NCBI GenBank assembly: GCA_016178585.1
Contig: JACOTA010000030.1
Span: forward strand, 5,776 to 69,775
DNA: 64,000 bases
Reading direction: 5' to 3'
Source: Nitrospirota bacterium
GTDB taxonomy: Bacteria; Nitrospirota; Nitrospiria; JACQBW01
A model generated the notes under the pieces. That model saw only the letters and a program-made list of their open reading frames with translations, was not told the DNA's origin and searched no databases. Shown here in pieces: positions 1-64,000 of this stretch. Numbering within the stretch: the first letter of the stretch is position 1; every line of letters begins with the position of its first letter. A program made the translations under genes and the position numbers.

Positions 1-40
1 TCACTTTGTTCGCAATGACAGCTTTCTAACTCTGTTCTTG
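1..40 (-). repeat. Family-A miniature repeat, left-end fragment cut by the window edge (inverted orientation)
   Basis: Reverse complement of 1-40 (CAAGAACAGAGTTAGAAAGCTGTCATTGCGAACAAAGTGA) matches the left end of the copy at 24467-24604 base for base, including that copy's subtype-specific variants. Confidence 0.8.
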
Positions 41-116
41 AATTCATCGAAGTCTCCATCCATGGCATACCAGGCACTTTCGTCAATGCCCACCCTTCAC
101 TGAAGGGTTACGGACC

Positions 117-926
117 TCAGACACTTCCTAATTCGGCGGATCGTTTGGCCGCCGCCTCCATCGCAGAAATCACGATTTCTTTAAATCGTCCGCTTTCGAG
201 CATGGCGAGTCCTGCAAGCGTCGTCCCCCCCGGTGAGGTCACTTTTTTAATCTGTTCCGCAGGGGTAAGGTCCAGCTTGATCAGCATTTTGACGGCCCCA
301 AAAAGGGTTTGCGTTGCCATCTGGTAGGCCACGGGTTCAGACAGGCCCATTTTAACGCCGCCCTCGACTAAAGCTTCGACAAACGTAAAAACATAGGCCG
401 GTCCGCTTCCCGACAGGGCTGTTACGGCATCCATTTTATCTTCGGTCACGACGATTGTTTTCCCGACCCGGTTAAAAATTCTTCTCACGAAAGCCTTTTC
501 TTCGGACGACAGCCTCCCGCTGTAAACAAGAGCGGTCATCCCCTTTTTCAGGATGGCCGGGGTATTGGGCATCGCGCGAGCCACCTTCTGATCCCGTTTT
601 AAAACCGTTTGAATTTTTTCAATCGACACCCCGGCGGCTACAGAGACCACAACCGCTTCGGGCAAAAGAAAATCCCTGATTTCATTTAACAGCGCGGTCA
701 TCATTTGAGGTTTGACGGCCAGGACCACGAACGCCTTCCCCTCGACGGCTTCCTTCAAATGGCGGGCCACCCGGACCTTGTATTTTCCCGCTTTTTTCAT
801 GGAAAGCGGGTCCGGGTCGAAAACAGAAATTTTCTCCGGCGAAGTAAAGGGAAGGGAAACGAGCGATTTTAAAAGGATCGATCCCATATTCCCCACGCCT
901 AAAACCGAAAAACTCGCCTGACTCAT
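117..926 (-). CDS. proC: Pyrroline-5-carboxylate reductase
   Basis: 269-aa ORF; N-terminal Rossmann motif [14 protein letters not shown]-terminal SPGGTT motif typical of P5C reductases; follows yggS with a 4-nt overlap. Confidence 0.92.
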
Positions 927-1615
927 GGCTCTCTTTCTCCAAAGAGGGCTCTGCCGATTCGGACATGGGTCGCTCCCTCTTCGATCGCGACCTCAAAATC
1001 ATTCGACATCCCCATCGAATAGACCTCAAAAGACCGCTCCAATCGCCCTGCCATTCGTTTACCCAGGGTTTTGAGAGATTTAAAAAAAAGCCTGGATCCT
1101 TCAGGATTTAAGGAGAAAGGAGGAATCGTCATTAAACCCATTACTTTAAGCCATTTTAGCTGACTCATTCTTTCCATAGCAAGTAAAGCCTCTTCCGGTG
1201 AAAACCCTTCTTTGGAAATTTCTCCGGACAAATTAACCTCCATTAAAATACTTTGAAGAACCCTTTTTTTTTCAGCCTGACGTGAAATTTCTTCAGCCAG
1301 ACCCACGGAGTCGACCGAGTGAATTAACGAAAATCGTCCCACGGCAAACCTAGCTTTATTCCGCTGAAGTTTTCCGATAAAATGCCACTCCAGGGAATAC
1401 CCCTTTTTCTCCAATTCTTCCATTTTCGGAAGAGCTTCTTGAATCTTATTTTCCCCCGCGATTTTTATTCCTTCCTCAACCGCCTCGATGACTCGATCCA
1501 CCCCCACCGTTTTGGTGACGGCAATAAGTTGAACGTCTTCCGGGGATCTTCCAATTTTTAAACAGGTTTGGGTGATTCGCTTGCGGACAAGGTCTAAACG
1601 GGCTCGTATCGACAT
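923..1615 (-). CDS. yggS: YggS-family pyridoxal-phosphate homeostasis protein
   Basis: 230-aa ORF with alanine-racemase-N-like barrel, AVTKT PLP-lysine motif, [10 protein letters not shown]; conserved position downstream of ftsZ/pgeF. Confidence 0.9.
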
Positions 1616-1616
1616 G

Positions 1617-2342
1617 TTATTTCAACCGGATTCCGCTGATGATTCTACCCGCCCGGGCGCCGTCTCTCCGATAGGAGGGAAGTCTACGGGCTGAGCAAAA
1701 GGTGCAAACATCGCTGGTTTCGATGTTATTTTCTAAAACCCCCTCCTCCATCAGCTGTCTTCTATTCAACGCCTGCAAATCGAGCGTTTGTCGTCCCTTT
1801 TCTCTTCGGATTAAATCGGGCCATTGGGGAAACTTTTCGTGAAATTTTTCCGCGACATCGTTTTGAATTTCAAAACAACAGACATGGATCGAAGGGCCGC
1901 ATACCACCCGCAGATGAGCGGGGTCTCCCTGATAAACCTCAGCGATCTTTTTAACCATGTCCCGGCTGATATTGAGGAAACTTCCCCTCCAGCCCGCATG
2001 GACCGCGCCAACCACTTTTTTCTCCGGGTCAAAGAACAACAGGGGAAGGCAATCGGCCGAATAAATGGTTAAGACGAGGTTTGGCCGCGAGGTTAACATG
2101 CCGTCAAACTCGAATCGGCTGAAGTTTGAACCGGAAAGATCGTTGACATGTTCGGACCGGACATCTAAAACCGCCCGGCCATGGACCTGTTTGACCTGAC
2201 ATGCCGGGGCCGTTATTTTTTCAAAAAAGGAAGCCTCGGGCGAAAAAAAACAATCCACTTCTGCCGTTTCAAAAACGCGGGGAATCGATCTCATAAGAGC
2301 CTTTTGGGACTCCTCTAAATTAAAAAGCTTGCCGTTTTTCAT
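1617..2342 (-). CDS. pgeF: Purine nucleoside phosphorylase / laccase-domain protein (YfiH/PgeF, DUF152)
   Basis: Motifs VHGRAV, YSADCLPLLF, AVHAGWRG. The track ORF (to 2564) overlaps the ftsZ 3' end; the in-frame ATG at 2342 lies 5 nt after the ftsZ stop and gives a typical 241-aa protein. Confidence 0.85.
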   Translation of the reverse strand: MKNGKLFNLEESQKALMRSIPRVFETAEVDCFFSPEASFFEKITAPACQVKQVHGRAVLDVRSEHVNDLSGSNFSRFEFDGMLTSRPNLVLTIYSADCLPLLFFDPEKKVVGAVHAGWRGSFLNISRDMVKKIAEVYQGDPAHLRVVCGPSIHVCCFEIQNDVAEKFHEKFPQWPDLIRREKGRQTLDLQALNRRQLMEEGVLENNIETSDVCTFCSARRLPSYRRDGARAGRIISGIRLK

Positions 2343-2346
2343 CGGA

Positions 2347-3501
2347 TCAGCGCGGTTTGTTCCGTAAAAATGCCGGGATTTCCCACTCATCTTCCTCAAT
2401 TTGAACCTCCACTTTCGGAACTTGAGGCAACCGGTTCCGGACAAATGTTGGGGAATCCATCTCCTTGCCGGCCTCCGCTTGAGCGCCTTCGAACTTTCTA
2501 TAAATCTCTTTCTCTTTAACCGGTCCGTTTTCGGGATGACCTTTCTTTTCGAAGCCGGTCGCAATAACGGTCACCACAATTTCTTCAGAAAGGGCTTCAT
2601 TGATCACCGCGCCAAAAATAATATTCGCGTCAGGGTCCGCGCCTCTTTGAATAATCGAGGAGGCCTCTTCGACTTCGTGAAGTGAAAGATCGTATCCCCC
2701 CGTAATATTAATCAGAATTCCCTGGGCTCCTTCAATCGACCCTTCATCTAAAAGGGGGCTCGCTACGGCTCTTTGCGCGGCCTCTACGGCACGGTTTGGC
2801 CCCGTTCCTTTTCCCATTCCCATAACCGCGCGGCCGTTATAAGACATGATGGTTCGGACGTCCGCAAAATCCACGTTAATCAAGCCCGGGGTGGTAATTA
2901 AATCGGCAATTCCATGAACCGCCTGATGAAGAACGTCATCAGCAATTTTAAAAGCAGATATCAAAGGAGTGGTTTTATCGACCAGGCCTAAAATTTTCTG
3001 ATTGGGAATCACGATCAAGGTGTCGGAATTTAACTTGAGTTCATGAATTCCCTCCTCGGCCCGCTGGGCCCGTTTGGACCCTTCAAATAAAAACGGCCGG
3101 GTGACGACCGCGACGGTTAAAGCGCCCAGTTCTTTGGCAATATGGGCGATGATGGGCGCGGCCCCCGTTCCGGTCCCTCCTCCCATTCCAGCGGTCACAA
3201 AAACCATATCCGCGCCCTGAAGGAATTCCTTGATTTTTTCGGAATCTTCTAAAGCGGCTTCCCTCCCCATATGAGGGTTAGCTCCGGCGCCCAGCCCTTT
3301 GGTCGCCTTGCTTCCAATCTGCAATTTTTGCGGAGATAAAGAAAGTCCCATCGCCTGGACATCTGTGTTTACGGCAATAAACTCAACCCCGTCCAAATGG
3401 CTTGCGATCATCGTATTCACCGCGTTGCATCCTCCCCCCCCCACGCCGATGACCTTAATTTTTGCAGCCTTAGGTTCGTGTTCCTCTTCGAATAAAAACA
3501 T
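2347..3501 (-). CDS. ftsZ: Cell division GTPase FtsZ
   Basis: [11 protein letters not shown] and tubulin signature [10 protein letters not shown]; start taken at MFLFEEE (ATG 3501), preceded by a G9 Shine-Dalgarno-like run. The track ORF starts at GTG 3519. Confidence 0.95.
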
Positions 3502-3597
3502 AACGTCCCCCCCCCGCACAGAGCCGGCTCGCTGGCGCCCGTTCCTTCTTTTAAGGCAAGCGCGCTTCCACAGCCAGGCTCATTTTGTGATTAATGT

Positions 3598-4818
3598 TTA
3601 AAAAATTTCTTTAAACCATTCCTTCATTTTTAAAATTAGATTTCCGTTTTGAGGCGCGTGTTGTTCCGGCCTTTCGCGGGTGCGGACTGCGTATAAAATC
3701 AACCCGACGCCGGTCGCATACATCGGACTCCTTACCACATCCGCCACTCCTCCTACATGAATCGGATAACCCACGCGGACCGGAAGATCGAGGACCCGTT
3801 CCGCCACTTCGACCATTCCCTCCATAAGAGCGCTCCCGCCCGTAATAACCACACCGGACGCGGATATTTCATTCTTGCCGTTTTTTTTGATTTCCTGGGA
3901 AACCAATTGAAAGATTTCAACCGAACGCGATTCAATGATTTCGGAAAGATAATTCCGGGACAAAATTCTCGGCGCCCGCCCTCCCACGCTGGGGACTTCA
4001 ATCGTTTCCTCATGATTGTCCTGTTTTTTAAGAGCGTAGCCGTACCTGATTTTTATTTTTTCGGCCTCGGCGAGCGGGGTTCTCAATCCGACGGCGATAT
4101 CGTTGGTCAGATGATTTCCACCGATCGGGATCACGGCCGTATGCCAAATGCTTCCATTTTTAAAAATAGCAACGTCCGTTGTTCCTCCTCCGATATCGAT
4201 CAACGTAACTCCCAATTCTTTTTCTTCGGGGAACAAAACCGATTCACTGGAGGCCATGGGTTGTAAAATTAATTCAATGGTCTCCAGCCCGGCCCGTTGT
4301 ATGCTTTTAACGATATTTTGCGAGGAGGCGACAGCCCCGGTAATAATATGGACCGCGGCTTCCAGGCGGACGCCGGACATTCCCAAAGGGTCTTTAATTC
4401 CATCTTGATCATCTACCGTAAACGTTTGGGGGAGGATATGGAGTATTTCCCGATCCTGCGGGATCGCGACGGCCTTTGCGGCTCCAATGACCCTTTTAAT
4501 GTCGGACTGAAGGACCTCTTCCTCCTTAACCGCGATGACACCCTTGCTGTTGAATCCTTTAATATGGCTTCCGGCAATTCCCGCGTAAACCGAATTGATC
4601 TGAACACCCGCCATCAGTTCGGCCTCTTCCACAGCCTTCCGGATTGATTCTACGGTACTCTCTATATTGACAATCACCCCTTTTCGAATGCCATTTGAAG
4701 GATGGGTTCCAATCCCGATGATGTTCACTTTTTGATGATCAACCACATCTGCGACAATCGCACAGGTCTTGGTCGTTCCAATATCTAAACCCACTACAAT
4801 TTTTTCAATCTTGCTCAT
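3598..4818 (-). CDS. ftsA: Cell division protein FtsA (actin-like ATPase)
   Basis: 406-aa ORF; phosphate motifs DIGTTKT and DIGGGTTD; sits between ftsQ and ftsZ. Confidence 0.95.
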   Translation of the reverse strand: MSKIEKIVVGLDIGTTKTCAIVADVVDHQKVNIIGIGTHPSNGIRKGVIVNIESTVESIRKAVEEAELMAGVQINSVYAGIAGSHIKGFNSKGVIAVKEEEVLQSDIKRVIGAAKAVAIPQDREILHILPQTFTVDDQDGIKDPLGMSGVRLEAAVHIITGAVASSQNIVKSIQRAGLETIELILQPMASSESVLFPEEKELGVTLIDIGGGTTDVAIFKNGSIWHTAVIPIGGNHLTNDIAVGLRTPLAEAEKIKIRYGYALKKQDNHEETIEVPSVGGRAPRILSRNYLSEIIESRSVEIFQLVSQEIKKNGKNEISASGVVITGGSALMEGMVEVAERVLDLPVRVGYPIHVGGVADVVRSPMYATGVGLILYAVRTRERPEQHAPQNGNLILKMKEWFKEIF

Positions 4819-4845
4819 AAGGAACCCTCAAAACTTGTAAGGTGA

Positions 4846-4988
4846 CCCTAAAACAGAGATAGAAAGTTGTCATTGCGAGCGAAGCGAAGCAATCTCGCCA
4901 TCTTGAGCCGAGATCGCCACGCACCCTACGGGTGCTCGCGATGACAGGAAAAACAAGGAGTTTCAAATCCTATCTCTGTTCTTGGGGG
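4846..4988 (+). repeat. Family-A structured miniature inverted-repeat element (reference copy) in the ftsQ-ftsA spacer
   Basis: Imperfect terminal inverted repeats (CCCTAAAACAGAGATAG ... CCTATCTCTGTTCTTGGGGG). Core GTCATTGCGAGC...GCTCGCGATGAC stem encloses two hairpins. About 93 percent identical (hand alignment) to the inverted copy at 40112-40254. Confidence 0.85.
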
Positions 4989-5030
4989 TGACAGCGCATT
5001 TGCTTTTTTTTGGATTCTTTTTCATTTCAA

Positions 5031-5915
5031 CTATGTCTTTTCTTTTTGAGGCCTGACAATGACTTTTCCTGCGAAACGCAGATCAATATTTTCGATCGGG
5101 ATATTTTTGGCCAGAATATCACTCTTGACCGAGAGAAAGCGAAACCACTGCTGGGGAACGTAGGGATACCGGAATAAAAAGGTCGTGCCCCCGATGGTTG
5201 CGGCCAGGTCATTATCCGACGTTATTTCTATGGCGGATAAATCTTCTTTGGCCACGAGAAAATGGGGTTTCGCCGTCATTTGAAGAAACTCCAGAGCCCG
5301 TTTGACCAAACCCACTTCCTTTTCCTTCCGATGAATCCATTTTTCAATCTGTACGCCTCTTATTTCAGGAATATTCTTGAGCGGCCTTTCCGCTTTCCCG
5401 ATATAAAACCCCTCTTCATCCGACAGGTAAGTACCCTCTCCTGCACGAAGATACCCCACAGGGTGTTTTTCTGTGACCTGGACCTCGATGAGATCCGGCA
5501 GATGTTTTTTTAATCTTACTTTTCGGATCCAGGGCTCATTTTCCAAATCCTTCCGAACCTCATTGAGGTTAATCTTAAACAACGATTGATGCCGAATCCC
5601 CAGCAAATGGGCCATGACCTGATCTTCATTCAAATAAATCAAACCCGTGACCTGGATTTCCTGAACCTTAAAGAACGCAAGAGAATTTATCCAGAAGGTA
5701 GCCGCCTCCCCCCCGGCACCGATTGCTCCCGCCGACAATAAAACCAAAAAAACCTTCCCGATGACCGGAAAAAGACTCCGCGTCTTTTTTTTCCGATTGG
5801 GCTGAAGCCGTTTATCATTTTTCCCCGGGTACTGACCCCGTCTATTTTTCCTTAATAGCACAGGACAAAATCCTTTCCACCAGCCGGTCAAACGGAATCC
5901 CCACCCCTCGCGCAA
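5031..5915 (-). CDS. ftsQ: Cell division protein FtsQ (POTRA domain)
   Basis: Basic N-terminus, one TM helix (VFLVLLSAGAIGAGG), POTRA-like region, position between ddl and ftsA. Start is uncertain: the ATG at 5915 overlaps ddl by 74 nt, and an alternative GTG at 5861 has an upstream AAGGA. Confidence 0.8.
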   Translation of the reverse strand: MREGWGFRLTGWWKGFCPVLLRKNRRGQYPGKNDKRLQPNRKKKTRSLFPVIGKVFLVLLSAGAIGAGGEAATFWINSLAFFKVQEIQVTGLIYLNEDQVMAHLLGIRHQSLFKINLNEVRKDLENEPWIRKVRLKKHLPDLIEVQVTEKHPVGYLRAGEGTYLSDEEGFYIGKAERPLKNIPEIRGVQIEKWIHRKEKEVGLVKRALEFLQMTAKPHFLVAKEDLSAIEITSDNDLAATIGGTTFLFRYPYVPQQWFRFLSVKSDILAKNIPIENIDLRFAGKVIVRPQKEKT

Positions 5916-6765
5916 TCTCGGGGAGGAGGCTGGTTTCGGTCATGCCCGGAAGCGTGTTGACCTCCAGTAAATAGGGCTGATTATTTTGATCCAGCAGAAA
6001 ATCAACCCTGCTATAACCCCTGCAATTCAAAGCACGATGCCCGGCCAGCCCCATCTCCATGATTTTTTGGTAGAGATCGGACGGTAAAGGCGCGGGAAAA
6101 AGATGCTCGGACATACCCGGAACATACTTCGCGGTGTAATCATAAAATTTTCTCTTCGTTTTAATTTCAATAATCCCCAGAGCCCGGTCTTCCAGGATTC
6201 CGACCTGAACCTCTCTGCCGGAAATGTAGGGTTCAACCAGAATCACTTCGCCATACCGGAACGCTTCTTCGACCGCGGATTTTAAAAGATCAGAGGTTTC
6301 TACAATCGAAATACCGACACTGGATCCCTCCTGACCCGGTTTGACCACCCAGGGAAGGCCAAACGGAACGGCCTGTGTTGAAAAGTCCCCTTTTTGATCT
6401 TTTCTTAGTAAATAAAAACCTGGGACAGGGAGGCTGTGTTGCATGAAAATCTTTCGGGAAGCCGCTTTATCCATTCCCAACGCGCTCGCGAGAACGCCTG
6501 ATCCCGTATAGGGAATTTTCAAGGTCTCCAGCAATCCCTGAATGCACCCATCTTCTCCGAATTTGCCATGCAACCCGTTGAAAACGATTTCGATTGATTC
6601 TTCTTCTAAAAGACGGCAAATCGACCGCCCCATCTGAATGGGCACAGCCTTGTAATGGTTCCTTGTGAGAGCGTTTAAAATCGCGGTACCCGTTTTAATC
6701 GAAACTTCAGACTCCGCAGAATCTCCCCCCATTAAAACACCTATTTTCTTATGAGTGAGCGGCAT
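5842..6765 (-). CDS. ddl: D-alanine--D-alanine ligase
   Basis: 307-aa ATP-grasp ORF; GGDSAESEVS, LHGKFGEDG, EVNTLPGMT motifs. Confidence 0.95.
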   Translation of the reverse strand: MPLTHKKIGVLMGGDSAESEVSIKTGTAILNALTRNHYKAVPIQMGRSICRLLEEESIEIVFNGLHGKFGEDGCIQGLLETLKIPYTGSGVLASALGMDKAASRKIFMQHSLPVPGFYLLRKDQKGDFSTQAVPFGLPWVVKPGQEGSSVGISIVETSDLLKSAVEEAFRYGEVILVEPYISGREVQVGILEDRALGIIEIKTKRKFYDYTAKYVPGMSEHLFPAPLPSDLYQKIMEMGLAGHRALNCRGYSRVDFLLDQNNQPYLLEVNTLPGMTETSLLPEIARGVGIPFDRLVERILSCAIKEK

Positions 6766-7672
6766 TTTTACCTACAATTTTAGCCTCAAGCTCAAGAACG
6801 ACCCCTTTTTTGGCTTCCACTTCTTTGCCCGCTTTCTTGATCAAACGAATAATATCATTGGAACTCGCCGAACCCCTGTTAATAATGAAGTTACCATGTT
6901 TTTGAGAGATTTGCGCCCCGCCGATCTGGAATCCTTTTAAACCCACCTCTTCGATCAGTTTCCCTGCGAATGAACCCTTTGGATTTTTAAAAATCGACCC
7001 CACATTGGGATAGGAAAGCGGCTGGGTTTCTCTTCTCTTCTTGAGAAGAAGGGCGATCTTCTCCTGTACCTCATGTTTGGGAGCCTGATCAAGTTTAAAA
7101 ACACCTCCCAGCAAAACCCCTCTCGGAAATTTTGAGGTTCGATACCCGAACGAGGCCTCTTTTTTATCCATTTCCATAAGGCCGCCCTGAAAAGTCAGTA
7201 TACGAATCGACTCCACAACGTCGGAAAATTCCCTGCCTGAAATGCCGGCGTTCATTTTAAGGGCTCCCCCGACGCTCCCGGGAATGGAACAGATAAACTC
7301 AAACCCTGTCAATGAGGCGTCCAGCGTATATTTCAACAAGCGGGGAAGAAAAACGCCGCTTTCGGCATAGAGCGTCTTTGAGTCCAGTTTTTCAATCCGG
7401 TTAAAGTGACTCAGCTTGATGACGATCCCCTGAACTCCTCCGTCCTGAATAATTAAATTCGATCCGGCCCCGATAATAAAAAACGGAATTTTAAACGTTC
7501 GGATCTTTTCAAACAGGTGCGTCAGATCTTCAAAATCAAAGGGGAAAACTACGGCGTCCGCATTCCCACCCACCTTTAAGGAGGTATACTTGCTCAAGGG
7601 TTCACGGTAGAGAATTTTCCCCTTGAAATTTTTCAAAGCCGATTCAATTGTTTTTATCAACGATTCTTTCAT
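6749..7672 (-). CDS. murB: UDP-N-acetylenolpyruvoylglucosamine reductase
   Basis: FAD-binding domain (VGGNADAVVFP, IIGAGSNL). Start set to MKESLIK (ATG 7672), directly after the murC stop; the track ORF extends to 7747 inside murC. Confidence 0.92.
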   Translation of the reverse strand: MKESLIKTIESALKNFKGKILYREPLSKYTSLKVGGNADAVVFPFDFEDLTHLFEKIRTFKIPFFIIGAGSNLIIQDGGVQGIVIKLSHFNRIEKLDSKTLYAESGVFLPRLLKYTLDASLTGFEFICSIPGSVGGALKMNAGISGREFSDVVESIRILTFQGGLMEMDKKEASFGYRTSKFPRGVLLGGVFKLDQAPKHEVQEKIALLLKKRRETQPLSYPNVGSIFKNPKGSFAGKLIEEVGLKGFQIGGAQISQKHGNFIINRGSASSNDIIRLIKKAGKEVEAKKGVVLELEAKIVGKNAAHS

Positions 7673-7673
7673 A

Positions 7674-9041
7674 TCAGGACAGGCATTGATAAATCTCCTG
7701 GCCGGCCTTCCAGATATCCCCGGCGCCCAGGATGATGACCAGGTCATTTTCTTTTAATTTTGGTAAAATTCTTTTCACCCATTCTCCCTTCCGGGGGAGA
7801 TATTCCACTTCTGGATGCCCCGTTTTTTTTAATAGATGAAAAAGATTTTCGCTGGAGACTCCTGGAATCGGTTTTTCCCCCGCGCCGTAAATTTCCGTTA
7901 GAAAGAGGAGATCGGCGTGATCAAAAGCTTGACCAAAATCTTCCAACAGATCGCGGGTCCTTGTAAATCGATGAGGTTGAAAAAGAACAACCACTCTCCG
8001 GTTCCATCCCTGTTTAGCCGCAGCAAGGGTCGCCCGGATTTCGGTCGGATGATGACCATAATCATCCACCACCATGATTCCCTTTCGTTCTCCCAGCAGG
8101 TGGAACCGGCGGTCGACGCCGCTGAATTCCTGAAGCGCCTTCCGGATCAACGACACTTCGATTTCGAGTTCAATCCCGACGGCTATTGACGCCAACGCGT
8201 TTTGAATATTATGAAGCCCCGGAACTTTTAAGCAAAACGTCCCCAATCCCCTGCCAAAACCAACGACCTCGAAAGAGGAGCGCCACTCCCGCATTTCGAT
8301 CGTTTCCGCCCGGATATCGGCCATTTCTTTTACCCCGTACGAGACATGCCTTTTTTGGAGGAGGGGAATCATCGTTTGAAGAGGCTTTTCATCCAGGCAA
8401 ATGATGGAACATCCGTAAAAGGGCACCTTATTCATAAATTCAAGAAAAACTTTTTTAATCTCCTCTAAATCATGGTAATACTCGAGATGTTCCCGATCGA
8501 TATTCGTCACCACCGTCATCGTAGGGGAAAGTTTCAAGAAAGACCCGTCGCTTTCATCGGCCTCCGCCACCAAAAAGTCTCCCTGCCCTAACTTGGCGTG
8601 GCTTCCAAAAAGGTTCAGTTTTCCTCCGATCACCGCGGTGGGGTCAAGCCCCCCCATCGCCAGCACGGAGGCTATCATCGAAGTCGTTGTGGTCTTCCCG
8701 TGCGATCCCGCAACCGCAATTCCGTATTTCAAGCGCATGAGTTCTGCCAGCATTTCAGCCCTTGGAATGACCGGAATTTTCAACCGGCGCGCGGTTTCTA
8801 TTTCACAATTTCCGGACCCGATGGCGGACGAAACAACCACAACCTGGGCCCCCTGAATATGGGACGGATCATGTCCGACAAATACCTTTCCCCCCGCCTT
8901 TTCAAGGCGTTTTGTGGTTTCGGTCACCGAAAGATCGGACCCGGTTACCCGATAACCGAGGTTCATCAATACCTCGGCAATTCCGCTCATGCCGGCCCCC
9001 CCTATTCCGACGAAATGAAGATGCTTGATTTTTCTAAACAT
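7674..9041 (-). CDS. murC: UDP-N-acetylmuramate--L-alanine ligase
   Basis: GIGGAGMSGIAEVL and GSHGKTTTTSM Mur-ligase motifs. Start set to MFRKIKHLHF (ATG 9041), just after the murG stop. Confidence 0.93.
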   Translation of the reverse strand: MFRKIKHLHFVGIGGAGMSGIAEVLMNLGYRVTGSDLSVTETTKRLEKAGGKVFVGHDPSHIQGAQVVVVSSAIGSGNCEIETARRLKIPVIPRAEMLAELMRLKYGIAVAGSHGKTTTTSMIASVLAMGGLDPTAVIGGKLNLFGSHAKLGQGDFLVAEADESDGSFLKLSPTMTVVTNIDREHLEYYHDLEEIKKVFLEFMNKVPFYGCSIICLDEKPLQTMIPLLQKRHVSYGVKEMADIRAETIEMREWRSSFEVVGFGRGLGTFCLKVPGLHNIQNALASIAVGIELEIEVSLIRKALQEFSGVDRRFHLLGERKGIMVVDDYGHHPTEIRATLAAAKQGWNRRVVVLFQPHRFTRTRDLLEDFGQAFDHADLLFLTEIYGAGEKPIPGVSSENLFHLLKKTGHPEVEYLPRKGEWVKRILPKLKENDLVIILGAGDIWKAGQEIYQCLS

Positions 9042-10116
9042 GTCCCAAACCCAACTGGAGGCATCGGTCGATAATGGCTTCAGCCGCGTCTTTTTTCCCA
9101 AGCGCCGCTGCTTTTTCAGCCATTAGATTCATCTGGTTCGGGGTTAAGAAAATCCCCTCAATTTTTTTTGCCAGCAGCCGGCCGTCCAGGTCTGCCTGGT
9201 CAATAACTTCAGCCGCACCCATTTTTTTAAAAAAATAGGCGTTTTTTTCCTGATGGCGGTGGGCCGCAAACGGGAAAGGGATTAAAATCGCCGGTTTCCC
9301 GCATGCGGTCAGTTCGGCAAGGGTTGTCGCCCCGGCTCTACAAATGACAAGATCGGAAGTTTCATAAGCCTGTGCCATATTAAAAATAAAAGGTTCCACC
9401 CTGGCAGATATTTTTTTGGCTTCGTATTGCTCCTTCACCCATTGAAAATCTTTGGGTCCCGTTTGATGAATCCATTGGATGGAGAGGCGGGGATCTTTCT
9501 TTAAAATGTCCAGCGCGTCGACAACGGCTTGATTAATAGCATGTGCCCCCTGGCTTCCCCCAAACACCAGGAGCGTCAACTCCCCTGATTCTTTTCCGGC
9601 ACGAATATTGATAATTTCCTTTCGGACGGGGTTCCCGGAGAAGAAAAACTTTTTCCTGGGGAAATAGGCTTTTGATCCTTCAAAAGAACCAAAAACCTGA
9701 TGGACCCAATGGCCCAATATTTTATTCGTTAAACCGGGAATGACATTCTGTTCCAAAATGATCCGTTTTATCTTTAAAAAGGCCGCAACCAGCAGAACGG
9801 GACCCGAAGCATATCCGCCGACGCCGATCACCAAATTGGGTCTAAACGCCTTCAAAAGGCGGTAACTTTGTCCAAGACTTTTAGGAAAACGGATCAAGGT
9901 TTTTAACAAAGTCATCCTGTTTTTCCCGATCCATCCTTCGACTTCAATGGTTTTAAGGGTAAACCCTTCTCCGGGCAAAACCCGCGATTCAATCCCTTTT
10001 TCCGTCCCGATAAATAAAATCTGAACCCCCTTGAAATAGTTTTGAAAAGCTTTAGCCAGCGCAATGCCCGGATATAAGTGGCCCCCTGTGCCTCCACCGG
10101 CAATGACAATTTTCAT
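9034..10116 (-). CDS. murG: Lipid II-forming GlcNAc transferase (undecaprenyl-PP-MurNAc-pentapeptide N-acetylglucosamine transferase) MurG
   Basis: N-terminus MKIVIAGGGTGGHLYPGIALA (ATG 10116). The 42-codon extension in the track ORF (to 10242) is read-through of the family-B repeat. Confidence 0.93.
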   Translation of the reverse strand: MKIVIAGGGTGGHLYPGIALAKAFQNYFKGVQILFIGTEKGIESRVLPGEGFTLKTIEVEGWIGKNRMTLLKTLIRFPKSLGQSYRLLKAFRPNLVIGVGGYASGPVLLVAAFLKIKRIILEQNVIPGLTNKILGHWVHQVFGSFEGSKAYFPRKKFFFSGNPVRKEIINIRAGKESGELTLLVFGGSQGAHAINQAVVDALDILKKDPRLSIQWIHQTGPKDFQWVKEQYEAKKISARVEPFIFNMAQAYETSDLVICRAGATTLAELTACGKPAILIPFPFAAHRHQEKNAYFFKKMGAAEVIDQADLDGRLLAKKIEGIFLTPNQMNLMAEKAAALGKKDAAEAIIDRCLQLGLGHV

Positions 10117-10124
10117 CTCTTTAT

Positions 10125-10249
10125 CCTGATCCGTCGATAAGGCACCATCTGCTGCGTTCTCGAATCTCGGCTTCCTCAACGTACATGATGCGTACGCCTC
10201 CGTCGCCTCGACTCTGCGGCCTTGCATCTGGAACCTTCTCAACGGCCAG
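10125..10249 (+). repeat. Family-B 125-bp miniature repeat filling the ftsW-murG spacer
   Basis: Shares about 45-nt left and about 40-nt right ends with 25200-25324 (CCTGATCCGT.GATAAG...CATCTGCTGCGTTCTCG ... CTGCGGCCTTGCA.CTGGAAC..TTCTCAACGGCCAG). The termini CCGTTGATAAG / CTTCTCAACGG are inverted repeats. Confidence 0.85.
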
Positions 10250-10254
10250 ATATT

Positions 10255-11427
10255 TCAACATCTCATCTCCTTACGTTGAAATTGCTCAGACTTTCCTGAA
10301 GGTTTTCTTGTCGCTCTCCTCCCATTTTTTCGAGAGATATTCATGAGAATCCCGATTGAAATAAGATTGACCCATAAAGAAGAACCGCCGTAACTGATCA
10401 ATGGAAGGGGCAGGCCTTTTGTCGGGAAAAGCCCGGTCACGACGCAAATATTAACAAACATCTGTAAAAAAATGAAGAAGGTAATTCCCGACGCGAGGTA
10501 AAAACTAAAAGAATCTTCCGTTCTTGATAAAATCCGTATTCCTCTGAAAATCAATAGTGAAAATAAAAAAAGAACGCCCAGAGTCCCGATCAGGCCGAAC
10601 TCTTCGCCAATCACTGAGAAGATAAAATCCGTATACGGCTCCGGCAAATAAAAGAGTTTCTGTTTACTCCCTCCAAGTCCTGTTCCGAAAGGACCTCCTC
10701 CCGCAAAAGCCAAAAAAGACTGCACCACTTGAAACCCTTCTCCTCCCTGCTCTTTCCAGGGGTCGAAAAAGGCCAGAAGCCTGTGCCGCCTGAAACCCAC
10801 ATGCAGGTAATGATAGATAAAGGGAAGCGAAAGTAAAAATAATATAAAAAGATGTTTGATTCTCGCGCCCCCCTGATAAATCAAAAGAAAGAAAACAGTC
10901 CCGATGATTACCGCAGAACCAAAATCAGGCTCTGCCAGAATGAGTTTCAAAAAGACCCCGAGAATCAATAGACAGGGGAGTATCCCTCTGCCGAACTCTC
11001 TAATTTTTCCCTTTTTCTTCGCGAGGTAGGACGCCATAAAAATAATCAATGAAAGATTGGCAAACTCTGACGGCTGGAAAGAGATCAGTCCCAGCTTAAT
11101 CCAGCGCCTCGAGCCATTGACCTGATTCCCGATCGAAGGGATGAGCGCCGCAAACAGACTTAAGGCTGAAAGGATTAAAAGAGGCCAAACGGCCTTTTCC
11201 AAAAGTTTGATCTCGATTCGAGAGAAAAACCAGGTCAGAAAAATTCCAATCAGAGCGTAAACCAGCTGTTTTTTGACAAAAAATCCAGAATCGCCATATT
11301 TGGCCTCTGAAATAACAGCGCTTGCGCTGTAAATCATCACCAGGCCGATGGAGACCAAAAGCAACGAAACGCTCCATAAATAAAAATCAAATGGCCCTTC
11401 CTTTTTGGAAAAAATAAACCCTTTCAA
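10255..11427 (-). CDS. ftsW: SEDS-family peptidoglycan glycosyltransferase FtsW
   Basis: 390-aa polytopic membrane ORF; FQPSEFANL, PTKGLPLPLISYGGSS motifs; dcw position. Confidence 0.93.
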   Translation of the reverse strand: MKGFIFSKKEGPFDFYLWSVSLLLVSIGLVMIYSASAVISEAKYGDSGFFVKKQLVYALIGIFLTWFFSRIEIKLLEKAVWPLLILSALSLFAALIPSIGNQVNGSRRWIKLGLISFQPSEFANLSLIIFMASYLAKKKGKIREFGRGILPCLLILGVFLKLILAEPDFGSAVIIGTVFFLLIYQGGARIKHLFILFLLSLPFIYHYLHVGFRRHRLLAFFDPWKEQGGEGFQVVQSFLAFAGGGPFGTGLGGSKQKLFYLPEPYTDFIFSVIGEEFGLIGTLGVLFLFSLLIFRGIRILSRTEDSFSFYLASGITFFIFLQMFVNICVVTGLFPTKGLPLPLISYGGSSLWVNLISIGILMNISRKNGRRATRKPSGKSEQFQRKEMRC

Positions 11428-12783
11428 TTAAACCAGTTCCTTTACCAATTTTTTAAATAGTTCTCCCCGTTCCTCGTAATCTCTAAACATGTCATAACTG
11501 GAACAGGCCGGAGAGAGTAAAACCGTGTCCCCTTTTCGACCCAGCGCAGAGGCCTTTTGGACCGCTTCCTGAAGCGTTTCCGTTTCAAGAATATCGACTG
11601 TTTCTTTCAACTCTTCCCGCATCCGGTTTCTTGCTTCGCCGATCAAGATCAAGGTTTTGACTTTCTGGCGGATCAGAGGAATAAGAGATGAAAATCCACC
11701 CCCTTTCTCCTTCCCTCCGGCAATCAGAATGACAGGAGCCTGAACCGTTTCAAGAGATTTCATCACCGCGCCGACATTTGTTCCTTTCGAGTCATTAATG
11801 TAGGTCACGCCATGAACTTCCCGGACCTTTTCAAGGCGATGTTTCAGGCCTTTAAATTCCGTTAAAACCTGTTGAAGGTTTTGAGGAGAAACCCCGGCTA
11901 AAAAGGCCATCCCGGCTGCCACAGCGATGTTTTCATTGTTGTGGCTCCCTTTAAGAGGAATAGACGCCACATCGCATATTTGTTTTCGGCTCATGCCATT
12001 CCTGTAATACAGGAAACTCTCTTCCCGGAAAATCCCCTCTGGAATCGATTCTTTCAAGCTAAACCAAACCACTTTGGATTTCACCTTATTGGGGAATTTC
12101 CGGATGACCGGGTCGTCCCAATTCAGCAGAGCGTAATCCTCTCTCCCCTGGTTAGCAAAAATATTGAATTTTGCCTTCGTATATTCCTCCATCCCGGTAT
12201 AGCGTTCTCCATGGTCCGGCGTAATATTTAAGAGAGCGGCCATTTTAGGATGAAAGGTTTGAATGGTTTCCAATTGAAAACTCGACGCTTCCAGGACAAT
12301 TGCCTCCCATCCTCCCTTTGGCGGGTCAAGAACCGCTTCCGAAGCCGGCAGACCTAAATTCCCGCCTACAAAAGTTTGTTTTCCTTCTTTTTTAAAAAAT
12401 TCGCCCAGCAGGGTCGTGGAAGTGCTTTTCCCGTTCGTTCCGGTTATTGCATAGATCAGTCGAGGATTTAAAAACCAGGAAGCCAACTCTAATTCTCCAA
12501 TAACCGGGATCCCTTTTTTTCTCGCCCCCCCCCAAAGGGGATTTTCGGCAGGGATGCCCGGGCTGACTACGATTAAATCAGCGGACAAAAAATCTTCAGC
12601 CTTATGCCGGCCCAGCTTAAACGCAACGGGAAGGGACTTAAATTCCGCCAGGTCCAGCCTGAGGGACTCATCCGAATCGGTCGCGGCTACATGAGCTCCT
12701 TTCTTTAGGAGAAGACGGACCGCCGATAGACCGCTTTTACCCAAACCGACCACCGTGACATCCTTGTTTTTTAAAGAAATCAT
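11428..12783 (-). CDS. murD: UDP-N-acetylmuramoylalanine--D-glutamate ligase
   Basis: 451 aa; [10 protein letters not shown] Rossmann motif, [12 protein letters not shown]-loop. Confidence 0.95.
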
Positions 12784-13856
12784 CTTAATTTCAAAGTACT
12801 TAAACTAAGCAACGCCAGAATAATGGCAATGATCCAAAAACGGACGACGACCTTGGATTCATGCCAACCTTTTAACTCAAAATGGTGATGGATCGGCGAC
12901 ATCAAAAATACCCTTCTTCCTCTTGTTTTATAGGAAATGACCTGTGTGATGACCGATAAAGCTTCAATGACGAAAATGCCTCCGACCAGAAGGAGAAGCA
13001 ACTCATGTTTTGAAACAATCGCCACGGTTCCAAGCGCGCCTCCGATCGGGAGGGAACCCACATCCCCCATAAAAACCGAGGCCGGGTAAGCGTTAAACCA
13101 TAAAAAACCAAGGCTTGCTCCGATAATGGCGCCGCAAAAAACCGATAGTTCCCCTGAACCTTCTATATAAGGAATCAGTAAATATTCCGCAAATTTATGA
13201 TTTCCCGAGACATAAGCGACGATTAAATAGGCAACAGACGTTACGATAATCGGCCCAATGGCCAGGCCGTCCAGACCATCCGTAAGATTTACGGCATTCG
13301 ATGCGCCGACGATTATAAAAATAATAAATGGGACATAGAACCAGCCCAGGTCTGGCAAAAAATGTTTGAAAAACGGAAAATTGAGTTTCGTCGAATACGC
13401 CGGGGAGTAAAATAAAATGATTGCGATGATGGAGGCGATCAAGAGTTGAAGACCAAATTTATATCGGGGAAGCAACCCATCCGATTTTTTCCGAACGACT
13501 TTTAAATAATCGTCCCAGAACCCGACCATTCCAAACCCAACGATAGCTAAAATGACCAGCCAAATATACCGATTCTTTAAATCGGCCCACAAAAGAGTGG
13601 CCAGGATAATTGCAATTAAGATCAGGATTCCACCCATCGTAGGCGTTCCCGACTTTACCTGGTGAGATTGAGGGCCTATTGCCCTGATCTGCTGTCCAAT
13701 CTTCCATCCTTGAAGCATTTTAATTAAATACGGACCGAGTAGAAAACTGATGATCAGAGCGGTTAAAGTGGCATAAATGGCCCGAAAGGTAATATATCGA
13801 AAAACATTGAGAAAGGCGTAGTGCGTGTGGAGAGGATATAGGAGCGAATAAAGCAT
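12780..13856 (-). CDS. mraY: Phospho-N-acetylmuramoyl-pentapeptide transferase
   Basis: 358-aa membrane ORF; [20 protein letters not shown] motifs. Confidence 0.96.
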
Positions 13857-13857
13857 G

Positions 13858-15234
13858 TTATTCCTTCTTTAATAAGTCGAGAACTTTTTCCATCTTCATT
13901 CCTCGAGAGCCTTTAATCAATAACAGTGAACGATCCGCGGAAAGCTTTCTAATTTCCTCCGCTATTTTTTCGTGGGTTGAACAGACCTTGATGGATTCTT
14001 CAGGCATGCCGTTTTCGACGGCCCCTTTAAAAACCTGGCAAGCTTCAGGTCCGTATAAATAAAGACGTCCGATTTTTAACCGGCCAAGGGTTTTCCCTAA
14101 CTTAAAATGGGCGTCTTCAGAACTCCTTCCAAGTTCCAGCATGTCCCCTAAAACCGCCACAGTTCTTCGATTTTCCTCTTTTCCCAGATCAACCAGCATC
14201 CTGACGGCTGCTTCCATTGACGAAGGATTGGCGTTATAAGCGTCCAACAACACCTTGATTTGGTTATTTAAATCGACGATTTCTGATCTTAATGGGACGG
14301 GTTGAAACGAATTTAAACCCTGGATAATGTCCGACGACGCGCATCCCAGCGTCGAAGCGGCCGCGGCGGCTCCCATCGCATTATAAACATTGTGCGTGCC
14401 CGGAACGGCCAGGTGAATGACACTTTCATCTTTCTCGTGCTTTAACGTGAAGATCGTCCCTTGCCGGTCGGGTTGAATGTGAACTCCCCGAAAATCAGCT
14501 TCTTCTGCCAGTCCAAAACTAACCCTTCTCCCTTTTTGCCTCTCCTTAAGTTGGGAATAAAACGGGGTGTCCGTGTTGATCACGGCAACCCCTTCGAGCA
14601 AAAAATCGAGCAATTCCCCTTTGGCCTGGGCAACCCCTTCGGGACTCCCAAGCCCCTCAAGGTGGGCCTCTCCAATATTGGTTATTAAACCCATGGTGGG
14701 CCGGCCAATTTCACACAGACGACGCAGTTCTCCAGGGTGGTTAATTCCCATTTCTAATAAAATCATCTGATGTTTAGCGGTCATTTTTAAGAGGGTTAAC
14801 GGAACCCCGATGTGGTTATTCAAATTTCCTTCAGATTTTAACACGGAGTGTTTCAGCGCCAAAATGGCGTATAGCATCTCCCTGGTGGTCGTTTTTCCAT
14901 TACTTCCGGTCACGGCGATAACAGGCCCTTTAAAACTTTTCCGGACGTAAGCGGCCAATTCCTGCAGAGCGGTTAAAGGGTCATCAACCTCAATACAGAT
15001 CCCTTTAGAGCCGGCGCGGGAGCTTTTTTCTTTCAAATACCCAACAGCTCCGGCCTGACAGGCTTGATCGATAAAATCATGTCCATCAAAAGCCGGTCCC
15101 TTAAGGGGGATAAAAAGAGACCCGGGTTCAATCTTCCGGCTATCGGTAGAAACCCGTCCGATCCTCACATCCGCCTTCCCATGAATTAGTTTTCCGCGGG
15201 TCGCTTCGAGAATCTCATGTACGGTTAAGTCCAT
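13858..15234 (-). CDS. murF: UDP-MurNAc-tripeptide--D-alanyl-D-alanine ligase
   Basis: 458 aa; [11 protein letters not shown]-loop, Mur-ligase C-terminal domain; dcw position. Confidence 0.94.
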
Positions 15235-15237
15235 GTC

Positions 15238-16743
15238 CTAACACCCAAACCGGTGTTGCAGCGCGTCCCGGGCCACCAACCGGTCATCAAATTCAAATTT
15301 CACCTTCCCGACCCATTGATAATCTTCGTGGCCTTTTCCCGCAATCAGAATGGAATCGCCCGGTTTTGCCCCGGTAATTGCTGCCTGGATCGCTTCTTTC
15401 CGATTGACCATTATCCGGTACTCCCCTCTCTTCTCCCCTTTTAACGAGAGGAGCCCCGCTTCAATTTCTCTTAAAATTTGCATCGGGTCTTCACCTCGAG
15501 GGTTATCGGAGGTTAAAAAAATAGAATCTGCCCATTGGCCTGCGACTCTCCCCATTTTAGGACGTTTCCCTTTATCCCGGTCTCCGCCGCACCCAAAAAC
15601 CAGGATCATTCTTCCGGTTTTTATTTCCTGCAGCGTCGTTAACACCTTTAATAGAGCATCTTCTGTGTGAGCATAATCGACCAGCACTGTAATCGGATAA
15701 TCGCCGGAAACTTTTTCAAGCCGGCCCGGCACGGCTATGGTTTTTCCCAGAGTCGTTTCAATGATGTTAAGGGGGATCGAATGGCGGATTCCTACGCCCA
15801 CGGCGGCAAGAAGATTATAAACATTATAGGTCCCAAGCATGGAGGTGTGGATATGAAGCTCCCCGGCGGGCGTCTTCACCAGAAACGATGTTCCGGAAGA
15901 GGTCCTTTGAATATTAACGGCCTGAAGGTCCGCGCCTTCGCCAAAGCCATAAGTCCAAATCTCGGCTGACGTCAGTGTGATTAACTGTTTTCCCCAGGGG
16001 TCATCGATATTGACCAGCCCGAGCGGTTTTTTATTTTGAAAAACCGAATATCGAAGATCACGAAACAATCTCGACTTGGCCTGAAAATAACTTTCCATCG
16101 TGTGGTGATATTCCAGGTGATCCTGCGTCAGATTCGTAAAAACCGCCGTATCAAAAAAGGTCCCCCAAATCCTCTCTTGCGCCAGCGCATGGGAGGAAAC
16201 TTCCATCACGACATTTTTTATTCCCCGGGATTTCATCTGATGTAATAAAAACTGAAGGTCCGAAGATTCAGGAGTGGTATGACTCGATTTCTGTTTTTCT
16301 TTTCCAATCCAGTTTCCAACCGTTCCAATGAGGCCGGTCGGTCCCAGGTATTCCATCAAACTTCGAATGAGAAAGGAAGTGGTGGTTTTCCCATTCGTTC
16401 CTGTCACGCCCACGATCCCCAGTTGCTTCGAAGGATGGTGATAAAATTGAGACGCTATTTGAGCGAAAGACTTTCTGGAATCTTCAACTTGAATCCGGGT
16501 TGAGCGATCTTTTAATTCGCCGTTGGAAGAATTCCACTCTTCACAAAGAACAGCCGTTGCTCCGTTTTTAAGCGCTTCCCCGATAAATAAATGCCCGTCG
16601 GTTTTAACTCCCGACATCGCGGCAAACAAATAACCGGGTTTCACTTCTGCAGACGAATAGGTAATCCCTCGAATATCCACCTCGACAGGCCCCTCAATCC
16701 GTTCAACGGGTATTTCAGATAAAAGGCGCTTCAATTTCATCAT
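15238..16743 (-). CDS. murE: UDP-MurNAc-L-Ala-D-Glu--2,6-diaminopimelate ligase
   Basis: 501 aa; VTGTNGKTTT, TSDNPRGEDP (DNPR motif associated with meso-DAP-adding enzymes). Confidence 0.93.
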   Translation of the reverse strand: MMKLKRLLSEIPVERIEGPVEVDIRGITYSSAEVKPGYLFAAMSGVKTDGHLFIGEALKNGATAVLCEEWNSSNGELKDRSTRIQVEDSRKSFAQIASQFYHHPSKQLGIVGVTGTNGKTTTSFLIRSLMEYLGPTGLIGTVGNWIGKEKQKSSHTTPESSDLQFLLHQMKSRGIKNVVMEVSSHALAQERIWGTFFDTAVFTNLTQDHLEYHHTMESYFQAKSRLFRDLRYSVFQNKKPLGLVNIDDPWGKQLITLTSAEIWTYGFGEGADLQAVNIQRTSSGTSFLVKTPAGELHIHTSMLGTYNVYNLLAAVGVGIRHSIPLNIIETTLGKTIAVPGRLEKVSGDYPITVLVDYAHTEDALLKVLTTLQEIKTGRMILVFGCGGDRDKGKRPKMGRVAGQWADSIFLTSDNPRGEDPMQILREIEAGLLSLKGEKRGEYRIMVNRKEAIQAAITGAKPGDSILIAGKGHEDYQWVGKVKFEFDDRLVARDALQHRFGC

Positions 16744-16788
16744 GAAATTTTAACATTTTCTCATCTTTTCCAATAGTTTAAAAAACCT

Positions 16789-18534
16789 TTATGAATCTTT
16801 CTGAACGACCAGGACTCTTTTCGTGTCAAATGGAGGAATGCCAAGATAATTCAACGTCTGAGCGGCAATATTTTTGAAAACGGGGGCCGCAACACTCCCT
16901 CCCCATGTGACCCCTTTTGGGTGATGAATGACCACCAGAATGACCAATTGGGGGTCTTGCGCAGGAACAAAACCACCGAACGAACCTACAAAGTTATCCA
17001 TCGAGTAAGTGCGGGTCGTTGAATTAACCGTTTGCGCGGTTCCCGTTTTTCCCGCCGCGAGATAACCCGGTAATGCCGCCTTTTCACCTGTTCCCCCGGG
17101 AAGAACCACCGTTTGCAGAATCCGGGTCACTTCTCTGGCCGTCTGTTCGGAGATGACCCGTTTCGGGATTTCAACTTCCTCAAGATCTCCCTTTCCCGCT
17201 TCCCGGAGGGCTGTCTTGACAACATGAGGTTTGATGTAATAACCCCCATTGGCAATCGTGCTAAAGGCCGTTACCATTTGTAGCGGCGTTACCGAAATAC
17301 CCTGGCCGATGGCAATGGAGGCCACCGTTCTTTTCGGTAAATGGCTCGATGCGTTGACAATGCCTGAGGTTTCTCCAATTAAATCGATACCGGTTTTCGA
17401 CCCAAAACCAAACGCTTGAATGTACTGTTTCAGTTTTTTCTCTCCAAGGCGGAGAGCGACTTTAGCGGTTCCAATGTTACTGGATTTCTGAATAACCTGG
17501 GTAAAAGTCAGCATCCCCTCTTTGGCGTGATCATGAATCGGTTTTCCATCAATGTCAAAAGATCCGTTTTCGCAATAAATCGCCTCTGATGGAGAAACCA
17601 CTTTTTCTTCGAGGGCGGCCGACGCGGTCACGATTTTAAAAGTCGACCCGGGCTCATAAGAATCGGTAATCCCCCGGTTTCTCCAGTCTGACGGCGAGTA
17701 CGCACTAACTGAATTCGGGTTAAAATCAGGGCGAACCACCCAGGCCAGGATATCCCCCGTTTTGGGTTGCATGACAATGACTGTCCCGCTATCGGCGCGG
17801 GTTTCCTGCATCATGGCATCCAGTTCTTTTTCACTAATGTACTGAATCACTTCGTCAATCGTTAAAGTGAGGTCTTCTCCTTTTTTCGGGAACCGGTAGT
17901 CTAATCTCTTTGGGAAAATATCCTCTCCCCGGGCGTCTCGCTCGAGCGTAACGGACACCTTCTTTCCCTGCAAAACCGCTTCGTATTGCTTTTCAATCCC
18001 TTCCAGTCCCTTATTTTCCGCGCCCACAAACCCCAGGATATGCCCCATGAGATGTTTTTTCGGGTAAAACCTTTCGGATTCCATCATGATCCCTATTCCG
18101 TCGAAGCCCAGATTATCAATCGCAGTAGAAACTTCAGGGGTGATTTTTCGTTTAATCCAGACAAAGGACTTTTCTTCCGTCAGTTTCTTGACGAGAAAGG
18201 ACTTCGGCTGATCAACAATCAAAGACAATTCCCCGGCGACTGTCGAAGGATTTTTAATGGCAGAAGGAATGGCATACAGGGAAGGAACTTCCAGGTTGGC
18301 GGCCAGAATTCTTCCATTTCGATCGAGAACTTTTCCCCGTTCCCCTTCTATGACCACGGTTTTCTGGTGCTGGCGGGTTGCCTTTTTAGAGAGATTTTGT
18401 GTGATAAAAAGCTGTAAATAAATCAGCCTGGAGGTTAAAAGCCCGATCCCGAAAAGAAAAAAAAACACGATCAAACCCGTTCTGAAGAAGTAAGGTCGAG
18501 GAGGCGTCCTTTCTTTTAGGCGATCCTTTTTCAT
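16789..18534 (-). CDS. ftsI: Division-specific class B penicillin-binding protein (PBP3/FtsI)
   Basis: 581 aa; N-terminal TM helix, PBP dimer domain, transpeptidase motifs STFK, SSN, KTGTA. Confidence 0.93.
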   Translation of the reverse strand: MKKDRLKERTPPRPYFFRTGLIVFFFLFGIGLLTSRLIYLQLFITQNLSKKATRQHQKTVVIEGERGKVLDRNGRILAANLEVPSLYAIPSAIKNPSTVAGELSLIVDQPKSFLVKKLTEEKSFVWIKRKITPEVSTAIDNLGFDGIGIMMESERFYPKKHLMGHILGFVGAENKGLEGIEKQYEAVLQGKKVSVTLERDARGEDIFPKRLDYRFPKKGEDLTLTIDEVIQYISEKELDAMMQETRADSGTVIVMQPKTGDILAWVVRPDFNPNSVSAYSPSDWRNRGITDSYEPGSTFKIVTASAALEEKVVSPSEAIYCENGSFDIDGKPIHDHAKEGMLTFTQVIQKSSNIGTAKVALRLGEKKLKQYIQAFGFGSKTGIDLIGETSGIVNASSHLPKRTVASIAIGQGISVTPLQMVTAFSTIANGGYYIKPHVVKTALREAGKGDLEEVEIPKRVISEQTAREVTRILQTVVLPGGTGEKAALPGYLAAGKTGTAQTVNSTTRTYSMDNFVGSFGGFVPAQDPQLVILVVIHHPKGVTWGGSVAAPVFKNIAAQTLNYLGIPPFDTKRVLVVQKDS

Positions 18535-18878
18535 TTAAAAATACTTTTTTCGATTTCTCTTTCGGCTAACTCGACAGAAGGCCTTTTCTTATTTTGATCC
18601 AGTTCCGTCACCATGATTTTTTGGCCGGTCGAGGAAGGGGACATCCCCAGGCGGGTCACGGCGATCTGTTCAATCCGTTCCAGGGAAGCAAGGCTCGCAG
18701 TTTCAATTTGGAGTTCGGTATGAATTCGCTCAAGCGCTTTTTTTTCTTTTTGCATCTGGCTCATTTCGTAACCCAGCTTTACCACATGAATCTGATAAGC
18801 CAGGTAGCCTAACACGCCTCCAAAGACGAGAACGCCACACCTAACATAGACAAAGATCAGGGACTTTCTGTTTCTCAT
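18531..18878 (-). CDS. ftsL: Cell division protein FtsL
   Basis: 115-aa ORF with a single TM helix followed by coiled-coil; conserved slot between rsmH and ftsI. Assigned mainly by position. Confidence 0.75.
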   Translation of the reverse strand: MRNRKSLIFVYVRCGVLVFGGVLGYLAYQIHVVKLGYEMSQMQKEKKALERIHTELQIETASLASLERIEQIAVTRLGMSPSSTGQKIMVTELDQNKKRPSVELAEREIEKSIFK

Positions 18879-19777
18879 ACTCTCCTTTCGATAACTCTAA
18901 GCTTTGCACTGCGTGAAGCTGGATTTTCCCGGACCTCGTCAAGAGACGGGCAAATCGGTTTTTTAGTCCATTGGAACTCGGGATCTTTTTTTGTCTTTTG
19001 AACCAGGCTCAGAAAGGTTCGTTTTACAATCCGGTCTTCCAGGGAATGAAATGAAATGATCGCCAACCGGCCTCCGATCGTCAGATATTGAAAGATATTT
19101 TTTATGAAATCGGAAAGCGCCTCCAACTCCCGGTTTACGACAATCCGAAGCGCCTGGAAAGTGCGGGTGGCTGGATGAATTCTTCCATACCGGTAGACCG
19201 GAGGAACGTTTTTTTTAATAAGTTCAGCCAATTGCACGGTGGTCAAGATCGGGTTTTTTTCACGTTCATTCACAATGGCCTTTGAAATACGATTCGAATA
19301 GCGCTCTTCCCCATAGGTCCTGATCAGTTCATTCATTTGTTTTTCGGACAAATTTTGAATTAAATCAGAGGCTTTAAGCGAACTGGATTGATCCATTCTC
19401 ATATCGAGGGGACCGCTTTCCCGAAAACTGAACCCACGCTCCGGCTGACCGATCTGCATCGAAGAGACGCCCAGATCCGCAATGACGCCATGAACAACGC
19501 CTTTTATTTCCAGATCGATCACGGTCTGAAAATCCTTAAAATCGGCATGAAACAGATGATATCTCCCCCGAAACCTCTGACTCAGCCGTTCTTCGGCCAA
19601 TGTAAGGGCCGTCCGGTCTTTATCCAATCCCCACAAAAAACCATCAGGGGAGGATTTTTCAAGGATTGCCTCGCTGTGTCCTCCAGCTCCTACCGTGCAG
19701 TCGAGGTATCTTTTCCCGGGCCCCACATTTAAATAAGAAACCACTTCATTGACTAAGACCGGAATATGGGTGAGCAT
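18875..19777 (-). CDS. rsmH: 16S rRNA (cytosine1402-N4)-methyltransferase
   Basis: 300 aa; HIPVL, DCTVGAGGHS SAM motif, SFHSLEDR motif. Confidence 0.95.
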   Translation of the reverse strand: MLTHIPVLVNEVVSYLNVGPGKRYLDCTVGAGGHSEAILEKSSPDGFLWGLDKDRTALTLAEERLSQRFRGRYHLFHADFKDFQTVIDLEIKGVVHGVIADLGVSSMQIGQPERGFSFRESGPLDMRMDQSSSLKASDLIQNLSEKQMNELIRTYGEERYSNRISKAIVNEREKNPILTTVQLAELIKKNVPPVYRYGRIHPATRTFQALRIVVNRELEALSDFIKNIFQYLTIGGRLAIISFHSLEDRIVKRTFLSLVQKTKKDPEFQWTKKPICPSLDEVRENPASRSAKLRVIERRV

Positions 19778-20229
19778 TAAAATCCCAATTTAATTAACAA
19801 TTGCTTCATTCGGTTTTGAGTTTCCGGGCTTGCGTTAACTGTTTCCTGGGATCTCCACGTCTCACGATTCCAGATTTCAAACTTATGAAAGTGCCCCAAG
19901 AAGACAATTTCCCGATCAAGGTTGGCATAACGCCTTAAGTCACCTGACAAAAGGATTCTTCCCTGCTTGTCGATGGGACATTCCTCCGCGGTCGAAAAAA
20001 TAAACCGGGCAAACCGCTGAATATCTTCTTCAACCCGGGGAAGATTTTGGATTTTTTCAGCCACTTTTAGCCATTCGGCCTCCGGATAAACCGAAAGACA
20101 GTGATCCAGATCTCTGGCAATGATTAAAGTGGTCTCCTTTTTCTTGCTCACCAGTTTTTCTTTGAATTTCGCGGGAATATTAACTCTTCCCTTATCGTCT
20201 ATGTTGTATTCAAACTGGCCGATAAACAT
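19777..20229 (-). CDS. mraZ: Transcriptional regulator MraZ
   Basis: 150 aa; two SpoVT/AbrB-type halves with DDKGRVNIP and DKQGRILL; first gene of the dcw cluster. Confidence 0.95.
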   Translation of the reverse strand: MFIGQFEYNIDDKGRVNIPAKFKEKLVSKKKETTLIIARDLDHCLSVYPEAEWLKVAEKIQNLPRVEEDIQRFARFIFSTAEECPIDKQGRILLSGDLRRYANLDREIVFLGHFHKFEIWNRETWRSQETVNASPETQNRMKQLLIKLGF

Positions 20230-20254
20230 CCCACTTTACCCCACTTTTACCCAC
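20230..20254 (-). promoter_or_regulatory. Putative MraZ operator: three direct GTGGG boxes at exact 10-bp phasing
   Basis: Minus strand reads GTGGGTAAAAGTGGGGTAAAGTGGG and then ATG of mraZ (CCCAC on plus at 20230, 20240, 20250). Same architecture as the E. coli MraZ TGGGN x3 operator. Confidence 0.6.
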
Positions 20255-20261
20255 AAAGCGG

Positions 20262-20289
20262 AGTATACACCCAGAATAGGTAAAGTCAA
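20262..20289 (-). promoter_or_regulatory. Sigma70-type promoter of the dcw cluster (Pmra-like)
   Basis: Minus strand: TTGACT (20289-20284), 16-nt spacer, TATACT (20267-20262), just upstream of the GTGGG boxes. Confidence 0.6.
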
Positions 20290-20398
20290 GAATAAAATGA
20301 CAAAAAAATGATGACAAGAAATAGAATTCAGAAAGTCACAATTTTAAGGAGGAAAACAGCCGGGGTTAGAAAAGAAAAAGGTCGGGAAAACGCAGAAA

Positions 20399-22846
20399 TT
20401 ACACGCAGGCGCTATGTCCGCAAATCATACACTTGCCACCGAGGCACCCTTCTTCAAAAATCAGGAAGCCTTCACAACCGCCAACCGGACAGGAAAGTTT
20501 TTGCTGACCTTCTTTCCCCCCGATTAACCGGTAAATCTGGTCGATTCCGCGCCTCAGGGCCCCCAATTCGGTTGAAACATGCCCGTGCCGGGCATTTGCA
20601 CGGTCAAACCACTTCATCAATCGGTCAAAGGAGACCCCTTCCCTTAAACAAAGGGAGGTTAACATAAAACAAAGGTCAAAAATTTCCCGATGTTTTGTTT
20701 GAGGAGCCGGAAGGAAGAAAAGCTCTACCGGCTTTCCGTCCTTTAAATAGAGATGGATATAAACCGTCCCGGACTCTGTTTTGACCGTTGTCTTATAGCC
20801 TTCGAGAATCGAAGGTGAGCTTGAACCTGTTAAGAGGGCTTCCAGACCTTCCCGGTAGGCGGTCCACAAAGGGGCCGGGTGAGAACATTGAGAATTGGCC
20901 ATTTCCAGGTCTTTAATCATTTCTTTTACCGAAAAACCCCTTCGAAGCATATGGGAGGTCAACCGGCTGGTATAAACAAGGATCGCTTCAGTTGCCGGGG
21001 AACAGAACACCTCAACCGGCTTTCCATTCAACAAGGAGGCATGAACATAAAAGGGGTCCTCCCCTTCGACCTCCACCCGGATTCTCCGCGACGGCAATAC
21101 ATCGGGCAACTCTCCTTTGGCCCGGCCTATGTTCATGACCTGCTCCTCCCGGCTCCCGTCCCGATAAACGGTAATCCCCTTACAATTTAAATCATAGGCC
21201 AGTAAAAAGGCATTTTTAACATCTTCCACGGTCGAGCGGCCCGGAAGGTTTATCGTTTTAGAAACAGCGCTGTCGGTATTTTCCTGAAAAGCCGCTTGCA
21301 TCCGGACATGCCATTCCGGCCCGACATCATGGGAGGTGACAAAAACGTCCTGCCATTTTTCCGGAATTTCACGAACCCCTTTGGCAGATCCATAATTGGC
21401 AACAATCTTGTCAATCAAACGGTCGCTCCAGAATCCCTCATTTTTAGCCACTTCGATAAAATAATCCTGCACGTAAGGAAGATGTTCCCCTTCCATCACA
21501 TTTTTAAACCAGACCAGGCTGAATTCGGGCTCACATCCTCCCGAGGTATCGGCAATCATGCTAATCGTCCCGGTGGGAGCGACGGTCGTCACATAGGCAT
21601 TGCGAACCACAAGGCCAGAACCTTCGTGGCGGGACCCTTTCCAGTTGGGATAAACACCCCGGTTTGAAGCCAGGCAGCAGGACGCGTCATATCCGATTTT
21701 TTGAATAAACTTCATCACTTCTCTTCCTGTTTCGATTCCTTTTTCGGTATTGTAACCAATCCCGATCTTGTAAAGCACACGGGCAAACCCCATCACCCCG
21801 ACGCCGATTTTCCGGTTTGCTTTGGTTAGAGTTTCAATGGCGGGAATAGGATATTTGTTCATATCGATGACATTATCCAGGAAATGAACCGCCGTTCGAA
21901 TCGAACGTTCGAGATGGCTCCAGTCGATTTCAAAACGGCCCTCTATCTTTTTTAAATGCCCCTCCAGATTCAAGCTGCCGAGGTTACACGATTCGTTCGG
22001 CAGAAGCGGCTGTTCTCCGCAGGGATTCGTTGCTTCAATTTTACCGATGTGAGGGGTAGGATTAGTCCTGTTGGCAATATCAATGAAAAAAATACCCGGT
22101 TCTCCCGTTCGATAAGCATGACGGGCGATTTCGTCGAGCACCTTTCCGGCGTCTAACTGCCCGACTTTTTTTCCCGAACGGGGATTGATTAAACCGTACG
22201 ACTTCTTTTTACGTATGGCTTCCATAAACCGGTCGGTGATCGCAACGCTGATATTAAAATTGGTGATTTCTTTAAGGTCATCCTTGCACCGGATAAAATC
22301 GAGAATATCGGGATGGTCCACCTGAAGGATCCCCATATTGGCCCCGCGCCGCGTCCCTCCCTGCTTGATCTCTTCCGTCGAAGCGTTAAACACCTTCATA
22401 AAAGAAATCGGGCCGGAGGCTACCCCTCCCGTCGACTTGACAAAATCATTTTTCGGACGAAGTTTGGAAAAAGAAAAACCGGTTCCCCCACCGCTTTTAT
22501 GGATTAAGGCCGCCTGCTTGAGCGTTTCAAAAATACCTTCAAGGGAATCTTCAACCGGAAGGACAAAACAGGCGGAAAGCTGTTGAAGGTCCCGGCCGGC
22601 ATTCATCAGGGTGGGAGAATTAGGCAAAAACTCCAGGTTGGCCATGATCCGGTAAAAGGCTTCTTCGGCGTTTTCGGCATTTCCAGAAGGATAGTTCAAC
22701 TCTGCCTGGGCGATATTTTTGGCAACTCGGCGAAAAAGTTGATCGGGTGTTTCAATGACCTTCCCCGCTCCGTCGCGGGCCAGATACCGTTTTTCTAAAA
22801 CCCGCATGGCATTTGGCGAAATAGGCTGTGGATCATAAACAGACAT
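20399..22846 (-). CDS. nrdJ: Class II (adenosylcobalamin-dependent) ribonucleotide reductase
   Basis: 815 aa; N-terminus MSVYDPQPISPNAMRVLEKRYL, catalytic NPCGEQPL, C-terminal Cys-rich ribbon CPVGGC...CMICGHSAC. Confidence 0.92.
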   Translation of the reverse strand: MSVYDPQPISPNAMRVLEKRYLARDGAGKVIETPDQLFRRVAKNIAQAELNYPSGNAENAEEAFYRIMANLEFLPNSPTLMNAGRDLQQLSACFVLPVEDSLEGIFETLKQAALIHKSGGGTGFSFSKLRPKNDFVKSTGGVASGPISFMKVFNASTEEIKQGGTRRGANMGILQVDHPDILDFIRCKDDLKEITNFNISVAITDRFMEAIRKKKSYGLINPRSGKKVGQLDAGKVLDEIARHAYRTGEPGIFFIDIANRTNPTPHIGKIEATNPCGEQPLLPNESCNLGSLNLEGHLKKIEGRFEIDWSHLERSIRTAVHFLDNVIDMNKYPIPAIETLTKANRKIGVGVMGFARVLYKIGIGYNTEKGIETGREVMKFIQKIGYDASCCLASNRGVYPNWKGSRHEGSGLVVRNAYVTTVAPTGTISMIADTSGGCEPEFSLVWFKNVMEGEHLPYVQDYFIEVAKNEGFWSDRLIDKIVANYGSAKGVREIPEKWQDVFVTSHDVGPEWHVRMQAAFQENTDSAVSKTINLPGRSTVEDVKNAFLLAYDLNCKGITVYRDGSREEQVMNIGRAKGELPDVLPSRRIRVEVEGEDPFYVHASLLNGKPVEVFCSPATEAILVYTSRLTSHMLRRGFSVKEMIKDLEMANSQCSHPAPLWTAYREGLEALLTGSSSPSILEGYKTTVKTESGTVYIHLYLKDGKPVELFFLPAPQTKHREIFDLCFMLTSLCLREGVSFDRLMKWFDRANARHGHVSTELGALRRGIDQIYRLIGGKEGQQKLSCPVGGCEGFLIFEEGCLGGKCMICGHSACV

Positions 22847-22974
22847 CCTTAAATCTCCCTGGTATAAGTATAGTCCAATTACCGGTCTTTTTCCTCAGTA
22901 AAAGGAAGCGATCATCATCACTTATTTCAATGGCTCTTTCAAGAAACTCCAGGATTCTCTCGGAGAGATTATTT

Positions 22975-24189
22975 TCAGGAAAGGAGTATCTCCAGCGGAA
23001 TGGCCCATAGCTTATTTCCAAGGTCTACCGCTGTCGTGCCATTATACGCAAGTATTCCTCCAATGCACTGGGGCGTTGAGGCCATAAAAGATTTTAGACC
23101 GGCCAGGTCGTTTTTCTCCCAACGTCCCGATCCTTTAACTTCAATGGCAAGACATCTATTCCCTTCTTCAACAATAAAGTCCACCTCATGCCGCCCCTGG
23201 ATATTCCAGAAAAAAAGATTTGCCCGCGGCCAGGTGGAATCTAGAATTCCCGCAATATTTTGCGCGACGTACGTTTCGATCAGGGACCCTTTAAGAGGAT
23301 CTTCCGACAGGTCTTGAATTCCCGCGAGGAAACAGGCCAATCCTGAATCTCCCAGATAAAATTTAGGAGACTTGATCAGCCTGCTGGCCCGGTTTTTAAG
23401 ATAGGGGGGAAGGCGGTAAAAAACACACGACACTTCCATAATGGAAAGATAGTTGCTGACCGTTGCCGTGGTCAGGCGAGCGTCTCTTCCCAATTCGCTC
23501 AGGCTCAAGATACCGCTGGTTCTCAGGGCGGCCAGATGAAGGAGCTCTCTGAATGAAAGAATATTCCCGATTCGGCTTAAATCGCGGATGTCACGTTCCA
23601 GATAGGTCTGTTCATATCCTTTGAACCAGTTGAATTTATCCTGGAGCTTTCCAATAGAAACAGACGGCATGCCGCCTTTGACGATATCGGAAAGAGAAAC
23701 AGGAGTGACTTCGTTTAATCCTGCGAGACTCCGGTTTTGAAAAAAACGTTTTAGAAACGGGGTTGAGGAAGTTCTGGAATGAATTTCACGCCGTGTAAAG
23801 GGGTGAATATTAAAGTAAATCGCCCTGCCGGCGAGACTCTCGGAAATATTTTTCATTAAAAGAAAATTCGCGGAACCGGAAAGGATAAACTGGCCAGGTT
23901 TTCTTTTTCGATCCACCGCCCGTTTAATGGCGACGAACAGTTCAGGACAACGCTGGGCTTCATCAATCGTAAGCGGCTCGCCGGTATTAATAAATAGGTC
24001 AGGGTCTTCTTTCGCGGCGGCCAGTTGCGCGAAGTCATCTAACGTGACATATTTTCTCCCCCGAAACTCTGTTTGTTGCTGAAGAAACGTGCTCTTTCCC
24101 GTTTGCCTCATTCCTGTAATTACCACGACAGGCATATCATGAAGCGCCCGGCTAATCGATTGAAGGATATCTCTTGGGAAATATGTCAT
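22975..24189 (-). CDS. AAA-family ATPase with C-terminal DUF4143-like domain
   Basis: 404 aa; Walker A GMRQTGKST, Walker B-like LTIDEAQ; the C-terminal half resembles the restriction-endonuclease-like DUF4143 module of stand-alone ATPases. Confidence 0.8.
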   Translation of the reverse strand: MTYFPRDILQSISRALHDMPVVVITGMRQTGKSTFLQQQTEFRGRKYVTLDDFAQLAAAKEDPDLFINTGEPLTIDEAQRCPELFVAIKRAVDRKRKPGQFILSGSANFLLMKNISESLAGRAIYFNIHPFTRREIHSRTSSTPFLKRFFQNRSLAGLNEVTPVSLSDIVKGGMPSVSIGKLQDKFNWFKGYEQTYLERDIRDLSRIGNILSFRELLHLAALRTSGILSLSELGRDARLTTATVSNYLSIMEVSCVFYRLPPYLKNRASRLIKSPKFYLGDSGLACFLAGIQDLSEDPLKGSLIETYVAQNIAGILDSTWPRANLFFWNIQGRHEVDFIVEEGNRCLAIEVKGSGRWEKNDLAGLKSFMASTPQCIGGILAYNGTTAVDLGNKLWAIPLEILLS

Positions 24190-24297
24190 AATTGAATACA
24201 GTATAGTGTCATTATGACATAAAGTAAAGTAAAATAATGAAATTCAGACAGTCTCTACTTCTCCCAGGAGTCAAGTAAGATTTATCCTTGATATTTA

Positions 24298-24466
24298 TTA
24301 TTGAGGTTTTACGGCTATTCCATTTACTTGAACTCCTTGAGATTGGCCGGATGATACCGCTTTTTGAACGGCATTGGAGGAGATATCGACACCCTCTACC
24401 TCGTACTCTTGTTTCGCCAAATAAACAGCGTTTCTTCCCTCTCCCATGCCTAGATCCAGGGCCCGA
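24298..24466 (-). pseudogene. Remnant of a class I SAM-dependent methyltransferase (motif I region only)
   Basis: The translation keeps only ALDLGMGEGRNAVYLAKQEYEVEGVDISSNAVQKA (TehB-like motif I plus acidic loop). The N-terminus is replaced by family-A repeat sequence and the ORF stops about 50 aa after motif I. Confidence 0.6.
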
Positions 24467-24604
24467 CCCAAGAACAGAGTTAGAAAGCTGTCATTGCGAA
24501 CAAAGTGAAGCAATCTCAAGACTTTACGATAAGATTGCCACGCACCCTTCGGTGCTCGCAATGACATGATTAATAAGTGGGTGCGAAGTCTATCGCTGGT
24601 CTTG
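24467..24604 (+). repeat. Family-A miniature repeat (subtype 2)
   Basis: The right 98 nt are identical to the copy at 62268-62405; the left end differs from that copy at 7 positions, and those same variants occur in the fragment at 1-40. Confidence 0.85.
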
Positions 24605-24651
24605 CGCTCCAAAATACTCTTTAATGTCTTTGACGACCAACCTCATCGGAT

Positions 24652-25173
24652 TTAATCTTCCCCTTTTTGGCCGACAAAATGATCCGCCTTATTTTTAAAC
24701 AGGATATTGAATGTCGTCAGGGAACCGTAAATTCGGGTAATATACTGCTGAAGTTGAACTTTTTCACTATCTAATAGATTTTTATGCGCGTTGATTTGCT
24801 GTTCCATCACCCTGAGCCGGTCCCGAATCATCACAAACTTGTGGAAAAAAGCCTCCAGAGGAATTTTCTTCGGCTCCAAATCCGGATTTGAAGATTTGAT
24901 AATCAATTCTCCCCCCTGCCACCGGTCCATCAGTTCCACCTGGGGCAATTCCTCCCGACGAATTTCATCCATCGCCAGTTTCACCATTTCATAGGCCGCC
25001 GATTCGCTTTCGGTGAGGATTTGAAGCTGTTCCCTGGCAATCGAGGTGTGTTTGTCATTCCGGGGAAAATAAATCATGCATCGCTGGTTGTCGCCGTAAC
25101 CTGACGTCTCTTCCACCCGGCCAGCGCCAAACCGTTCGTGCCTCACCAAATCCCCTTTAATTAGATCTCCCAT
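24652..25173 (-). CDS. Hypothetical protein (173 aa); N-terminal GDLVRHERFGAGRV motif
   Basis: Uninterrupted ORF flanked by repeats. The N-terminus resembles the short G-x-V-x-H-x-x-FG-x-G-x-V module found at UvrD/PcrA C-termini and in DUF3553; the rest is helical and unrecognised. Confidence 0.55.
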   Translation of the reverse strand: MGDLIKGDLVRHERFGAGRVEETSGYGDNQRCMIYFPRNDKHTSIAREQLQILTESESAAYEMVKLAMDEIRREELPQVELMDRWQGGELIIKSSNPDLEPKKIPLEAFFHKFVMIRDRLRVMEQQINAHKNLLDSEKVQLQQYITRIYGSLTTFNILFKNKADHFVGQKGED

Positions 25174-25199
25174 TTGATTCTCCTTTTTCGTTTACAGTC

Positions 25200-25324
25200 C
25201 CTGATCCGTTGATAAGAGCCCATCTGCTGCGTTCTCGTCGCTCGGCAATCCTCATGGACTGTTGTGTGCATTCCGGTTGTCTCGTTCCTGCGGCCTTGCA
25301 CCTGGAACTCTTCTCAACGGCCAG
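25200..25324 (+). repeat. Family-B 125-bp miniature repeat
   Basis: Conserved ends shared with 10125-10249, divergent about 40-nt centre, same length and orientation. Confidence 0.85.
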
Positions 25325-25370
25325 GCATAATGCACTCCAAAATAGCCTATTCCAGGGACTTTTCGCAACA

Positions 25371-25399
25371 TTGAAATAAGAACCTTGCCATGATACTAT
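25371..25399 (+). promoter_or_regulatory. Predicted promoter of rnj (extended -10)
   Basis: TTGAAA (25371-25376), 17-nt spacer ending in TGA, TACTAT (25394-25399). Only 9 nt separate the -10 from the ATG at 25409 and there is no SD, which suggests a leaderless or near-leaderless mRNA. Confidence 0.4.
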
Positions 25400-25408
25400 C
25401 AAACCCCT

Positions 25409-27109
25409 ATGGAACAGCCGATTTTAAACTCCGCGCCTCCCGCTGAACTCAACGGTAAAAAAGCCCTCTCCATTATTCCCCTGGGGGGCCTCGGGGAAAT
25501 TGGAATGAATATGATGGTCTATGAATATGATGAGGATCTCATTGTCGTGGATGCCGGCATTATGTTCCCCGATCAGGAGATGCTGGGCATAGACGTCGTT
25601 ATTCCTGATTTTTCGTATTTAAAGGCCAATGCCGCTAAAATCCGGGGGATTGTGATTACTCACGGGCATGAAGACCATATCGGCGCCCTTCCCTATCTGT
25701 TGTCCGTTTTAAGCGCCCCGGTCTATGCCACCCCGTTAACCATCGGGCTCATCTCCGCAAAACTCAAGGAAAAAAATTTAACCGGTGTCGAATTAAATCC
25801 TGTCAAACCGCGGGGAATCGTTACCCTGGGGGTTTTTAAAATTGAGTTTATCCGGGTCACCCATAGTATCGTTGACGGCGTGGCCCTGGGGATAGCCACA
25901 CCCGTTGGGAGAGTTATTCATACCGGTGACTTTAAAATCGACCAGAGCCCGGTGGATGGCGAACGAACGGATATTCAGAAGCTGGGGGAATATGGCGATT
26001 TAGGGACGTTAGCGCTTTTGTCCGATTCCACCAATGCAGAACGTCCAGGATATACCCTGTCGGAAAAGGTCGTCGGAAAAGCTTTTGAAGAGATATTTTG
26101 CCTGACAAAATCCAGAATTATTATTGCCACATTCTCTTCTAACATTCACCGGATCCAGCAGGCGGTTAACGCTGCCGTCATTTCCGGACGAAAAGTCTTT
26201 ATTTCGGGAAAAAGCATGGTGAAGAATACGCAGATCGCGTCGGAATTGGGTTACCTGAAAATACCGGCTGACACCTGGATGAAGTTAGACAACCTTCACA
26301 ATTTTCCTGACGATCAAATTGTCCTCCTCACCACCGGAAGTCAGGGGGAGCCCCTTTCCTCCCTTTTTAGAATGGCGATTGATGAACATAAGCAATTTCA
26401 TATCAAAGAAGGGGACACCGTTCTCCTTTCTTCCCGGGTCATTCCGGGAAACGAAAGAGCCATCGGCCGAATCATTAACCATCTTTTCCGCCGGGGCGCC
26501 CAGGTCGTTTACGAACGCGTTTCTGACATTCATGTTTCAGGTCATGCCAGTCAAGAGGAACTGAAAATGATGATTAACCTGGTCAGGCCCAAGTTTTTTA
26601 TGCCGATTCACGGAGAATACCGCCAACTTCTTCATCACGCCAGGATTGCTGAAAGCCTCGAAATTAAAAAGGAAAATATTGTCCTGATGGAAGACGGCGA
26701 TGTCGTTCAACTGCGGGAAGATCAATGGGAAAAAACGGCCAAGGTTCCGACAGGAAGGGTTTTTGTCGACGGAAAAGGTGTGGGAGACGTCGCTGACTTT
26801 GTTCTTCGGGACCGGAAACATATTGGCCAGGACGGAATTATTGTTTTAATGATTAGCCTTAATAAAGGAACAGGCGATCTGGTCTCGGGACCTGAAATTA
26901 TCTCAAAAGGTTTTGTATCGGAAGAAGAAGCCTATGGTCTTTTTGCCGAATTAAAATTAATGGTTTCCAAAATGCTGGAAGAACTGAACCCGGAAGTCAA
27001 ATCGGAATGGATCGCTGTCGAGGGAATGGTAAAAAAAATGGCAGGAAAGTATATTTTCAAGCAGATGGAAAGAAGACCCATGATAATCCCCATTATCCTG
27101 GAAATGTAA
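25409..27109 (+). CDS. rnj: Ribonuclease J (metallo-beta-lactamase / beta-CASP)
   Basis: 566 aa; LGGLGEIGMN, HGHEDHIGALPYL, beta-CASP and C-terminal domain. Confidence 0.93.
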   Translation: MEQPILNSAPPAELNGKKALSIIPLGGLGEIGMNMMVYEYDEDLIVVDAGIMFPDQEMLGIDVVIPDFSYLKANAAKIRGIVITHGHEDHIGALPYLLSVLSAPVYATPLTIGLISAKLKEKNLTGVELNPVKPRGIVTLGVFKIEFIRVTHSIVDGVALGIATPVGRVIHTGDFKIDQSPVDGERTDIQKLGEYGDLGTLALLSDSTNAERPGYTLSEKVVGKAFEEIFCLTKSRIIIATFSSNIHRIQQAVNAAVISGRKVFISGKSMVKNTQIASELGYLKIPADTWMKLDNLHNFPDDQIVLLTTGSQGEPLSSLFRMAIDEHKQFHIKEGDTVLLSSRVIPGNERAIGRIINHLFRRGAQVVYERVSDIHVSGHASQEELKMMINLVRPKFFMPIHGEYRQLLHHARIAESLEIKKENIVLMEDGDVVQLREDQWEKTAKVPTGRVFVDGKGVGDVADFVLRDRKHIGQDGIIVLMISLNKGTGDLVSGPEIISKGFVSEEEAYGLFAELKLMVSKMLEELNPEVKSEWIAVEGMVKKMAGKYIFKQMERRPMIIPIILEM

Positions 27110-27118
27110 AATCTATAA

Positions 27119-27160
27119 CCCTGAGCCGTTGATAAGGGACGCCTCCTTCTCAACGTTCAT
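27119..27160 (+). repeat. Family-B mini copy (termini only), hairpin directly after the rnj stop
   Basis: CCCTGAGCCGTTGATAAGG-7 nt-CCTTCTCAACG forms an 11-bp stem with one mismatch; the left flank CCCTGA.CCGTTGATAAG is shared with both full copies. Confidence 0.6.
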
Positions 27161-27181
27161 GACTTAAAGATTGGCCCTGAA

Positions 27182-29368
27182 TTGATGAAGAAGAAAAGAA
27201 AAAACGAAATTAAAGGGGTTGTTTATTTCACCTTCACGTTATTCATTCTGACCAGCCTTGTCTCATACAATCCCCAGGATCCTTCCTTCACGACCTCGGA
27301 CGGCTTTTCCCCTTCGAACTTAATGGGTGTAACGGGAGCCTATGTGTCGGACGGATTCCTTTCGCTTTTTGGCGTTTCTTCGTACCTGCTCCCTTTGTAC
27401 CTCTTCATGTTTGGATGGAAAAAATTTAAAAACCTGGAAGAAGAACCCTTCTTTAATAAATGGAACTCCGCGGGAACAACCGGTCTTTTCTTCTCTCTCC
27501 CCGCCGTTTTGAATCTGTTGATTCCCAGGTGGCCCTCTTTTTCGGGTGAATGGATTATGGTTCGCGAAACGGGGGGACTGCTCGGAAAAATGGAAACGGC
27601 CCTTTTTATCCGGTATTTCGGAGCGCTCGGCAGTTATTTGATCTCCTTTTCTCTTTTCCTTCTATCGGTGATGTTTTTAACCCATTTTTCTCCCTGGACT
27701 TTTGGATCTCGACTCGCCGGAAATTGCTCCGCTTTTTTTAGCCGCGTTCGGAAATTTTTAGCCCTTTCTTTTAAAAGAACAAAAACCTTAAAGGAAAACG
27801 CGCGGCAGGCCGGAAAAAGCCTGTTACCCAGATCAAAACCTAAAATTATTGAAACGACGCCGGCCCGTTCTTTTCCAGAGAAAGAAGAGGCAAAACAGGA
27901 ACCCCTCCCTTTTTTACCCGCAAAAGGAGATTACCAGCTCCCTCCACTAACGCTTTTAGATGATCTGCCGGCGGTTCAGGAAAAAATGACTCAGGAAGAG
28001 TTGGTCTTAAACGCACAACTTTTGGAGAAAAAGCTCCTCGATTTCGGAATTGAAGGAAAAGTGGCCGCTGTTCATCCCGGACCGGTCATAACGCTTTATG
28101 AATTCGAACCTGCCCCGGGAATTAAGGTCAATAAAATCACCAATCTGTCGGATGATCTGGCTCTGGCCATGAAGGCCATGAGCGTCAGAATTGTCGCGCC
28201 GATTCCCGGGAAATCGGCGGTCGGGATTGAAATCCCCAACCGCGTCCGTGAAACGGTGTCTCTAAAACATTTGATTACGCCGAATATCACTTCTTCTATA
28301 AAACTTCCTTTGTACCTTGGAAAAGACATCTCCGGCCAGCCGGTCACGGCCGATTTCACGGAGATGCCGCACCTCCTGGTGGCCGGCGCCACCGGCTCGG
28401 GGAAAAGCGTCGCTTTAAATGCCATGGTGCTTAGCCTGTTGTTTTCCACCCGTCCAGGCGATTTGAAGATGATGATGGTTGACCCAAAAATGCTGGAACT
28501 TACCACCTATAACGATATTCCCCATTTAATTAAACCTGTCATTACGCAGCCCCGCGAGGCCGCGAAAGGATTGCAGGAAGTCGTCATGGAAATGCAAAGA
28601 AGGTATCGGATTCTGGCGGAAGCCGGAGTGCGTAATATCGAGGGTTATCGGAGGCTCAAACCCGCCCAGAAAAAAAGGCCGCCAAAACCCGATGGAACCG
28701 ACGGATCTCTTCCGGAAATCATGCCGTACCTGGTCGTTATCATCGATGAACTGGCCGATTTGATGATGACCTCTCAGCGGGAAGTCGAAGATTCCATCGG
28801 CCGGCTGGCTCAAATGGGAAGAGCCTCGGGAATCCATTTGCTTCTGGCCACGCAGAGACCTTCCGTGGATGTTTTAACGGGTGTGATCAAAGCCAACTTT
28901 CCGGCCCGTATTTCTTTCCAGGTTTCCTCTAAAACCGATTCGAGAACGATCCTGGACGCAAATGGCGCCGAACAGCTCCTTGGGAAAGGGGACATGCTTT
29001 TTCTGGTGCCTGGAACCGGCAGAATTACGAGGATTCATGGCCCGTACGTCAGCGAGGAAGAAATTAAAAAGGTGGTTTCTTTTATCAAGGCTCAGGAAAA
29101 ACCGGATTATGAAGCATTTAAACTTCCTTCGGTCGCCGAACAGGATAAGATTAACGGGATCGAAGAAAGGGACGACCTTTATGAAAAGGCCAGGGAACTT
29201 GTCATCACAACGGGCCAGGCTTCTGCGTCCCTGATCCAAAGAAGGTTGAGAGTCGGGTATCCACGAGCGGCCAGGATGATTGAAATGATGGAGGAAGATG
29301 GTATTGTCAGCCCGATTAAAGGCGGAAAACAGCGGGAAGTTTTAATTAAAAAAGATTCGGATGAATAG
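27182..29368 (+). CDS. ftsK: DNA translocase FtsK
   Basis: 728 aa; N-terminal TM helices, Walker A GATGSGKS, Walker B IIDELADLMM, gamma winged-helix SLIQRRLRVGYPRAARMIEMME. TTG at 27182 or ATG at 27185. Confidence 0.94.
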   Translation: MMKKKRKNEIKGVVYFTFTLFILTSLVSYNPQDPSFTTSDGFSPSNLMGVTGAYVSDGFLSLFGVSSYLLPLYLFMFGWKKFKNLEEEPFFNKWNSAGTTGLFFSLPAVLNLLIPRWPSFSGEWIMVRETGGLLGKMETALFIRYFGALGSYLISFSLFLLSVMFLTHFSPWTFGSRLAGNCSAFFSRVRKFLALSFKRTKTLKENARQAGKSLLPRSKPKIIETTPARSFPEKEEAKQEPLPFLPAKGDYQLPPLTLLDDLPAVQEKMTQEELVLNAQLLEKKLLDFGIEGKVAAVHPGPVITLYEFEPAPGIKVNKITNLSDDLALAMKAMSVRIVAPIPGKSAVGIEIPNRVRETVSLKHLITPNITSSIKLPLYLGKDISGQPVTADFTEMPHLLVAGATGSGKSVALNAMVLSLLFSTRPGDLKMMMVDPKMLELTTYNDIPHLIKPVITQPREAAKGLQEVVMEMQRRYRILAEAGVRNIEGYRRLKPAQKKRPPKPDGTDGSLPEIMPYLVVIIDELADLMMTSQREVEDSIGRLAQMGRASGIHLLLATQRPSVDVLTGVIKANFPARISFQVSSKTDSRTILDANGAEQLLGKGDMLFLVPGTGRITRIHGPYVSEEEIKKVVSFIKAQEKPDYEAFKLPSVAEQDKINGIEERDDLYEKARELVITTGQASASLIQRRLRVGYPRAARMIEMMEEDGIVSPIKGGKQREVLIKKDSDE

Positions 29369-29386
29369 ACGCATAAAGGACAAAAA

Positions 29387-30046
29387 ATGATTCAGGGACT
29401 GTTACTCATCTTTCTGGCACTTTTTCCATTTCAAGCTGTTGGCGAACCCCTTCCTCTCGACGTGTTAATCTCAAAGATTCAGAGCGCTTATGAAAACCTG
29501 AAAGATCTCCAGGCCTCCTTTGAACAGGAAACGGTGATCCAGGATTTTAAGACGCCGGTTAAATATACGGGAGACCTTTTTTTAAAAAAAAGAGATAAAA
29601 TGAAACTGGTTTATCGTCATCCGAAAAAAGAGGAACTCTTTATCAACGGGAACCAGCTTATCACCTACCTGCCGGATCAACATCAGGCCATTAAGGGAAT
29701 TTTTTCAAAGGACCAGGAGTCCAAACTTCCAGTTCGGCTGCTATCGGGAGAAGCCATTTTGGGTAAAGAGTTTAACATTACCCGCCAGGAAGCGAAACAT
29801 TCAACCGGGTACGAGCTCCTCCTCATCCCGAGGCAAAAAGATGAAAACCTGGAAAAGATTGAAGTTAAAATCGACCCTTCCACTTACCTGATTCAAAAAC
29901 TTCGTTTGGTTCAGACCAACCAAAATTCATCTTCGTTTTCCTTTTCAAAGGCTCAGGTTAATCCGGGGCTTAAAGACCCGCTGTTTACTTTTACTCCTCC
30001 GGAAGGGACAGAAATTATCCAGGCGTTTCCGCCCTTGAACAAGTAA
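29387..30046 (+). CDS. lolA: Outer-membrane lipoprotein carrier protein LolA
   Basis: 219 aa with signal peptide; LolA-like beta-barrel sequence pattern; conserved ftsK-lolA adjacency. Confidence 0.8.
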   Translation: MIQGLLLIFLALFPFQAVGEPLPLDVLISKIQSAYENLKDLQASFEQETVIQDFKTPVKYTGDLFLKKRDKMKLVYRHPKKEELFINGNQLITYLPDQHQAIKGIFSKDQESKLPVRLLSGEAILGKEFNITRQEAKHSTGYELLLIPRQKDENLEKIEVKIDPSTYLIQKLRLVQTNQNSSSFSFSKAQVNPGLKDPLFTFTPPEGTEIIQAFPPLNK

Positions 30047-30058
30047 AGCCACTCTTTG

Positions 30059-31051
30059 ATGAATATGATTACGGTGAAACATTTGAGAAAAGAGTACCGG
30101 TTAAAAAACCGGGTCGTCCTCGCGGTCAAGGACCTCTCTTTCACGGTGCAAGCCGGCGAAGTGTTTGGCTTCCTGGGACCCAACGGCGCGGGGAAAACCT
30201 CAACCATCAACATGCTCTGCACTTTACTCAAACCTTCCGGCGGAGAAATTTTTTTAAACCAATTTAACGTGGTTGAATTTCCTCACGCGGTCCGGAAATC
30301 AATTGGCGTTGTTTTTCAGGACCCGAGCCTGGACGAAAAACTCACCGCCTGGGAAAACCTGGACTTTCATGCGCGGTTATACAATATCCCGAAAAAACTA
30401 AAAATAGAGCGAATGGCGATGCTGCTGAAACTCACTGGCCTTGAAGAGAGGAAAAATGATCTCATCAACACTTTTTCAGGGGGGATGAAGCGGCGTCTGG
30501 AAATTGCCCGGGGCCTCCTCCACTTCCCCAGAGTTCTTTTTTTAGACGAACCGACGCTGGGGCTGGACCCTCAAAGCCGGGCTCATATCTGGGGCTACAT
30601 CCACGAGCTCAAGGAAAGGGAAAATCTGACCATTTTTTTAACAACCCATTACATGGATGAGGCGGAACATTGCGGCCGGATTGCCATTATGGATCATGGA
30701 GAGATGATCGCCCTCGAAACGCCTCACGATTTAAAGAAGAAAACCTCAGGTGACCACGTCCTTTTTAAAACCGCCGATGCAGAAAAGGCAAAGAAATTTA
30801 TCGAAGAAAAATACCAGCTTGAGGTGACGGAAGAAGACGGATCCCTTTTATTTGAAATCGGAATGGGGGAAGAATTTCTTCCCCGCTTTATAAAAGAGGC
30901 CCCCTTTGAAATTACCTCTATTAATGTCCGGCGTCCAACCCTGGATGACGTTTTTTTAAATTTAACCGGCCACAGCATCCGTCCGGAAGATGCTGACCGA
31001 AGAACCCTCATGAGGGCCAGACACCGCATCAAAGGGCGGCGCTTGGAATGA
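30059..31051 (+). CDS. ABC transporter ATP-binding protein (DrrA/ABC-2 type)
   Basis: Walker A GPNGAGKTST, signature FSGGMKRRL, Walker B LFLDEPT; 4-nt overlap with the downstream permease gene. Confidence 0.92.
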   Translation: MNMITVKHLRKEYRLKNRVVLAVKDLSFTVQAGEVFGFLGPNGAGKTSTINMLCTLLKPSGGEIFLNQFNVVEFPHAVRKSIGVVFQDPSLDEKLTAWENLDFHARLYNIPKKLKIERMAMLLKLTGLEERKNDLINTFSGGMKRRLEIARGLLHFPRVLFLDEPTLGLDPQSRAHIWGYIHELKERENLTIFLTTHYMDEAEHCGRIAIMDHGEMIALETPHDLKKKTSGDHVLFKTADAEKAKKFIEEKYQLEVTEEDGSLLFEIGMGEEFLPRFIKEAPFEITSINVRRPTLDDVFLNLTGHSIRPEDADRRTLMRARHRIKGRRLE

Positions 31052-31818
31052 ACCAAAATTTAAACGGGATTTATATCATTTGGCTGAGAGATGTCCGGAA
31101 ATTTTTCCGCGACAAGCCAAGAATGATCGGCGCCACCGTTCAACCCGCGTTATATCTGCTCATCCTGGGGACGGGTCTAAGCCGGGGTTTTGGCTCTTTG
31201 AATACAGGCTTTGGCAAACCCGGTCAGGACTACCAGCACTTTATTTATCCCGGCGTCATCGCGATGACGCTTCTCTTTACCTCAGTCTTTTCGGCCATCT
31301 CCATCGTCTGGGATCGGGAAGTCGGTTTTTTAAAAGAAGTCATGGTAGCGCCAATTTCAAGATGGGCTGTCACCGTTGGGAAAACTTTGGGGGGCAGCAC
31401 AGTCTCCATGTTCCAGGGTTGTCTCATGCTTGTTTTCGCCCCCTTGATCCGGCTTCATCTTCCGTGGATGACGATTTTAGAGCTCGTTCCGGCCATGTTT
31501 TTTGTCTCATTTATCCTCACCTCCATGGGAATCGCGATTGCCACCAGGATGAAAAGCATGCAGGGCTTTACTTTAATTACCAATTTTATAATGCTTCCCA
31601 TGTTCTTTTTAAGCGGGGCCATGTTTCCGATCCAAAATCTACCTCCCTGGATGGACCTCCTTACCACGATAGACCCTCTCACTTATGGCGTTGAAATCTT
31701 AAGAGACCTCATGATCGGCGAAAGCTTTCATCCGCTTTTTTTTAATATAAAAATACTGGCATTCTTTGGGCTGATCATGTTAACATCAGGTATCAAAGGT
31801 TTTTCCAAAACAGAATAA
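31048..31818 (+). CDS. ABC-2 family transporter permease
   Basis: 256-aa, roughly six-helix membrane ORF, translationally coupled to the ATPase. Confidence 0.88.
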   Translation: MNQNLNGIYIIWLRDVRKFFRDKPRMIGATVQPALYLLILGTGLSRGFGSLNTGFGKPGQDYQHFIYPGVIAMTLLFTSVFSAISIVWDREVGFLKEVMVAPISRWAVTVGKTLGGSTVSMFQGCLMLVFAPLIRLHLPWMTILELVPAMFFVSFILTSMGIAIATRMKSMQGFTLITNFIMLPMFFLSGAMFPIQNLPPWMDLLTTIDPLTYGVEILRDLMIGESFHPLFFNIKILAFFGLIMLTSGIKGFSKTE

Positions 31819-31873
31819 AACGTAACAAAATACAAGAATAATTGTTTTCACAGGCAGGTATAGGAATAAAACT

Positions 31874-32365
31874 ATGGCAGATCAGAATTCATTTGATATT
31901 GTCTCCAAGGTGGACCTCCAGGAATTAAAAAATGCCATCGACCAGGCGATGAAAGAGATCCGTCAACGGTTCGATTTTAAAGACAGCATCAGTGATATCA
32001 CCCTTGAAAAAGAGGAGATGACCATCACCTCCGACGATGCTTATAGACTAAAAAGCGTTATCGATATTTTCCAGTCAAAATTGATTAAACGGAATATCTC
32101 GCTAAAGGCGATGGTTTACGGAAAACTCGAAGAGGCCCTTGGAAAAACAGTGCGGCAAAAAGTTACCCTGCAACAGGGGATTCCCGTTGAGGCGGCAAAA
32201 GAGATGATCAAAGAAATTAAAAATTCCAAACTTAAAGTCCAATCCCAAATTCAGGCGGATCAAGTTCGGGTTTCAGCGAAAAGCAGGGATGATTTGCAAA
32301 GTGTTATCGCTCTCTTAAAGAAAAAGGACTTTGGAATTGATATGCAATTTACCAACTTCAGGTAA
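31874..32365 (+). CDS. yajQ: YajQ-family nucleotide (c-di-GMP)-binding protein (UPF0234)
   Basis: 163 aa; N-terminus [33 protein letters not shown] is characteristic of YajQ. Confidence 0.88.
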
Positions 32366-32415
32366 ATCTTATTTATAAAATTAACAACGAAACCTTTTAA
32401 AAAGGAAGACTTCAA

Positions 32416-33114
32416 ATGTCACAAAATATTTTAATTATTGAAGATGAAACTTTAGTATCCGACCTCATTATCACGATTTTGGTGAAGGAAGGGTATTATC
32501 CGATTCTGGCAAAAACGGGGGCTGAAGCTTTAAAAAAAATCTCACAGGTCGTTCCCGATTTAATTTTACTGGATATCGGTCTCCCCGATATGGAGGGCCT
32601 TGAAATCCCAAAATTTATCCGAAAATCCAAAAAAACGGCTGATCTTCCGATTATCATTATCACAGGCAGAAATACCTTAAAAGACCGCCTTTCCGGGTTT
32701 GAACATGGCGCGGATGATTACCTTGCAAAACCCTTTGAACCCCAGGAATTGGTCGCCAGGATCCGGGCCGTCCTTAAAAGAATCCCGGTTAAATCCAAGC
32801 AGCCGCAGACCCAAACAACCTATGGAGAAAAGTTATTCATGGATTCTGAGAAACACGAGGTCTGGCATGACGGGAAAGAGGTCTGGTTGACACCCAAGGA
32901 GTTCTCCCTTCTTGAATTTTTCATTAAACACATGGGCAAAGTTCAGTCTCGTCAGACCATTTTAAAAGAAATTTGGGGACATGTTTCTGACGATCCTACC
33001 CGAACGGTAGATGTTCATGTCCGAAGGCTCCGGGCGAAAATTCCCATTCTCGAAAATGATTTGATTACGATTAAACCCATGGGTTATAAACTCAGAGAGC
33101 CCGTTTTATCCTGA
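32416..33114 (+). CDS. OmpR-family response regulator (receiver plus winged helix)
   Basis: 232 aa; receiver with LILLDIGLPDMEG and KPF motifs, C-terminal Trans_reg_C (VDVHVRRLRAKI, GYKL). No histidine kinase gene is adjacent. Confidence 0.9.
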   Translation: MSQNILIIEDETLVSDLIITILVKEGYYPILAKTGAEALKKISQVVPDLILLDIGLPDMEGLEIPKFIRKSKKTADLPIIIITGRNTLKDRLSGFEHGADDYLAKPFEPQELVARIRAVLKRIPVKSKQPQTQTTYGEKLFMDSEKHEVWHDGKEVWLTPKEFSLLEFFIKHMGKVQSRQTILKEIWGHVSDDPTRTVDVHVRRLRAKIPILENDLITIKPMGYKLREPVLS

Positions 33115-33175
33115 AACTTTAGAATCGCTGAACAAAAAGAATCCTTACTCATACTGCGAAGGTTTAACCCAAACT

Positions 33176-33709
33176 ATGGGAAAAAATCGTTTTGTCAAAA
33201 AGTTTCTGGAATATGGACAAAGTTTACTTATTGCTTTTGTCCTTTCTATGGTGATTAAGGTGACCGTCGTAGAAGCTTTTGTTGTCCCGACCGGGTCCAT
33301 GGAACCAACCATCGCTATTGGGGACCGGTTTTTCAGCAACAAATTTATCTATCATTTCAGGTTGCCAAAAGAAGGTGAAATTGTCATTTTTACACCGCCA
33401 AGCCAGGCTACGGATAACCCGTCGATCCCTTTCGTGAAGCGTGTCATCGGGATCGAAGGAGACTCGATTGAAATTAAAGATGAAAAGGTTTACGTCAACA
33501 ACAGGCCGATTGACGAAAGTTATATCAAAGAACATCCCCGCTACCACATGGCACTGATTCAGGTTCCCAAGGATTATCTGTTTGTCCTGGGAGATAACCG
33601 GAATAACAGCCACGATAGCCATATTTGGGGATTGGTTCCTATGCAAAATGTAAAAGCCAAAGCCATGTTTCGTTTTTGGCCGTTTAATCGCATCGGATTC
33701 GTCTCTTAA
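33176..33709 (+). CDS. lepB: Signal peptidase I
   Basis: 177 aa; catalytic Ser box PTGSMEPT, Lys box VKRVIG, GDNRNNSHDSH box. Confidence 0.93.
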   Translation: MGKNRFVKKFLEYGQSLLIAFVLSMVIKVTVVEAFVVPTGSMEPTIAIGDRFFSNKFIYHFRLPKEGEIVIFTPPSQATDNPSIPFVKRVIGIEGDSIEIKDEKVYVNNRPIDESYIKEHPRYHMALIQVPKDYLFVLGDNRNNSHDSHIWGLVPMQNVKAKAMFRFWPFNRIGFVS

Positions 33710-33731
33710 ATTGAGAAAATGATTGAAAAAC

Positions 33732-33754
33732 CTGACCTGTTGAGAAGAGGTCAG
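33732..33754 (+). terminator. Hairpin after lepB, possible terminator or rnpB precursor element
   Basis: CTGACCT-9 nt-AGGTCAG stem-loop; no clean U-run follows, and rnpB begins a few nt downstream. Confidence 0.3.
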
Positions 33755-33760
33755 TTAAGA

Positions 33761-34213
33761 GATTAAGATAGCCCAGATGATCGCTCTCCCTTTTAAAGGT
33801 CAGATTAAGCTTTGCTTGATCTGACCGCGGGGTGTGGGGGCATTGGAAGCATTGCTTGCTGACAGGCCCCCACTTCTCATAGGGGAGAGAGGAAAGTCCG
33901 AACTCCACAGGGCATGGCGCTGGATAACATCCAGTCCTGGCAACAGGAAGGAAAGTGCAACAGAAAAAAAACCGCCTTTTTGAAAAAAGAGGTAAGGGTG
34001 AAAAGGCGAGTTAAGAGCTCACCGGCAGCCAGGTGACTGGCTGGCTTTGAAAACCCCGCCTGGAGCAAGACCAAATAGGGAAGCATGGGATGACCCGTCT
34101 AAAGCTTCCGGGTTAGGTCGCACGAGAAAACAGGTAACTGTTTTCCTAGAGAAATGATCATCGCCTGGGTCGCGTAACCGGGAACAGAATTCGGCTTATG
34201 GGCTATCTTAATT
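33761..34213 (+). ncRNA. rnpB: RNase P RNA, bacterial type A
   Basis: P1 pairing ATTAAGATAGCCC / GGGCTATCTTAAT, P2 GATGATC / GATCATC. Universally conserved GAGGAAAGTCCG, AGGGTGAAAAGG..GTTAAGAGCTCACC, ACAGAATTCGGCTTAT. Confidence 0.93.
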
Positions 34214-34253
34214 ACTTTTTTCTTCTTTTCCTCTCCATTAAAAGTCACCTATT

Positions 34254-34898
34254 ATGAAACAAAAAGAAACCTGGATTGGAACAGACGAATCAGGAAAAGG
34301 GGATTATTTCGGTCCACTCGTCATTGCCGGGGTCTGCCTCAATAAAAGTATCGGGGAAGACCTGGCCGCTTCAGGGGTTAAAGACAGTAAAAAAATGGCA
34401 GATAAAAAAATAATAGCGATGGCCCCTCTCATTCGTCAACGCGCGCTATCGGCGGAAGTGGTGGTCATTGGACCGGAAAAGTACAACGAACTTTATCAAA
34501 AAATGAAAAATCTCAACTCACTTTTGGCCTGGGGACATGCGAGGGTTATTGAAAATATTCTTTCCAAAGTCGACTGCCATTACGCTTTAACCGATCAATT
34601 TGGAGATAAAATAGTGGTTGAAAGGGCGCTCATGTCGCGGGGAAAACAGGTGACACTCGAACAACGGCCCCGGGCCGAAGAGGACATTGCCGTTGCGGCG
34701 GCCTCTGTGCTTGCCCGAGCGGAATTCCTGTCAAGATTAGAATCCTTATCCAGAAAGGAAGAAACGCTCCTTCCTCGAGGGGCGTCTGAACAGGTGATCT
34801 TGACGGCTAAGGGCTTTTTTAAAAAAAAAGGAATTGAGGGGCTGGGACGGGTCGCAAAACTCCATTTTAAAACAACTCAGGCTGTTTTAGGAAAGTAG
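34254..34898 (+). CDS. Type 2 ribonuclease H with an RNase HIII-type active-site motif, lacking an N-terminal domain
   Basis: 214 aa; GTDESGKGDYFGPLVIAG at residues 9-26 (the HIII-style DESGKGDYFGP rather than the HII-style DEAGRG). rnpB ends 40 nt upstream, so no longer N-terminus is possible. Confidence 0.8.
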   Translation: MKQKETWIGTDESGKGDYFGPLVIAGVCLNKSIGEDLAASGVKDSKKMADKKIIAMAPLIRQRALSAEVVVIGPEKYNELYQKMKNLNSLLAWGHARVIENILSKVDCHYALTDQFGDKIVVERALMSRGKQVTLEQRPRAEEDIAVAAASVLARAEFLSRLESLSRKEETLLPRGASEQVILTAKGFFKKKGIEGLGRVAKLHFKTTQAVLGK

Positions 34899-35602
34899 AT
34901 CTCCTGCCAATAAAGAATCCTGTAACAATGAGAACAGGTCAGCATCTTATCGTTTCTTTTAACTTCCGCAATAAGTTGAGGGGGAAGGTTCATGTGACAG
35001 CCCGGACAGGTGGTTCCATTTAATGCCAAAATAGCCGTTCCTTTTTTACTCGCCAGCAAGTGTTCGTACTGGGCCAGGATTTTTTTATTCGCCTGGCCTG
35101 AAACTTTTTTTCTCTCCTCTTCGAACTGGCTTTTTTCCTCCAACAGCCTGGAGATTTCTTTTTCAATTTCTTTAACCGTTTCCAGAAATTTTGTTTCCTG
35201 CTCTTTGAATTCGGCTTCGTGAAGAGCAGCTTCGTTTTTTAAAACTTCCATTTTATCCATCAAAAAAAGCACAACGTCTTCAAGAGCGCCAAGCCCTTTT
35301 TTCAAAGCATCGATTTCATTTAAATGAGCTTGATATTCTTTATTGTTTTTGATTTCTTTAAGATGGGATTGTGTTTTTTGGATCCCTTGTTCCTGAATCT
35401 CGGTTTCCTTCTCCTTTTCTTTTTTTTCTTTGGCGGTTTTTTCTAATTGGATTTGTATTTCGCGGAGTTTAATTTTGAGGGATTCAAGATTTTGTCCTTC
35501 TATTTCTATCTTTTTTTTATACTGCTGTTCTTTCTCATTAAACTTGGACAAGTGGGTATCAATTCTCTGCAGTTGAATTAATAGGCCCATTTCTTCATTC
35601 AC
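34877..35602 (-). CDS. Coiled-coil C4 zinc-ribbon protein (COG1579/DUF164-like)
   Basis: Long heptad-rich helical region then CPGCHMNLP...CSHCYRILY. Start taken at GTG 35602, 8 nt after AAGGAG; the track ORF starts at TTG 35623. Confidence 0.8.
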   Translation of the reverse strand: MNEEMGLLIQLQRIDTHLSKFNEKEQQYKKKIEIEGQNLESLKIKLREIQIQLEKTAKEKKEKEKETEIQEQGIQKTQSHLKEIKNNKEYQAHLNEIDALKKGLGALEDVVLFLMDKMEVLKNEAALHEAEFKEQETKFLETVKEIEKEISRLLEEKSQFEEERKKVSGQANKKILAQYEHLLASKKGTAILALNGTTCPGCHMNLPPQLIAEVKRNDKMLTCSHCYRILYWQEIYFPKTA

Positions 35603-35637
35603 CGGATAAGCTCCTTTCAACAAAAATTAAAAATTGA

Positions 35638-35711
35638 TGGGCCCACCTGGACTCGAACCAGGGACCAACCGGTTATGAGCCGGTAGCTCTAACCAACTGA
35701 GCTATGGGCCC
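35638..35711 (-). tRNA. tRNA with CAU anticodon: elongator tRNA-Met, or tRNA-Ile2 if lysidine-modified
   Basis: 74-nt cloverleaf on the minus strand: GGGCCCA-TA-GCTC-AGTTGGTTA-GAGC-T-ACCGG-CTCATAA-CCGGT-TGGTC-CCTGG-TTCGAGT-CCAGG-TGGGCCC-A. A G1-C72 pair excludes an initiator; CCA is not encoded. Confidence 0.92.
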
Positions 35712-35719
35712 GGAAACAT

Positions 35720-37540
35720 TCACAGGTTCTCCACAAAACTTTTGAGTCTTTTGCTTCTACTCGGATGCCGAAGTTTTCTCAGGGCTTTGGCTTCGATTTG
35801 ACGGATCCTTTCCCGCGTCACTTCAAAGTCCTGCCCGACCTCCTCCAGCGTGTGATCGGTGCTTTCCCCTATCCCAAAACGTTTTCGTAAAACTTTTTCC
35901 TCCCTGGGGGTTAAGGTTTGCAAAACGTTATTGATCTGCCTTTGAAGGTCATAACGAATGGCTGCATCCAAAGGCGAAACGACTTTTTTATCTTCGATAA
36001 AATCGCCAAGATGGCTGTCTTCTTCTTCTCCGATCGGCGTTTCCAGAGAGATCGGCTCTTTCGCTATTTTGAGGATCTTCCGAACCTTATCAAGGGGAAG
36101 CTCCATTTTCTCGGCAATCTCTTCGGCAGCGGGTTCTCTCCCGAGCTCCTGAACAAGATGTCGGGACGTGCGAATAAGTTTGTTAATCGTTTCAATCATA
36201 TGGACCGGTATTCGAATCGTCCGGGCCTGGTCCGCAATCGCACGGGTAATAGCCTGCCGGATCCACCATGTGGCGTATGTGCTGAATTTATACCCTCTTT
36301 GATATTCGAATTTATCCACCGCTTTCATCAAGCCGATGTTCCCTTCCTGAATTAAATCCAGGAATTGAAGACCCCGATTGGTATATTTCTTGGCGATGCT
36401 GACCACCAGTCTCAAGTTGGCCTCTACCAGTTCACTCTTGGCCAATTTGACCCGATGTTCACCTAAATCCAGCGTATGAACGCTCTCTCGTAACTCCTCC
36501 CCTGAAACGGAGGATTGTTCTTCGATCTTTTTAATATTTTTCTTCGCATTCCGGTATTGTTTTTCGAGTTCCTCAAGAGAACTTTGGCTTAAACCTGTTT
36601 TCTTTTCGATCGCTTTTAAATTTCGCTTGTCCTTGTGCGTTTTTTTAAAGAGTTCAACGACTTCGCTTTCATGATGACACCCCAAACGCCTCCTGGAAGA
36701 AGAAATTTCCCGGTCGGACTGGTAGATCCCTCTAACCAGACTTCTCATCTCCCCGACAATTTTTTCAATCAGCTTGGCGTGAAAGTTAATGGTCGCGACC
36801 TTGTCGACAATCTTGAGACGAAGGTCTTTGATTTGACCTTTAATTTTTTTTCTCTGCGGAGAAGACTCGCCGACTCGCCTTAATTTTCCATAAAGTTCAA
36901 GAAGGGATCTATAGTGTGGTTTTAGCTGCCCGATTTGAGCAATGGCTTTTTCTTTAAGTTCTTCATAATCCTGGTCGGAGACCTCTTCATTTTCCTCAAA
37001 ATCCTCCTCGGTTGTCACGGTAACGACTTCCAAAATGCTGATTTCATTTTGCCGGAGTTTTTCAGAAAGCGAAAAGATTTCTTTTAAAACGAAAGGCATG
37101 CCAAAGACGATGGACGCGACTTCTTTTTTACCGACCTCGATTCTCTTGGCAATTTCAATCTCTTTTTCACGGGTCAAAAGCGGAACGCTTCCAATCTCTC
37201 TCAGATAAAGGCGGACAGGATCATCCGTTCGGCTCAAGACTCCCGGAGTTAAATCGATCTCTTTTTCATCTTCGACTTCGACGAATTCTTCCTCAAATTC
37301 CTCCAGCTCTTCCACGTCATCTTCTGCTTCCGCGCCCACGCTCTGGAGTCTGCCTTCTTCGGCCGAGTCAACAACCTCGATGTCCATTTCACCAAACATC
37401 ACCATGATATTATCAAGCTGTTCGGAAGAAAGGATATCCGCCGGAAGAGCATTGTTCAACTCTTCATAGGTCAGAAACCCTTTTTCTTTTCCAAGTGAAA
37501 TTAAATGTTTTACTTCTTCTAATTTCTCTTCTTTAGACAT
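35720..37540 (-). CDS. rpoD: Primary RNA polymerase sigma factor RpoD
   Basis: 606 aa; acidic region 1, [27 protein letters not shown] (region 2), region 4.2 helix-turn-helix. Confidence 0.96.
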
Positions 37541-37548
37541 AAACTCTC

Positions 37549-39318
37549 CTAAAGTTTTACCTTCTCATTCAAGCCGGCGCGGATTTTCAGCAGGTGTCTG
37601 GAAATTTCCGAAACCTTCTCGTGATCCTTCTCTCTTTCCGCCAAAGGAATTTCCTTTTCAAGCTCGATACGTTGCCGCATCATTCTTTTATGAATCAATC
37701 TGTCCAGGGATTCTTCCAGAGCCTGAATGGGATAATCATAATCAGGTTCTTTAACGGAAAGAGCCGTCATTAAATCATATAACTTTTCCTCTCCGGAAAA
37801 TTTCTCAAGAAAATTCCGGAAATTCAATTTCTCCTCAGAGGAATGGTTCTCATACAAAACCTGCATGATTTCTTTAGCCCTAACGTCATTGAAATCAGCT
37901 GGGCTCACATAATGAAAAATTCTGTCCGGGGCGATTTTTTCAGCCAAAAGAAAACGAATCACATATTCCTCTTCCAAAGGAAGCGTTGGCGCTTTTTTAA
38001 CAGGCAAATCTTTTTTCTGCGGATGAAGGCTCTTTTTATTCTGTTGTTTTTTAAATTCTTCCCTCAGGTCCTTTTCCGATACCTCAAGCTGATTTGAAAC
38101 TTTCATCAGGTAATAGGATTTTTCCACACTGTTGGAAATCCTGCTGACGAGCGGAAGAATTTCTTCGATGACCGCTAATTTTCCTTCGATCTCCGAACCG
38201 CTGTTTTTCTGAATCGACGCGTTCAATACAAAATCAAATAGCGGAACGGCTTTTTCAAGACACCGTTCAAAGGGTTCTTTTCCATATTGATCGACAAATA
38301 AATCGGGGTCCAGACCTCCCGGAAGCACAACGACAAAAGCTTTGATCCCGGTTTCCAGGAATAGGTCGATGGTTCTTAACGCCGCCTTGATACCCGCCTG
38401 ATCAGGGTCAAAGATCAGGTAAACTTTCCGAACCTTGCGCCGTATCAGTTGGAGGTGATAATGGGTTAAAGCCGTGCCGCAAGTGGCGACGACATTCTTA
38501 ATTCCGCTTTGAAAGGGCCGGATCGCGTCAAAATAACCTTCGACGATAATGAGCGAATCTATCTCATTTTTAGTTTTATCCAGCCCATACAACACTTTCC
38601 CTTTTTGATAAACCGGCGTTTCGGGCGAATTCAGGTACTTGGGAAGCGCCTGATCCAATACCCGCCCTCCAAAACCAATGCATTTCCCCTGAAGATTGGA
38701 AACCGGGAATATCAAACGCCCCCTGAAACGGTCATGATACCCTCCCCCTGAATTATTTTGGGTGATGAGACCCGCTTTTTCCATTTGGAGCAACGTGAAC
38801 CCTTTTTTTTCTAAGAATTGGCTGCAATGATTCCATCCTGGCAGAGAATATCCGAGTGAAAAATCCCTGATGGAATCGTAAACGATTCCACGTTTTTTAA
38901 GGTATTCACGAGCCAACTCGGCGCCAGGATCTTTTAACAACACCTGATGAAAATAATCTTTAGCCGACTCATTGACCTGAATCAGTTCCTGATTTAAAGA
39001 GGGGTTTTCGTCCCGTCCCACAGGCACAGGGACTCCAGCCGTTTTTCCCAACTCCTTTACCGCGTCCGGAAAACTCATCCCTTCTTTCAACATCAGAAAT
39101 TTAAAAACATTACCTCCGCTCCCGCAGCCAAAACAATGGAAAATCTGCTTGGACGGACTCACAGTAAAGGACGGACTTTTCTCTGAATGAAAGGGACAAA
39201 GACCTTGAAAATTCTGCCCGGATTTTTTTAAACTGACATACCCTGAAATCAACTGAACAATGTCAATCGATTCCTGAATTCGGAAAATGATCTCTTCGGA
39301 AATTGACTGCGATTTCAA
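37549..39318 (-). CDS. dnaG: DNA primase
   Basis: 589 aa; zinc finger [11 protein letters not shown]...CFGCG, TOPRIM IVEGYFD, DnaB-interaction C-terminus. Confidence 0.95.
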
Positions 39319-39356
39319 TGAAACTCGCTTCTTGATAAAAAAAATGATTCTGTTTT

Positions 39357-39815
39357 CTAAGAGGCCAAAAGCTCTTTCACCATCCGGCTGGCGGCGGCGC
39401 TGTCCGCCCTCCCTAGAATTTTTGGTATCAGGATTTTCATCACCTTGCCCATATCTTTGATTCCCGTTGCACCTGCTTCAGAAATAGCCTTTAAAATCAA
39501 GGCTTTAACCTCTTCTTCGGTGTAAGGCTTCGGGAGGAAAGACTGCAGGATTTCGATTTCGGCTTTTTCTTTCGCAACCAAATCATCTCTTTTACCTGCT
39601 GAAAACTGCTCAATCGAATCATTCCTCTGCTTGACGGCGGAAACGATGACTTCCATCACTTCAGCGTCACCCAGCTCCGTTCCCTTTCCCCGGTCAATTT
39701 CCTTGTTTTTAATTGCGGAGCGGACCATGCGAATCACGGAAAGCTTTAAGGCGTCCCCGCTTTTCATGGACGCTTTCATTTCTTCGGTTAATCTATTTTT
39801 CAAATCAGACATCAA
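39357..39815 (-). CDS. yqeY: GatB/YqeY domain protein
   Basis: 152 aa; LKNRLTEEMKASMKSGD...RMVRSAIKNKEID pattern typical of YqeY; located between rpsU and dnaG. Confidence 0.85.
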   Translation of the reverse strand: MMSDLKNRLTEEMKASMKSGDALKLSVIRMVRSAIKNKEIDRGKGTELGDAEVMEVIVSAVKQRNDSIEQFSAGKRDDLVAKEKAEIEILQSFLPKPYTEEEVKALILKAISEAGATGIKDMGKVMKILIPKILGRADSAAASRMVKELLAS

Positions 39816-39821
39816 AGCGTT

Positions 39822-40019
39822 CTACCGAGCGAATAATTGAGATTTTTTAATTGATTTTTTCCGGGCGGCAATAGCTTTTTTCTTTCTTTTGATACTGGGC
39901 TTTTCATAGTGTTCCCGCTTTTTGATTTCAAAGAAAATTCCGGATTTTTCACACTGTTTTTTAAATCTTCGGAACGCATTTTCAAAGGTCTCATTCTCCT
40001 TTACTTTTACAACCGGCAT
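39822..40019 (-). CDS. rpsU: 30S ribosomal protein S21
   Basis: 65 aa; [28 protein letters not shown]... is a canonical bS21 sequence. Confidence 0.95.
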
Positions 40020-40070
40020 TCACCTTTCCCCTCCCTTCTTTCAAATTTCATAAAGAAAAAGTAAACTTTA

Positions 40071-40100
40071 AGTATAGCAAGTCAAAAACCTCGATGTCAA
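40071..40100 (-). promoter_or_regulatory. Predicted promoter of the rpsU-yqeY-dnaG-rpoD operon
   Basis: Minus strand TTGACA (40100-40095), 18-nt spacer, TATACT (40076-40071); strong SD GGGAGGGGAAAGG before the rpsU ATG. Confidence 0.5.
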
Positions 40101-40111
40101 CCCCCTATCAT

Positions 40112-40254
40112 CCCCCAGGAACAGAGATAGGATTTGCAACTCCTTGTTTTGCCTGTCATCGCGAGCGCCCGCAGGGTGCGTGGCGATCTCGGTTCACGAT
40201 GGCGAGATTGCTTCGCTTCGCTCGCAATGACAACTTTCTATCTCTGTTCTTGGA
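40112..40254 (-). repeat. Family-A miniature repeat (subtype 1, inverted)
   Basis: Reverse complement aligns end to end with 4846-4988. The few differences fall in loops or keep the stems paired (GCACCC-GTA-GGGTGC versus GCGCCC-GCA-GGGTGC). Confidence 0.85.
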
Positions 40255-40335
40255 GACGTTTTGACCCGTGACGGAAACTCCCTCCCATGGCCTGAAAAAA
40301 CGGCTATTTAAAGAAACCGGGGATGGGCAAGCCTA

Positions 40336-40704
40336 TCACCCCGGAGGCCAGGTCATAAACCGTCCGGCCAACAAATGAAAATGAAGATGATTAACGGTTT
40401 GTCCGCCATCGTTTCCCGTGTTAACCACCAGACGAAATCCCTTTTGATCCAACCCTTTTTCTTTCACGATTTTTTGAACGACTGAATAGAGATGAACGAT
40501 TAGCGGTCCATCTTCTTTTTCCTGGAAATCAAGGAGACTTTCCTTATGAACTTTTGGAATGATCAAAATATGAACCGGCGCCTGGGGATTCACGTCATAA
40601 AAAGCCAGGGCTTTCTCGTCCTCATAAACAATCCGCGAAGGAATTTCTTTTTTGATGATTTTACAAAACAAGCATTTATCCATAAGAAACTCCAGTTGCT
40701 TCAC
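40336..40704 (-). CDS. Histidine triad (HIT) family nucleotide hydrolase
   Basis: CLFCKIIKKEIPS N-terminal motif and HLHFHLL triad. The start is ATG 40704 or MDKCLF at 40683. Confidence 0.9.
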   Translation of the reverse strand: MKQLEFLMDKCLFCKIIKKEIPSRIVYEDEKALAFYDVNPQAPVHILIIPKVHKESLLDFQEKEDGPLIVHLYSVVQKIVKEKGLDQKGFRLVVNTGNDGGQTVNHLHFHLLAGRFMTWPPG

Positions 40705-40784
40705 TTATTCATATTCAGGGGCCTTCGAGAAATTTACTCTCAATGCCCCCGAACCCCGCGTTCCCACTGGCATAGCCAGTTGCT

Positions 40785-41459
40785 TCACTTTTTTAACCCC
40801 GGTTTGCCTTCTCTTTTTTCTAATTCCCGGTAAATTTCATCAACAGAAATGCCATGGTAACCCAACAACACCAGGGTGTGAAACCATAAATCTGCGATTT
40901 CCCATATAATTTCCGCCATCGTCCGGTTCTTTGAACTCAAAATGACTTCTCCGGATTCTTCGGCAATTTTCTTTAAAATTGCATCCTGTCCCTTAGAAAA
41001 TAGCGAAGAAACATAGGAGTTGGGTGACGGATTTTGTTTTCTTTGAGCAATGACCCGGGAAATTTTGTTTAAAATATCCGGGAAATCATTTTGGCCGGCA
41101 GATTGATCCTCTTCCTTTTCCTTTAGTTCCCCTTCGGCCCAACTCCGATAGAAACAGGAAAAATGGCCGGTATGGCAGGCGCCGTTTTTTTGATCAACCT
41201 TAATCAAAAGAGTGTCTTCATCACAATCCAGCAAAATCTCCTTGACTGTTTGGATATTTCCCGAAGTTTCCCCTTTTTTCCATAGCGCCTTCCGGGAACG
41301 GCTCCAAAAAACGGTTTCCCCTGTTTCAAGGGTTTGGCCCAGGGACGCTTCATTCATATAAGCCACCATTAAGACCTGGCCCGTCTGATATTCCTGGATC
41401 ACCGCCGGAATGAGTCCATCGGCGTCAAATTTTATCTTTTTTAGGATCGTGTCATTCAT
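40785..41459 (-). CDS. hisIE: Bifunctional phosphoribosyl-AMP cyclohydrolase / phosphoribosyl-ATP pyrophosphatase
   Basis: 224 aa; HisI part ([23 protein letters not shown]) fused to a HisE MazG-like part (EESGEV...EIADLWFH). Confidence 0.92.
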
Positions 41460-42220
41460 ACCGGCCGGACCGGGACGCCCCTCTCTTTCAAATACTGTTT
41501 GGCATCCTTAATGCGATATTGGCGATCATGAAAAATAGACGCCGCCAGAACAGCGTCCGCTTTCCCGATGGTCAGTCCTTCGTAGAGATGCTCAAGGCTC
41601 CCGACTCCTCCGGAAGCAATCACCGGAATTTGCACAGCTTCGGCGACGCTGCGGGTTAATTCCAGATCATATCCTTCCCGGGTTCCGTCCCTATCCATGC
41701 TGGTCAGCAAAATTTCTCCGGCGCCCATGGACTCCATTTGTTTTGCCCACTGGAGAACATCCAGCGCCGTCTCCCGCCGGCCGCCATGAGTATAAACGCT
41801 CCATCCTTTGCCGGAAAGAGCCTTTTTTGCGTCAATTGCCACAACGATACATTGTGTTCCAAAACGTTTTGCGGCCTCCCGTATAAGTTCCGGCTTCTCT
41901 ACCGCGGAAGTATTAATAGACACCTTATCGGCTCCGGCCAGAAGGGACTGCCGGATATCCTCCAACGACCGGATTCCTCCCCCTACCGTTAAAGGCATAA
42001 ACACTTCTGCCGCGGTTTCCTCCACCATTTTAAAAAAGGTCCCCCGCCCTTCATGAGAGGCGGTAATATCCAGAAAGCAAATAGCATCCGCTCCTTCCTC
42101 ATTATAAAACTTAGAGGCCTCAACCGGGCTTCCTGCATCTCTTAAGTTTTCAAATCCAACCCCTTTGACAACTCTTCCGTCTTTGACGTCGAGACAGGGA
42201 ATAATTCTTTTGGTTAACAC
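41456..42220 (-). CDS. hisF: Imidazole glycerol phosphate synthase cyclase subunit
   Basis: 254 aa; [30 protein letters not shown] motifs. Confidence 0.96.
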
Positions 42221-42942
42221 GGCACGCTTTTAGTGAGGGCTATGGCCTTTTCCAGGGAAATGTCCCCTGTATAAAGCGCTTTCCCAATGATAACACCTTC
42301 GATGTTGTCCATTTTTAAAATGAATTGTATGTCCTGGAGAGTCGACACGCCGCCGGATACCACTAACGGCACCTGAATGGCCTTTGCCATCTCTTCGGTT
42401 CTGGCAAAATTAGGACCACTCATCATTCCATCTTTTTCAATATCGGTATAAACGATGGCCGCAATTTCATGTTCGCTCAGTCGTTTGGCATAATCGATTG
42501 CTGATTCCCCGGTCACATCCGTCCAGCCGGTAATCGCTATTTTCCCATTTTTGGCGTCGATCCCTGCGACAATTTTCCCGGGATAAGTCTTCGCCGCCGT
42601 TTTTAAAAGGTCAAAGTTTTTGATGACCGACGTTCCCAGAATCAGCCGTGAAACGCCTATCGCCAAATATTTTTCAATGGTTTCCAAATCGCGTATCCCG
42701 CCCCCAACCTGGATCGGCGTAGGAACCGCCTTCAAAATTCGCTGAATCGTTTCAAAATTAGCGGGTGATCCCGTTAATGCGCCATCCAAATCTACCACAT
42801 GAATAAATTCGGCCCCCAAAAGAAACCATTTTCTGGCAATCGATTCAGGTTCATCGGAAAAAACCTCCTTTTGATCAAATTTTCCCTGCCTTAAACGAAC
42901 ACATTGACCTTCCTTAATGTCGATGGCGGGAAAAATTTTCAT
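42214..42942 (-). CDS. hisA: ProFAR isomerase
   Basis: 242 aa; [26 protein letters not shown] motifs. Confidence 0.95.
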
Positions 42943-43547
42943 TTCAACCCTCCAAAGTTCTGAAGAAATCTTAATCCCACGGTTTGACTTTTCTCAGGAT
43001 GGAACTGGCATGCAAAAATGTTATCTCTCCAAATGGAGGAGGTAAACCGGATTCCGTAATCCGTCCAGGAAGCGGTATCGGCCTCTTTCTCCGGAACGCC
43101 ATAGTAAGAATGGTCAAAATAAAAATAAGCTCCGTCTGGTATCTCTTTAAATAATGGACATTCTGTCTGTCGAACACACACTTGATTCCATCCAATATGG
43201 GGAACTTTCAGAGGGGTTGCCGGAAATCGTTTTACAGTTCCAGGAACAACATTCAATCCAGGATGGATTCCAAACTCTTCACCTTTCGCGAAAAGAACCT
43301 GAAATCCGACACAAATTCCTAAAAAAGGCTTGCCTCCCTCGATACTCTTGAGAAGGGGCGCCGTTAAACCGCTGGAACCCAGTTTTTCCATGCAATCCGC
43401 AAAAGCTCCCACTCCCGGAAGCACGAGATGACTGGCGTTGAAGAGATCCTCGGCGCGGGTAGTGACCATGGCGTCCAATCCCACTTTGGCAAAAGCTTTT
43501 TGAACGCTCCTGAGATTGCCCGATCCGTAGTCAATAATTGCAATCAT
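42939..43547 (-). CDS. hisH: Imidazole glycerol phosphate synthase glutaminase subunit
   Basis: 202 aa; class I amidotransferase GICVGFQ (Cys nucleophile), C-terminal QFHPEKS. Confidence 0.95.
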
Positions 43548-44143
43548 AGGCTCCCTTTGGTCGACAAAACTCCTTTAATCCGGGGATCAACTTGAAGGGC
43601 CTGGTCGAGCGCTTTTCCAAGCGCTTTAAACACGGCTTCAATGACATGATGAGGGTTCTTCCCGTAAGGAACCAGAATGTGAAGCGTTAACCCGCTTTTC
43701 TGGACAAGGGCTTCAAAAAAGTGCTCGATCAAATCAATATCAAATGTTTTAATCTTCTTTTTCTGCAAATTGACCTGATAAACCAGATAAGGGCGGCCGC
43801 TCAGGTCGAGAATCACCTGAGCCAGCGCTTCATCCATCGGCACAAAGGCCACACCGTACCGCTTGATTCCCTTCTTATCCCCGATCGCTTCGGCAAGGGC
43901 GCGTCCGAGAGAGATGCCGATATCCTCAACGAGGTGATGATCGTCAATTTCAATATCTCCCTTACTTTTAAGGTGGAGGTCAAAAAAACCATGTTTTGCC
44001 CACAGGGTTAACATATGGTCTAGAAATGGAAGACTGGAATTGACCTCGCTCTTCCCTGTCCCATCAAGGTTTAACTTGATTCGAACTTCTGTTTCCGCGG
44101 TCTTTCTTTCAACGGAAGATTCTCTTGTGGGAGCGCGTTTCAT
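43544..44143 (-). CDS. hisB: Imidazoleglycerol-phosphate dehydratase
   Basis: 199 aa; [11 protein letters not shown] and [12 protein letters not shown] motifs; monofunctional form. Confidence 0.95.
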
Positions 44144-45423
44144 TTCCTTCTAATCTCCATTGAGTGTGCGTGTCCGGTCAACCCCTCTGCATTAGCCAAT
44201 CGGATGACATGATCAGAAACCCTGGCCAGGGCCTCCCTGGAATACGAAATAATGCTCGTCTTTTTGATAAAATCGTCAACACAAAGGGGTGAGAAAAATC
44301 GCGCGGTCCCGCCCGTAGGAAGAACATGGTTCGGGCCGGCCAGATAATCTCCGACGGCCTCCGGAGTAAAATGTCCAAGAAACAACGCCCCGGCATGCTT
44401 GATTTTTTTGATATAAACTTCCGGATTTTCGACCTCGAGTTCGAGGTGTTCAGGAGCCAAAAGATTAGCTATTTCAATGGCTTTATCCAAATTCTCAGTC
44501 ACGAAAATAATCCCGTTGTTCCGCATGGACTCCCCGGCAATTTTCTTCCGCGCCATGGTTTTTAACTTCAATTCCATTTCTTTTTTTATTTCCCGGGCTA
44601 AATTCATTGAGGGAGTTAAACAAATGGGATACGCCTTTTCATCATGTTCGGCCTGGGCCAAAAGATCGGAAGCCACATAGGCTGGATTTGCGGACTCATC
44701 CGCAATAACCAGGACCTCGCTCGGCCCTGCGATCATGTCAATATCGACCCATCCGTAAACTAATCGTTTGGCGGTGGCTACAAAAATATTGCCAGGACCT
44801 ACAATTTTATCAACTCTTTTAATGGTCCGGGTTCCAAAGGCCATTGCGCCAATCGCCTGGGCCCCGCCGATAGGGTAAATTTCCTTAATCCCTAGGATGT
44901 CCGCCGCCACAAGAATATAGGGGTTAATTTCCCCATTCAACGAGGGAAAACAAACCACCAACGAAGGAACGCCGGCCACCAGAGCAGGAATCGCATTCAT
45001 CAAAAGAGAAGAGGGGTAAGCCGCTTTTCCTCCGGGCACATACAGGCCGGCTCGATCCATCGGCTGAACCAGTTGTCCGAGCGTAACATTGCCCTCTTTA
45101 TAACTCCAACTTTCTGTTTTCTGACGCTGGTGAAAAGAAATAATCCGGTCGGCGGCAAACTTTAAACTTTCCACAACCCTGGGATCAGCTATTTGATAGG
45201 CCTGTTTGATCTGTTCCCGGGAAATTCCAAAATCTTTCTTCTTCAAATTCAGATGATCGAATTTTTTCGTGTATTTTAAAACCGCGGCATCGCCGTTTTT
45301 CTTAATATCCTTCAGGATCGATCTGACCGTTTTTTCAACCGGCTCTTCAGATAATTCAAACCGGTTTAATAATTTATTCAGCCGGGCTTTATAAGCGGTT
45401 TGTTGATAAGAAACAATCTTCAT
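44140..45423 (-). CDS. hisD: Histidinol dehydrogenase
   Basis: Start set to MKIVSYQ (ATG 45423; SD GGAG 7 nt upstream). [25 protein letters not shown] motifs. The track ORF start at 45477 runs into the upstream hairpins. Confidence 0.93.
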
Positions 45424-45442
45424 TTTTTTGCTCCCACAAAAC

Positions 45443-45490
45443 AGGGGCAGGCTCCCGTACCTGCCCTGGGCAACCACGGGGAGTTGCCCC
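45443..45490 (-). terminator. Two tandem GC-rich hairpins in the hisG-hisD spacer; the hisD-proximal one looks like a terminator
   Basis: Minus strand: GGGCAAC-TCCCCGTG-GTTGCCC, A, GGGCAGG-TACGGGAG-CCTGCCC, then CTGTTTTGTGGGAGCAAAAAAATG. The U-rich tract follows the second stem directly, and the loops are partly complementary (CCCGT / ACGGG). Confidence 0.4.
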
Positions 45491-45550
45491 TACAAGAAAC
45501 ATGTCACAATTATTTTTTCGTTTGTATTATAGCAAACGTAATAAGTAATG

Positions 45551-45626
45551 TGTCATTGCGAGGAGCGGAGCGACGAAGCAATCTATTGAAACCATTAGAG
45601 ATTGCTTCACTTCGTTCGCAATGACA
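45551..45626. repeat. Family-A core hairpin only (no AACAGAGATAG termini)
   Basis: TGTCATTGCGAGGAGCGGAGCGACGAAGCAATCT-loop-AGATTGCTTCACTTCGTTCGCAATGACA; flanked by 11-bp direct repeats CGTTTGTATTA at 45519 and 45645. Confidence 0.75.
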
Positions 45627-45673
45627 ACGTAACAGCACTAAATGCGTTTGTATTAGTAAAATAAAGTCCCTCT

Positions 45674-46312
45674 TCAAGAAATAACAGACTTGATTTGATC
45701 GATCAATTCGAAAACTCGTTGATACTTTAACTTTAAACTGGCCCTGTTTACAATCAACCGGGCGGTCGAAGAGGCGATTTCTTCCACTATTTTAAGGTGA
45801 TGGGCTTTTAACGTCGCTCCGGTAGAAACCAGATCGACGATCTGATCCGCCAATCCGAGCATAGGAGCCAGTTCAATTGATCCTCCGAGCTTAATCATTT
45901 CCACGGAAATCCCTTTTTGACTGAAGAATTTTTCAGTAATGCCGGGATATTTCGTGGCAATCGTCAATTTGGAGCTGTTTTTTTTACGGGTTAACTCGGC
46001 CCCAATCGGTTCTGCCAGAATAATCCGGCAAAAACCAAACTTTAAATCTAACGGTTCGAAGATTTCTTTTTCATCTTCCAGCAGAATGTTTTTGCCGCTG
46101 ATCCCGATATCCGCCGCGCCATATTCAACATAGGTAGGCGTATCCGCCGCTCTCACAAGAAGTAACCTGATTTTTTGATTCGGGAGATCAAAAAGGAGTC
46201 TTCTTCCGTTCAATAATAACTGCGGGTGTGAGATACCGACCTTATTAAGTAAAATAATAGAGTCGTTTAAAAGCCGCCCCTTCGATAAAGCAATCGTTAA
46301 CCAATCTTTCAT
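45674..46312 (-). CDS. hisG: ATP phosphoribosyltransferase, short form
   Basis: 212 aa; lacks the C-terminal regulatory domain of the roughly 300-aa long form; ATGA overlap with the murA stop. Confidence 0.92.
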   Translation of the reverse strand: MKDWLTIALSKGRLLNDSIILLNKVGISHPQLLLNGRRLLFDLPNQKIRLLLVRAADTPTYVEYGAADIGISGKNILLEDEKEIFEPLDLKFGFCRIILAEPIGAELTRKKNSSKLTIATKYPGITEKFFSQKGISVEMIKLGGSIELAPMLGLADQIVDLVSTGATLKAHHLKIVEEIASSTARLIVNRASLKLKYQRVFELIDQIKSVIS

Positions 46313-47568
46313 GATGCTTCCTTGATTCTCGCGATTTTAGCCCCAAGCGGGACAAGCTTTTCCTCCATTTTTTCGTACCCCCGGTCCAAATGGTAAATTC
46401 TGGAAATACAGGTTTCGCCTTCAGCCGCCAATCCGGCTAAAATCAGAGAAGCGCTGGCCCTCAGATCCGAAGCCATGACCTGGGCGCCGCTTAAACGGCT
46501 GAGCCCGCGAACCACAACCTGGTTACCGGTAATCCGCAAATCCGCTCCCATCCTTTTTAATTCGGCGACATGATTAAACCGGTTTTCAAAAATCATCTCG
46601 GTAATGATTGAGAACCCTCGGGCAATGGTCATTAAGGCCATCATCTGGGCCTGCAAATCTGTCGGAAAGCCTGGATAGGGGGTTGTTTTGAAATCCACCG
46701 ATTCAATTCCGGTTTTGGCTCTCACTCTAATTCCATCCTGATCTTCATCAACCTGGATTCCCGCCTCCTGGAGTTTAATCTGGACGGCTTTGAGATCGCG
46801 GGCACGGCCTTTTCTAATGAAAATATCTCCTCCCGTTATGGCGCCGGCGATCATGAATGTTCCGGCCTCAATCCGGTCGGGCATGATGGTATAATGAGCC
46901 CCTTGAAGATTTTGGACCCCATGAATCGTAATGGTTTCCGAACCCGCGCCGTGAATCGACGCGCCCCGCAAAGAAAGAAAATTGGCCAGATCAACAATTT
47001 CAGGTTCACAGGCGGCATTTTCCAGAATGGTTGTCCCCTCAGCCCGGGTCGCCGCCATCATGATGTTTTCGGTCCCTGTAACCGTCGGCGCGTCAAAAAC
47101 AATCTTGGCCCCTTTCAGTTTTTTTACCCTGGCTTTGATGTACCCCTGTTCAATTTTAACCTCGGTTCCCATCTTTTCCAGGGCAGAGAGGGTTAAATTT
47201 ACCGGCCTGGCGCCGATGGCACAGCCTCCGGGAAGCGAAACGGACGCTTCACCGCACTGGGCTAATAAAGGCCCCAGAACCAGAATAGAGGCGCGCATGG
47301 TCTTGACCATTTCGTAAGGAGCGTCCTGATGTTCAATATTTTTAAACTCGATAAAACATTGGTTATCCCGTTCTTCGATCCGGCCGCCCAGCCAGCGCAA
47401 CAGTTTTTTGATCGTGGAAATATCTCCCATTCTGGGAACGTTCGAAAAGACATTGACCCCTTCTCCCAATAAGGAAGACGCCAGGATCGGTAACGCAGCG
47501 TTTTTAGCCCCGCTAATCGTTACTTCCCCTTTAAGCGGAACACCCCCTGTGATCACCATTTGATCCAT
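46309..47568 (-). CDS. murA: UDP-N-acetylglucosamine 1-carboxyvinyltransferase
   Basis: 419 aa; [16 protein letters not shown], active-site loop [12 protein letters not shown] (Cys retained). Confidence 0.96.
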
Positions 47569-47605
47569 AAAGCCGTTTAGCCCCTGTAAAAATGAAAAGA
47601 ACGAT

Positions 47606-48517
47606 TTAAACCGGATCGTAGATCATCGTCATCACCCGATCAATGTCTTGCTCATCTCTGGTTACGTTAATAACTTTCAAAAAAGGGAACTTTTTTAAAA
47701 GATTTAGAATCGCCGCCTTTTGGTTGTATCCGATTTCCAAAATTAAAAAACCACCGCATTTTAACCACAACCCCGCTTCACTAAAAATTCTTTCATAAAC
47801 CTTTATTCCGCCCTCCCCTCCATCCAAAGCAACGCGGGGCTCAAACAATCTAACCGACGGTTCAATTTTATCCAGGTGCATATTCAAATAGGGCGGGTTG
47901 GAAACAATCATTTCAAACGAGTTCCTTAATTGAGCCGGTAAGGGTGAAAACAGATCCCCGGTTCTAAAATGGAGGGAGCGGGGGACGATACCCAGCGATT
48001 GCGCATTTTCCCTCGCATACGCGATCGCTTCCTCCGAAAAATCCAGGCCAAATCCTTGAACGGCCTCTTTACTTTCCAGTAAGAGAGAAATTCCGATACA
48101 CCCGCTTCCTGTTCCCAGGTCAATAAACGGGCCGATTTTTAAATAACGGAGGGCTTCCCGCACCAACAATTCAGTTTCCTGGCGGGGAATTAAAACCCCC
48201 TGGCCGACCTTAAAAGAGCGTTTTAAAAATTCCTGTTCCCCGGTCAGATATTGAAGGGGTTCGCCATTTCCCCTTCTTTCCAGAAGCGCATGAAACGCTT
48301 CCACGAGAGACGGGTCGGCAGAACCGGCATTCAGGTACAAATCAAGCCGGCGGCATTTCAATAAAGAGCCCAATAACCGCTCGGCCTGGAGACGAGGATT
48401 ATCACCGATGCCCAGGGATTGAAGATATTTCCCTCCGCTCCTCACGAGCGCGATAAACGTCTTGGGGGGAGAGGCATCTTCTAAAAGTTTATTCTCAGCG
48501 GCCAGGTTTCCGTTCAT
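47606..48517 (-). CDS. prmC: Release-factor glutamine N5-methyltransferase
   Basis: NPPY motif (IVSNPPY), SAM motif [10 protein letters not shown]. Start set at MNGNLAAE, which gives an ATGA overlap with the prfA stop; the track ORF starts at 48547. Confidence 0.9.
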
Positions 48518-49602
48518 GCCGTTCTTAACTTCTCCGCGTTGTCCCATGCCGAAAGCGCATTAATCATTTCATCGATATCCCCTTCCAAAACCGACTCCAA
48601 TCGATGCAGGGTCAGACCCACCCGGTGATCTGTTATCCGATTTTGCGGAAAGTTATAGGTCCTGATTTTCTCGCTCCGCTCGCCTGTGCCAACCTGGCTT
48701 TTTCGGTTTTGCGCGATTTCGTTCTCCAGTTTTTCCTTTTCCATCTCCAGCAAACGGGAACGCAAAATTCTCATCCCTTTAATCCGGTTTTTGAGCTGGG
48801 ATCGTTCATCCTGACAACTCACAACGACCCCTGTCGGGATATGGGTAAGTCGAACGGCAGAATAGGTGGTATTCACACTTTGTCCCCCGGGTCCGGAGGA
48901 ACAAAAAGTATCGACCCGAAGATCTTTTTCATTAATCTTGATGTCAACCTCCTCAGCCTCCGGCAAAACGGCCACGGTCACCGTCGAAGTATGAATCCGC
49001 CCTCCCGCTTCAGTCGAGGGCACCCTTTGAACCCGATGGACACCGCTCTCGAATTTGAGCTTGCTGTAAACTCTTTTCCCTTCAATGGAAGCGACAATTT
49101 CCTTTATCCCTCCGATTCCGGTGAGATTGGAATTTAGAATCTCCAGTTTCCACTTTTGCGACTCCGCATATTTCGAATACATTCTGAACAAATTGGCGGC
49201 AAAAAGGGCTGCTTCTTCCCCTCCCGTCCCCGCGCGGATTTCAAGAAAGACGTTTTTCTCGTCGCGGGGGTCTTTGGGAACCATGAGACGTTTGATCTCT
49301 TCTTCAAGCCTTTCTTTTTCCTGATTCAAACTCTTGATTTCATTTAGCGTCATTTCTTTGAACTCCGCATCAAGCCCGGGATCGTTTAAAATGAGTTCCG
49401 CCTCTTCTTTCTGTTTTTGAATCTCTTTATACTGGTTAAAGTGAGACACAAGGGGCGATATTTCTTTTTGTTCCTTGCCGTATTTTTGAGACTCCTGCGG
49501 GTTTGCCAATACCTTGGGGTTACCTAAAAGCTTACGCAATTCGTCATAACGCTGACTTAAGTTTTCTAGTTTTTGCAGGATAACCGTTTCCGAAGTCGCC
49601 AT
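48514..49602 (-). CDS. prfA: Peptide chain release factor 1
   Basis: 362 aa; GGQ motif ([10 protein letters not shown]), RF1-type tripeptide region [11 protein letters not shown]. Confidence 0.96.
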
Positions 49603-49626
49603 AAACCCCTTTATCTATTAATGACA

Positions 49627-49668
49627 TAAAAAAAAACCCAACCTCAGCTATTCTGGCAGGGTCGGGTT
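49627..49668 (-). terminator. Rho-independent terminator after rpmE
   Basis: Minus strand AACCCGACC-16 nt-GGTTGGGTT followed by a run of 9-10 T, beginning about 25 nt after the rpmE stop. Confidence 0.6.
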
Positions 49669-49692
49669 TTAAAATAAAGCAATAAAAATGAA

Positions 49693-49893
49693 TTATTTTT
49701 TTGCGTATTTCTTTTTAAATCGTTCGACTCGACCCTCGGCATCAACAATTTTTTGAAGACCTGTAAAGAAGGGATGGCATGAGGAACAAATATCAAGATG
49801 AATTTCTTTTGCCGTTGACTTGGATTTAACCACCGCCCCGCAAGCACAAATAATCTGCGTTTCCTGATATGCTGGATGAATCTCCGTTTTCAT
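49693..49893 (-). CDS. rpmE: 50S ribosomal protein L31 (Zn-binding type)
   Basis: 66 aa; MKTEIHPAY..., CxC and [10 protein letters not shown] motifs. Confidence 0.95.
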
Positions 49894-50063
49894 AACTGAC
49901 CTTTCTTTCTATTATAATGGGGGACCCGTGCGGCTAAAATAAGATTGTCCTCCGATGCCCCCATGCCCCTCGCTTGAACAGGCAAAGCCTGTTCTTCGCT
50001 CTATCTTATGGGGTGAACTGTAAAAATGGAATAATATCACAAAATAATCTAGACTTTCAATTC

Positions 50064-51311
50064 CTATTTATGCATCGATTCCAGAAATTCCTTGTTCGTT
50101 TTTGTCCCTTTAATTTTATCCATCAAAAACTCCATGCTTTCAATAGATCCCAGCGGACTTAACACCTTTCTTAAGATCCACATTTTATTCAAATCTTCTT
50201 TATCAACAAGAAGCTCTTCCTTGCGGGTTCCGGATAAATTAATGTCGATCGCCGGGAAAATACGTTTATCGGCAAGTTTCCGTTCCAGGTGAAGCTCCAT
50301 GTTGCCCGTTCCTTTGAATTCTTCAAAGATGACGTCATCCATCCGGCTTCCCGTATCGATCAATGCGGTCGCAATAATCGTCAGACTCCCGCCGTTTTCA
50401 ATATTCCGGGCGGATCCAAAAAAACGTTTGGGCCGCTGGAGCGCGTTGGCATCCAAACCTCCGGATAAAACCTTTCCGCTGGGGGGGACAACCTGATTAA
50501 ACGCACGAGCCAGGCGCGTAATACTATCCAAAAGGATCACTACGTTTCGTTTATGCTCAACTAACCTTTTTGCTTTTTCAAGAACCATTTCGGCAACCTG
50601 GACATGCCTCTGGGCCGGTTCGTCAAAGGTGGAACTCACCACCTCCCCTTTAACCTGCCGCTGCATGTCGGTCACCTCTTCCGGCCGTTCGTCAATGAGT
50701 AGAACGATCAAGGTCACGTCCTTATGATTCTTCGTGATGGACTTGGCAATCGCCTGAAGCAGCATCGTCTTTCCGGTTCTGGGAGGAGCCACAATCAAAC
50801 CTCTCTGCCCCATCCCGATCGGCGTGATTAAATCGATGATTCGGGTTGAATAATCATCGACGCTGGATTCAAGCTTAATCCGTTCCATCGGATAAATCGG
50901 AGTCAGGTTGTCAAAAAGGATTTTATCCCTGGCGACCTCAGGATCCTCAAAATTGATCGTTTCGACTTTTAAAAGGGCAAAATAGCGTTCCCCTTCCTTC
51001 GGAGGACGGACATTTCCAGAAACAATGTCGCCAGTTCTTAAATTAAACCGGCGGATCTGTGAAGGTGAAACATAGATGTCATCGGGACCCGGAAGATAGT
51101 TATAATCGGGAGACCGTAAAAATCCAAACCCGTCAGGAAGGGTTTCGAGAACGCCCTCGCCAAAGATTGTTCCGTTTTTTTCAGATTGAGCCTGAAGGAT
51201 CGCAAAGATCAATTCCTGCTTTCTCAAATTACTTGCTCCCTCAATTTTGAGCTCCTTGGCGACATCATTGAGTTCTGCAATTGCTTTTTCTTTTAATTCA
51301 GCCAGATTCAT
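50064..51311 (-). CDS. rho: Transcription termination factor Rho
   Basis: 415 aa; N-terminal insertion-free form, RNP1-like GFGFLR, Walker A PPRTGKT, RecA-type core. Confidence 0.97.
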
Positions 51312-51731
51312 ATAAAAATCTCCCTTAAAGTTTGGCTACTAGACCGGTCTTTCTTTCCTTTTCTGCTTAAAATATCAGGATAAAACGAAAAACCGCCCGC
51401 TTGTAAAAAATGGTTAACAAAAGTTTTATGATCAATAGAAATGGAACAACCGGTATTTACAGGGTTGAAAAATGAGCATTTTTGGGCTAATTGGATTTGC
51501 ACTCGCCGCAAAACAGACTTTAAATTGCCAATTAAACAAGATGGTTGTACAAAATTAAGTTTCTTTGTAGTAACATGATTTCTTTTTAGAGAAGCCGCTT
51601 ACGGGGATTAATCCGGTGAATACCTTAAATTACTGGAACTGGTTAGAAGAAAATAAAACGAGGCTGTGAGTCATTCGATCAAATTCTTATTGTTATTATA
51701 GCCAAGAGTTCTATTCTTGTCAACTTTTTTA

Positions 51732-51755
51732 ATCCTGTTTCTTAAGAAACAGGAT
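51732..51755. promoter_or_regulatory. Perfect 24-bp palindrome upstream of the Spy/CpxP-like gene
   Basis: ATCCTGTTTCTT|AAGAAACAGGAT, 80 nt upstream of the ATG at 51837, flanked by T-runs; candidate operator or bidirectional hairpin. Confidence 0.4.
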
Positions 51756-51836
51756 GATTTGATTTTTCAGTGAAATTGGAGTAATCTTTTTTCGGTATTT
51801 TAAAACCTCATCTCATGAAAGGTAGGAAGATTTGAT

Positions 51837-52376
51837 ATGAAGAACTTTTTTAAAATCCTGTCCGCGGTTTTGGTTTTATTGTTTTCCCTTGCTTCTCCAG
51901 GCAACGCTCAACCCGATTCATACGCCGGCCGGCCTGATATGGGAAACCACCCCATGATGCCTCCTTATGGAACGGATCATCCAATGGAGCGTTCAGGACC
52001 TCATGGATATAACATGGGCTATTTGATGAAACCTCACAATGCCGCCATCCACTTTCTTCAAATGAAAGATGCTCTGGAATTGAGTGAAAAGCAGGTGAAC
52101 GATCTAAAAACCCTCAGGGATGCTTACCGCGCGGAAAACGGACTGAATGAAGCCAAACTAAAAACAGCGGAGCAGGAATTAAGAGAGATCATGGAGGAAG
52201 ACACAATCAATCTGGAAAAAGCGGAAGCTAAACTCAAAGAAATCGGCGCCCTTGAAGGACCTTTATGGTCAAGTTTCGTCCGACAGCTGGCAAAAATCAA
52301 GACACTTGTTCCCAAAGAACAGATGAAGAAGATGCATGAGATGAAGCGGTCGCATCCCATGATGGAGATGGAATAG
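51837..52376 (+). CDS. Periplasmic Spy/CpxP/ZraP-family protein with Met/His-rich termini
   Basis: 179 aa; signal peptide ending SPGNA-QP, LTXXQ-like repeats (LSEKQ and a second KEQ region), HPMMPP/HPME/HPMMEME clusters. Confidence 0.75.
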   Translation: MKNFFKILSAVLVLLFSLASPGNAQPDSYAGRPDMGNHPMMPPYGTDHPMERSGPHGYNMGYLMKPHNAAIHFLQMKDALELSEKQVNDLKTLRDAYRAENGLNEAKLKTAEQELREIMEEDTINLEKAEAKLKEIGALEGPLWSSFVRQLAKIKTLVPKEQMKKMHEMKRSHPMMEME

Positions 52377-52384
52377 CTTTTTAA

Positions 52385-53581
52385 CTACCTTAAATCTTTT
52401 TCGATTCTGTCGACGAATCGGTTAATCCCCGCGTTAAAGAGGGGTTCTGGGGGAAGAAGGCTTAGAATCAAACAGGCCTCCCGTGTAAAATCGTAAAAAT
52501 GTCCCGGATGAACCAGAACCCCTTCTTTTTGCAACATTCTCACTGCCCATTCATCGTCTGTCCGGATTTGGGGCAATTTTAAAACGGCATACCATCCCCC
52601 TTCCGCATTAAAGCAGACACAACCCGGTATTTTTTTTAATTGTCGGATTAAGAAACGACGGTTTGAAAGAATCCGATGCATGACTTGGGATTGGATCAAT
52701 AGCCGATTTTCAAAAATTTTCTTTAAACCATTCTGTACAGGAGTATTGATAGACAGATAGGTATCGGCAATCACTTCCAACCTGTCGACGGCCCTTTGAA
52801 CCTCTCCCTTGGGTCCGGTAATGACAATCCAGGCTAATTTCATCTGGGGCAACCCCGCCACCTTGGATAGACCGTTTAACGTAAAGGTTAACGACCTGGC
52901 GTTTGCAGAAAAACTTTTAGGGAGAGCTTGGCCCCCGGGATAAAGATAATCAAAAAAGACTTCATCAGCAATGATCGGAAGGCGATGTTTCTTGGCCATC
53001 GAAATGAGCCTGTTCCGGTCCTCTGAATCTGCATAAGATCCTGTTGGATTATTGGGATGGACGATTAAAATTCCCCTCGTTCTCGAATGGATCGCTCCGG
53101 ACAGAGAATCAAAATCTATTTTCCAATGTAAACTTTCATAACTGAGATCAAAAAAATCGACGTCGATATCGTTTAGCTGGCTCAAATAGCCAATTAACGG
53201 ATAGCTGGGGCGTGGAACCAAAAGATGGTCGCCGCTATCGAAAAGAAGACGAAACAGGTAATGGTAAGCTTCACTCGTACTGGCTGTCAGAAAAACCTGT
53301 GTTGGATCTAATTTCACCCCTTTCAGATGATAATAGTTCAAAACCGCTTTTCGAGCTTCGAGACTTCCTCTGGGGTTCGGATCATATTTAAGATTGAGTG
53401 GATCTAAGAAAATCCTCAATAAATCAGGAGGATAGGTAAATTGACATCGAATCGGGTTGGACTCGGTTAGATCAATGATCCGCGCTCCCGCCCCCTGCTT
53501 GCGCATGAATGTTTTTGATAATCGGTTCTGCTTTTGGCTGAAATTCGACCGGGCTGAGAACATAGAAAGGCATTTTAACAT
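52385..53581 (-). CDS. Class I/II pyridoxal-phosphate-dependent aminotransferase
   Basis: 398 aa; DLTESNP N-terminal motif, NPNNPTG, LNGLSKVAGLPQMKL (PLP-lysine region). The start may be MFSARSN (53563). Specificity is unknown and it is not assignable to hisC. Confidence 0.85.
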   Translation of the reverse strand: MLKCLSMFSARSNFSQKQNRLSKTFMRKQGAGARIIDLTESNPIRCQFTYPPDLLRIFLDPLNLKYDPNPRGSLEARKAVLNYYHLKGVKLDPTQVFLTASTSEAYHYLFRLLFDSGDHLLVPRPSYPLIGYLSQLNDIDVDFFDLSYESLHWKIDFDSLSGAIHSRTRGILIVHPNNPTGSYADSEDRNRLISMAKKHRLPIIADEVFFDYLYPGGQALPKSFSANARSLTFTLNGLSKVAGLPQMKLAWIVITGPKGEVQRAVDRLEVIADTYLSINTPVQNGLKKIFENRLLIQSQVMHRILSNRRFLIRQLKKIPGCVCFNAEGGWYAVLKLPQIRTDDEWAVRMLQKEGVLVHPGHFYDFTREACLILSLLPPEPLFNAGINRFVDRIEKDLR

Positions 53582-53625
53582 GATTTTTATAGAAATTACG
53601 TTAGAATATAGAAAAGGACTCGACG

Positions 53626-54015
53626 ATGAAATCCAAAAAGAGAAAGAAGATTGTCACTGCTTTATTATTATTAATCCTTCTGGGGTGCGGAAGTAAAAGT
53701 GATTCAAGCGGCGTAAGTTTTGTTTCAATTGATGTGAGCCCGCCGAGTCCAAGCATTATCTCATTCCCATACACTCAACAGTTTACGGCAATTGCCAGAG
53801 ATAGTAGTGGAAACGGAGTTTCAGGAGTCGTTTTTACCTGGAGTGATTCTGGACCAGCATCCTGCATTGATCAGAAAACGGGGTTGGCTTCAGCAAAGCA
53901 GACTTTTGGAACGGATACCATTACAGCAACGGCAGGTAATATTGCAGGGTCTACCCCTCTATTCATTAATATACAAGGCTCCCCTCCTCCGCCTCCTCCA
54001 CCTAATTGTCTTTAA
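53626..54015 (+). CDS. Small lipoprotein with a bacterial Ig-like (Big_2-type) domain and a poly-Pro tail
   Basis: 129 aa; lipobox LLGC, IDVSP...FTAIARDSSGN...FTWS pattern, C-terminal PPPPPPPNCL. Confidence 0.7.
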   Translation: MKSKKRKKIVTALLLLILLGCGSKSDSSGVSFVSIDVSPPSPSIISFPYTQQFTAIARDSSGNGVSGVVFTWSDSGPASCIDQKTGLASAKQTFGTDTITATAGNIAGSTPLFINIQGSPPPPPPPNCL

Positions 54016-54017
54016 AA

Positions 54018-57000
54018 TCACCGGGTATTATCCAGTCCAATCGCTTCAGGCAGATTGAGTTGATAAACACCGCCGGTACCGGAAGGGCTTGAAACAAAAG
54101 CGCCTGAAATAAAAGCCTGCCCGTTGACTGAGGAGGCCTGATTGAGAATCAGGAGAGAAGAATACATTTGATACAAACCCAGATCCGACAAATAGAGTTG
54201 ATCTGATGAAAAATCAATGACAATCGAAGAAGGGGCGTCAATCGAATGAAGAATATCAGCCGTATTATAAATTGTCCGATCAGGGGCGATATTACAGTTA
54301 TTCGTTCCCGCGTTGACAATACAACTCTGGGGCTGGTTAAAAACTAAAACATCATGATAACCTTGATTGGCAATATAAAGCTGGTTTTTTGCGGAATCCA
54401 TAAAAAGACCTGCAGGCGTAAAAAGGGAGGTTTGGTCTCCCTGAATTATTTTTGTCGCCGGCACCGATCCCGACAGCGTACTGGAATAACTAAACGACAC
54501 TAAAGACCCCGGGCTGGAAAAACTTGACTGGCCGCGGTTTGAAACAAACAAAATGTCTCTTGGCTGATTGTTAGGGCCCAATCCCTCGTCTACCCATATT
54601 CCTGCCGGATTATCAAAATCCGCGCTATGGATCACCCGGACTCCACCGGGAATTAAATCCATATCGCAAAAGATTGTATTTGCCGGGCATAATGACACAT
54701 CAAAAACCAATACGGCAAACATGCCTGCAAAGACTCCGGCCGGATCTTTTCTGGAATTCACCACATAAACCCATTCACGCGACTGGCTGGAATCGACAAA
54801 AATTCCAAAAGGGTTTTGAATCGCCGAACTGGTCATTATTTTATAAATAGAAGGATAGGCATTGCCGCTTAACGTACTGACCCCGTCCAATACCACAATC
54901 GAATTGTTAAAAAAGGCACTGATATAGAGACGGTCTTTTTGAGTTCCATTGATATCCTTAGAATTATTCAGGAAAAGTCCGGAAGGGGCTGAAATCGAAG
55001 AACTAATCAGTCGTTGGGGAGGAAATGAGCATTGAAAAGGAGGAAAGGTTCCGGAACATTGACTAAAATTTGCAGCGAGTTGATCAAAAAATAAAATTTG
55101 ATCCCATCCTGAATTGGCCACATAGAGATTATCGACACCGGCAGAATCACTCACTGCAATCCCCACCGGTTTTCGGATTTCGTTATTAAATCCATGGAGG
55201 ATTTCATTGGGCGAGGTATTATAAGAAACAGTCGTGGCGCTAAATAAGGGATTTGGCGAAAAGATACTGACATTATTATAAGAATAATCCGAAATGTAAA
55301 GTGACGGCATGCTGCTGTTTAAGCTATTGGTCATCGCCATCGTTACAGGCCAGAGGAGCCCTGTATTCGATCCGGCCAGATACTGAGCCGCAGGAGAAGA
55401 GGGAGGAGGACTGATCGTGCACGGGTTTGAAATTCCTGGAATAGACTGCGGCCCAGGCATGATCAAACTTACGTTACAGATGGCTACAATTCCAGGATAG
55501 GCGTTTAACGGTCCCAGACTGGCGCCCGGATTGGCAATATAAAGCGTATCCATCGGGCTATCGAGCCACAAACCGGAGGGCGAATTAAATCCTGAGATTG
55601 TTTTATACGCAGAATAAGTGCCGGGAAAGCTTTTCAGAATTGAGCCGGCGCCGTTATCGTTAAAAACTGCGACGGTTGAACCGGGAACAACCGGAGTGAT
55701 ATTCCCGGTATTGGAGTCTATGACCCGGAACGATTTAATATAGTTGGAAACGTATAAAAATTGCTTAACCGGATCAAATGCAATTCCAAAGGGGTTTGTT
55801 AAATCAGGACTTGTAAAATTGGCGCGCGGTGTGACCGAACAGGTTTGACTACCTAAAACTAACGTCTTCTGGCAGGATGACCATACGTTATCATAAATCG
55901 TTACGGAACTACCCACAAAATTGGCGACGTACAGAGTATCTCTTCTCTTCCCTGAACTATCCAGAGAATTATCGAGAAACACCCCGACAGGACCATTTAA
56001 CCCGCTATTAACCAGCGTCCAGTCGGGCAACTGGTCTTTTCCCGGCAGGGTTGGAGTATTATTGTATACTGCGATCTTGCTGCTTCCAGGCTGGCAGACA
56101 ACTGGATCCAGGGATTCAACCAAACTATAAAGGGAAACCGTTTTACAGGTGGAAATAAACAGCCGGTTGTTTACCTGATCATAAAATATTCCATAGGGAT
56201 CAACGATATTGTTCAGAGAAGCTTTAATAGAACGGACAGTCGTCGCGGTCGAACTGCTTAATTTTGAAGGGTGATCGAAAGCCAGAATCTCGTTATTGCC
56301 GAAGTTGGCAACATATAATTTTCCGCCCCTGGTCTTTCCATTGACCACGACTGTGTTGGTGTCCCGGTTACCGGCAAGATCCTCAACCCTGACGATAAAA
56401 TAATAAGTTGTTTCCGGCTTAAGTGATTTGACAACATAAAAAAAGTTTCCATTAGAATCGGTCGAGACGGTAGAACTTGATAATACGGGGGCATATCGGG
56501 TTTGACAGACAAAGGCATTGGTCGCATAACAAATTGAAAAAATGAGCTGGTCGGACGGCGTTCCTCCTGGATTGTCTGTTGCCGGACCCCACGTTAATTT
56601 AATGGACCCCATATCCACACCCTGGGCAGCGCTGAGGCCATTAAACGCCGGAGGTGTAAAATCGGCTGAGTTATTCGTTTTAAATGACCAGGTATTTAAA
56701 CCGGTTTGAGCGTCTCCAGCCTGGCTTTTAATCCCTGCCCCTAACGCTACGGTATAGGTGGCGTCAGGATTTAAAAAAACCGGGGGCGTTTGTGAATAAC
56801 TTAAAGGCGTAAGGATCAAAACAAAAGTCCCGCTTCCCGGAAAAGGGGTGTAGTCCAATTTGCAAGGGACCTTGTTTCCGGAAGAATCCATTAATAAAAA
56901 AAGATCGGGATGAATAGATTGAGGATCAAGAGGAGACTGGAAAACGGCTCGTATCGTCGTATTGATCGGAACCCGACGAAAATTATTCGCGGGAAATGGG

Positions 57001-57122
57001 GAAAAGCTCAGCTCCGACGGCTCGGATTTTCCCCCTTTCAGGTCACAACCAACGATGAACAAAACAAAAGAAAAAACGATTAAAATTGGGATTTTAGCCC
57101 AGTTGTCAAAGGTATAAATCAA
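54018..57122 (-). CDS. 1034-aa lipoprotein: SbsA-type Ig domain, FN3-like domain and about 12 beta-propeller blades
   Basis: Lipobox FIVGC. N-terminal Ig-like segment, then a TWGPATDNPGG...YYFIVRVEDLAGN FN3-like segment. Twelve recurrences of the blade motif (D/N)xLY(V/I)(A/S)(N/D)xxxxx(V/I)xx(F/Y)(D/N). TTG start with GGAG upstream. Confidence 0.8.
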   Translation of the reverse strand: MIYTFDNWAKIPILIVFSFVLFIVGCDLKGGKSEPSELSFSPFPANNFRRVPINTTIRAVFQSPLDPQSIHPDLFLLMDSSGNKVPCKLDYTPFPGSGTFVLILTPLSYSQTPPVFLNPDATYTVALGAGIKSQAGDAQTGLNTWSFKTNNSADFTPPAFNGLSAAQGVDMGSIKLTWGPATDNPGGTPSDQLIFSICYATNAFVCQTRYAPVLSSSTVSTDSNGNFFYVVKSLKPETTYYFIVRVEDLAGNRDTNTVVVNGKTRGGKLYVANFGNNEILAFDHPSKLSSSTATTVRSIKASLNNIVDPYGIFYDQVNNRLFISTCKTVSLYSLVESLDPVVCQPGSSKIAVYNNTPTLPGKDQLPDWTLVNSGLNGPVGVFLDNSLDSSGKRRDTLYVANFVGSSVTIYDNVWSSCQKTLVLGSQTCSVTPRANFTSPDLTNPFGIAFDPVKQFLYVSNYIKSFRVIDSNTGNITPVVPGSTVAVFNDNGAGSILKSFPGTYSAYKTISGFNSPSGLWLDSPMDTLYIANPGASLGPLNAYPGIVAICNVSLIMPGPQSIPGISNPCTISPPPSSPAAQYLAGSNTGLLWPVTMAMTNSLNSSMPSLYISDYSYNNVSIFSPNPLFSATTVSYNTSPNEILHGFNNEIRKPVGIAVSDSAGVDNLYVANSGWDQILFFDQLAANFSQCSGTFPPFQCSFPPQRLISSSISAPSGLFLNNSKDINGTQKDRLYISAFFNNSIVVLDGVSTLSGNAYPSIYKIMTSSAIQNPFGIFVDSSQSREWVYVVNSRKDPAGVFAGMFAVLVFDVSLCPANTIFCDMDLIPGGVRVIHSADFDNPAGIWVDEGLGPNNQPRDILFVSNRGQSSFSSPGSLVSFSYSSTLSGSVPATKIIQGDQTSLFTPAGLFMDSAKNQLYIANQGYHDVLVFNQPQSCIVNAGTNNCNIAPDRTIYNTADILHSIDAPSSIVIDFSSDQLYLSDLGLYQMYSSLLILNQASSVNGQAFISGAFVSSPSGTGGVYQLNLPEAIGLDNTR

Positions 57123-57311
57123 CTACTCCTTCTAGAAAAAATTTCCGTCCTTCTTAAGGAAAGCAAAACTCGTACCACAGGCATTCAGTTTCAACTCTTA
57201 AAATAGTCTATTTTTCAATTAGATAGATCGAGAAGAGATCTTTTCAAAAAAACTTTGACAAAAGAAGGAGACTTTTTTACATACAGTCAACCCTTCTGTT
57301 CCTATAAAACC

Positions 57312-58448
57312 TTAAACATCAATATTCTTGACCGAGGGTTTCACGGAATGTAACGGATCCTCTATTTCTTCCAATTTATTGTAAAAACGGTCGAGTTTTC
57401 TAACCGCATCCTCATATTTTAACCTGGAATTATTTAAATGTTTACCAAGAATTTCAAATTCTTCGTTGAACCTGACAAAATCTCCTTTTAAACGGGAGAG
57501 GTAGTCCAGAATTTCTTTAGCCGAATTCTCAATACGAAGCCCTTTGAGTCCCAGCACGATGGCCTGAAGATAGGCATAAAAACAATTAGGAGAAACAGGA
57601 ATGACCTTCCGTTCAAGAGAATAAAGGGATATGGAAGTTTCCTCTCCTTTCAACTCTTCTTTGATAATCGTTTCATAATAGACATTCTCGGCCGGGATAT
57701 ACATCAAGGCAAAATCAAAGGTTCCCTCATCCGGAAGAATGTATTTGAGGGATATCTGATCGATGTGTTTTTTGACATCCTGAACAAACTTTTTCCGATA
57801 CCCTTTTCGTTCTTCCTCATTCATAGATCCGATCATTCTTTTAAAATTTTCGAGAGGAAACTTGGAATCAACCGGAACACCCCCCTGTCCAAGGTGAATC
57901 AGAGCATCGACGATATCCCCGCTTTTAAAGACGTGCTGGAGAGTAAAACAAGAAGATGGGAGAATTTGTCCTAAAAGTTCCCCCAGGAAAAATTCCCCAA
58001 AAGATCCCCTTAACTTGGGGGTTTTTAAGATTTCCTGAAGGCTTGCAATATCTTTCCCGACCTCGTACACGTTTTCTGTCGCTTTGGAAAGCGCCCCCAG
58101 ATTCTGCTGAACCTCACCCACGACGCAAGCGGCGTGATCTAAACGCGCTCCCATCTGTCCGGCGGCGCTATGGATCTGTTCGCCCATTTTTCCCAGTTGA
58201 GCGTGCATCTCTTGAACCAGGTTCCCCATTTGCTGATTCAATTGAAGGGACTGCTGGGTGAGGTGCTCATTGACATGCGTCAGCGTCTGGGAAAATTTTT
58301 CCGACATTTCCGTTCGAACATAGTCAATTTGCTGCTGGATGAGCAAGGTGGATGGAGAAATCAATTTGCTTTGAAAAAAGACAAAAAAAACCAAAACGCC
58401 GATTAAGGTCACTAAACCCGTTATCATTATCCACTCGATCATTTCCAA
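57312..58448 (-). CDS. rmuC: DNA recombination protein RmuC
   Basis: 378 aa; N-terminal TM helix, long coiled-coil, C-terminal nuclease-like domain (DALIHL...VDSKFPLE, MYIPAE). Confidence 0.88.
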   Translation of the reverse strand: MEMIEWIMITGLVTLIGVLVFFVFFQSKLISPSTLLIQQQIDYVRTEMSEKFSQTLTHVNEHLTQQSLQLNQQMGNLVQEMHAQLGKMGEQIHSAAGQMGARLDHAACVVGEVQQNLGALSKATENVYEVGKDIASLQEILKTPKLRGSFGEFFLGELLGQILPSSCFTLQHVFKSGDIVDALIHLGQGGVPVDSKFPLENFKRMIGSMNEEERKGYRKKFVQDVKKHIDQISLKYILPDEGTFDFALMYIPAENVYYETIIKEELKGEETSISLYSLERKVIPVSPNCFYAYLQAIVLGLKGLRIENSAKEILDYLSRLKGDFVRFNEEFEILGKHLNNSRLKYEDAVRKLDRFYNKLEEIEDPLHSVKPSVKNIDV

Positions 58449-58563
58449 AAAACCTTTACCTTCCCCTGCAATTGTTCTATATGAATTATATGAAATGATT
58501 CAAATTGTCAAATTAGATTTTATTTGAACTGAAACGGCTTCCTTTATATAGTAAACCCGAACC

Positions 58564-59331
58564 ATGATGAAACCTATTAAAAAACTCTTTCAACATCCCT
58601 TTGTGATCGCCCACCGGGGGGCGTCCGCCTACGTTCCTGAAAATACAATATCTGCCTTTGAAGCTGCCGTAAAGATGAAAGCGGATATGATCGAACTCGA
58701 CATTCAACTGACCTCAGACGGTTACTGGATTGTCATGCACGATTTATCCTTAAAACGAACCTGCGGACTCAGAAAGAAAGTTCAATCCGTTACGTTAGGC
58801 CAAATAAAAACGCTTGATGCCGGATCATGGTTCTCCCCTCAATTTGCCGGTGAAAAAGTTCCGACCCTGGAAGAACTTTTAACCTGGGCAAAACATAAAG
58901 TCAGGTTGAACCTTGAAATTAAAGGCAGAGTAAAGAAAAATTCCCCCGCCATCCCCTCCCTATTAAAAACTTTATCAAAACATGGGATGGGAAAAGAAAT
59001 TATCCTCTCTTCGTTTGATTGGAAGATCTTAAGACAGGTCAGGGCTTGTGATAAAAAAATAGCTTTGGGGCTCCTGGTTAACCGACAACCTCGATATCGT
59101 TATTTAAGAGAAGCAATTGATTTAAAAGCATTTTCTGTTAACTTACCCCCCCATAAATTGAAAAAAGGGGTCTCCGAAAAAATCCATCGTTTAAAAATGG
59201 TTGTCTGGGTCTACACCCTCAATTCTCTCCCTGAGGTTAACCAATACCTGAAAATGGGCATCGACGGGTTTTTTACCAATTTTCCGGACCTTCCGGTAAA
59301 AAAGAAAATATTGTTTAGCCGGTCAGGCTGA
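58564..59331 (+). CDS. Glycerophosphodiester phosphodiesterase
   Basis: 255 aa; AHRGASAYVPENT, ELDIQLTSDG, NLEIK motifs of the GDPD family. Confidence 0.9.
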   Translation: MMKPIKKLFQHPFVIAHRGASAYVPENTISAFEAAVKMKADMIELDIQLTSDGYWIVMHDLSLKRTCGLRKKVQSVTLGQIKTLDAGSWFSPQFAGEKVPTLEELLTWAKHKVRLNLEIKGRVKKNSPAIPSLLKTLSKHGMGKEIILSSFDWKILRQVRACDKKIALGLLVNRQPRYRYLREAIDLKAFSVNLPPHKLKKGVSEKIHRLKMVVWVYTLNSLPEVNQYLKMGIDGFFTNFPDLPVKKKILFSRSG

Positions 59332-59376
59332 AAATTCCGTTGGGATTTTTTGTTGAAGAGCCCTGCCTGACATGTT

Positions 59377-60852
59377 ATGATTTCTTTCATGGTTATTAAA
59401 TCGACAACTTCCCCGGTTGAAGAACCTCCATCACTTTCCCCTGACCAAACCGATTTAAAAAATTTCTGTAAAACCGTTAAAGACGAACTCATTCGAAGTC
59501 ATATTCCCCTCTCCTGGCGTGTGTCTCCGGAACCTTACGGGCTTTCTTCCCGGGAAGTTGAAACCCTTCAAAGACTTGGCACATCCATTTTTCGATTTTA
59601 TAAAACCCAAAACAAGCTTTATTTTGAGAGCGTAAAAGGGACTCAACCCCCCTGGATCGCCTATTATCTTGACCTGGGAAAGCCCCAACAGATTGTGGAA
59701 TATGGGAGAATGAACCGGTTTAAGTCGAATCTTCCGGGAATTCTTCGACCCGATTTGATCCTGACGCCGGAAGGAATGATGATTTCCGAGTTGGATTCTG
59801 TTCCGGGCGGATTTGGTTTAATCCACCAGTTGAACACCTCTTATTCAAAACTGGGATATCCGGTGATCGGAGGTTCTGACGGGATGGTTTCCGGTTTTAA
59901 AAAAATGATCTTTAACCTAACCGGGTCATCCTCCGACTCTCCCCTGAATTTAGGCATTGTTGTTTCTGAAGAGTCAAGGGATTATCTTCCAGAAATGGCC
60001 GCTTTTTCTAAAGCATTAGACGAGCCCGGATTTTCCGCAAAGGTTTACCGGCCCGAGGAACTCACTTTTACAGAAGAAGCGATTTACCCCAGGGGAGGCG
60101 AGAAAGAAAGTGCCTTAACGGTTTTATACCGTTTTTTGGAGCTCTTTGATTACAAAAATATCCCAAAGATTGATCTTTTGCTCTATGCCACGAAAAAGGA
60201 AAAGGTCGTCACGACTCCCCCTCTAAAGGCATTCCTTGAAGAAAAAATGTGGTTTGCGCTTTTTCATCATCCCGCTCTTAAGTCCTATTGGGAGAAAGAG
60301 CTGGGAGAGGAAACTTTTCATTTTCTGAAGGAGTTCATCCCGAAAACATGGATTTTAGATCCCAGGGAACTTCCTCCCTATGGAATCATTCCTGATTTGA
60401 TTTTCCGCCAAAAACAGGTCTCTCAATGGACGGATCTTTTTATCGCAGGGCAAAAGGAGAGACGGTTTGTCATTAAACCGTCAGGATTCTCGGAATTGGC
60501 CTGGGGGGCCAGGGGGGTTAAAATCGGACATGATCTTTCAAGTCCGGAGTGGCAGGCGAGCCTGACGGGCGCGCTTTCTTCCTTTTATCAATCCCCTCAT
60601 ATCCTGCAGGAGTTTCATCAAGGGCAAAAGGAGGATTTTAACTATTGGGATGGCGGGACCGAATCGCTTGTTAAAATGAGTGGCCGGACCCGGGTTTGCC
60701 CTTATTACTTTGTCACGGGAGAGGAGGTCGTCCTGGGAGGGGCCCTGGCAACGATCTGTCCATCCGATAAAAAAATTATTCATGGGATGGCCGATGCCAT
60801 TATGGCGCCCTGCAGTATTAAAAAACAGGGGGGGAGAAATGAAACTCTATAG
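59377..60852 (+). CDS. Hypothetical 491-aa protein, putative circularly permuted ATP-grasp-type amide ligase
   Basis: Motif order resembles CP_ATPgrasp families. The Mg-loop-like ILRPDLILTPEGMMISELDSVPGG comes early, then LTVLYRF, then FVIKPSGFSELAWGARGVKIG and HILQEF late. The assignment is from memory of family patterns only. Confidence 0.45.
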   Translation: MISFMVIKSTTSPVEEPPSLSPDQTDLKNFCKTVKDELIRSHIPLSWRVSPEPYGLSSREVETLQRLGTSIFRFYKTQNKLYFESVKGTQPPWIAYYLDLGKPQQIVEYGRMNRFKSNLPGILRPDLILTPEGMMISELDSVPGGFGLIHQLNTSYSKLGYPVIGGSDGMVSGFKKMIFNLTGSSSDSPLNLGIVVSEESRDYLPEMAAFSKALDEPGFSAKVYRPEELTFTEEAIYPRGGEKESALTVLYRFLELFDYKNIPKIDLLLYATKKEKVVTTPPLKAFLEEKMWFALFHHPALKSYWEKELGEETFHFLKEFIPKTWILDPRELPPYGIIPDLIFRQKQVSQWTDLFIAGQKERRFVIKPSGFSELAWGARGVKIGHDLSSPEWQASLTGALSSFYQSPHILQEFHQGQKEDFNYWDGGTESLVKMSGRTRVCPYYFVTGEEVVLGGALATICPSDKKIIHGMADAIMAPCSIKKQGGRNETL

Positions 60853-61090
60853 TTTGGAATCATGTCCTTTCTGTGAGCTCGTCAGGGATAAGCTCGATGA
60901 GCTATCCCTGACCTGCGAAATAACAGAGGTCCCGGGCCCGCGACAGCTTCGGAAAGAAGTGTTTGAAGTTTCGGGACAATATCTTGTGCCGGTTTTTGTG
61001 GATGGAGATATCGTCCTGAATGACGAAGACAAAATTGTGAAATATCTTGAGGAAACTTACGGAAAAAACAAGAAAGAGAACATTGCCTAA
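60839..61090 (+). CDS. Glutaredoxin-like / GST-N-like small thioredoxin-fold protein
   Basis: 83 aa from MKLYSLESCPFCELV (CPFC redox motif), VPVFVDGD. SD GGGGGGAGAA precedes it. The ATG overlaps the upstream gene by 14 nt; the track ORF start at 60680 is spurious. Confidence 0.8.
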   Translation: MKLYSLESCPFCELVRDKLDELSLTCEITEVPGPRQLRKEVFEVSGQYLVPVFVDGDIVLNDEDKIVKYLEETYGKNKKENIA

Positions 61091-62185
61091 ATGATTCCTT
61101 CCGAACAATGGAAAAAAGACTTAAAAGAAAGCATTGAAACCATTGACGAATTGGCCCAACACTTTCCATTGCTTGAAAATAAAGAAGAACTGGAAAACCT
61201 GATCAAACAGTATCCCCTCCGAATCACCCCCTATTTTCTCAATTTAATGAAGGAAAAAGGGGATCCGATTATTAAACAGGTGCTTCCGATGTTAGAGGAA
61301 TCCAACTATTCGGCCTCGTGTATGGACGATCCGCTTGCCGAAGGGCATGACAGTCCCGTGCCTAATCTCGTGCACCGTTATCCTGACCGGGTACTCCTTT
61401 ATCTGACGAGCCAATGCCCGATTTACTGCCGTTTTTGCACCCGAAAAAGGTTTGTGGGCGAACCCGGGTTTATTCCCAGGGGAGTTCTTGAAGGGTGGGT
61501 CGATTACTTAACCGTCCATACGGAAGTCCGCGATATTATCATGTCGGGCGGAGACCCTCTTTTATTAACCGATGAATATCTTGAAAAGATCGTTAGGAGT
61601 TTAAGAGAAATTCCGCATATTGAGATTATCAGGATTGGAACCCGGGTGCCCGGAACACTCCCCTCCAGGATTACGGACAAACTCTGTCAGATGTTGAAAA
61701 AATATCATCCTTTTTACATGAACCTTCATTTTAACCATCCGGACGAAATTACTCCGGAAGTGAAAGAAGCCTGCGCAAAACTGGCGGATGCCGGAATTCC
61801 TTTAGGTGGACACACCGTGCTGTTAAGGGGAATTAATGATGATCCCGAGGTCATGAAATCTCTGATGCAAAAGCTTCTGGCGATTCGGGTAAAACCGTAC
61901 TACCTTTATCAGGCAGATTTAGTTTCGGGAACTGATCATTTCAGAACCTCCGTTGAAACGGGCCTTGAAATTATCAAAGCGCTGAGAGGCCATACTTCCG
62001 GAATGGCGGTTCCTCACTTTGTCATTGACGCGCCCGGCGGAGGAGGCAAAGTAGCGATCCTTCCGGAAGATGTCTTGATTCACAAAGACACAAACCAGGT
62101 CATCGTTAAAAATTACGAAAATAAAATTTTCATGTATCCTCAGCCGGAAGAGTCCAAAGTTTCGGCTCCCGCCGTCAATCCCTGA
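61091..62185 (+). CDS. KamA-family radical SAM lysine 2,3-aminomutase-like enzyme
   Basis: 364 aa; CPIYCRFCTRK (CxxxCxxC), SGGDPL, YQADLVSGTDHFR, VIDAPGGGGK (PLP-lysine region). The ATG directly follows the upstream TAA. Confidence 0.88.
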   Translation: MIPSEQWKKDLKESIETIDELAQHFPLLENKEELENLIKQYPLRITPYFLNLMKEKGDPIIKQVLPMLEESNYSASCMDDPLAEGHDSPVPNLVHRYPDRVLLYLTSQCPIYCRFCTRKRFVGEPGFIPRGVLEGWVDYLTVHTEVRDIIMSGGDPLLLTDEYLEKIVRSLREIPHIEIIRIGTRVPGTLPSRITDKLCQMLKKYHPFYMNLHFNHPDEITPEVKEACAKLADAGIPLGGHTVLLRGINDDPEVMKSLMQKLLAIRVKPYYLYQADLVSGTDHFRTSVETGLEIIKALRGHTSGMAVPHFVIDAPGGGGKVAILPEDVLIHKDTNQVIVKNYENKIFMYPQPEESKVSAPAVNP

Positions 62186-62267
62186 TCCCTGGTGTTCTGG
62201 CCTGCAAACGGCTTTTTTCGTAAAGGTTTGTTTGGCGAAACCCAACCGTCCGTCTCCCTGAAATCAG

Positions 62268-62405
62268 CCCTAAAACAGAGATAGAAAGTTGTCATTGCGA
62301 GCGAAGCGAAGCAATCTCAAGACTTTACGATAAGATTGCCACGCACCCTTCGGTGCTCGCAATGACATGATTAATAAGTGGGTGCGAAGTCTATCGCTGG
62401 TCTTG
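62268..62405 (+). repeat. Family-A miniature repeat (mosaic: subtype-1 left end, subtype-2 right half)
   Basis: The first 51 nt are identical to 4846-4896 and the last 98 nt are identical to 24507-24604. It ends 14 nt before the dcd start codon. Confidence 0.88.
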
Positions 62406-62419
62406 AAAAAGGAAGATTT

Positions 62420-62971
62420 ATGGTTAAAAGCGATCGATGGATCACAAAAATGTCACTTGAAAAAAAGATGATCACCCCGTTTGAGGGAAAGCAGGTGCGA
62501 AACGGGGTGATCTCTTTCGGGGTATCTTCCTATGGTTACGATTTAAGGGTCTCGGATGAATTTAAAATTTTTACGAATATCAATACGACCATCGTCGATC
62601 CCAAAACCTTTGACCCCAAATCGTTTGTCGATTTTAAAGGAGAGGTCTGCATCATTCCTCCCAATTCATTTGCCCTTGCACGCAGCGTTGAATACTTCAG
62701 AATTCCCAGAAATGTCATTACGATCTGCCTGGGAAAATCAACCTACGCCCGTTGCGGCATTATCACCAATGTCACCCCGTTTGAACCTGAATGGGAAGGC
62801 TATGTCACACTGGAAATTTCCAACACCACCCCCCTCCCGGCAAAAATCTATGCCAACGAAGGACTGGCGCAGGTTCTTTTCTTTGAAAGCGATGAAATGT
62901 GTGAGTTTTCCTATGCCGATAAAAAAGGGAAATATCAATCTCAAATCGGAGTGACCCTTCCCAAAATTTAG
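62420..62971 (+). CDS. dcd: dCTP deaminase
   Basis: Start MVKSDRWI (ATG 62420, SD AAGGAAG). [37 protein letters not shown] motifs. The track ORF start at 62378 lies inside the repeat. Confidence 0.93.
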
Positions 62972-62984
62972 GAGCCTGTCCCTG

Positions 62985-63797
62985 TTGATTTTTTTTCAAA
63001 AATATTTTGGTTTGCTTGTTTCTACGGTTTTTATTGTTACGGGCTGTACTCCTTCAAAAATTCCTCCTCCAGAGGGAATGGTGGCAGTTCCCGCAGGAGA
63101 GTTTATCGCGGGGAGCAATAAAATTGATAAAGACAGAGTTTCTACCGAGTTTGGAATGCGGCGACCCATGTTTGTCGACGAACACCCCGAGCATAAAATT
63201 TATCTCCCTCTCTACTTCATCGATCAAATTGAAGTGACCATTGCACAATATAAACTTTTTGTCGACGCGACCCGGTCAGTTTCTCCCCGCAGCTGGCCGA
63301 ACGGAATTTTTCCTTCCAAAAGGGCCAATTATCCGGTAACGTCGATTAATTGGTACGACGCCTCTCGTTATTGCGAATGGCAAAAGAAAAGGCTCCCGAC
63401 AGAAGCCGAATGGGAAAAGGCCGCGCGAGGAACAGATGGCCGCGAATACCCCTGGGGGAACGAATACCAAAAAGACTTTGCTAACATGGGAGATTCAGGA
63501 ATCGGGGATTTAACCCCCGTGGGAAGTTATGAAAAAGGGAAAAGCCCCTACGGAGCCTATGACATGATTGGAAACGTCTGGGAATGGACCTCCGATTGGT
63601 ACAAACCCTACCCCGGCACAGATTATAAAAGTGAAGATTTCGGGGAGAAAAATAAAGTCCTTAGAGGCGGCAGCTACGGCGGAGTGGGCCATTATACCCT
63701 GAAATATTTCTATCGAACCTCCTACCGGTTTTTTTCGGAACCTCAGGCGTCTTTTCAGGATGTGGGATTCCGATGCGCCAGGACCCCGGTCAGATAA
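62985..63797 (+). CDS. Formylglycine-generating-enzyme (SUMF1) domain lipoprotein
   Basis: 270 aa; lipobox VTGC, NYPVTSINWYDA, RLPTEAEWEKAARG, NVWEWTSDWY, RGGSY, GFRCAR motifs; TTG start. Confidence 0.88.
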   Translation: MIFFQKYFGLLVSTVFIVTGCTPSKIPPPEGMVAVPAGEFIAGSNKIDKDRVSTEFGMRRPMFVDEHPEHKIYLPLYFIDQIEVTIAQYKLFVDATRSVSPRSWPNGIFPSKRANYPVTSINWYDASRYCEWQKKRLPTEAEWEKAARGTDGREYPWGNEYQKDFANMGDSGIGDLTPVGSYEKGKSPYGAYDMIGNVWEWTSDWYKPYPGTDYKSEDFGEKNKVLRGGSYGGVGHYTLKYFYRTSYRFFSEPQASFQDVGFRCARTPVR

Positions 63798-63800
63798 AGT

Positions 63801-64000
63801 CTATTTTGATTTTATAAACTCGTTTAGTCTCTTTTCCTGGGCGATTAAAAATTCATAAAGATTCGGTTGATCCTTTGAATTGACCGGTTTTTCAAACTGG
63901 ATCCCCACAACCCCAAATTCATTTTGTCTATCGTTGTTCCGGACGTGTCCCGCTAACACATAATTTAAAGAGATCGTTCCCGTGAAGCTGACAATCTGCA
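63801..64000 (-). CDS. C-terminal fragment of an unidentified ORF running off the window
   Basis: Hand translation of the minus strand gives 65 open codons (QIVSFTGTISLNYVLAGHVRNNDRQNEFGVVGIQFEKPVNSKDQPNLYEFLIAQEKRLNEFIKSK) ending at TAG 63803-63801. It is absent from the ORF track because no start codon lies in the window. Confidence 0.4.
   Translation of the reverse strand, partial: QIVSFTGTISLNYVLAGHVRNNDRQNEFGVVGIQFEKPVNSKDQPNLYEFLIAQEKRLNEFIKSK

Follow-up and report, generated by a model that had tools for sequence, protein, structure and literature searches.

What might a KamA-type aminomutase feed when its gene is packed against those of an unannotated 491-aa protein and a small redox protein? 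Three plus-strand genes raise this question in the window, i.e., the whole 64,000-nt stretch of Nitrospirota DNA analyzed here. To our knowledge, the fates of β-lysine are few (EF-P modification, the acetyl-β-lysine osmolyte, lysine fermentation, and some antibiotics), and a literature search returned nothing relevant on a KamA-type aminomutase paired with an ATP-grasp ligase. The first gene, X491 (59377..60852, 491 aa), ends in a TAG (60850–60852) that lies 14 nt into the frame of the second, Grx83 (60839..61090, 83 aa, MKLYSLESCPFC), whose ATG at 60839 has a Shine-Dalgarno-like run, GGGGGAG, in front of it and whose TAA (61088–61090) is abutted without any gap by the ATG of KamA364 (61091..62185, 364 aa). 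These coordinates bear out the translational coupling proposed in the initial annotation, and the three-gene arrangement is real and far from chance: tight coupling is seen again in orthologous loci, with an X491/Grx overlap of 4 nt in L152 and overlaps of 8 nt and 1 nt in L153. The same annotation had found the known KamA partners missing from the window, and this held as well: tblastn with an E. coli EF-P sequence gave no efp match in the window or in 86 loci, and no LysRS paralogue, GNAT, or lysine-fermentation gene was recognized in the window (ORF list inspected by eye, with Pfam applied to ambiguous ORFs).

KamA364 carries Radical_SAM and LAM_C domains (Pfam), passes the TIGR00238 KamA family model (318 bits, cutoff 199), and matches 2A5H with an E-value of 1e-118. 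Its best NCBIfam equivalog is AblA/LAM, at 460.6 bits, below the cutoff of 525.4, and it also stays below the cutoffs for glutamate 2,3-aminomutase (402 bits, cutoff 650), arginine 2,3-aminomutase (347, cutoff 600), and EpmB (253, cutoff 369). The view that this is not an EpmB thus stands, with 461 bits for AblA/LAM against 253 for EpmB and tblastn detecting efp neither in the window nor in the 86 loci, and EpmB identity was rejected. Equivalents of 2A5H C125/C129/C132, R134, D293, and D330 are kept in all 44 X491-linked KamA orthologues, and the PLP lysine (K337) in 43 of them; the lysine-type residues are likewise kept in 62/62 unlinked members of the KamA clade compared. We take R134, D293, and D330 to be the lysine-binding residues, following the LAM structure and the comparison with glutamate 2,3-aminomutase. 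The zinc ligand C268 is replaced by Asp in 42/44 linked enzymes, and the C-terminus of KamA364 holds no Cys, the C-terminal Cys motif being absent. Based on these features, KamA364 is predicted to be a radical-SAM/PLP lysine 2,3-aminomutase from a clade that lacks the zinc site, i.e., a β-lysine synthase. A 563-aa KamA fusion candidate (P0125) was rejected as a partial internal duplication.

X491 has no Pfam or NCBIfam match at E ≤ 0.01 and no PADLOC match, and a defense system was rejected on the latter ground. Its 7949 homologues (about 8000 sequences at 90% clustering), every one named “hypothetical”, form 1676 clusters at 50% identity (E ≤ 1e-3). The AF2 model of X491 (pLDDT 86.1, pTM 0.87) found its best Foldseek matches in the PDB among 8fbz, 2hgs, 3kal, 5oes, and 9cjn (E about 4e-16 to 2e-13, TM about 0.6), with further matches to 3n6x, 2io8, 7uk6, and 7uka. 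All 46 PDB matches at E ≤ 1e-3 are glutathione synthetases, GspS/YgiC/YjfC, Cp1B, or related putative ligases, and the structural neighbors with a characterized function are without exception carboxylate-amine ligases. The ATP-grasp fold initially suggested for X491 is therefore borne out by the model and its PDB matches: as modeled, the fold is a circularly permuted ATP-grasp of the eukaryotic glutathione-synthetase (GS) type, and X491 is predicted to be an ATP-dependent carboxylate-amine ligase. Since sequence-profile methods link X491 to no ATP-grasp family, this assignment rests on one predicted model. The Pfam CP_ATPgrasp, GSP_synth, and GSH_synth models gave no match, and neither did the GSH_synth_ATP, GSP_synth, and CP_ATPgrasp_1/2 family HMMs; phmmer and a profile hmmsearch with X491 against PDB sequences returned nothing, and hhalign of the X491 family profile against human GS (hGS) reached a probability of 1.3%. 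An all-representatives profile search of the X491 family covered the best 150 matches, and one distant relative (P0379) gave a weak GSP_synth match (E 6e-4). Two long homologues (P0249, P0282) were rejected as Rosetta-stone fusions, having low-complexity N-terminal extensions without a Pfam match.

The permuted motif order noted at the outset is present in X491, i.e., ELD (E138, D140), then IKPSGFSELAWGARGV (K367...), then ILQEF (Q411-E412), and follows from the circularly permuted fold. Across 30 diverse homologues, E138, D140, K367, and Q411 do not vary. In a sequence-only MAFFT alignment, the R-x-D strand, E-x-N/D Mg site, K-P strand, and hinge Glu of GS align with X491, so that hGS R125/D127/E144/N146/K364 pair with the invariant R124/D126/E138/D140/K367 and hGS E399 with the hinge Glu E412; equivalents of hGS K305, K452, and E368 were not aligned. 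No residue column separates KamA-linked from unlinked X491.

By its sequence, Grx83 is a glutaredoxin/GST-N-like thioredoxin-fold protein, with Pfam matches to GST_N_3 (3e-13, 50.2 bits, cutoff 22) and Glutaredoxin (3e-8, 34.4 bits, cutoff 22.9), and it reached no NCBIfam equivalog or named Grx subfamily. The C-x-x-C cysteine pair, usually CPxC and CPFC in the window, is kept in 41/41 sequences (the window and 40 orthologues), and Grx83 also has a GST G-site-like VP...DG...L-x-E motif. An Nfu-like gene lies upstream in L002, L003, L005, L152, and L153.

Next, we examined how firmly the genes are linked across genomes, using 80 species-level X491 loci among the matches listed; a second scan with a Bacillota query placed first gave essentially the same loci among the matches listed. 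KamA lies next to X491 in 48 of the 80, spanning Nitrospirota, Nitrospinota, Bacillota, Chloroflexota, and Armatimonadota, and X491 adjoins KamA on one further Anaerolineae contig. Grx is found in 40 of the 80 loci, all of them within these 48, which leaves 8/48 X491-KamA operons without it. Gene order varies (X491-Grx-KamA, X491-KamA, KamA-X491 in L082, and X491-KamA-Grx in L080), and the linked KamAs are spread over several KamA subclades. In Poribacteria, X491 is not linked to KamA, but a KamA of the same clade is encoded elsewhere in at least 11 of 22 assemblies with X491. Overall, across several phyla, several KamA subclades, variable orders, and same-genome co-occurrence, the co-conservation predicted for the trio was confirmed. 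No KamA was found within 10 kb of X491 in the remaining 32/80 loci (about 40%). Other genes near X491 include a PP-loop ATPase in Latescibacterota, with weak Asn_synthase/NAD_synthase/QueC matches and by our reading of its sequence LarE-like, a class V aminotransferase in Eremiobacterota, and a CoADR-rhodanese in L082.

The KamA clade is also tied independently to other ATP-grasp ligases, which supports a role in feeding such enzymes: where X491 is absent, KamA has one Ddl-like ATP-grasp gene or two next to it in 43/64 loci, usually in the order Ddl-like, Ddl-like, GNAT, KamA, the GNAT being RimI-like. L082 is a hybrid of the two arrangements (Ddl-like, KamA, X491).

We consider it somewhat better than an even bet (probability roughly 55%) that the operon encodes a two-step β-lysine conjugation pathway with a redox helper, in which ATP-dependent amide ligation yields a small-molecule product. 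This reading, whose ATP-dependent ligation of β-lysine was already advanced in the initial annotation, is supported, and none of the checks run (fold, co-conservation, EpmB) refuted it; it is linkage only that points to β-lysine as a direct substrate of the X491 ligase. In a well-supported first step, KamA364 would turn free L-lysine into β-lysine: because the carboxylate-binding Arg and the two ε-ammonium-binding Asp are intact, the substrate must be unmodified lysine, and KamA therefore acts first. In the second step, X491 would activate a carboxylate by phosphorylation with ATP-Mg and join the resulting acyl-phosphate to an amine, β-lysine being one of its two substrates. Since X491 and KamA alone make up the smallest module conserved in anaerobes, the ligation partner must be a common metabolite, and candidates would be an amino acid, γ-Glu-Cys, or β-lysine itself. 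A soluble small molecule, dipeptide-like or an N-acyl-β-lysine, is the likeliest product, and it might serve, e.g., as a compatible solute or a thiol/polyamine-like conjugate. In L059, X491 and KamA overlap an ABC-2 exporter operon, an observation that we counted for a small-molecule product.

The part of Grx83 is the least certain. Re-reduction of the radical-SAM cluster, one of two roles first suggested for it, is chemically unlikely, because dithiol Grx potentials lie far above the [4Fe-4S]2+/1+ couple; the other, a thiol-substrate role, survives, and it or cluster maintenance fits better. Found in the X491 loci only together with KamA, and in some of them accompanied by the gene of an Nfu-type Fe-S carrier, Grx83 probably keeps KamA, which is sensitive to oxygen, or cysteines of the ligase in working order, or acts on a product thiol. 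By analogy with homoglutathione and its β-alanine, the three proteins might even make and use an undescribed β-lysine-containing low-molecular-weight thiol, a glutathione analogue such as γ-Glu-Cys-β-Lys. In Nitrospirota, Nitrospinota, and allied phyla this thiol would act as the redox buffer, and Grx83 would be the redoxin devoted to it; we hold this specific product to be a long shot.

X491 matches eukaryotic-type GS and homoglutathione synthetase (2HGS, 8FBZ, 3KAL, 5OES) structurally over nearly the full length and shares their circularly permuted ATP-grasp order, and homoglutathione synthetase adds a β-amino acid, β-alanine; however, identity is about 13%, without a Pfam/HMM match or hhalign signal, the residues that bind γ-Glu-Cys could not be placed on X491, and the genomic partner is an aminomutase rather than gshA. 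Glutathionylspermidine synthetase, the YgiC/YjfC peptide-spermidine ligases, and 3N6X (its PDB entry names a putative glutathionylspermidine synthase, presumably of the CP_ATPgrasp_2 type) are structural matches at E 1e-11 to 1e-9, and the glutathionylspermidine synthetase and YgiC/YjfC enzymes join a peptide carboxylate to a long-chain amine chemically akin to the β-lysine ε-amine, whereas X491 falls below the Pfam thresholds, has no amidase domain, and lacks the α-E/transglutaminase partners typical of CP_ATPgrasp systems. Cp1B, the ATP-grasp ligase of the fungal E-64 pathway (PDB 9CJN; Foldseek E 1.6e-13), was itself once annotated as “hypothetical protein”, had no detectable sequence identity to characterized ATP-grasp enzymes, and proved hGSH-synthetase-like in structure, ligating a non-amino-acid carboxylate to an amino acid; it differs in being fungal, in being clustered with an epoxidase and an ANL ligase, and in not involving β-lysine. 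In the AblA/AblB pathway, a lysine 2,3-aminomutase is likewise followed by capping of β-lysine through a new amide bond, but there a GNAT uses acetyl-CoA where we propose an ATP-dependent ligase, and KamA364 neither reaches the AblA cutoff nor retains the zinc site. EpmA/EpmB similarly combines a KamA-family enzyme with an ATP-using one to form a β-lysyl amide; EpmA is a LysRS paralogue working through an adenylate, and the system differs in that KamA364 scores under the EpmB cutoff and neither efp nor epmA lies near the operon.

Among the alternatives, the one that survives best takes X491 as a GS-like ligase whose substrates exclude β-lysine (a thiol peptide or another amide), with KamA, with or without Grx, as a separate neighboring module. 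It would fit the 32/80 loci without adjacent KamA, the Clostridiales locus L142, which keeps the synteny of L023 but has no KamA, the lack of X491 residues specific to KamA-linked members, and the sulfur/thiol genes found repeatedly around X491 at loci that lack KamA or have other surroundings; the first two observations also count against the conjugation reading. We nevertheless regard a separate module as unlikely, given adjacency across five phyla with overlapping frames, variable order, and different KamA subclades, the presence of both genes in the same Poribacteria genomes though unlinked, and the independent ties of the KamA clade to other ATP-grasp ligases.

X491 is unusually well conserved (about 50% identity between phyla), and its neighbors include housekeeping genes (murG/lgt/leuS, def, dcd, serA); both features would also fit a macromolecular substrate. 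X491 could accordingly be imagined as a protein-modifying ligase placing β-lysine on EF-P independently of EpmA, on another translation component, or on Grx as a carrier: EF-P modification is the only universal cellular role of β-lysine that we know of besides osmolytes, the ATP-grasp enzymes RimK and LysX modify proteins, and the GNAT of the alternative KamA operon is RimI-like. Still, this appears improbable: the efp search came up empty for the window and the 86 loci, the KamA is LAM/AblA-like and not EpmB-like, the characterized structural neighbors of X491 all act on small molecules, and the L059 operon includes an ABC exporter; nor can Grx be an obligatory carrier, because it is missing from 8/48 X491-KamA operons. 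Equally doubtful is an ordinary AblA for the N-ε-acetyl-β-lysine osmolyte or lysine fermentation, with X491 and Grx as unrelated neighbors. AblA is indeed the best NCBIfam match of KamA364, and AblA/AblB osmolyte synthesis is known in bacteria, yet the score is under the equivalog cutoff, the neighbors at the 80 X491 loci include no conserved GNAT cluster, neither GNAT nor fermentation genes were recognized in the window, and KamA keeps its translational coupling to X491 and Grx in orthologous loci.

Under the conjugation reading, X491 would represent a widespread unannotated ligase family in nitrite oxidizers of global importance, sponge symbionts, and other phyla, unclaimed by Pfam/InterPro, that appears to define a further fate of β-lysine and points to an undescribed β-lysine product. 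X491 and KamA form a two-enzyme system directly open to testing, and the second operon (two Ddl-like ligases, GNAT, KamA) suggests a broader hidden β-lysine amide metabolism. Should the product turn out to be an osmolyte or a thiol, or a modification on a translation factor, models of Nitrospira/Nitrospina physiology would change.

The remaining window content includes the dcw cell-wall cluster, the his operon, rpoD/dnaG, rho, prfA, and a class II RNR. Promoter-like and terminator-like matches around the operon were at chance level only. On the same strand, 45 nt upstream of X491, lies a GDPD glycerophosphodiester phosphodiesterase gene (58564..59331, +; Pfam GDPD 8e-48), also upstream of X491 in L001, L017, L026, L153, and L154; it is a recurrent neighbor whose membership in the system is uncertain. 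Downstream of KamA364, a dCTP deaminase gene (62378..62971, +; Pfam DCD 4e-36) probably reflects conserved Nitrospirota synteny outside the system, as a dcd gene, or one for a two-domain DCD, comes after KamA in 32 Nitrospirota loci and in L017, L152, and L153. After the KamA364 stop, a 78-nt REP-like palindromic element (62290..62367, no strand assigned) with 13-nt perfect inverted arms (TGTCATTGCGAGC / GCTCGCAATGACA) is a possible 3′ boundary of the operon; the window holds at least five full copies, and its arms have 14 matches there against 3.1 expected.

Three plus-strand genes, encoding X491 (491 aa, 59377..60852), the glutaredoxin-like Grx83 (83 aa, 60839..61090, MKLYSLESCPFC) and KamA364 (364 aa, 61091..62185), form a coupled operon in which Grx83 has a 14-nt overlap with the X491 stop codon and the ATG of KamA364 abuts the Grx83 TAA, exactly as the initial annotation had placed them. 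The remaining genes of the window (GC 46%) are housekeeping (dcw cluster, his operon, rpoD/dnaG, rho, prfA, class II RNR), and no efp, LysRS paralogue, GNAT, or lysine-fermentation genes were recognised in the window, in agreement with the earlier claim that the last three known KamA partners are missing there.

We evaluated this linkage across 80 species-representative loci drawn from the X491 profile. The trio proved co-conserved in related genomes: KamA lay immediately beside X491 in 48 loci, 40 of which also had a Grx, and was missing within 10 kb of X491 in the other 32. The linked loci include all Nitrospirota/Nitrospinota loci not cut off just past X491 and also span Bacillota, Chloroflexota, and Armatimonadota; X491 adjoins KamA in an extra Anaerolineae contig as well (L086). 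Gene order was X491-Grx-KamA, X491-KamA, X491-KamA-Grx (L080), or DUF1786, Ddl-like ATP-grasp, KamA, X491 (L082), and start/stop overlaps between operon genes recur in other loci. In a neighbour-joining KamA tree, linked Nitrospirota and Nitrospinota KamAs formed one clade, while those from Bacillota, Chloroflexota, and Armatimonadota fell elsewhere, the Chloroflexota ones adjoining unlinked Poribacteria KamAs; the association is therefore not one inherited synteny block. In 24 Nitrospiraceae loci (e.g., L073:8261-9766, minus strand; also L152:5166-6606), the gene next to X491, in divergent orientation, encodes a protein with a CxxCxxCC domain and LPG_synthase_C, the GNAT-fold C-terminal domain of phosphatidylglycerol lysyltransferase, which is a lysine-related aminoacyl-transferase domain.

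The 32 loci without adjacent KamA came from Poribacteria (22), Latescibacterota (5), Eremiobacterota (2), a Bacillota contig beginning at the X491 gene (1), and Nitrospirota loci ending just past it (2). Two results address the possibility that unlinked X491 is a different enzyme. When a Poribacteria KamA was used as the seed, at least 11 of the 22 Poribacteria assemblies with X491 proved to carry this KamA clade at another site (e.g., OY282374.1, OY762722.1, OZ241845.1, CAXXEU01, CBDAUH01), so that X491 and KamA co-occur there even when unlinked. In addition, no alignment column discriminated KamA-linked from unlinked X491. Two Bacillota loci, L142 (Clostridiales) and L023, have a common murG(-)/X491/lgt/leuS(-) synteny, with KamA between X491 and lgt in L023 only. 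That X491 has nothing to do with beta-lysine stands as an unlikely reading, if the least unlikely of the alternatives. The gene upstream in L023 encodes a protein with a metallo-beta-lactamase domain and, judged by eye, an HTH-like N-terminus.

X491 itself had no match in Pfam, NCBIfam, PADLOC, or PDB sequences. Among 8000 candidates scored, 7949 were homologues, every one unnamed, the closest organism-named ones being Nitrospiria MAGs (P0002, 78% identity; L001), and the family profile search yielded 1676 clusters at 50% identity (E ≤ 1e-3). Identity across phyla is ~50%, with ~130 invariant columns among 30 sequences. A confident AlphaFold model (pLDDT 86.1, pTM 0.87), built on that 30-sequence alignment, matched glutathione synthetases from human, yeast, and plants, as well as the homoglutathione synthetase of soybean, over its full length when compared to the PDB with Foldseek (E 4e-16 to 1e-12, TM ~0.6); further matches were Cp1B, a ligase from fungi (1.6e-13), the E. 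coli glutathionylspermidine synthetase, YjfC/YgiC, and 3N6X, whose deposition names it a putative glutathionylspermidine synthase. In eukaryotic-type glutathione synthetase, as Polekhina et al. (1999) reportedly showed, the ATP-grasp fold is circularly permuted, the classic case of this kind. This explains the permuted order of the motifs that had first suggested an ATP-grasp fold for X491, a suggestion that these matches bear out. A sequence-only MAFFT alignment with human glutathione synthetase (GS, confirmed identical to 2HGS) paired GS R125/D127/E144/N146/K364/E399 with X491 R124/D126/E138/D140/K367/E412. Since hhalign detected no profile-level similarity between the X491 family and human GS, the assignment is structural: the predicted model shows a permuted ATP-grasp of the glutathione-synthetase type. 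Cp1B is a close precedent: this demonstrated carboxylate-amino acid ligase with an hGSH-synthetase-like structure had likewise been labelled a "hypothetical protein" and shared no detectable sequence identity with any characterised ATP-grasp enzyme. A distant relative, P0379 (L084:3-2590), gives a weak GSP_synth match; it is flanked by a cut-off nucleotidyltransferase-like ORF (by eye) and a HAD-like hydrolase, with TrmB and thioredoxin/thioredoxin-reductase genes nearby, a different context which suggests that substrates differ between branches of the family.

KamA364 belongs to the KamA family of radical-SAM enzymes (TIGR00238, 318 bits, cutoff 199), and its best model is AblA/LAM, i.e., lysine 2,3-aminomutase (461 bits, under the 525 cutoff). 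The EpmB-type identity that the initial annotation had named as a competing explanation was not seen, the EpmB score being far off (253 bits vs. a cutoff of 369). The protein aligns with Clostridium LAM (2A5H, E 1e-118), and, in the numbering of that enzyme, CxxxCxxC, R134, D293, and D330 are invariant across 44 X491-linked orthologues, the PLP lysine K337 is retained in 43/44, and Asp replaces the zinc ligand C268 in 42/44; KamA364 lacks the C-terminal Cys motif. From the LAM structure and a comparison with glutamate 2,3-aminomutase, we take R134 to bind the carboxylate, and D293 and D330 the epsilon-ammonium group. Judged by its residues, we read KamA364 as a true lysine 2,3-aminomutase that belongs to a zinc-less clade and takes free lysine as substrate. 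In one homologue, P0125 (563 aa), part of the radical-SAM barrel is duplicated in tandem within the protein, either genuinely or through an artefact of assembly.

A KamA-seeded scan added 79 loci, 64 of them without X491 and all 64 with Lys-type KamA residues. One or two Ddl-like ATP-grasp genes adjoin KamA in 43 of the 64, so this KamA clade is generally wired to ATP-grasp ligases. Most of the 43 are tight four-gene operons of two Ddl-like ATP-grasp genes, a small RimI-like GNAT, and KamA last (L177:3421-7134 and about 40 other loci among L155-L231), found in Ignavibacteria and other Bacteroidota, Gemmatimonadota, Desulfuromonadales and other Desulfobacterota, Verrucomicrobiota, and Aminicenantes/Acidobacteriota. 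In L177, the genes overlap by 4 nt, the GNAT has 161 aa, KamA is Lys-type and zinc-less, and both ligases score below Ddl cutoffs (201 and 165 vs. 243). This operon appears to represent a second system for beta-lysine ligation that has not been described; the KamA clade has two alternative sets of partners, one of them X491 with or without Grx, and L082 is a hybrid.

Grx83, a CPFC thioredoxin-fold protein, matches GST_N_3 and Glutaredoxin and, in its C-terminal half, is similar to the motif of the GST glutathione-binding site. Both cysteines of C-x-x-C are kept in 41/41 aligned Grx sequences, mostly as CPxC, and across the 80 X491 loci a Grx was never seen beside X491 without KamA. In several Nitrospirota (L152:6740-6991, L153:2164-2427, L002, L003, L005), a gene for a small Fe-S carrier of the Nfu/NifU-C-terminal-domain type (83-87 aa), absent from the window, directly precedes X491-Grx-KamA. 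Some Nitrospira Grx orthologues (L019, L021, L031, L032, L036, L043, L049, L054, L057) carry a 30-40-aa C-terminal extension, absent from Grx83, that ends in a conserved acidic stretch and a single Cys (...DD[DE]HPSCRIN, EEEFPSCSL, DDFPTCTL) and may be a mobile thiol tail. In L035 (1798-2625, Nitrospirales), an ORF resembling a DNA methyltransferase by eye fills the Grx slot between X491 and KamA.

In the pathway we propose, KamA would turn free lysine into beta-lysine and therefore act first, and X491 would form an acyl-phosphate and then an amide, with beta-lysine as amine or carboxylate partner. The coupling partner would be a common metabolite, because the anaerobe module is X491 and KamA alone, and the product probably a small molecule, given that in L059 an operon for an ABC-2 exporter overlaps with X491 and KamA and that the structural neighbours are all small-molecule ligases. 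Most plausibly, Grx, with the occasional Nfu, would support the Fe-S/thiol state of KamA or handle a product thiol; that a glutaredoxin would reduce the radical-SAM cluster directly, as first envisaged, is unlikely given the redox potentials. Genes of sulfur metabolism that lie close to X491 in other phyla (a PP-loop ATPase, presumably LarE-like, a class V aminotransferase, and CoADR-rhodanese) are circumstantial evidence that would fit a thiol product, which we nevertheless consider quite improbable. A protein-modifying ligase, e.g., for EF-P-like beta-lysylation, has equally poor odds: KamA is not EpmB-like, and the search for efp in the window and in 86 loci was negative. No AblB was found in the window or as a conserved cluster among the neighbours in the 80 X491 loci, and that KamA is simply an AblA osmolyte enzyme whose neighbours are unrelated is similarly hard to credit.

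Our literature search found no description of the X491-Grx-KamA trio, the X491 family, or the Ddl-like/GNAT/KamA operon: the component superfamilies are already known, but not the X491 ligase family, its association with a lysine aminomutase, or the product that this implies. Straight after the KamA stop, ahead of dcd, sits a palindromic, REP/MITE-like intergenic element of ~78 nt (62290-62367; arms GTCATTGCGAGC and GCTCGCAATGAC), which has at least five full copies in the window (the others at about 4869-4945, 24490-24565, 40155-40231, and 45552-45625), a partial copy near 8-19, and 14 arm matches vs. 3.1 expected.
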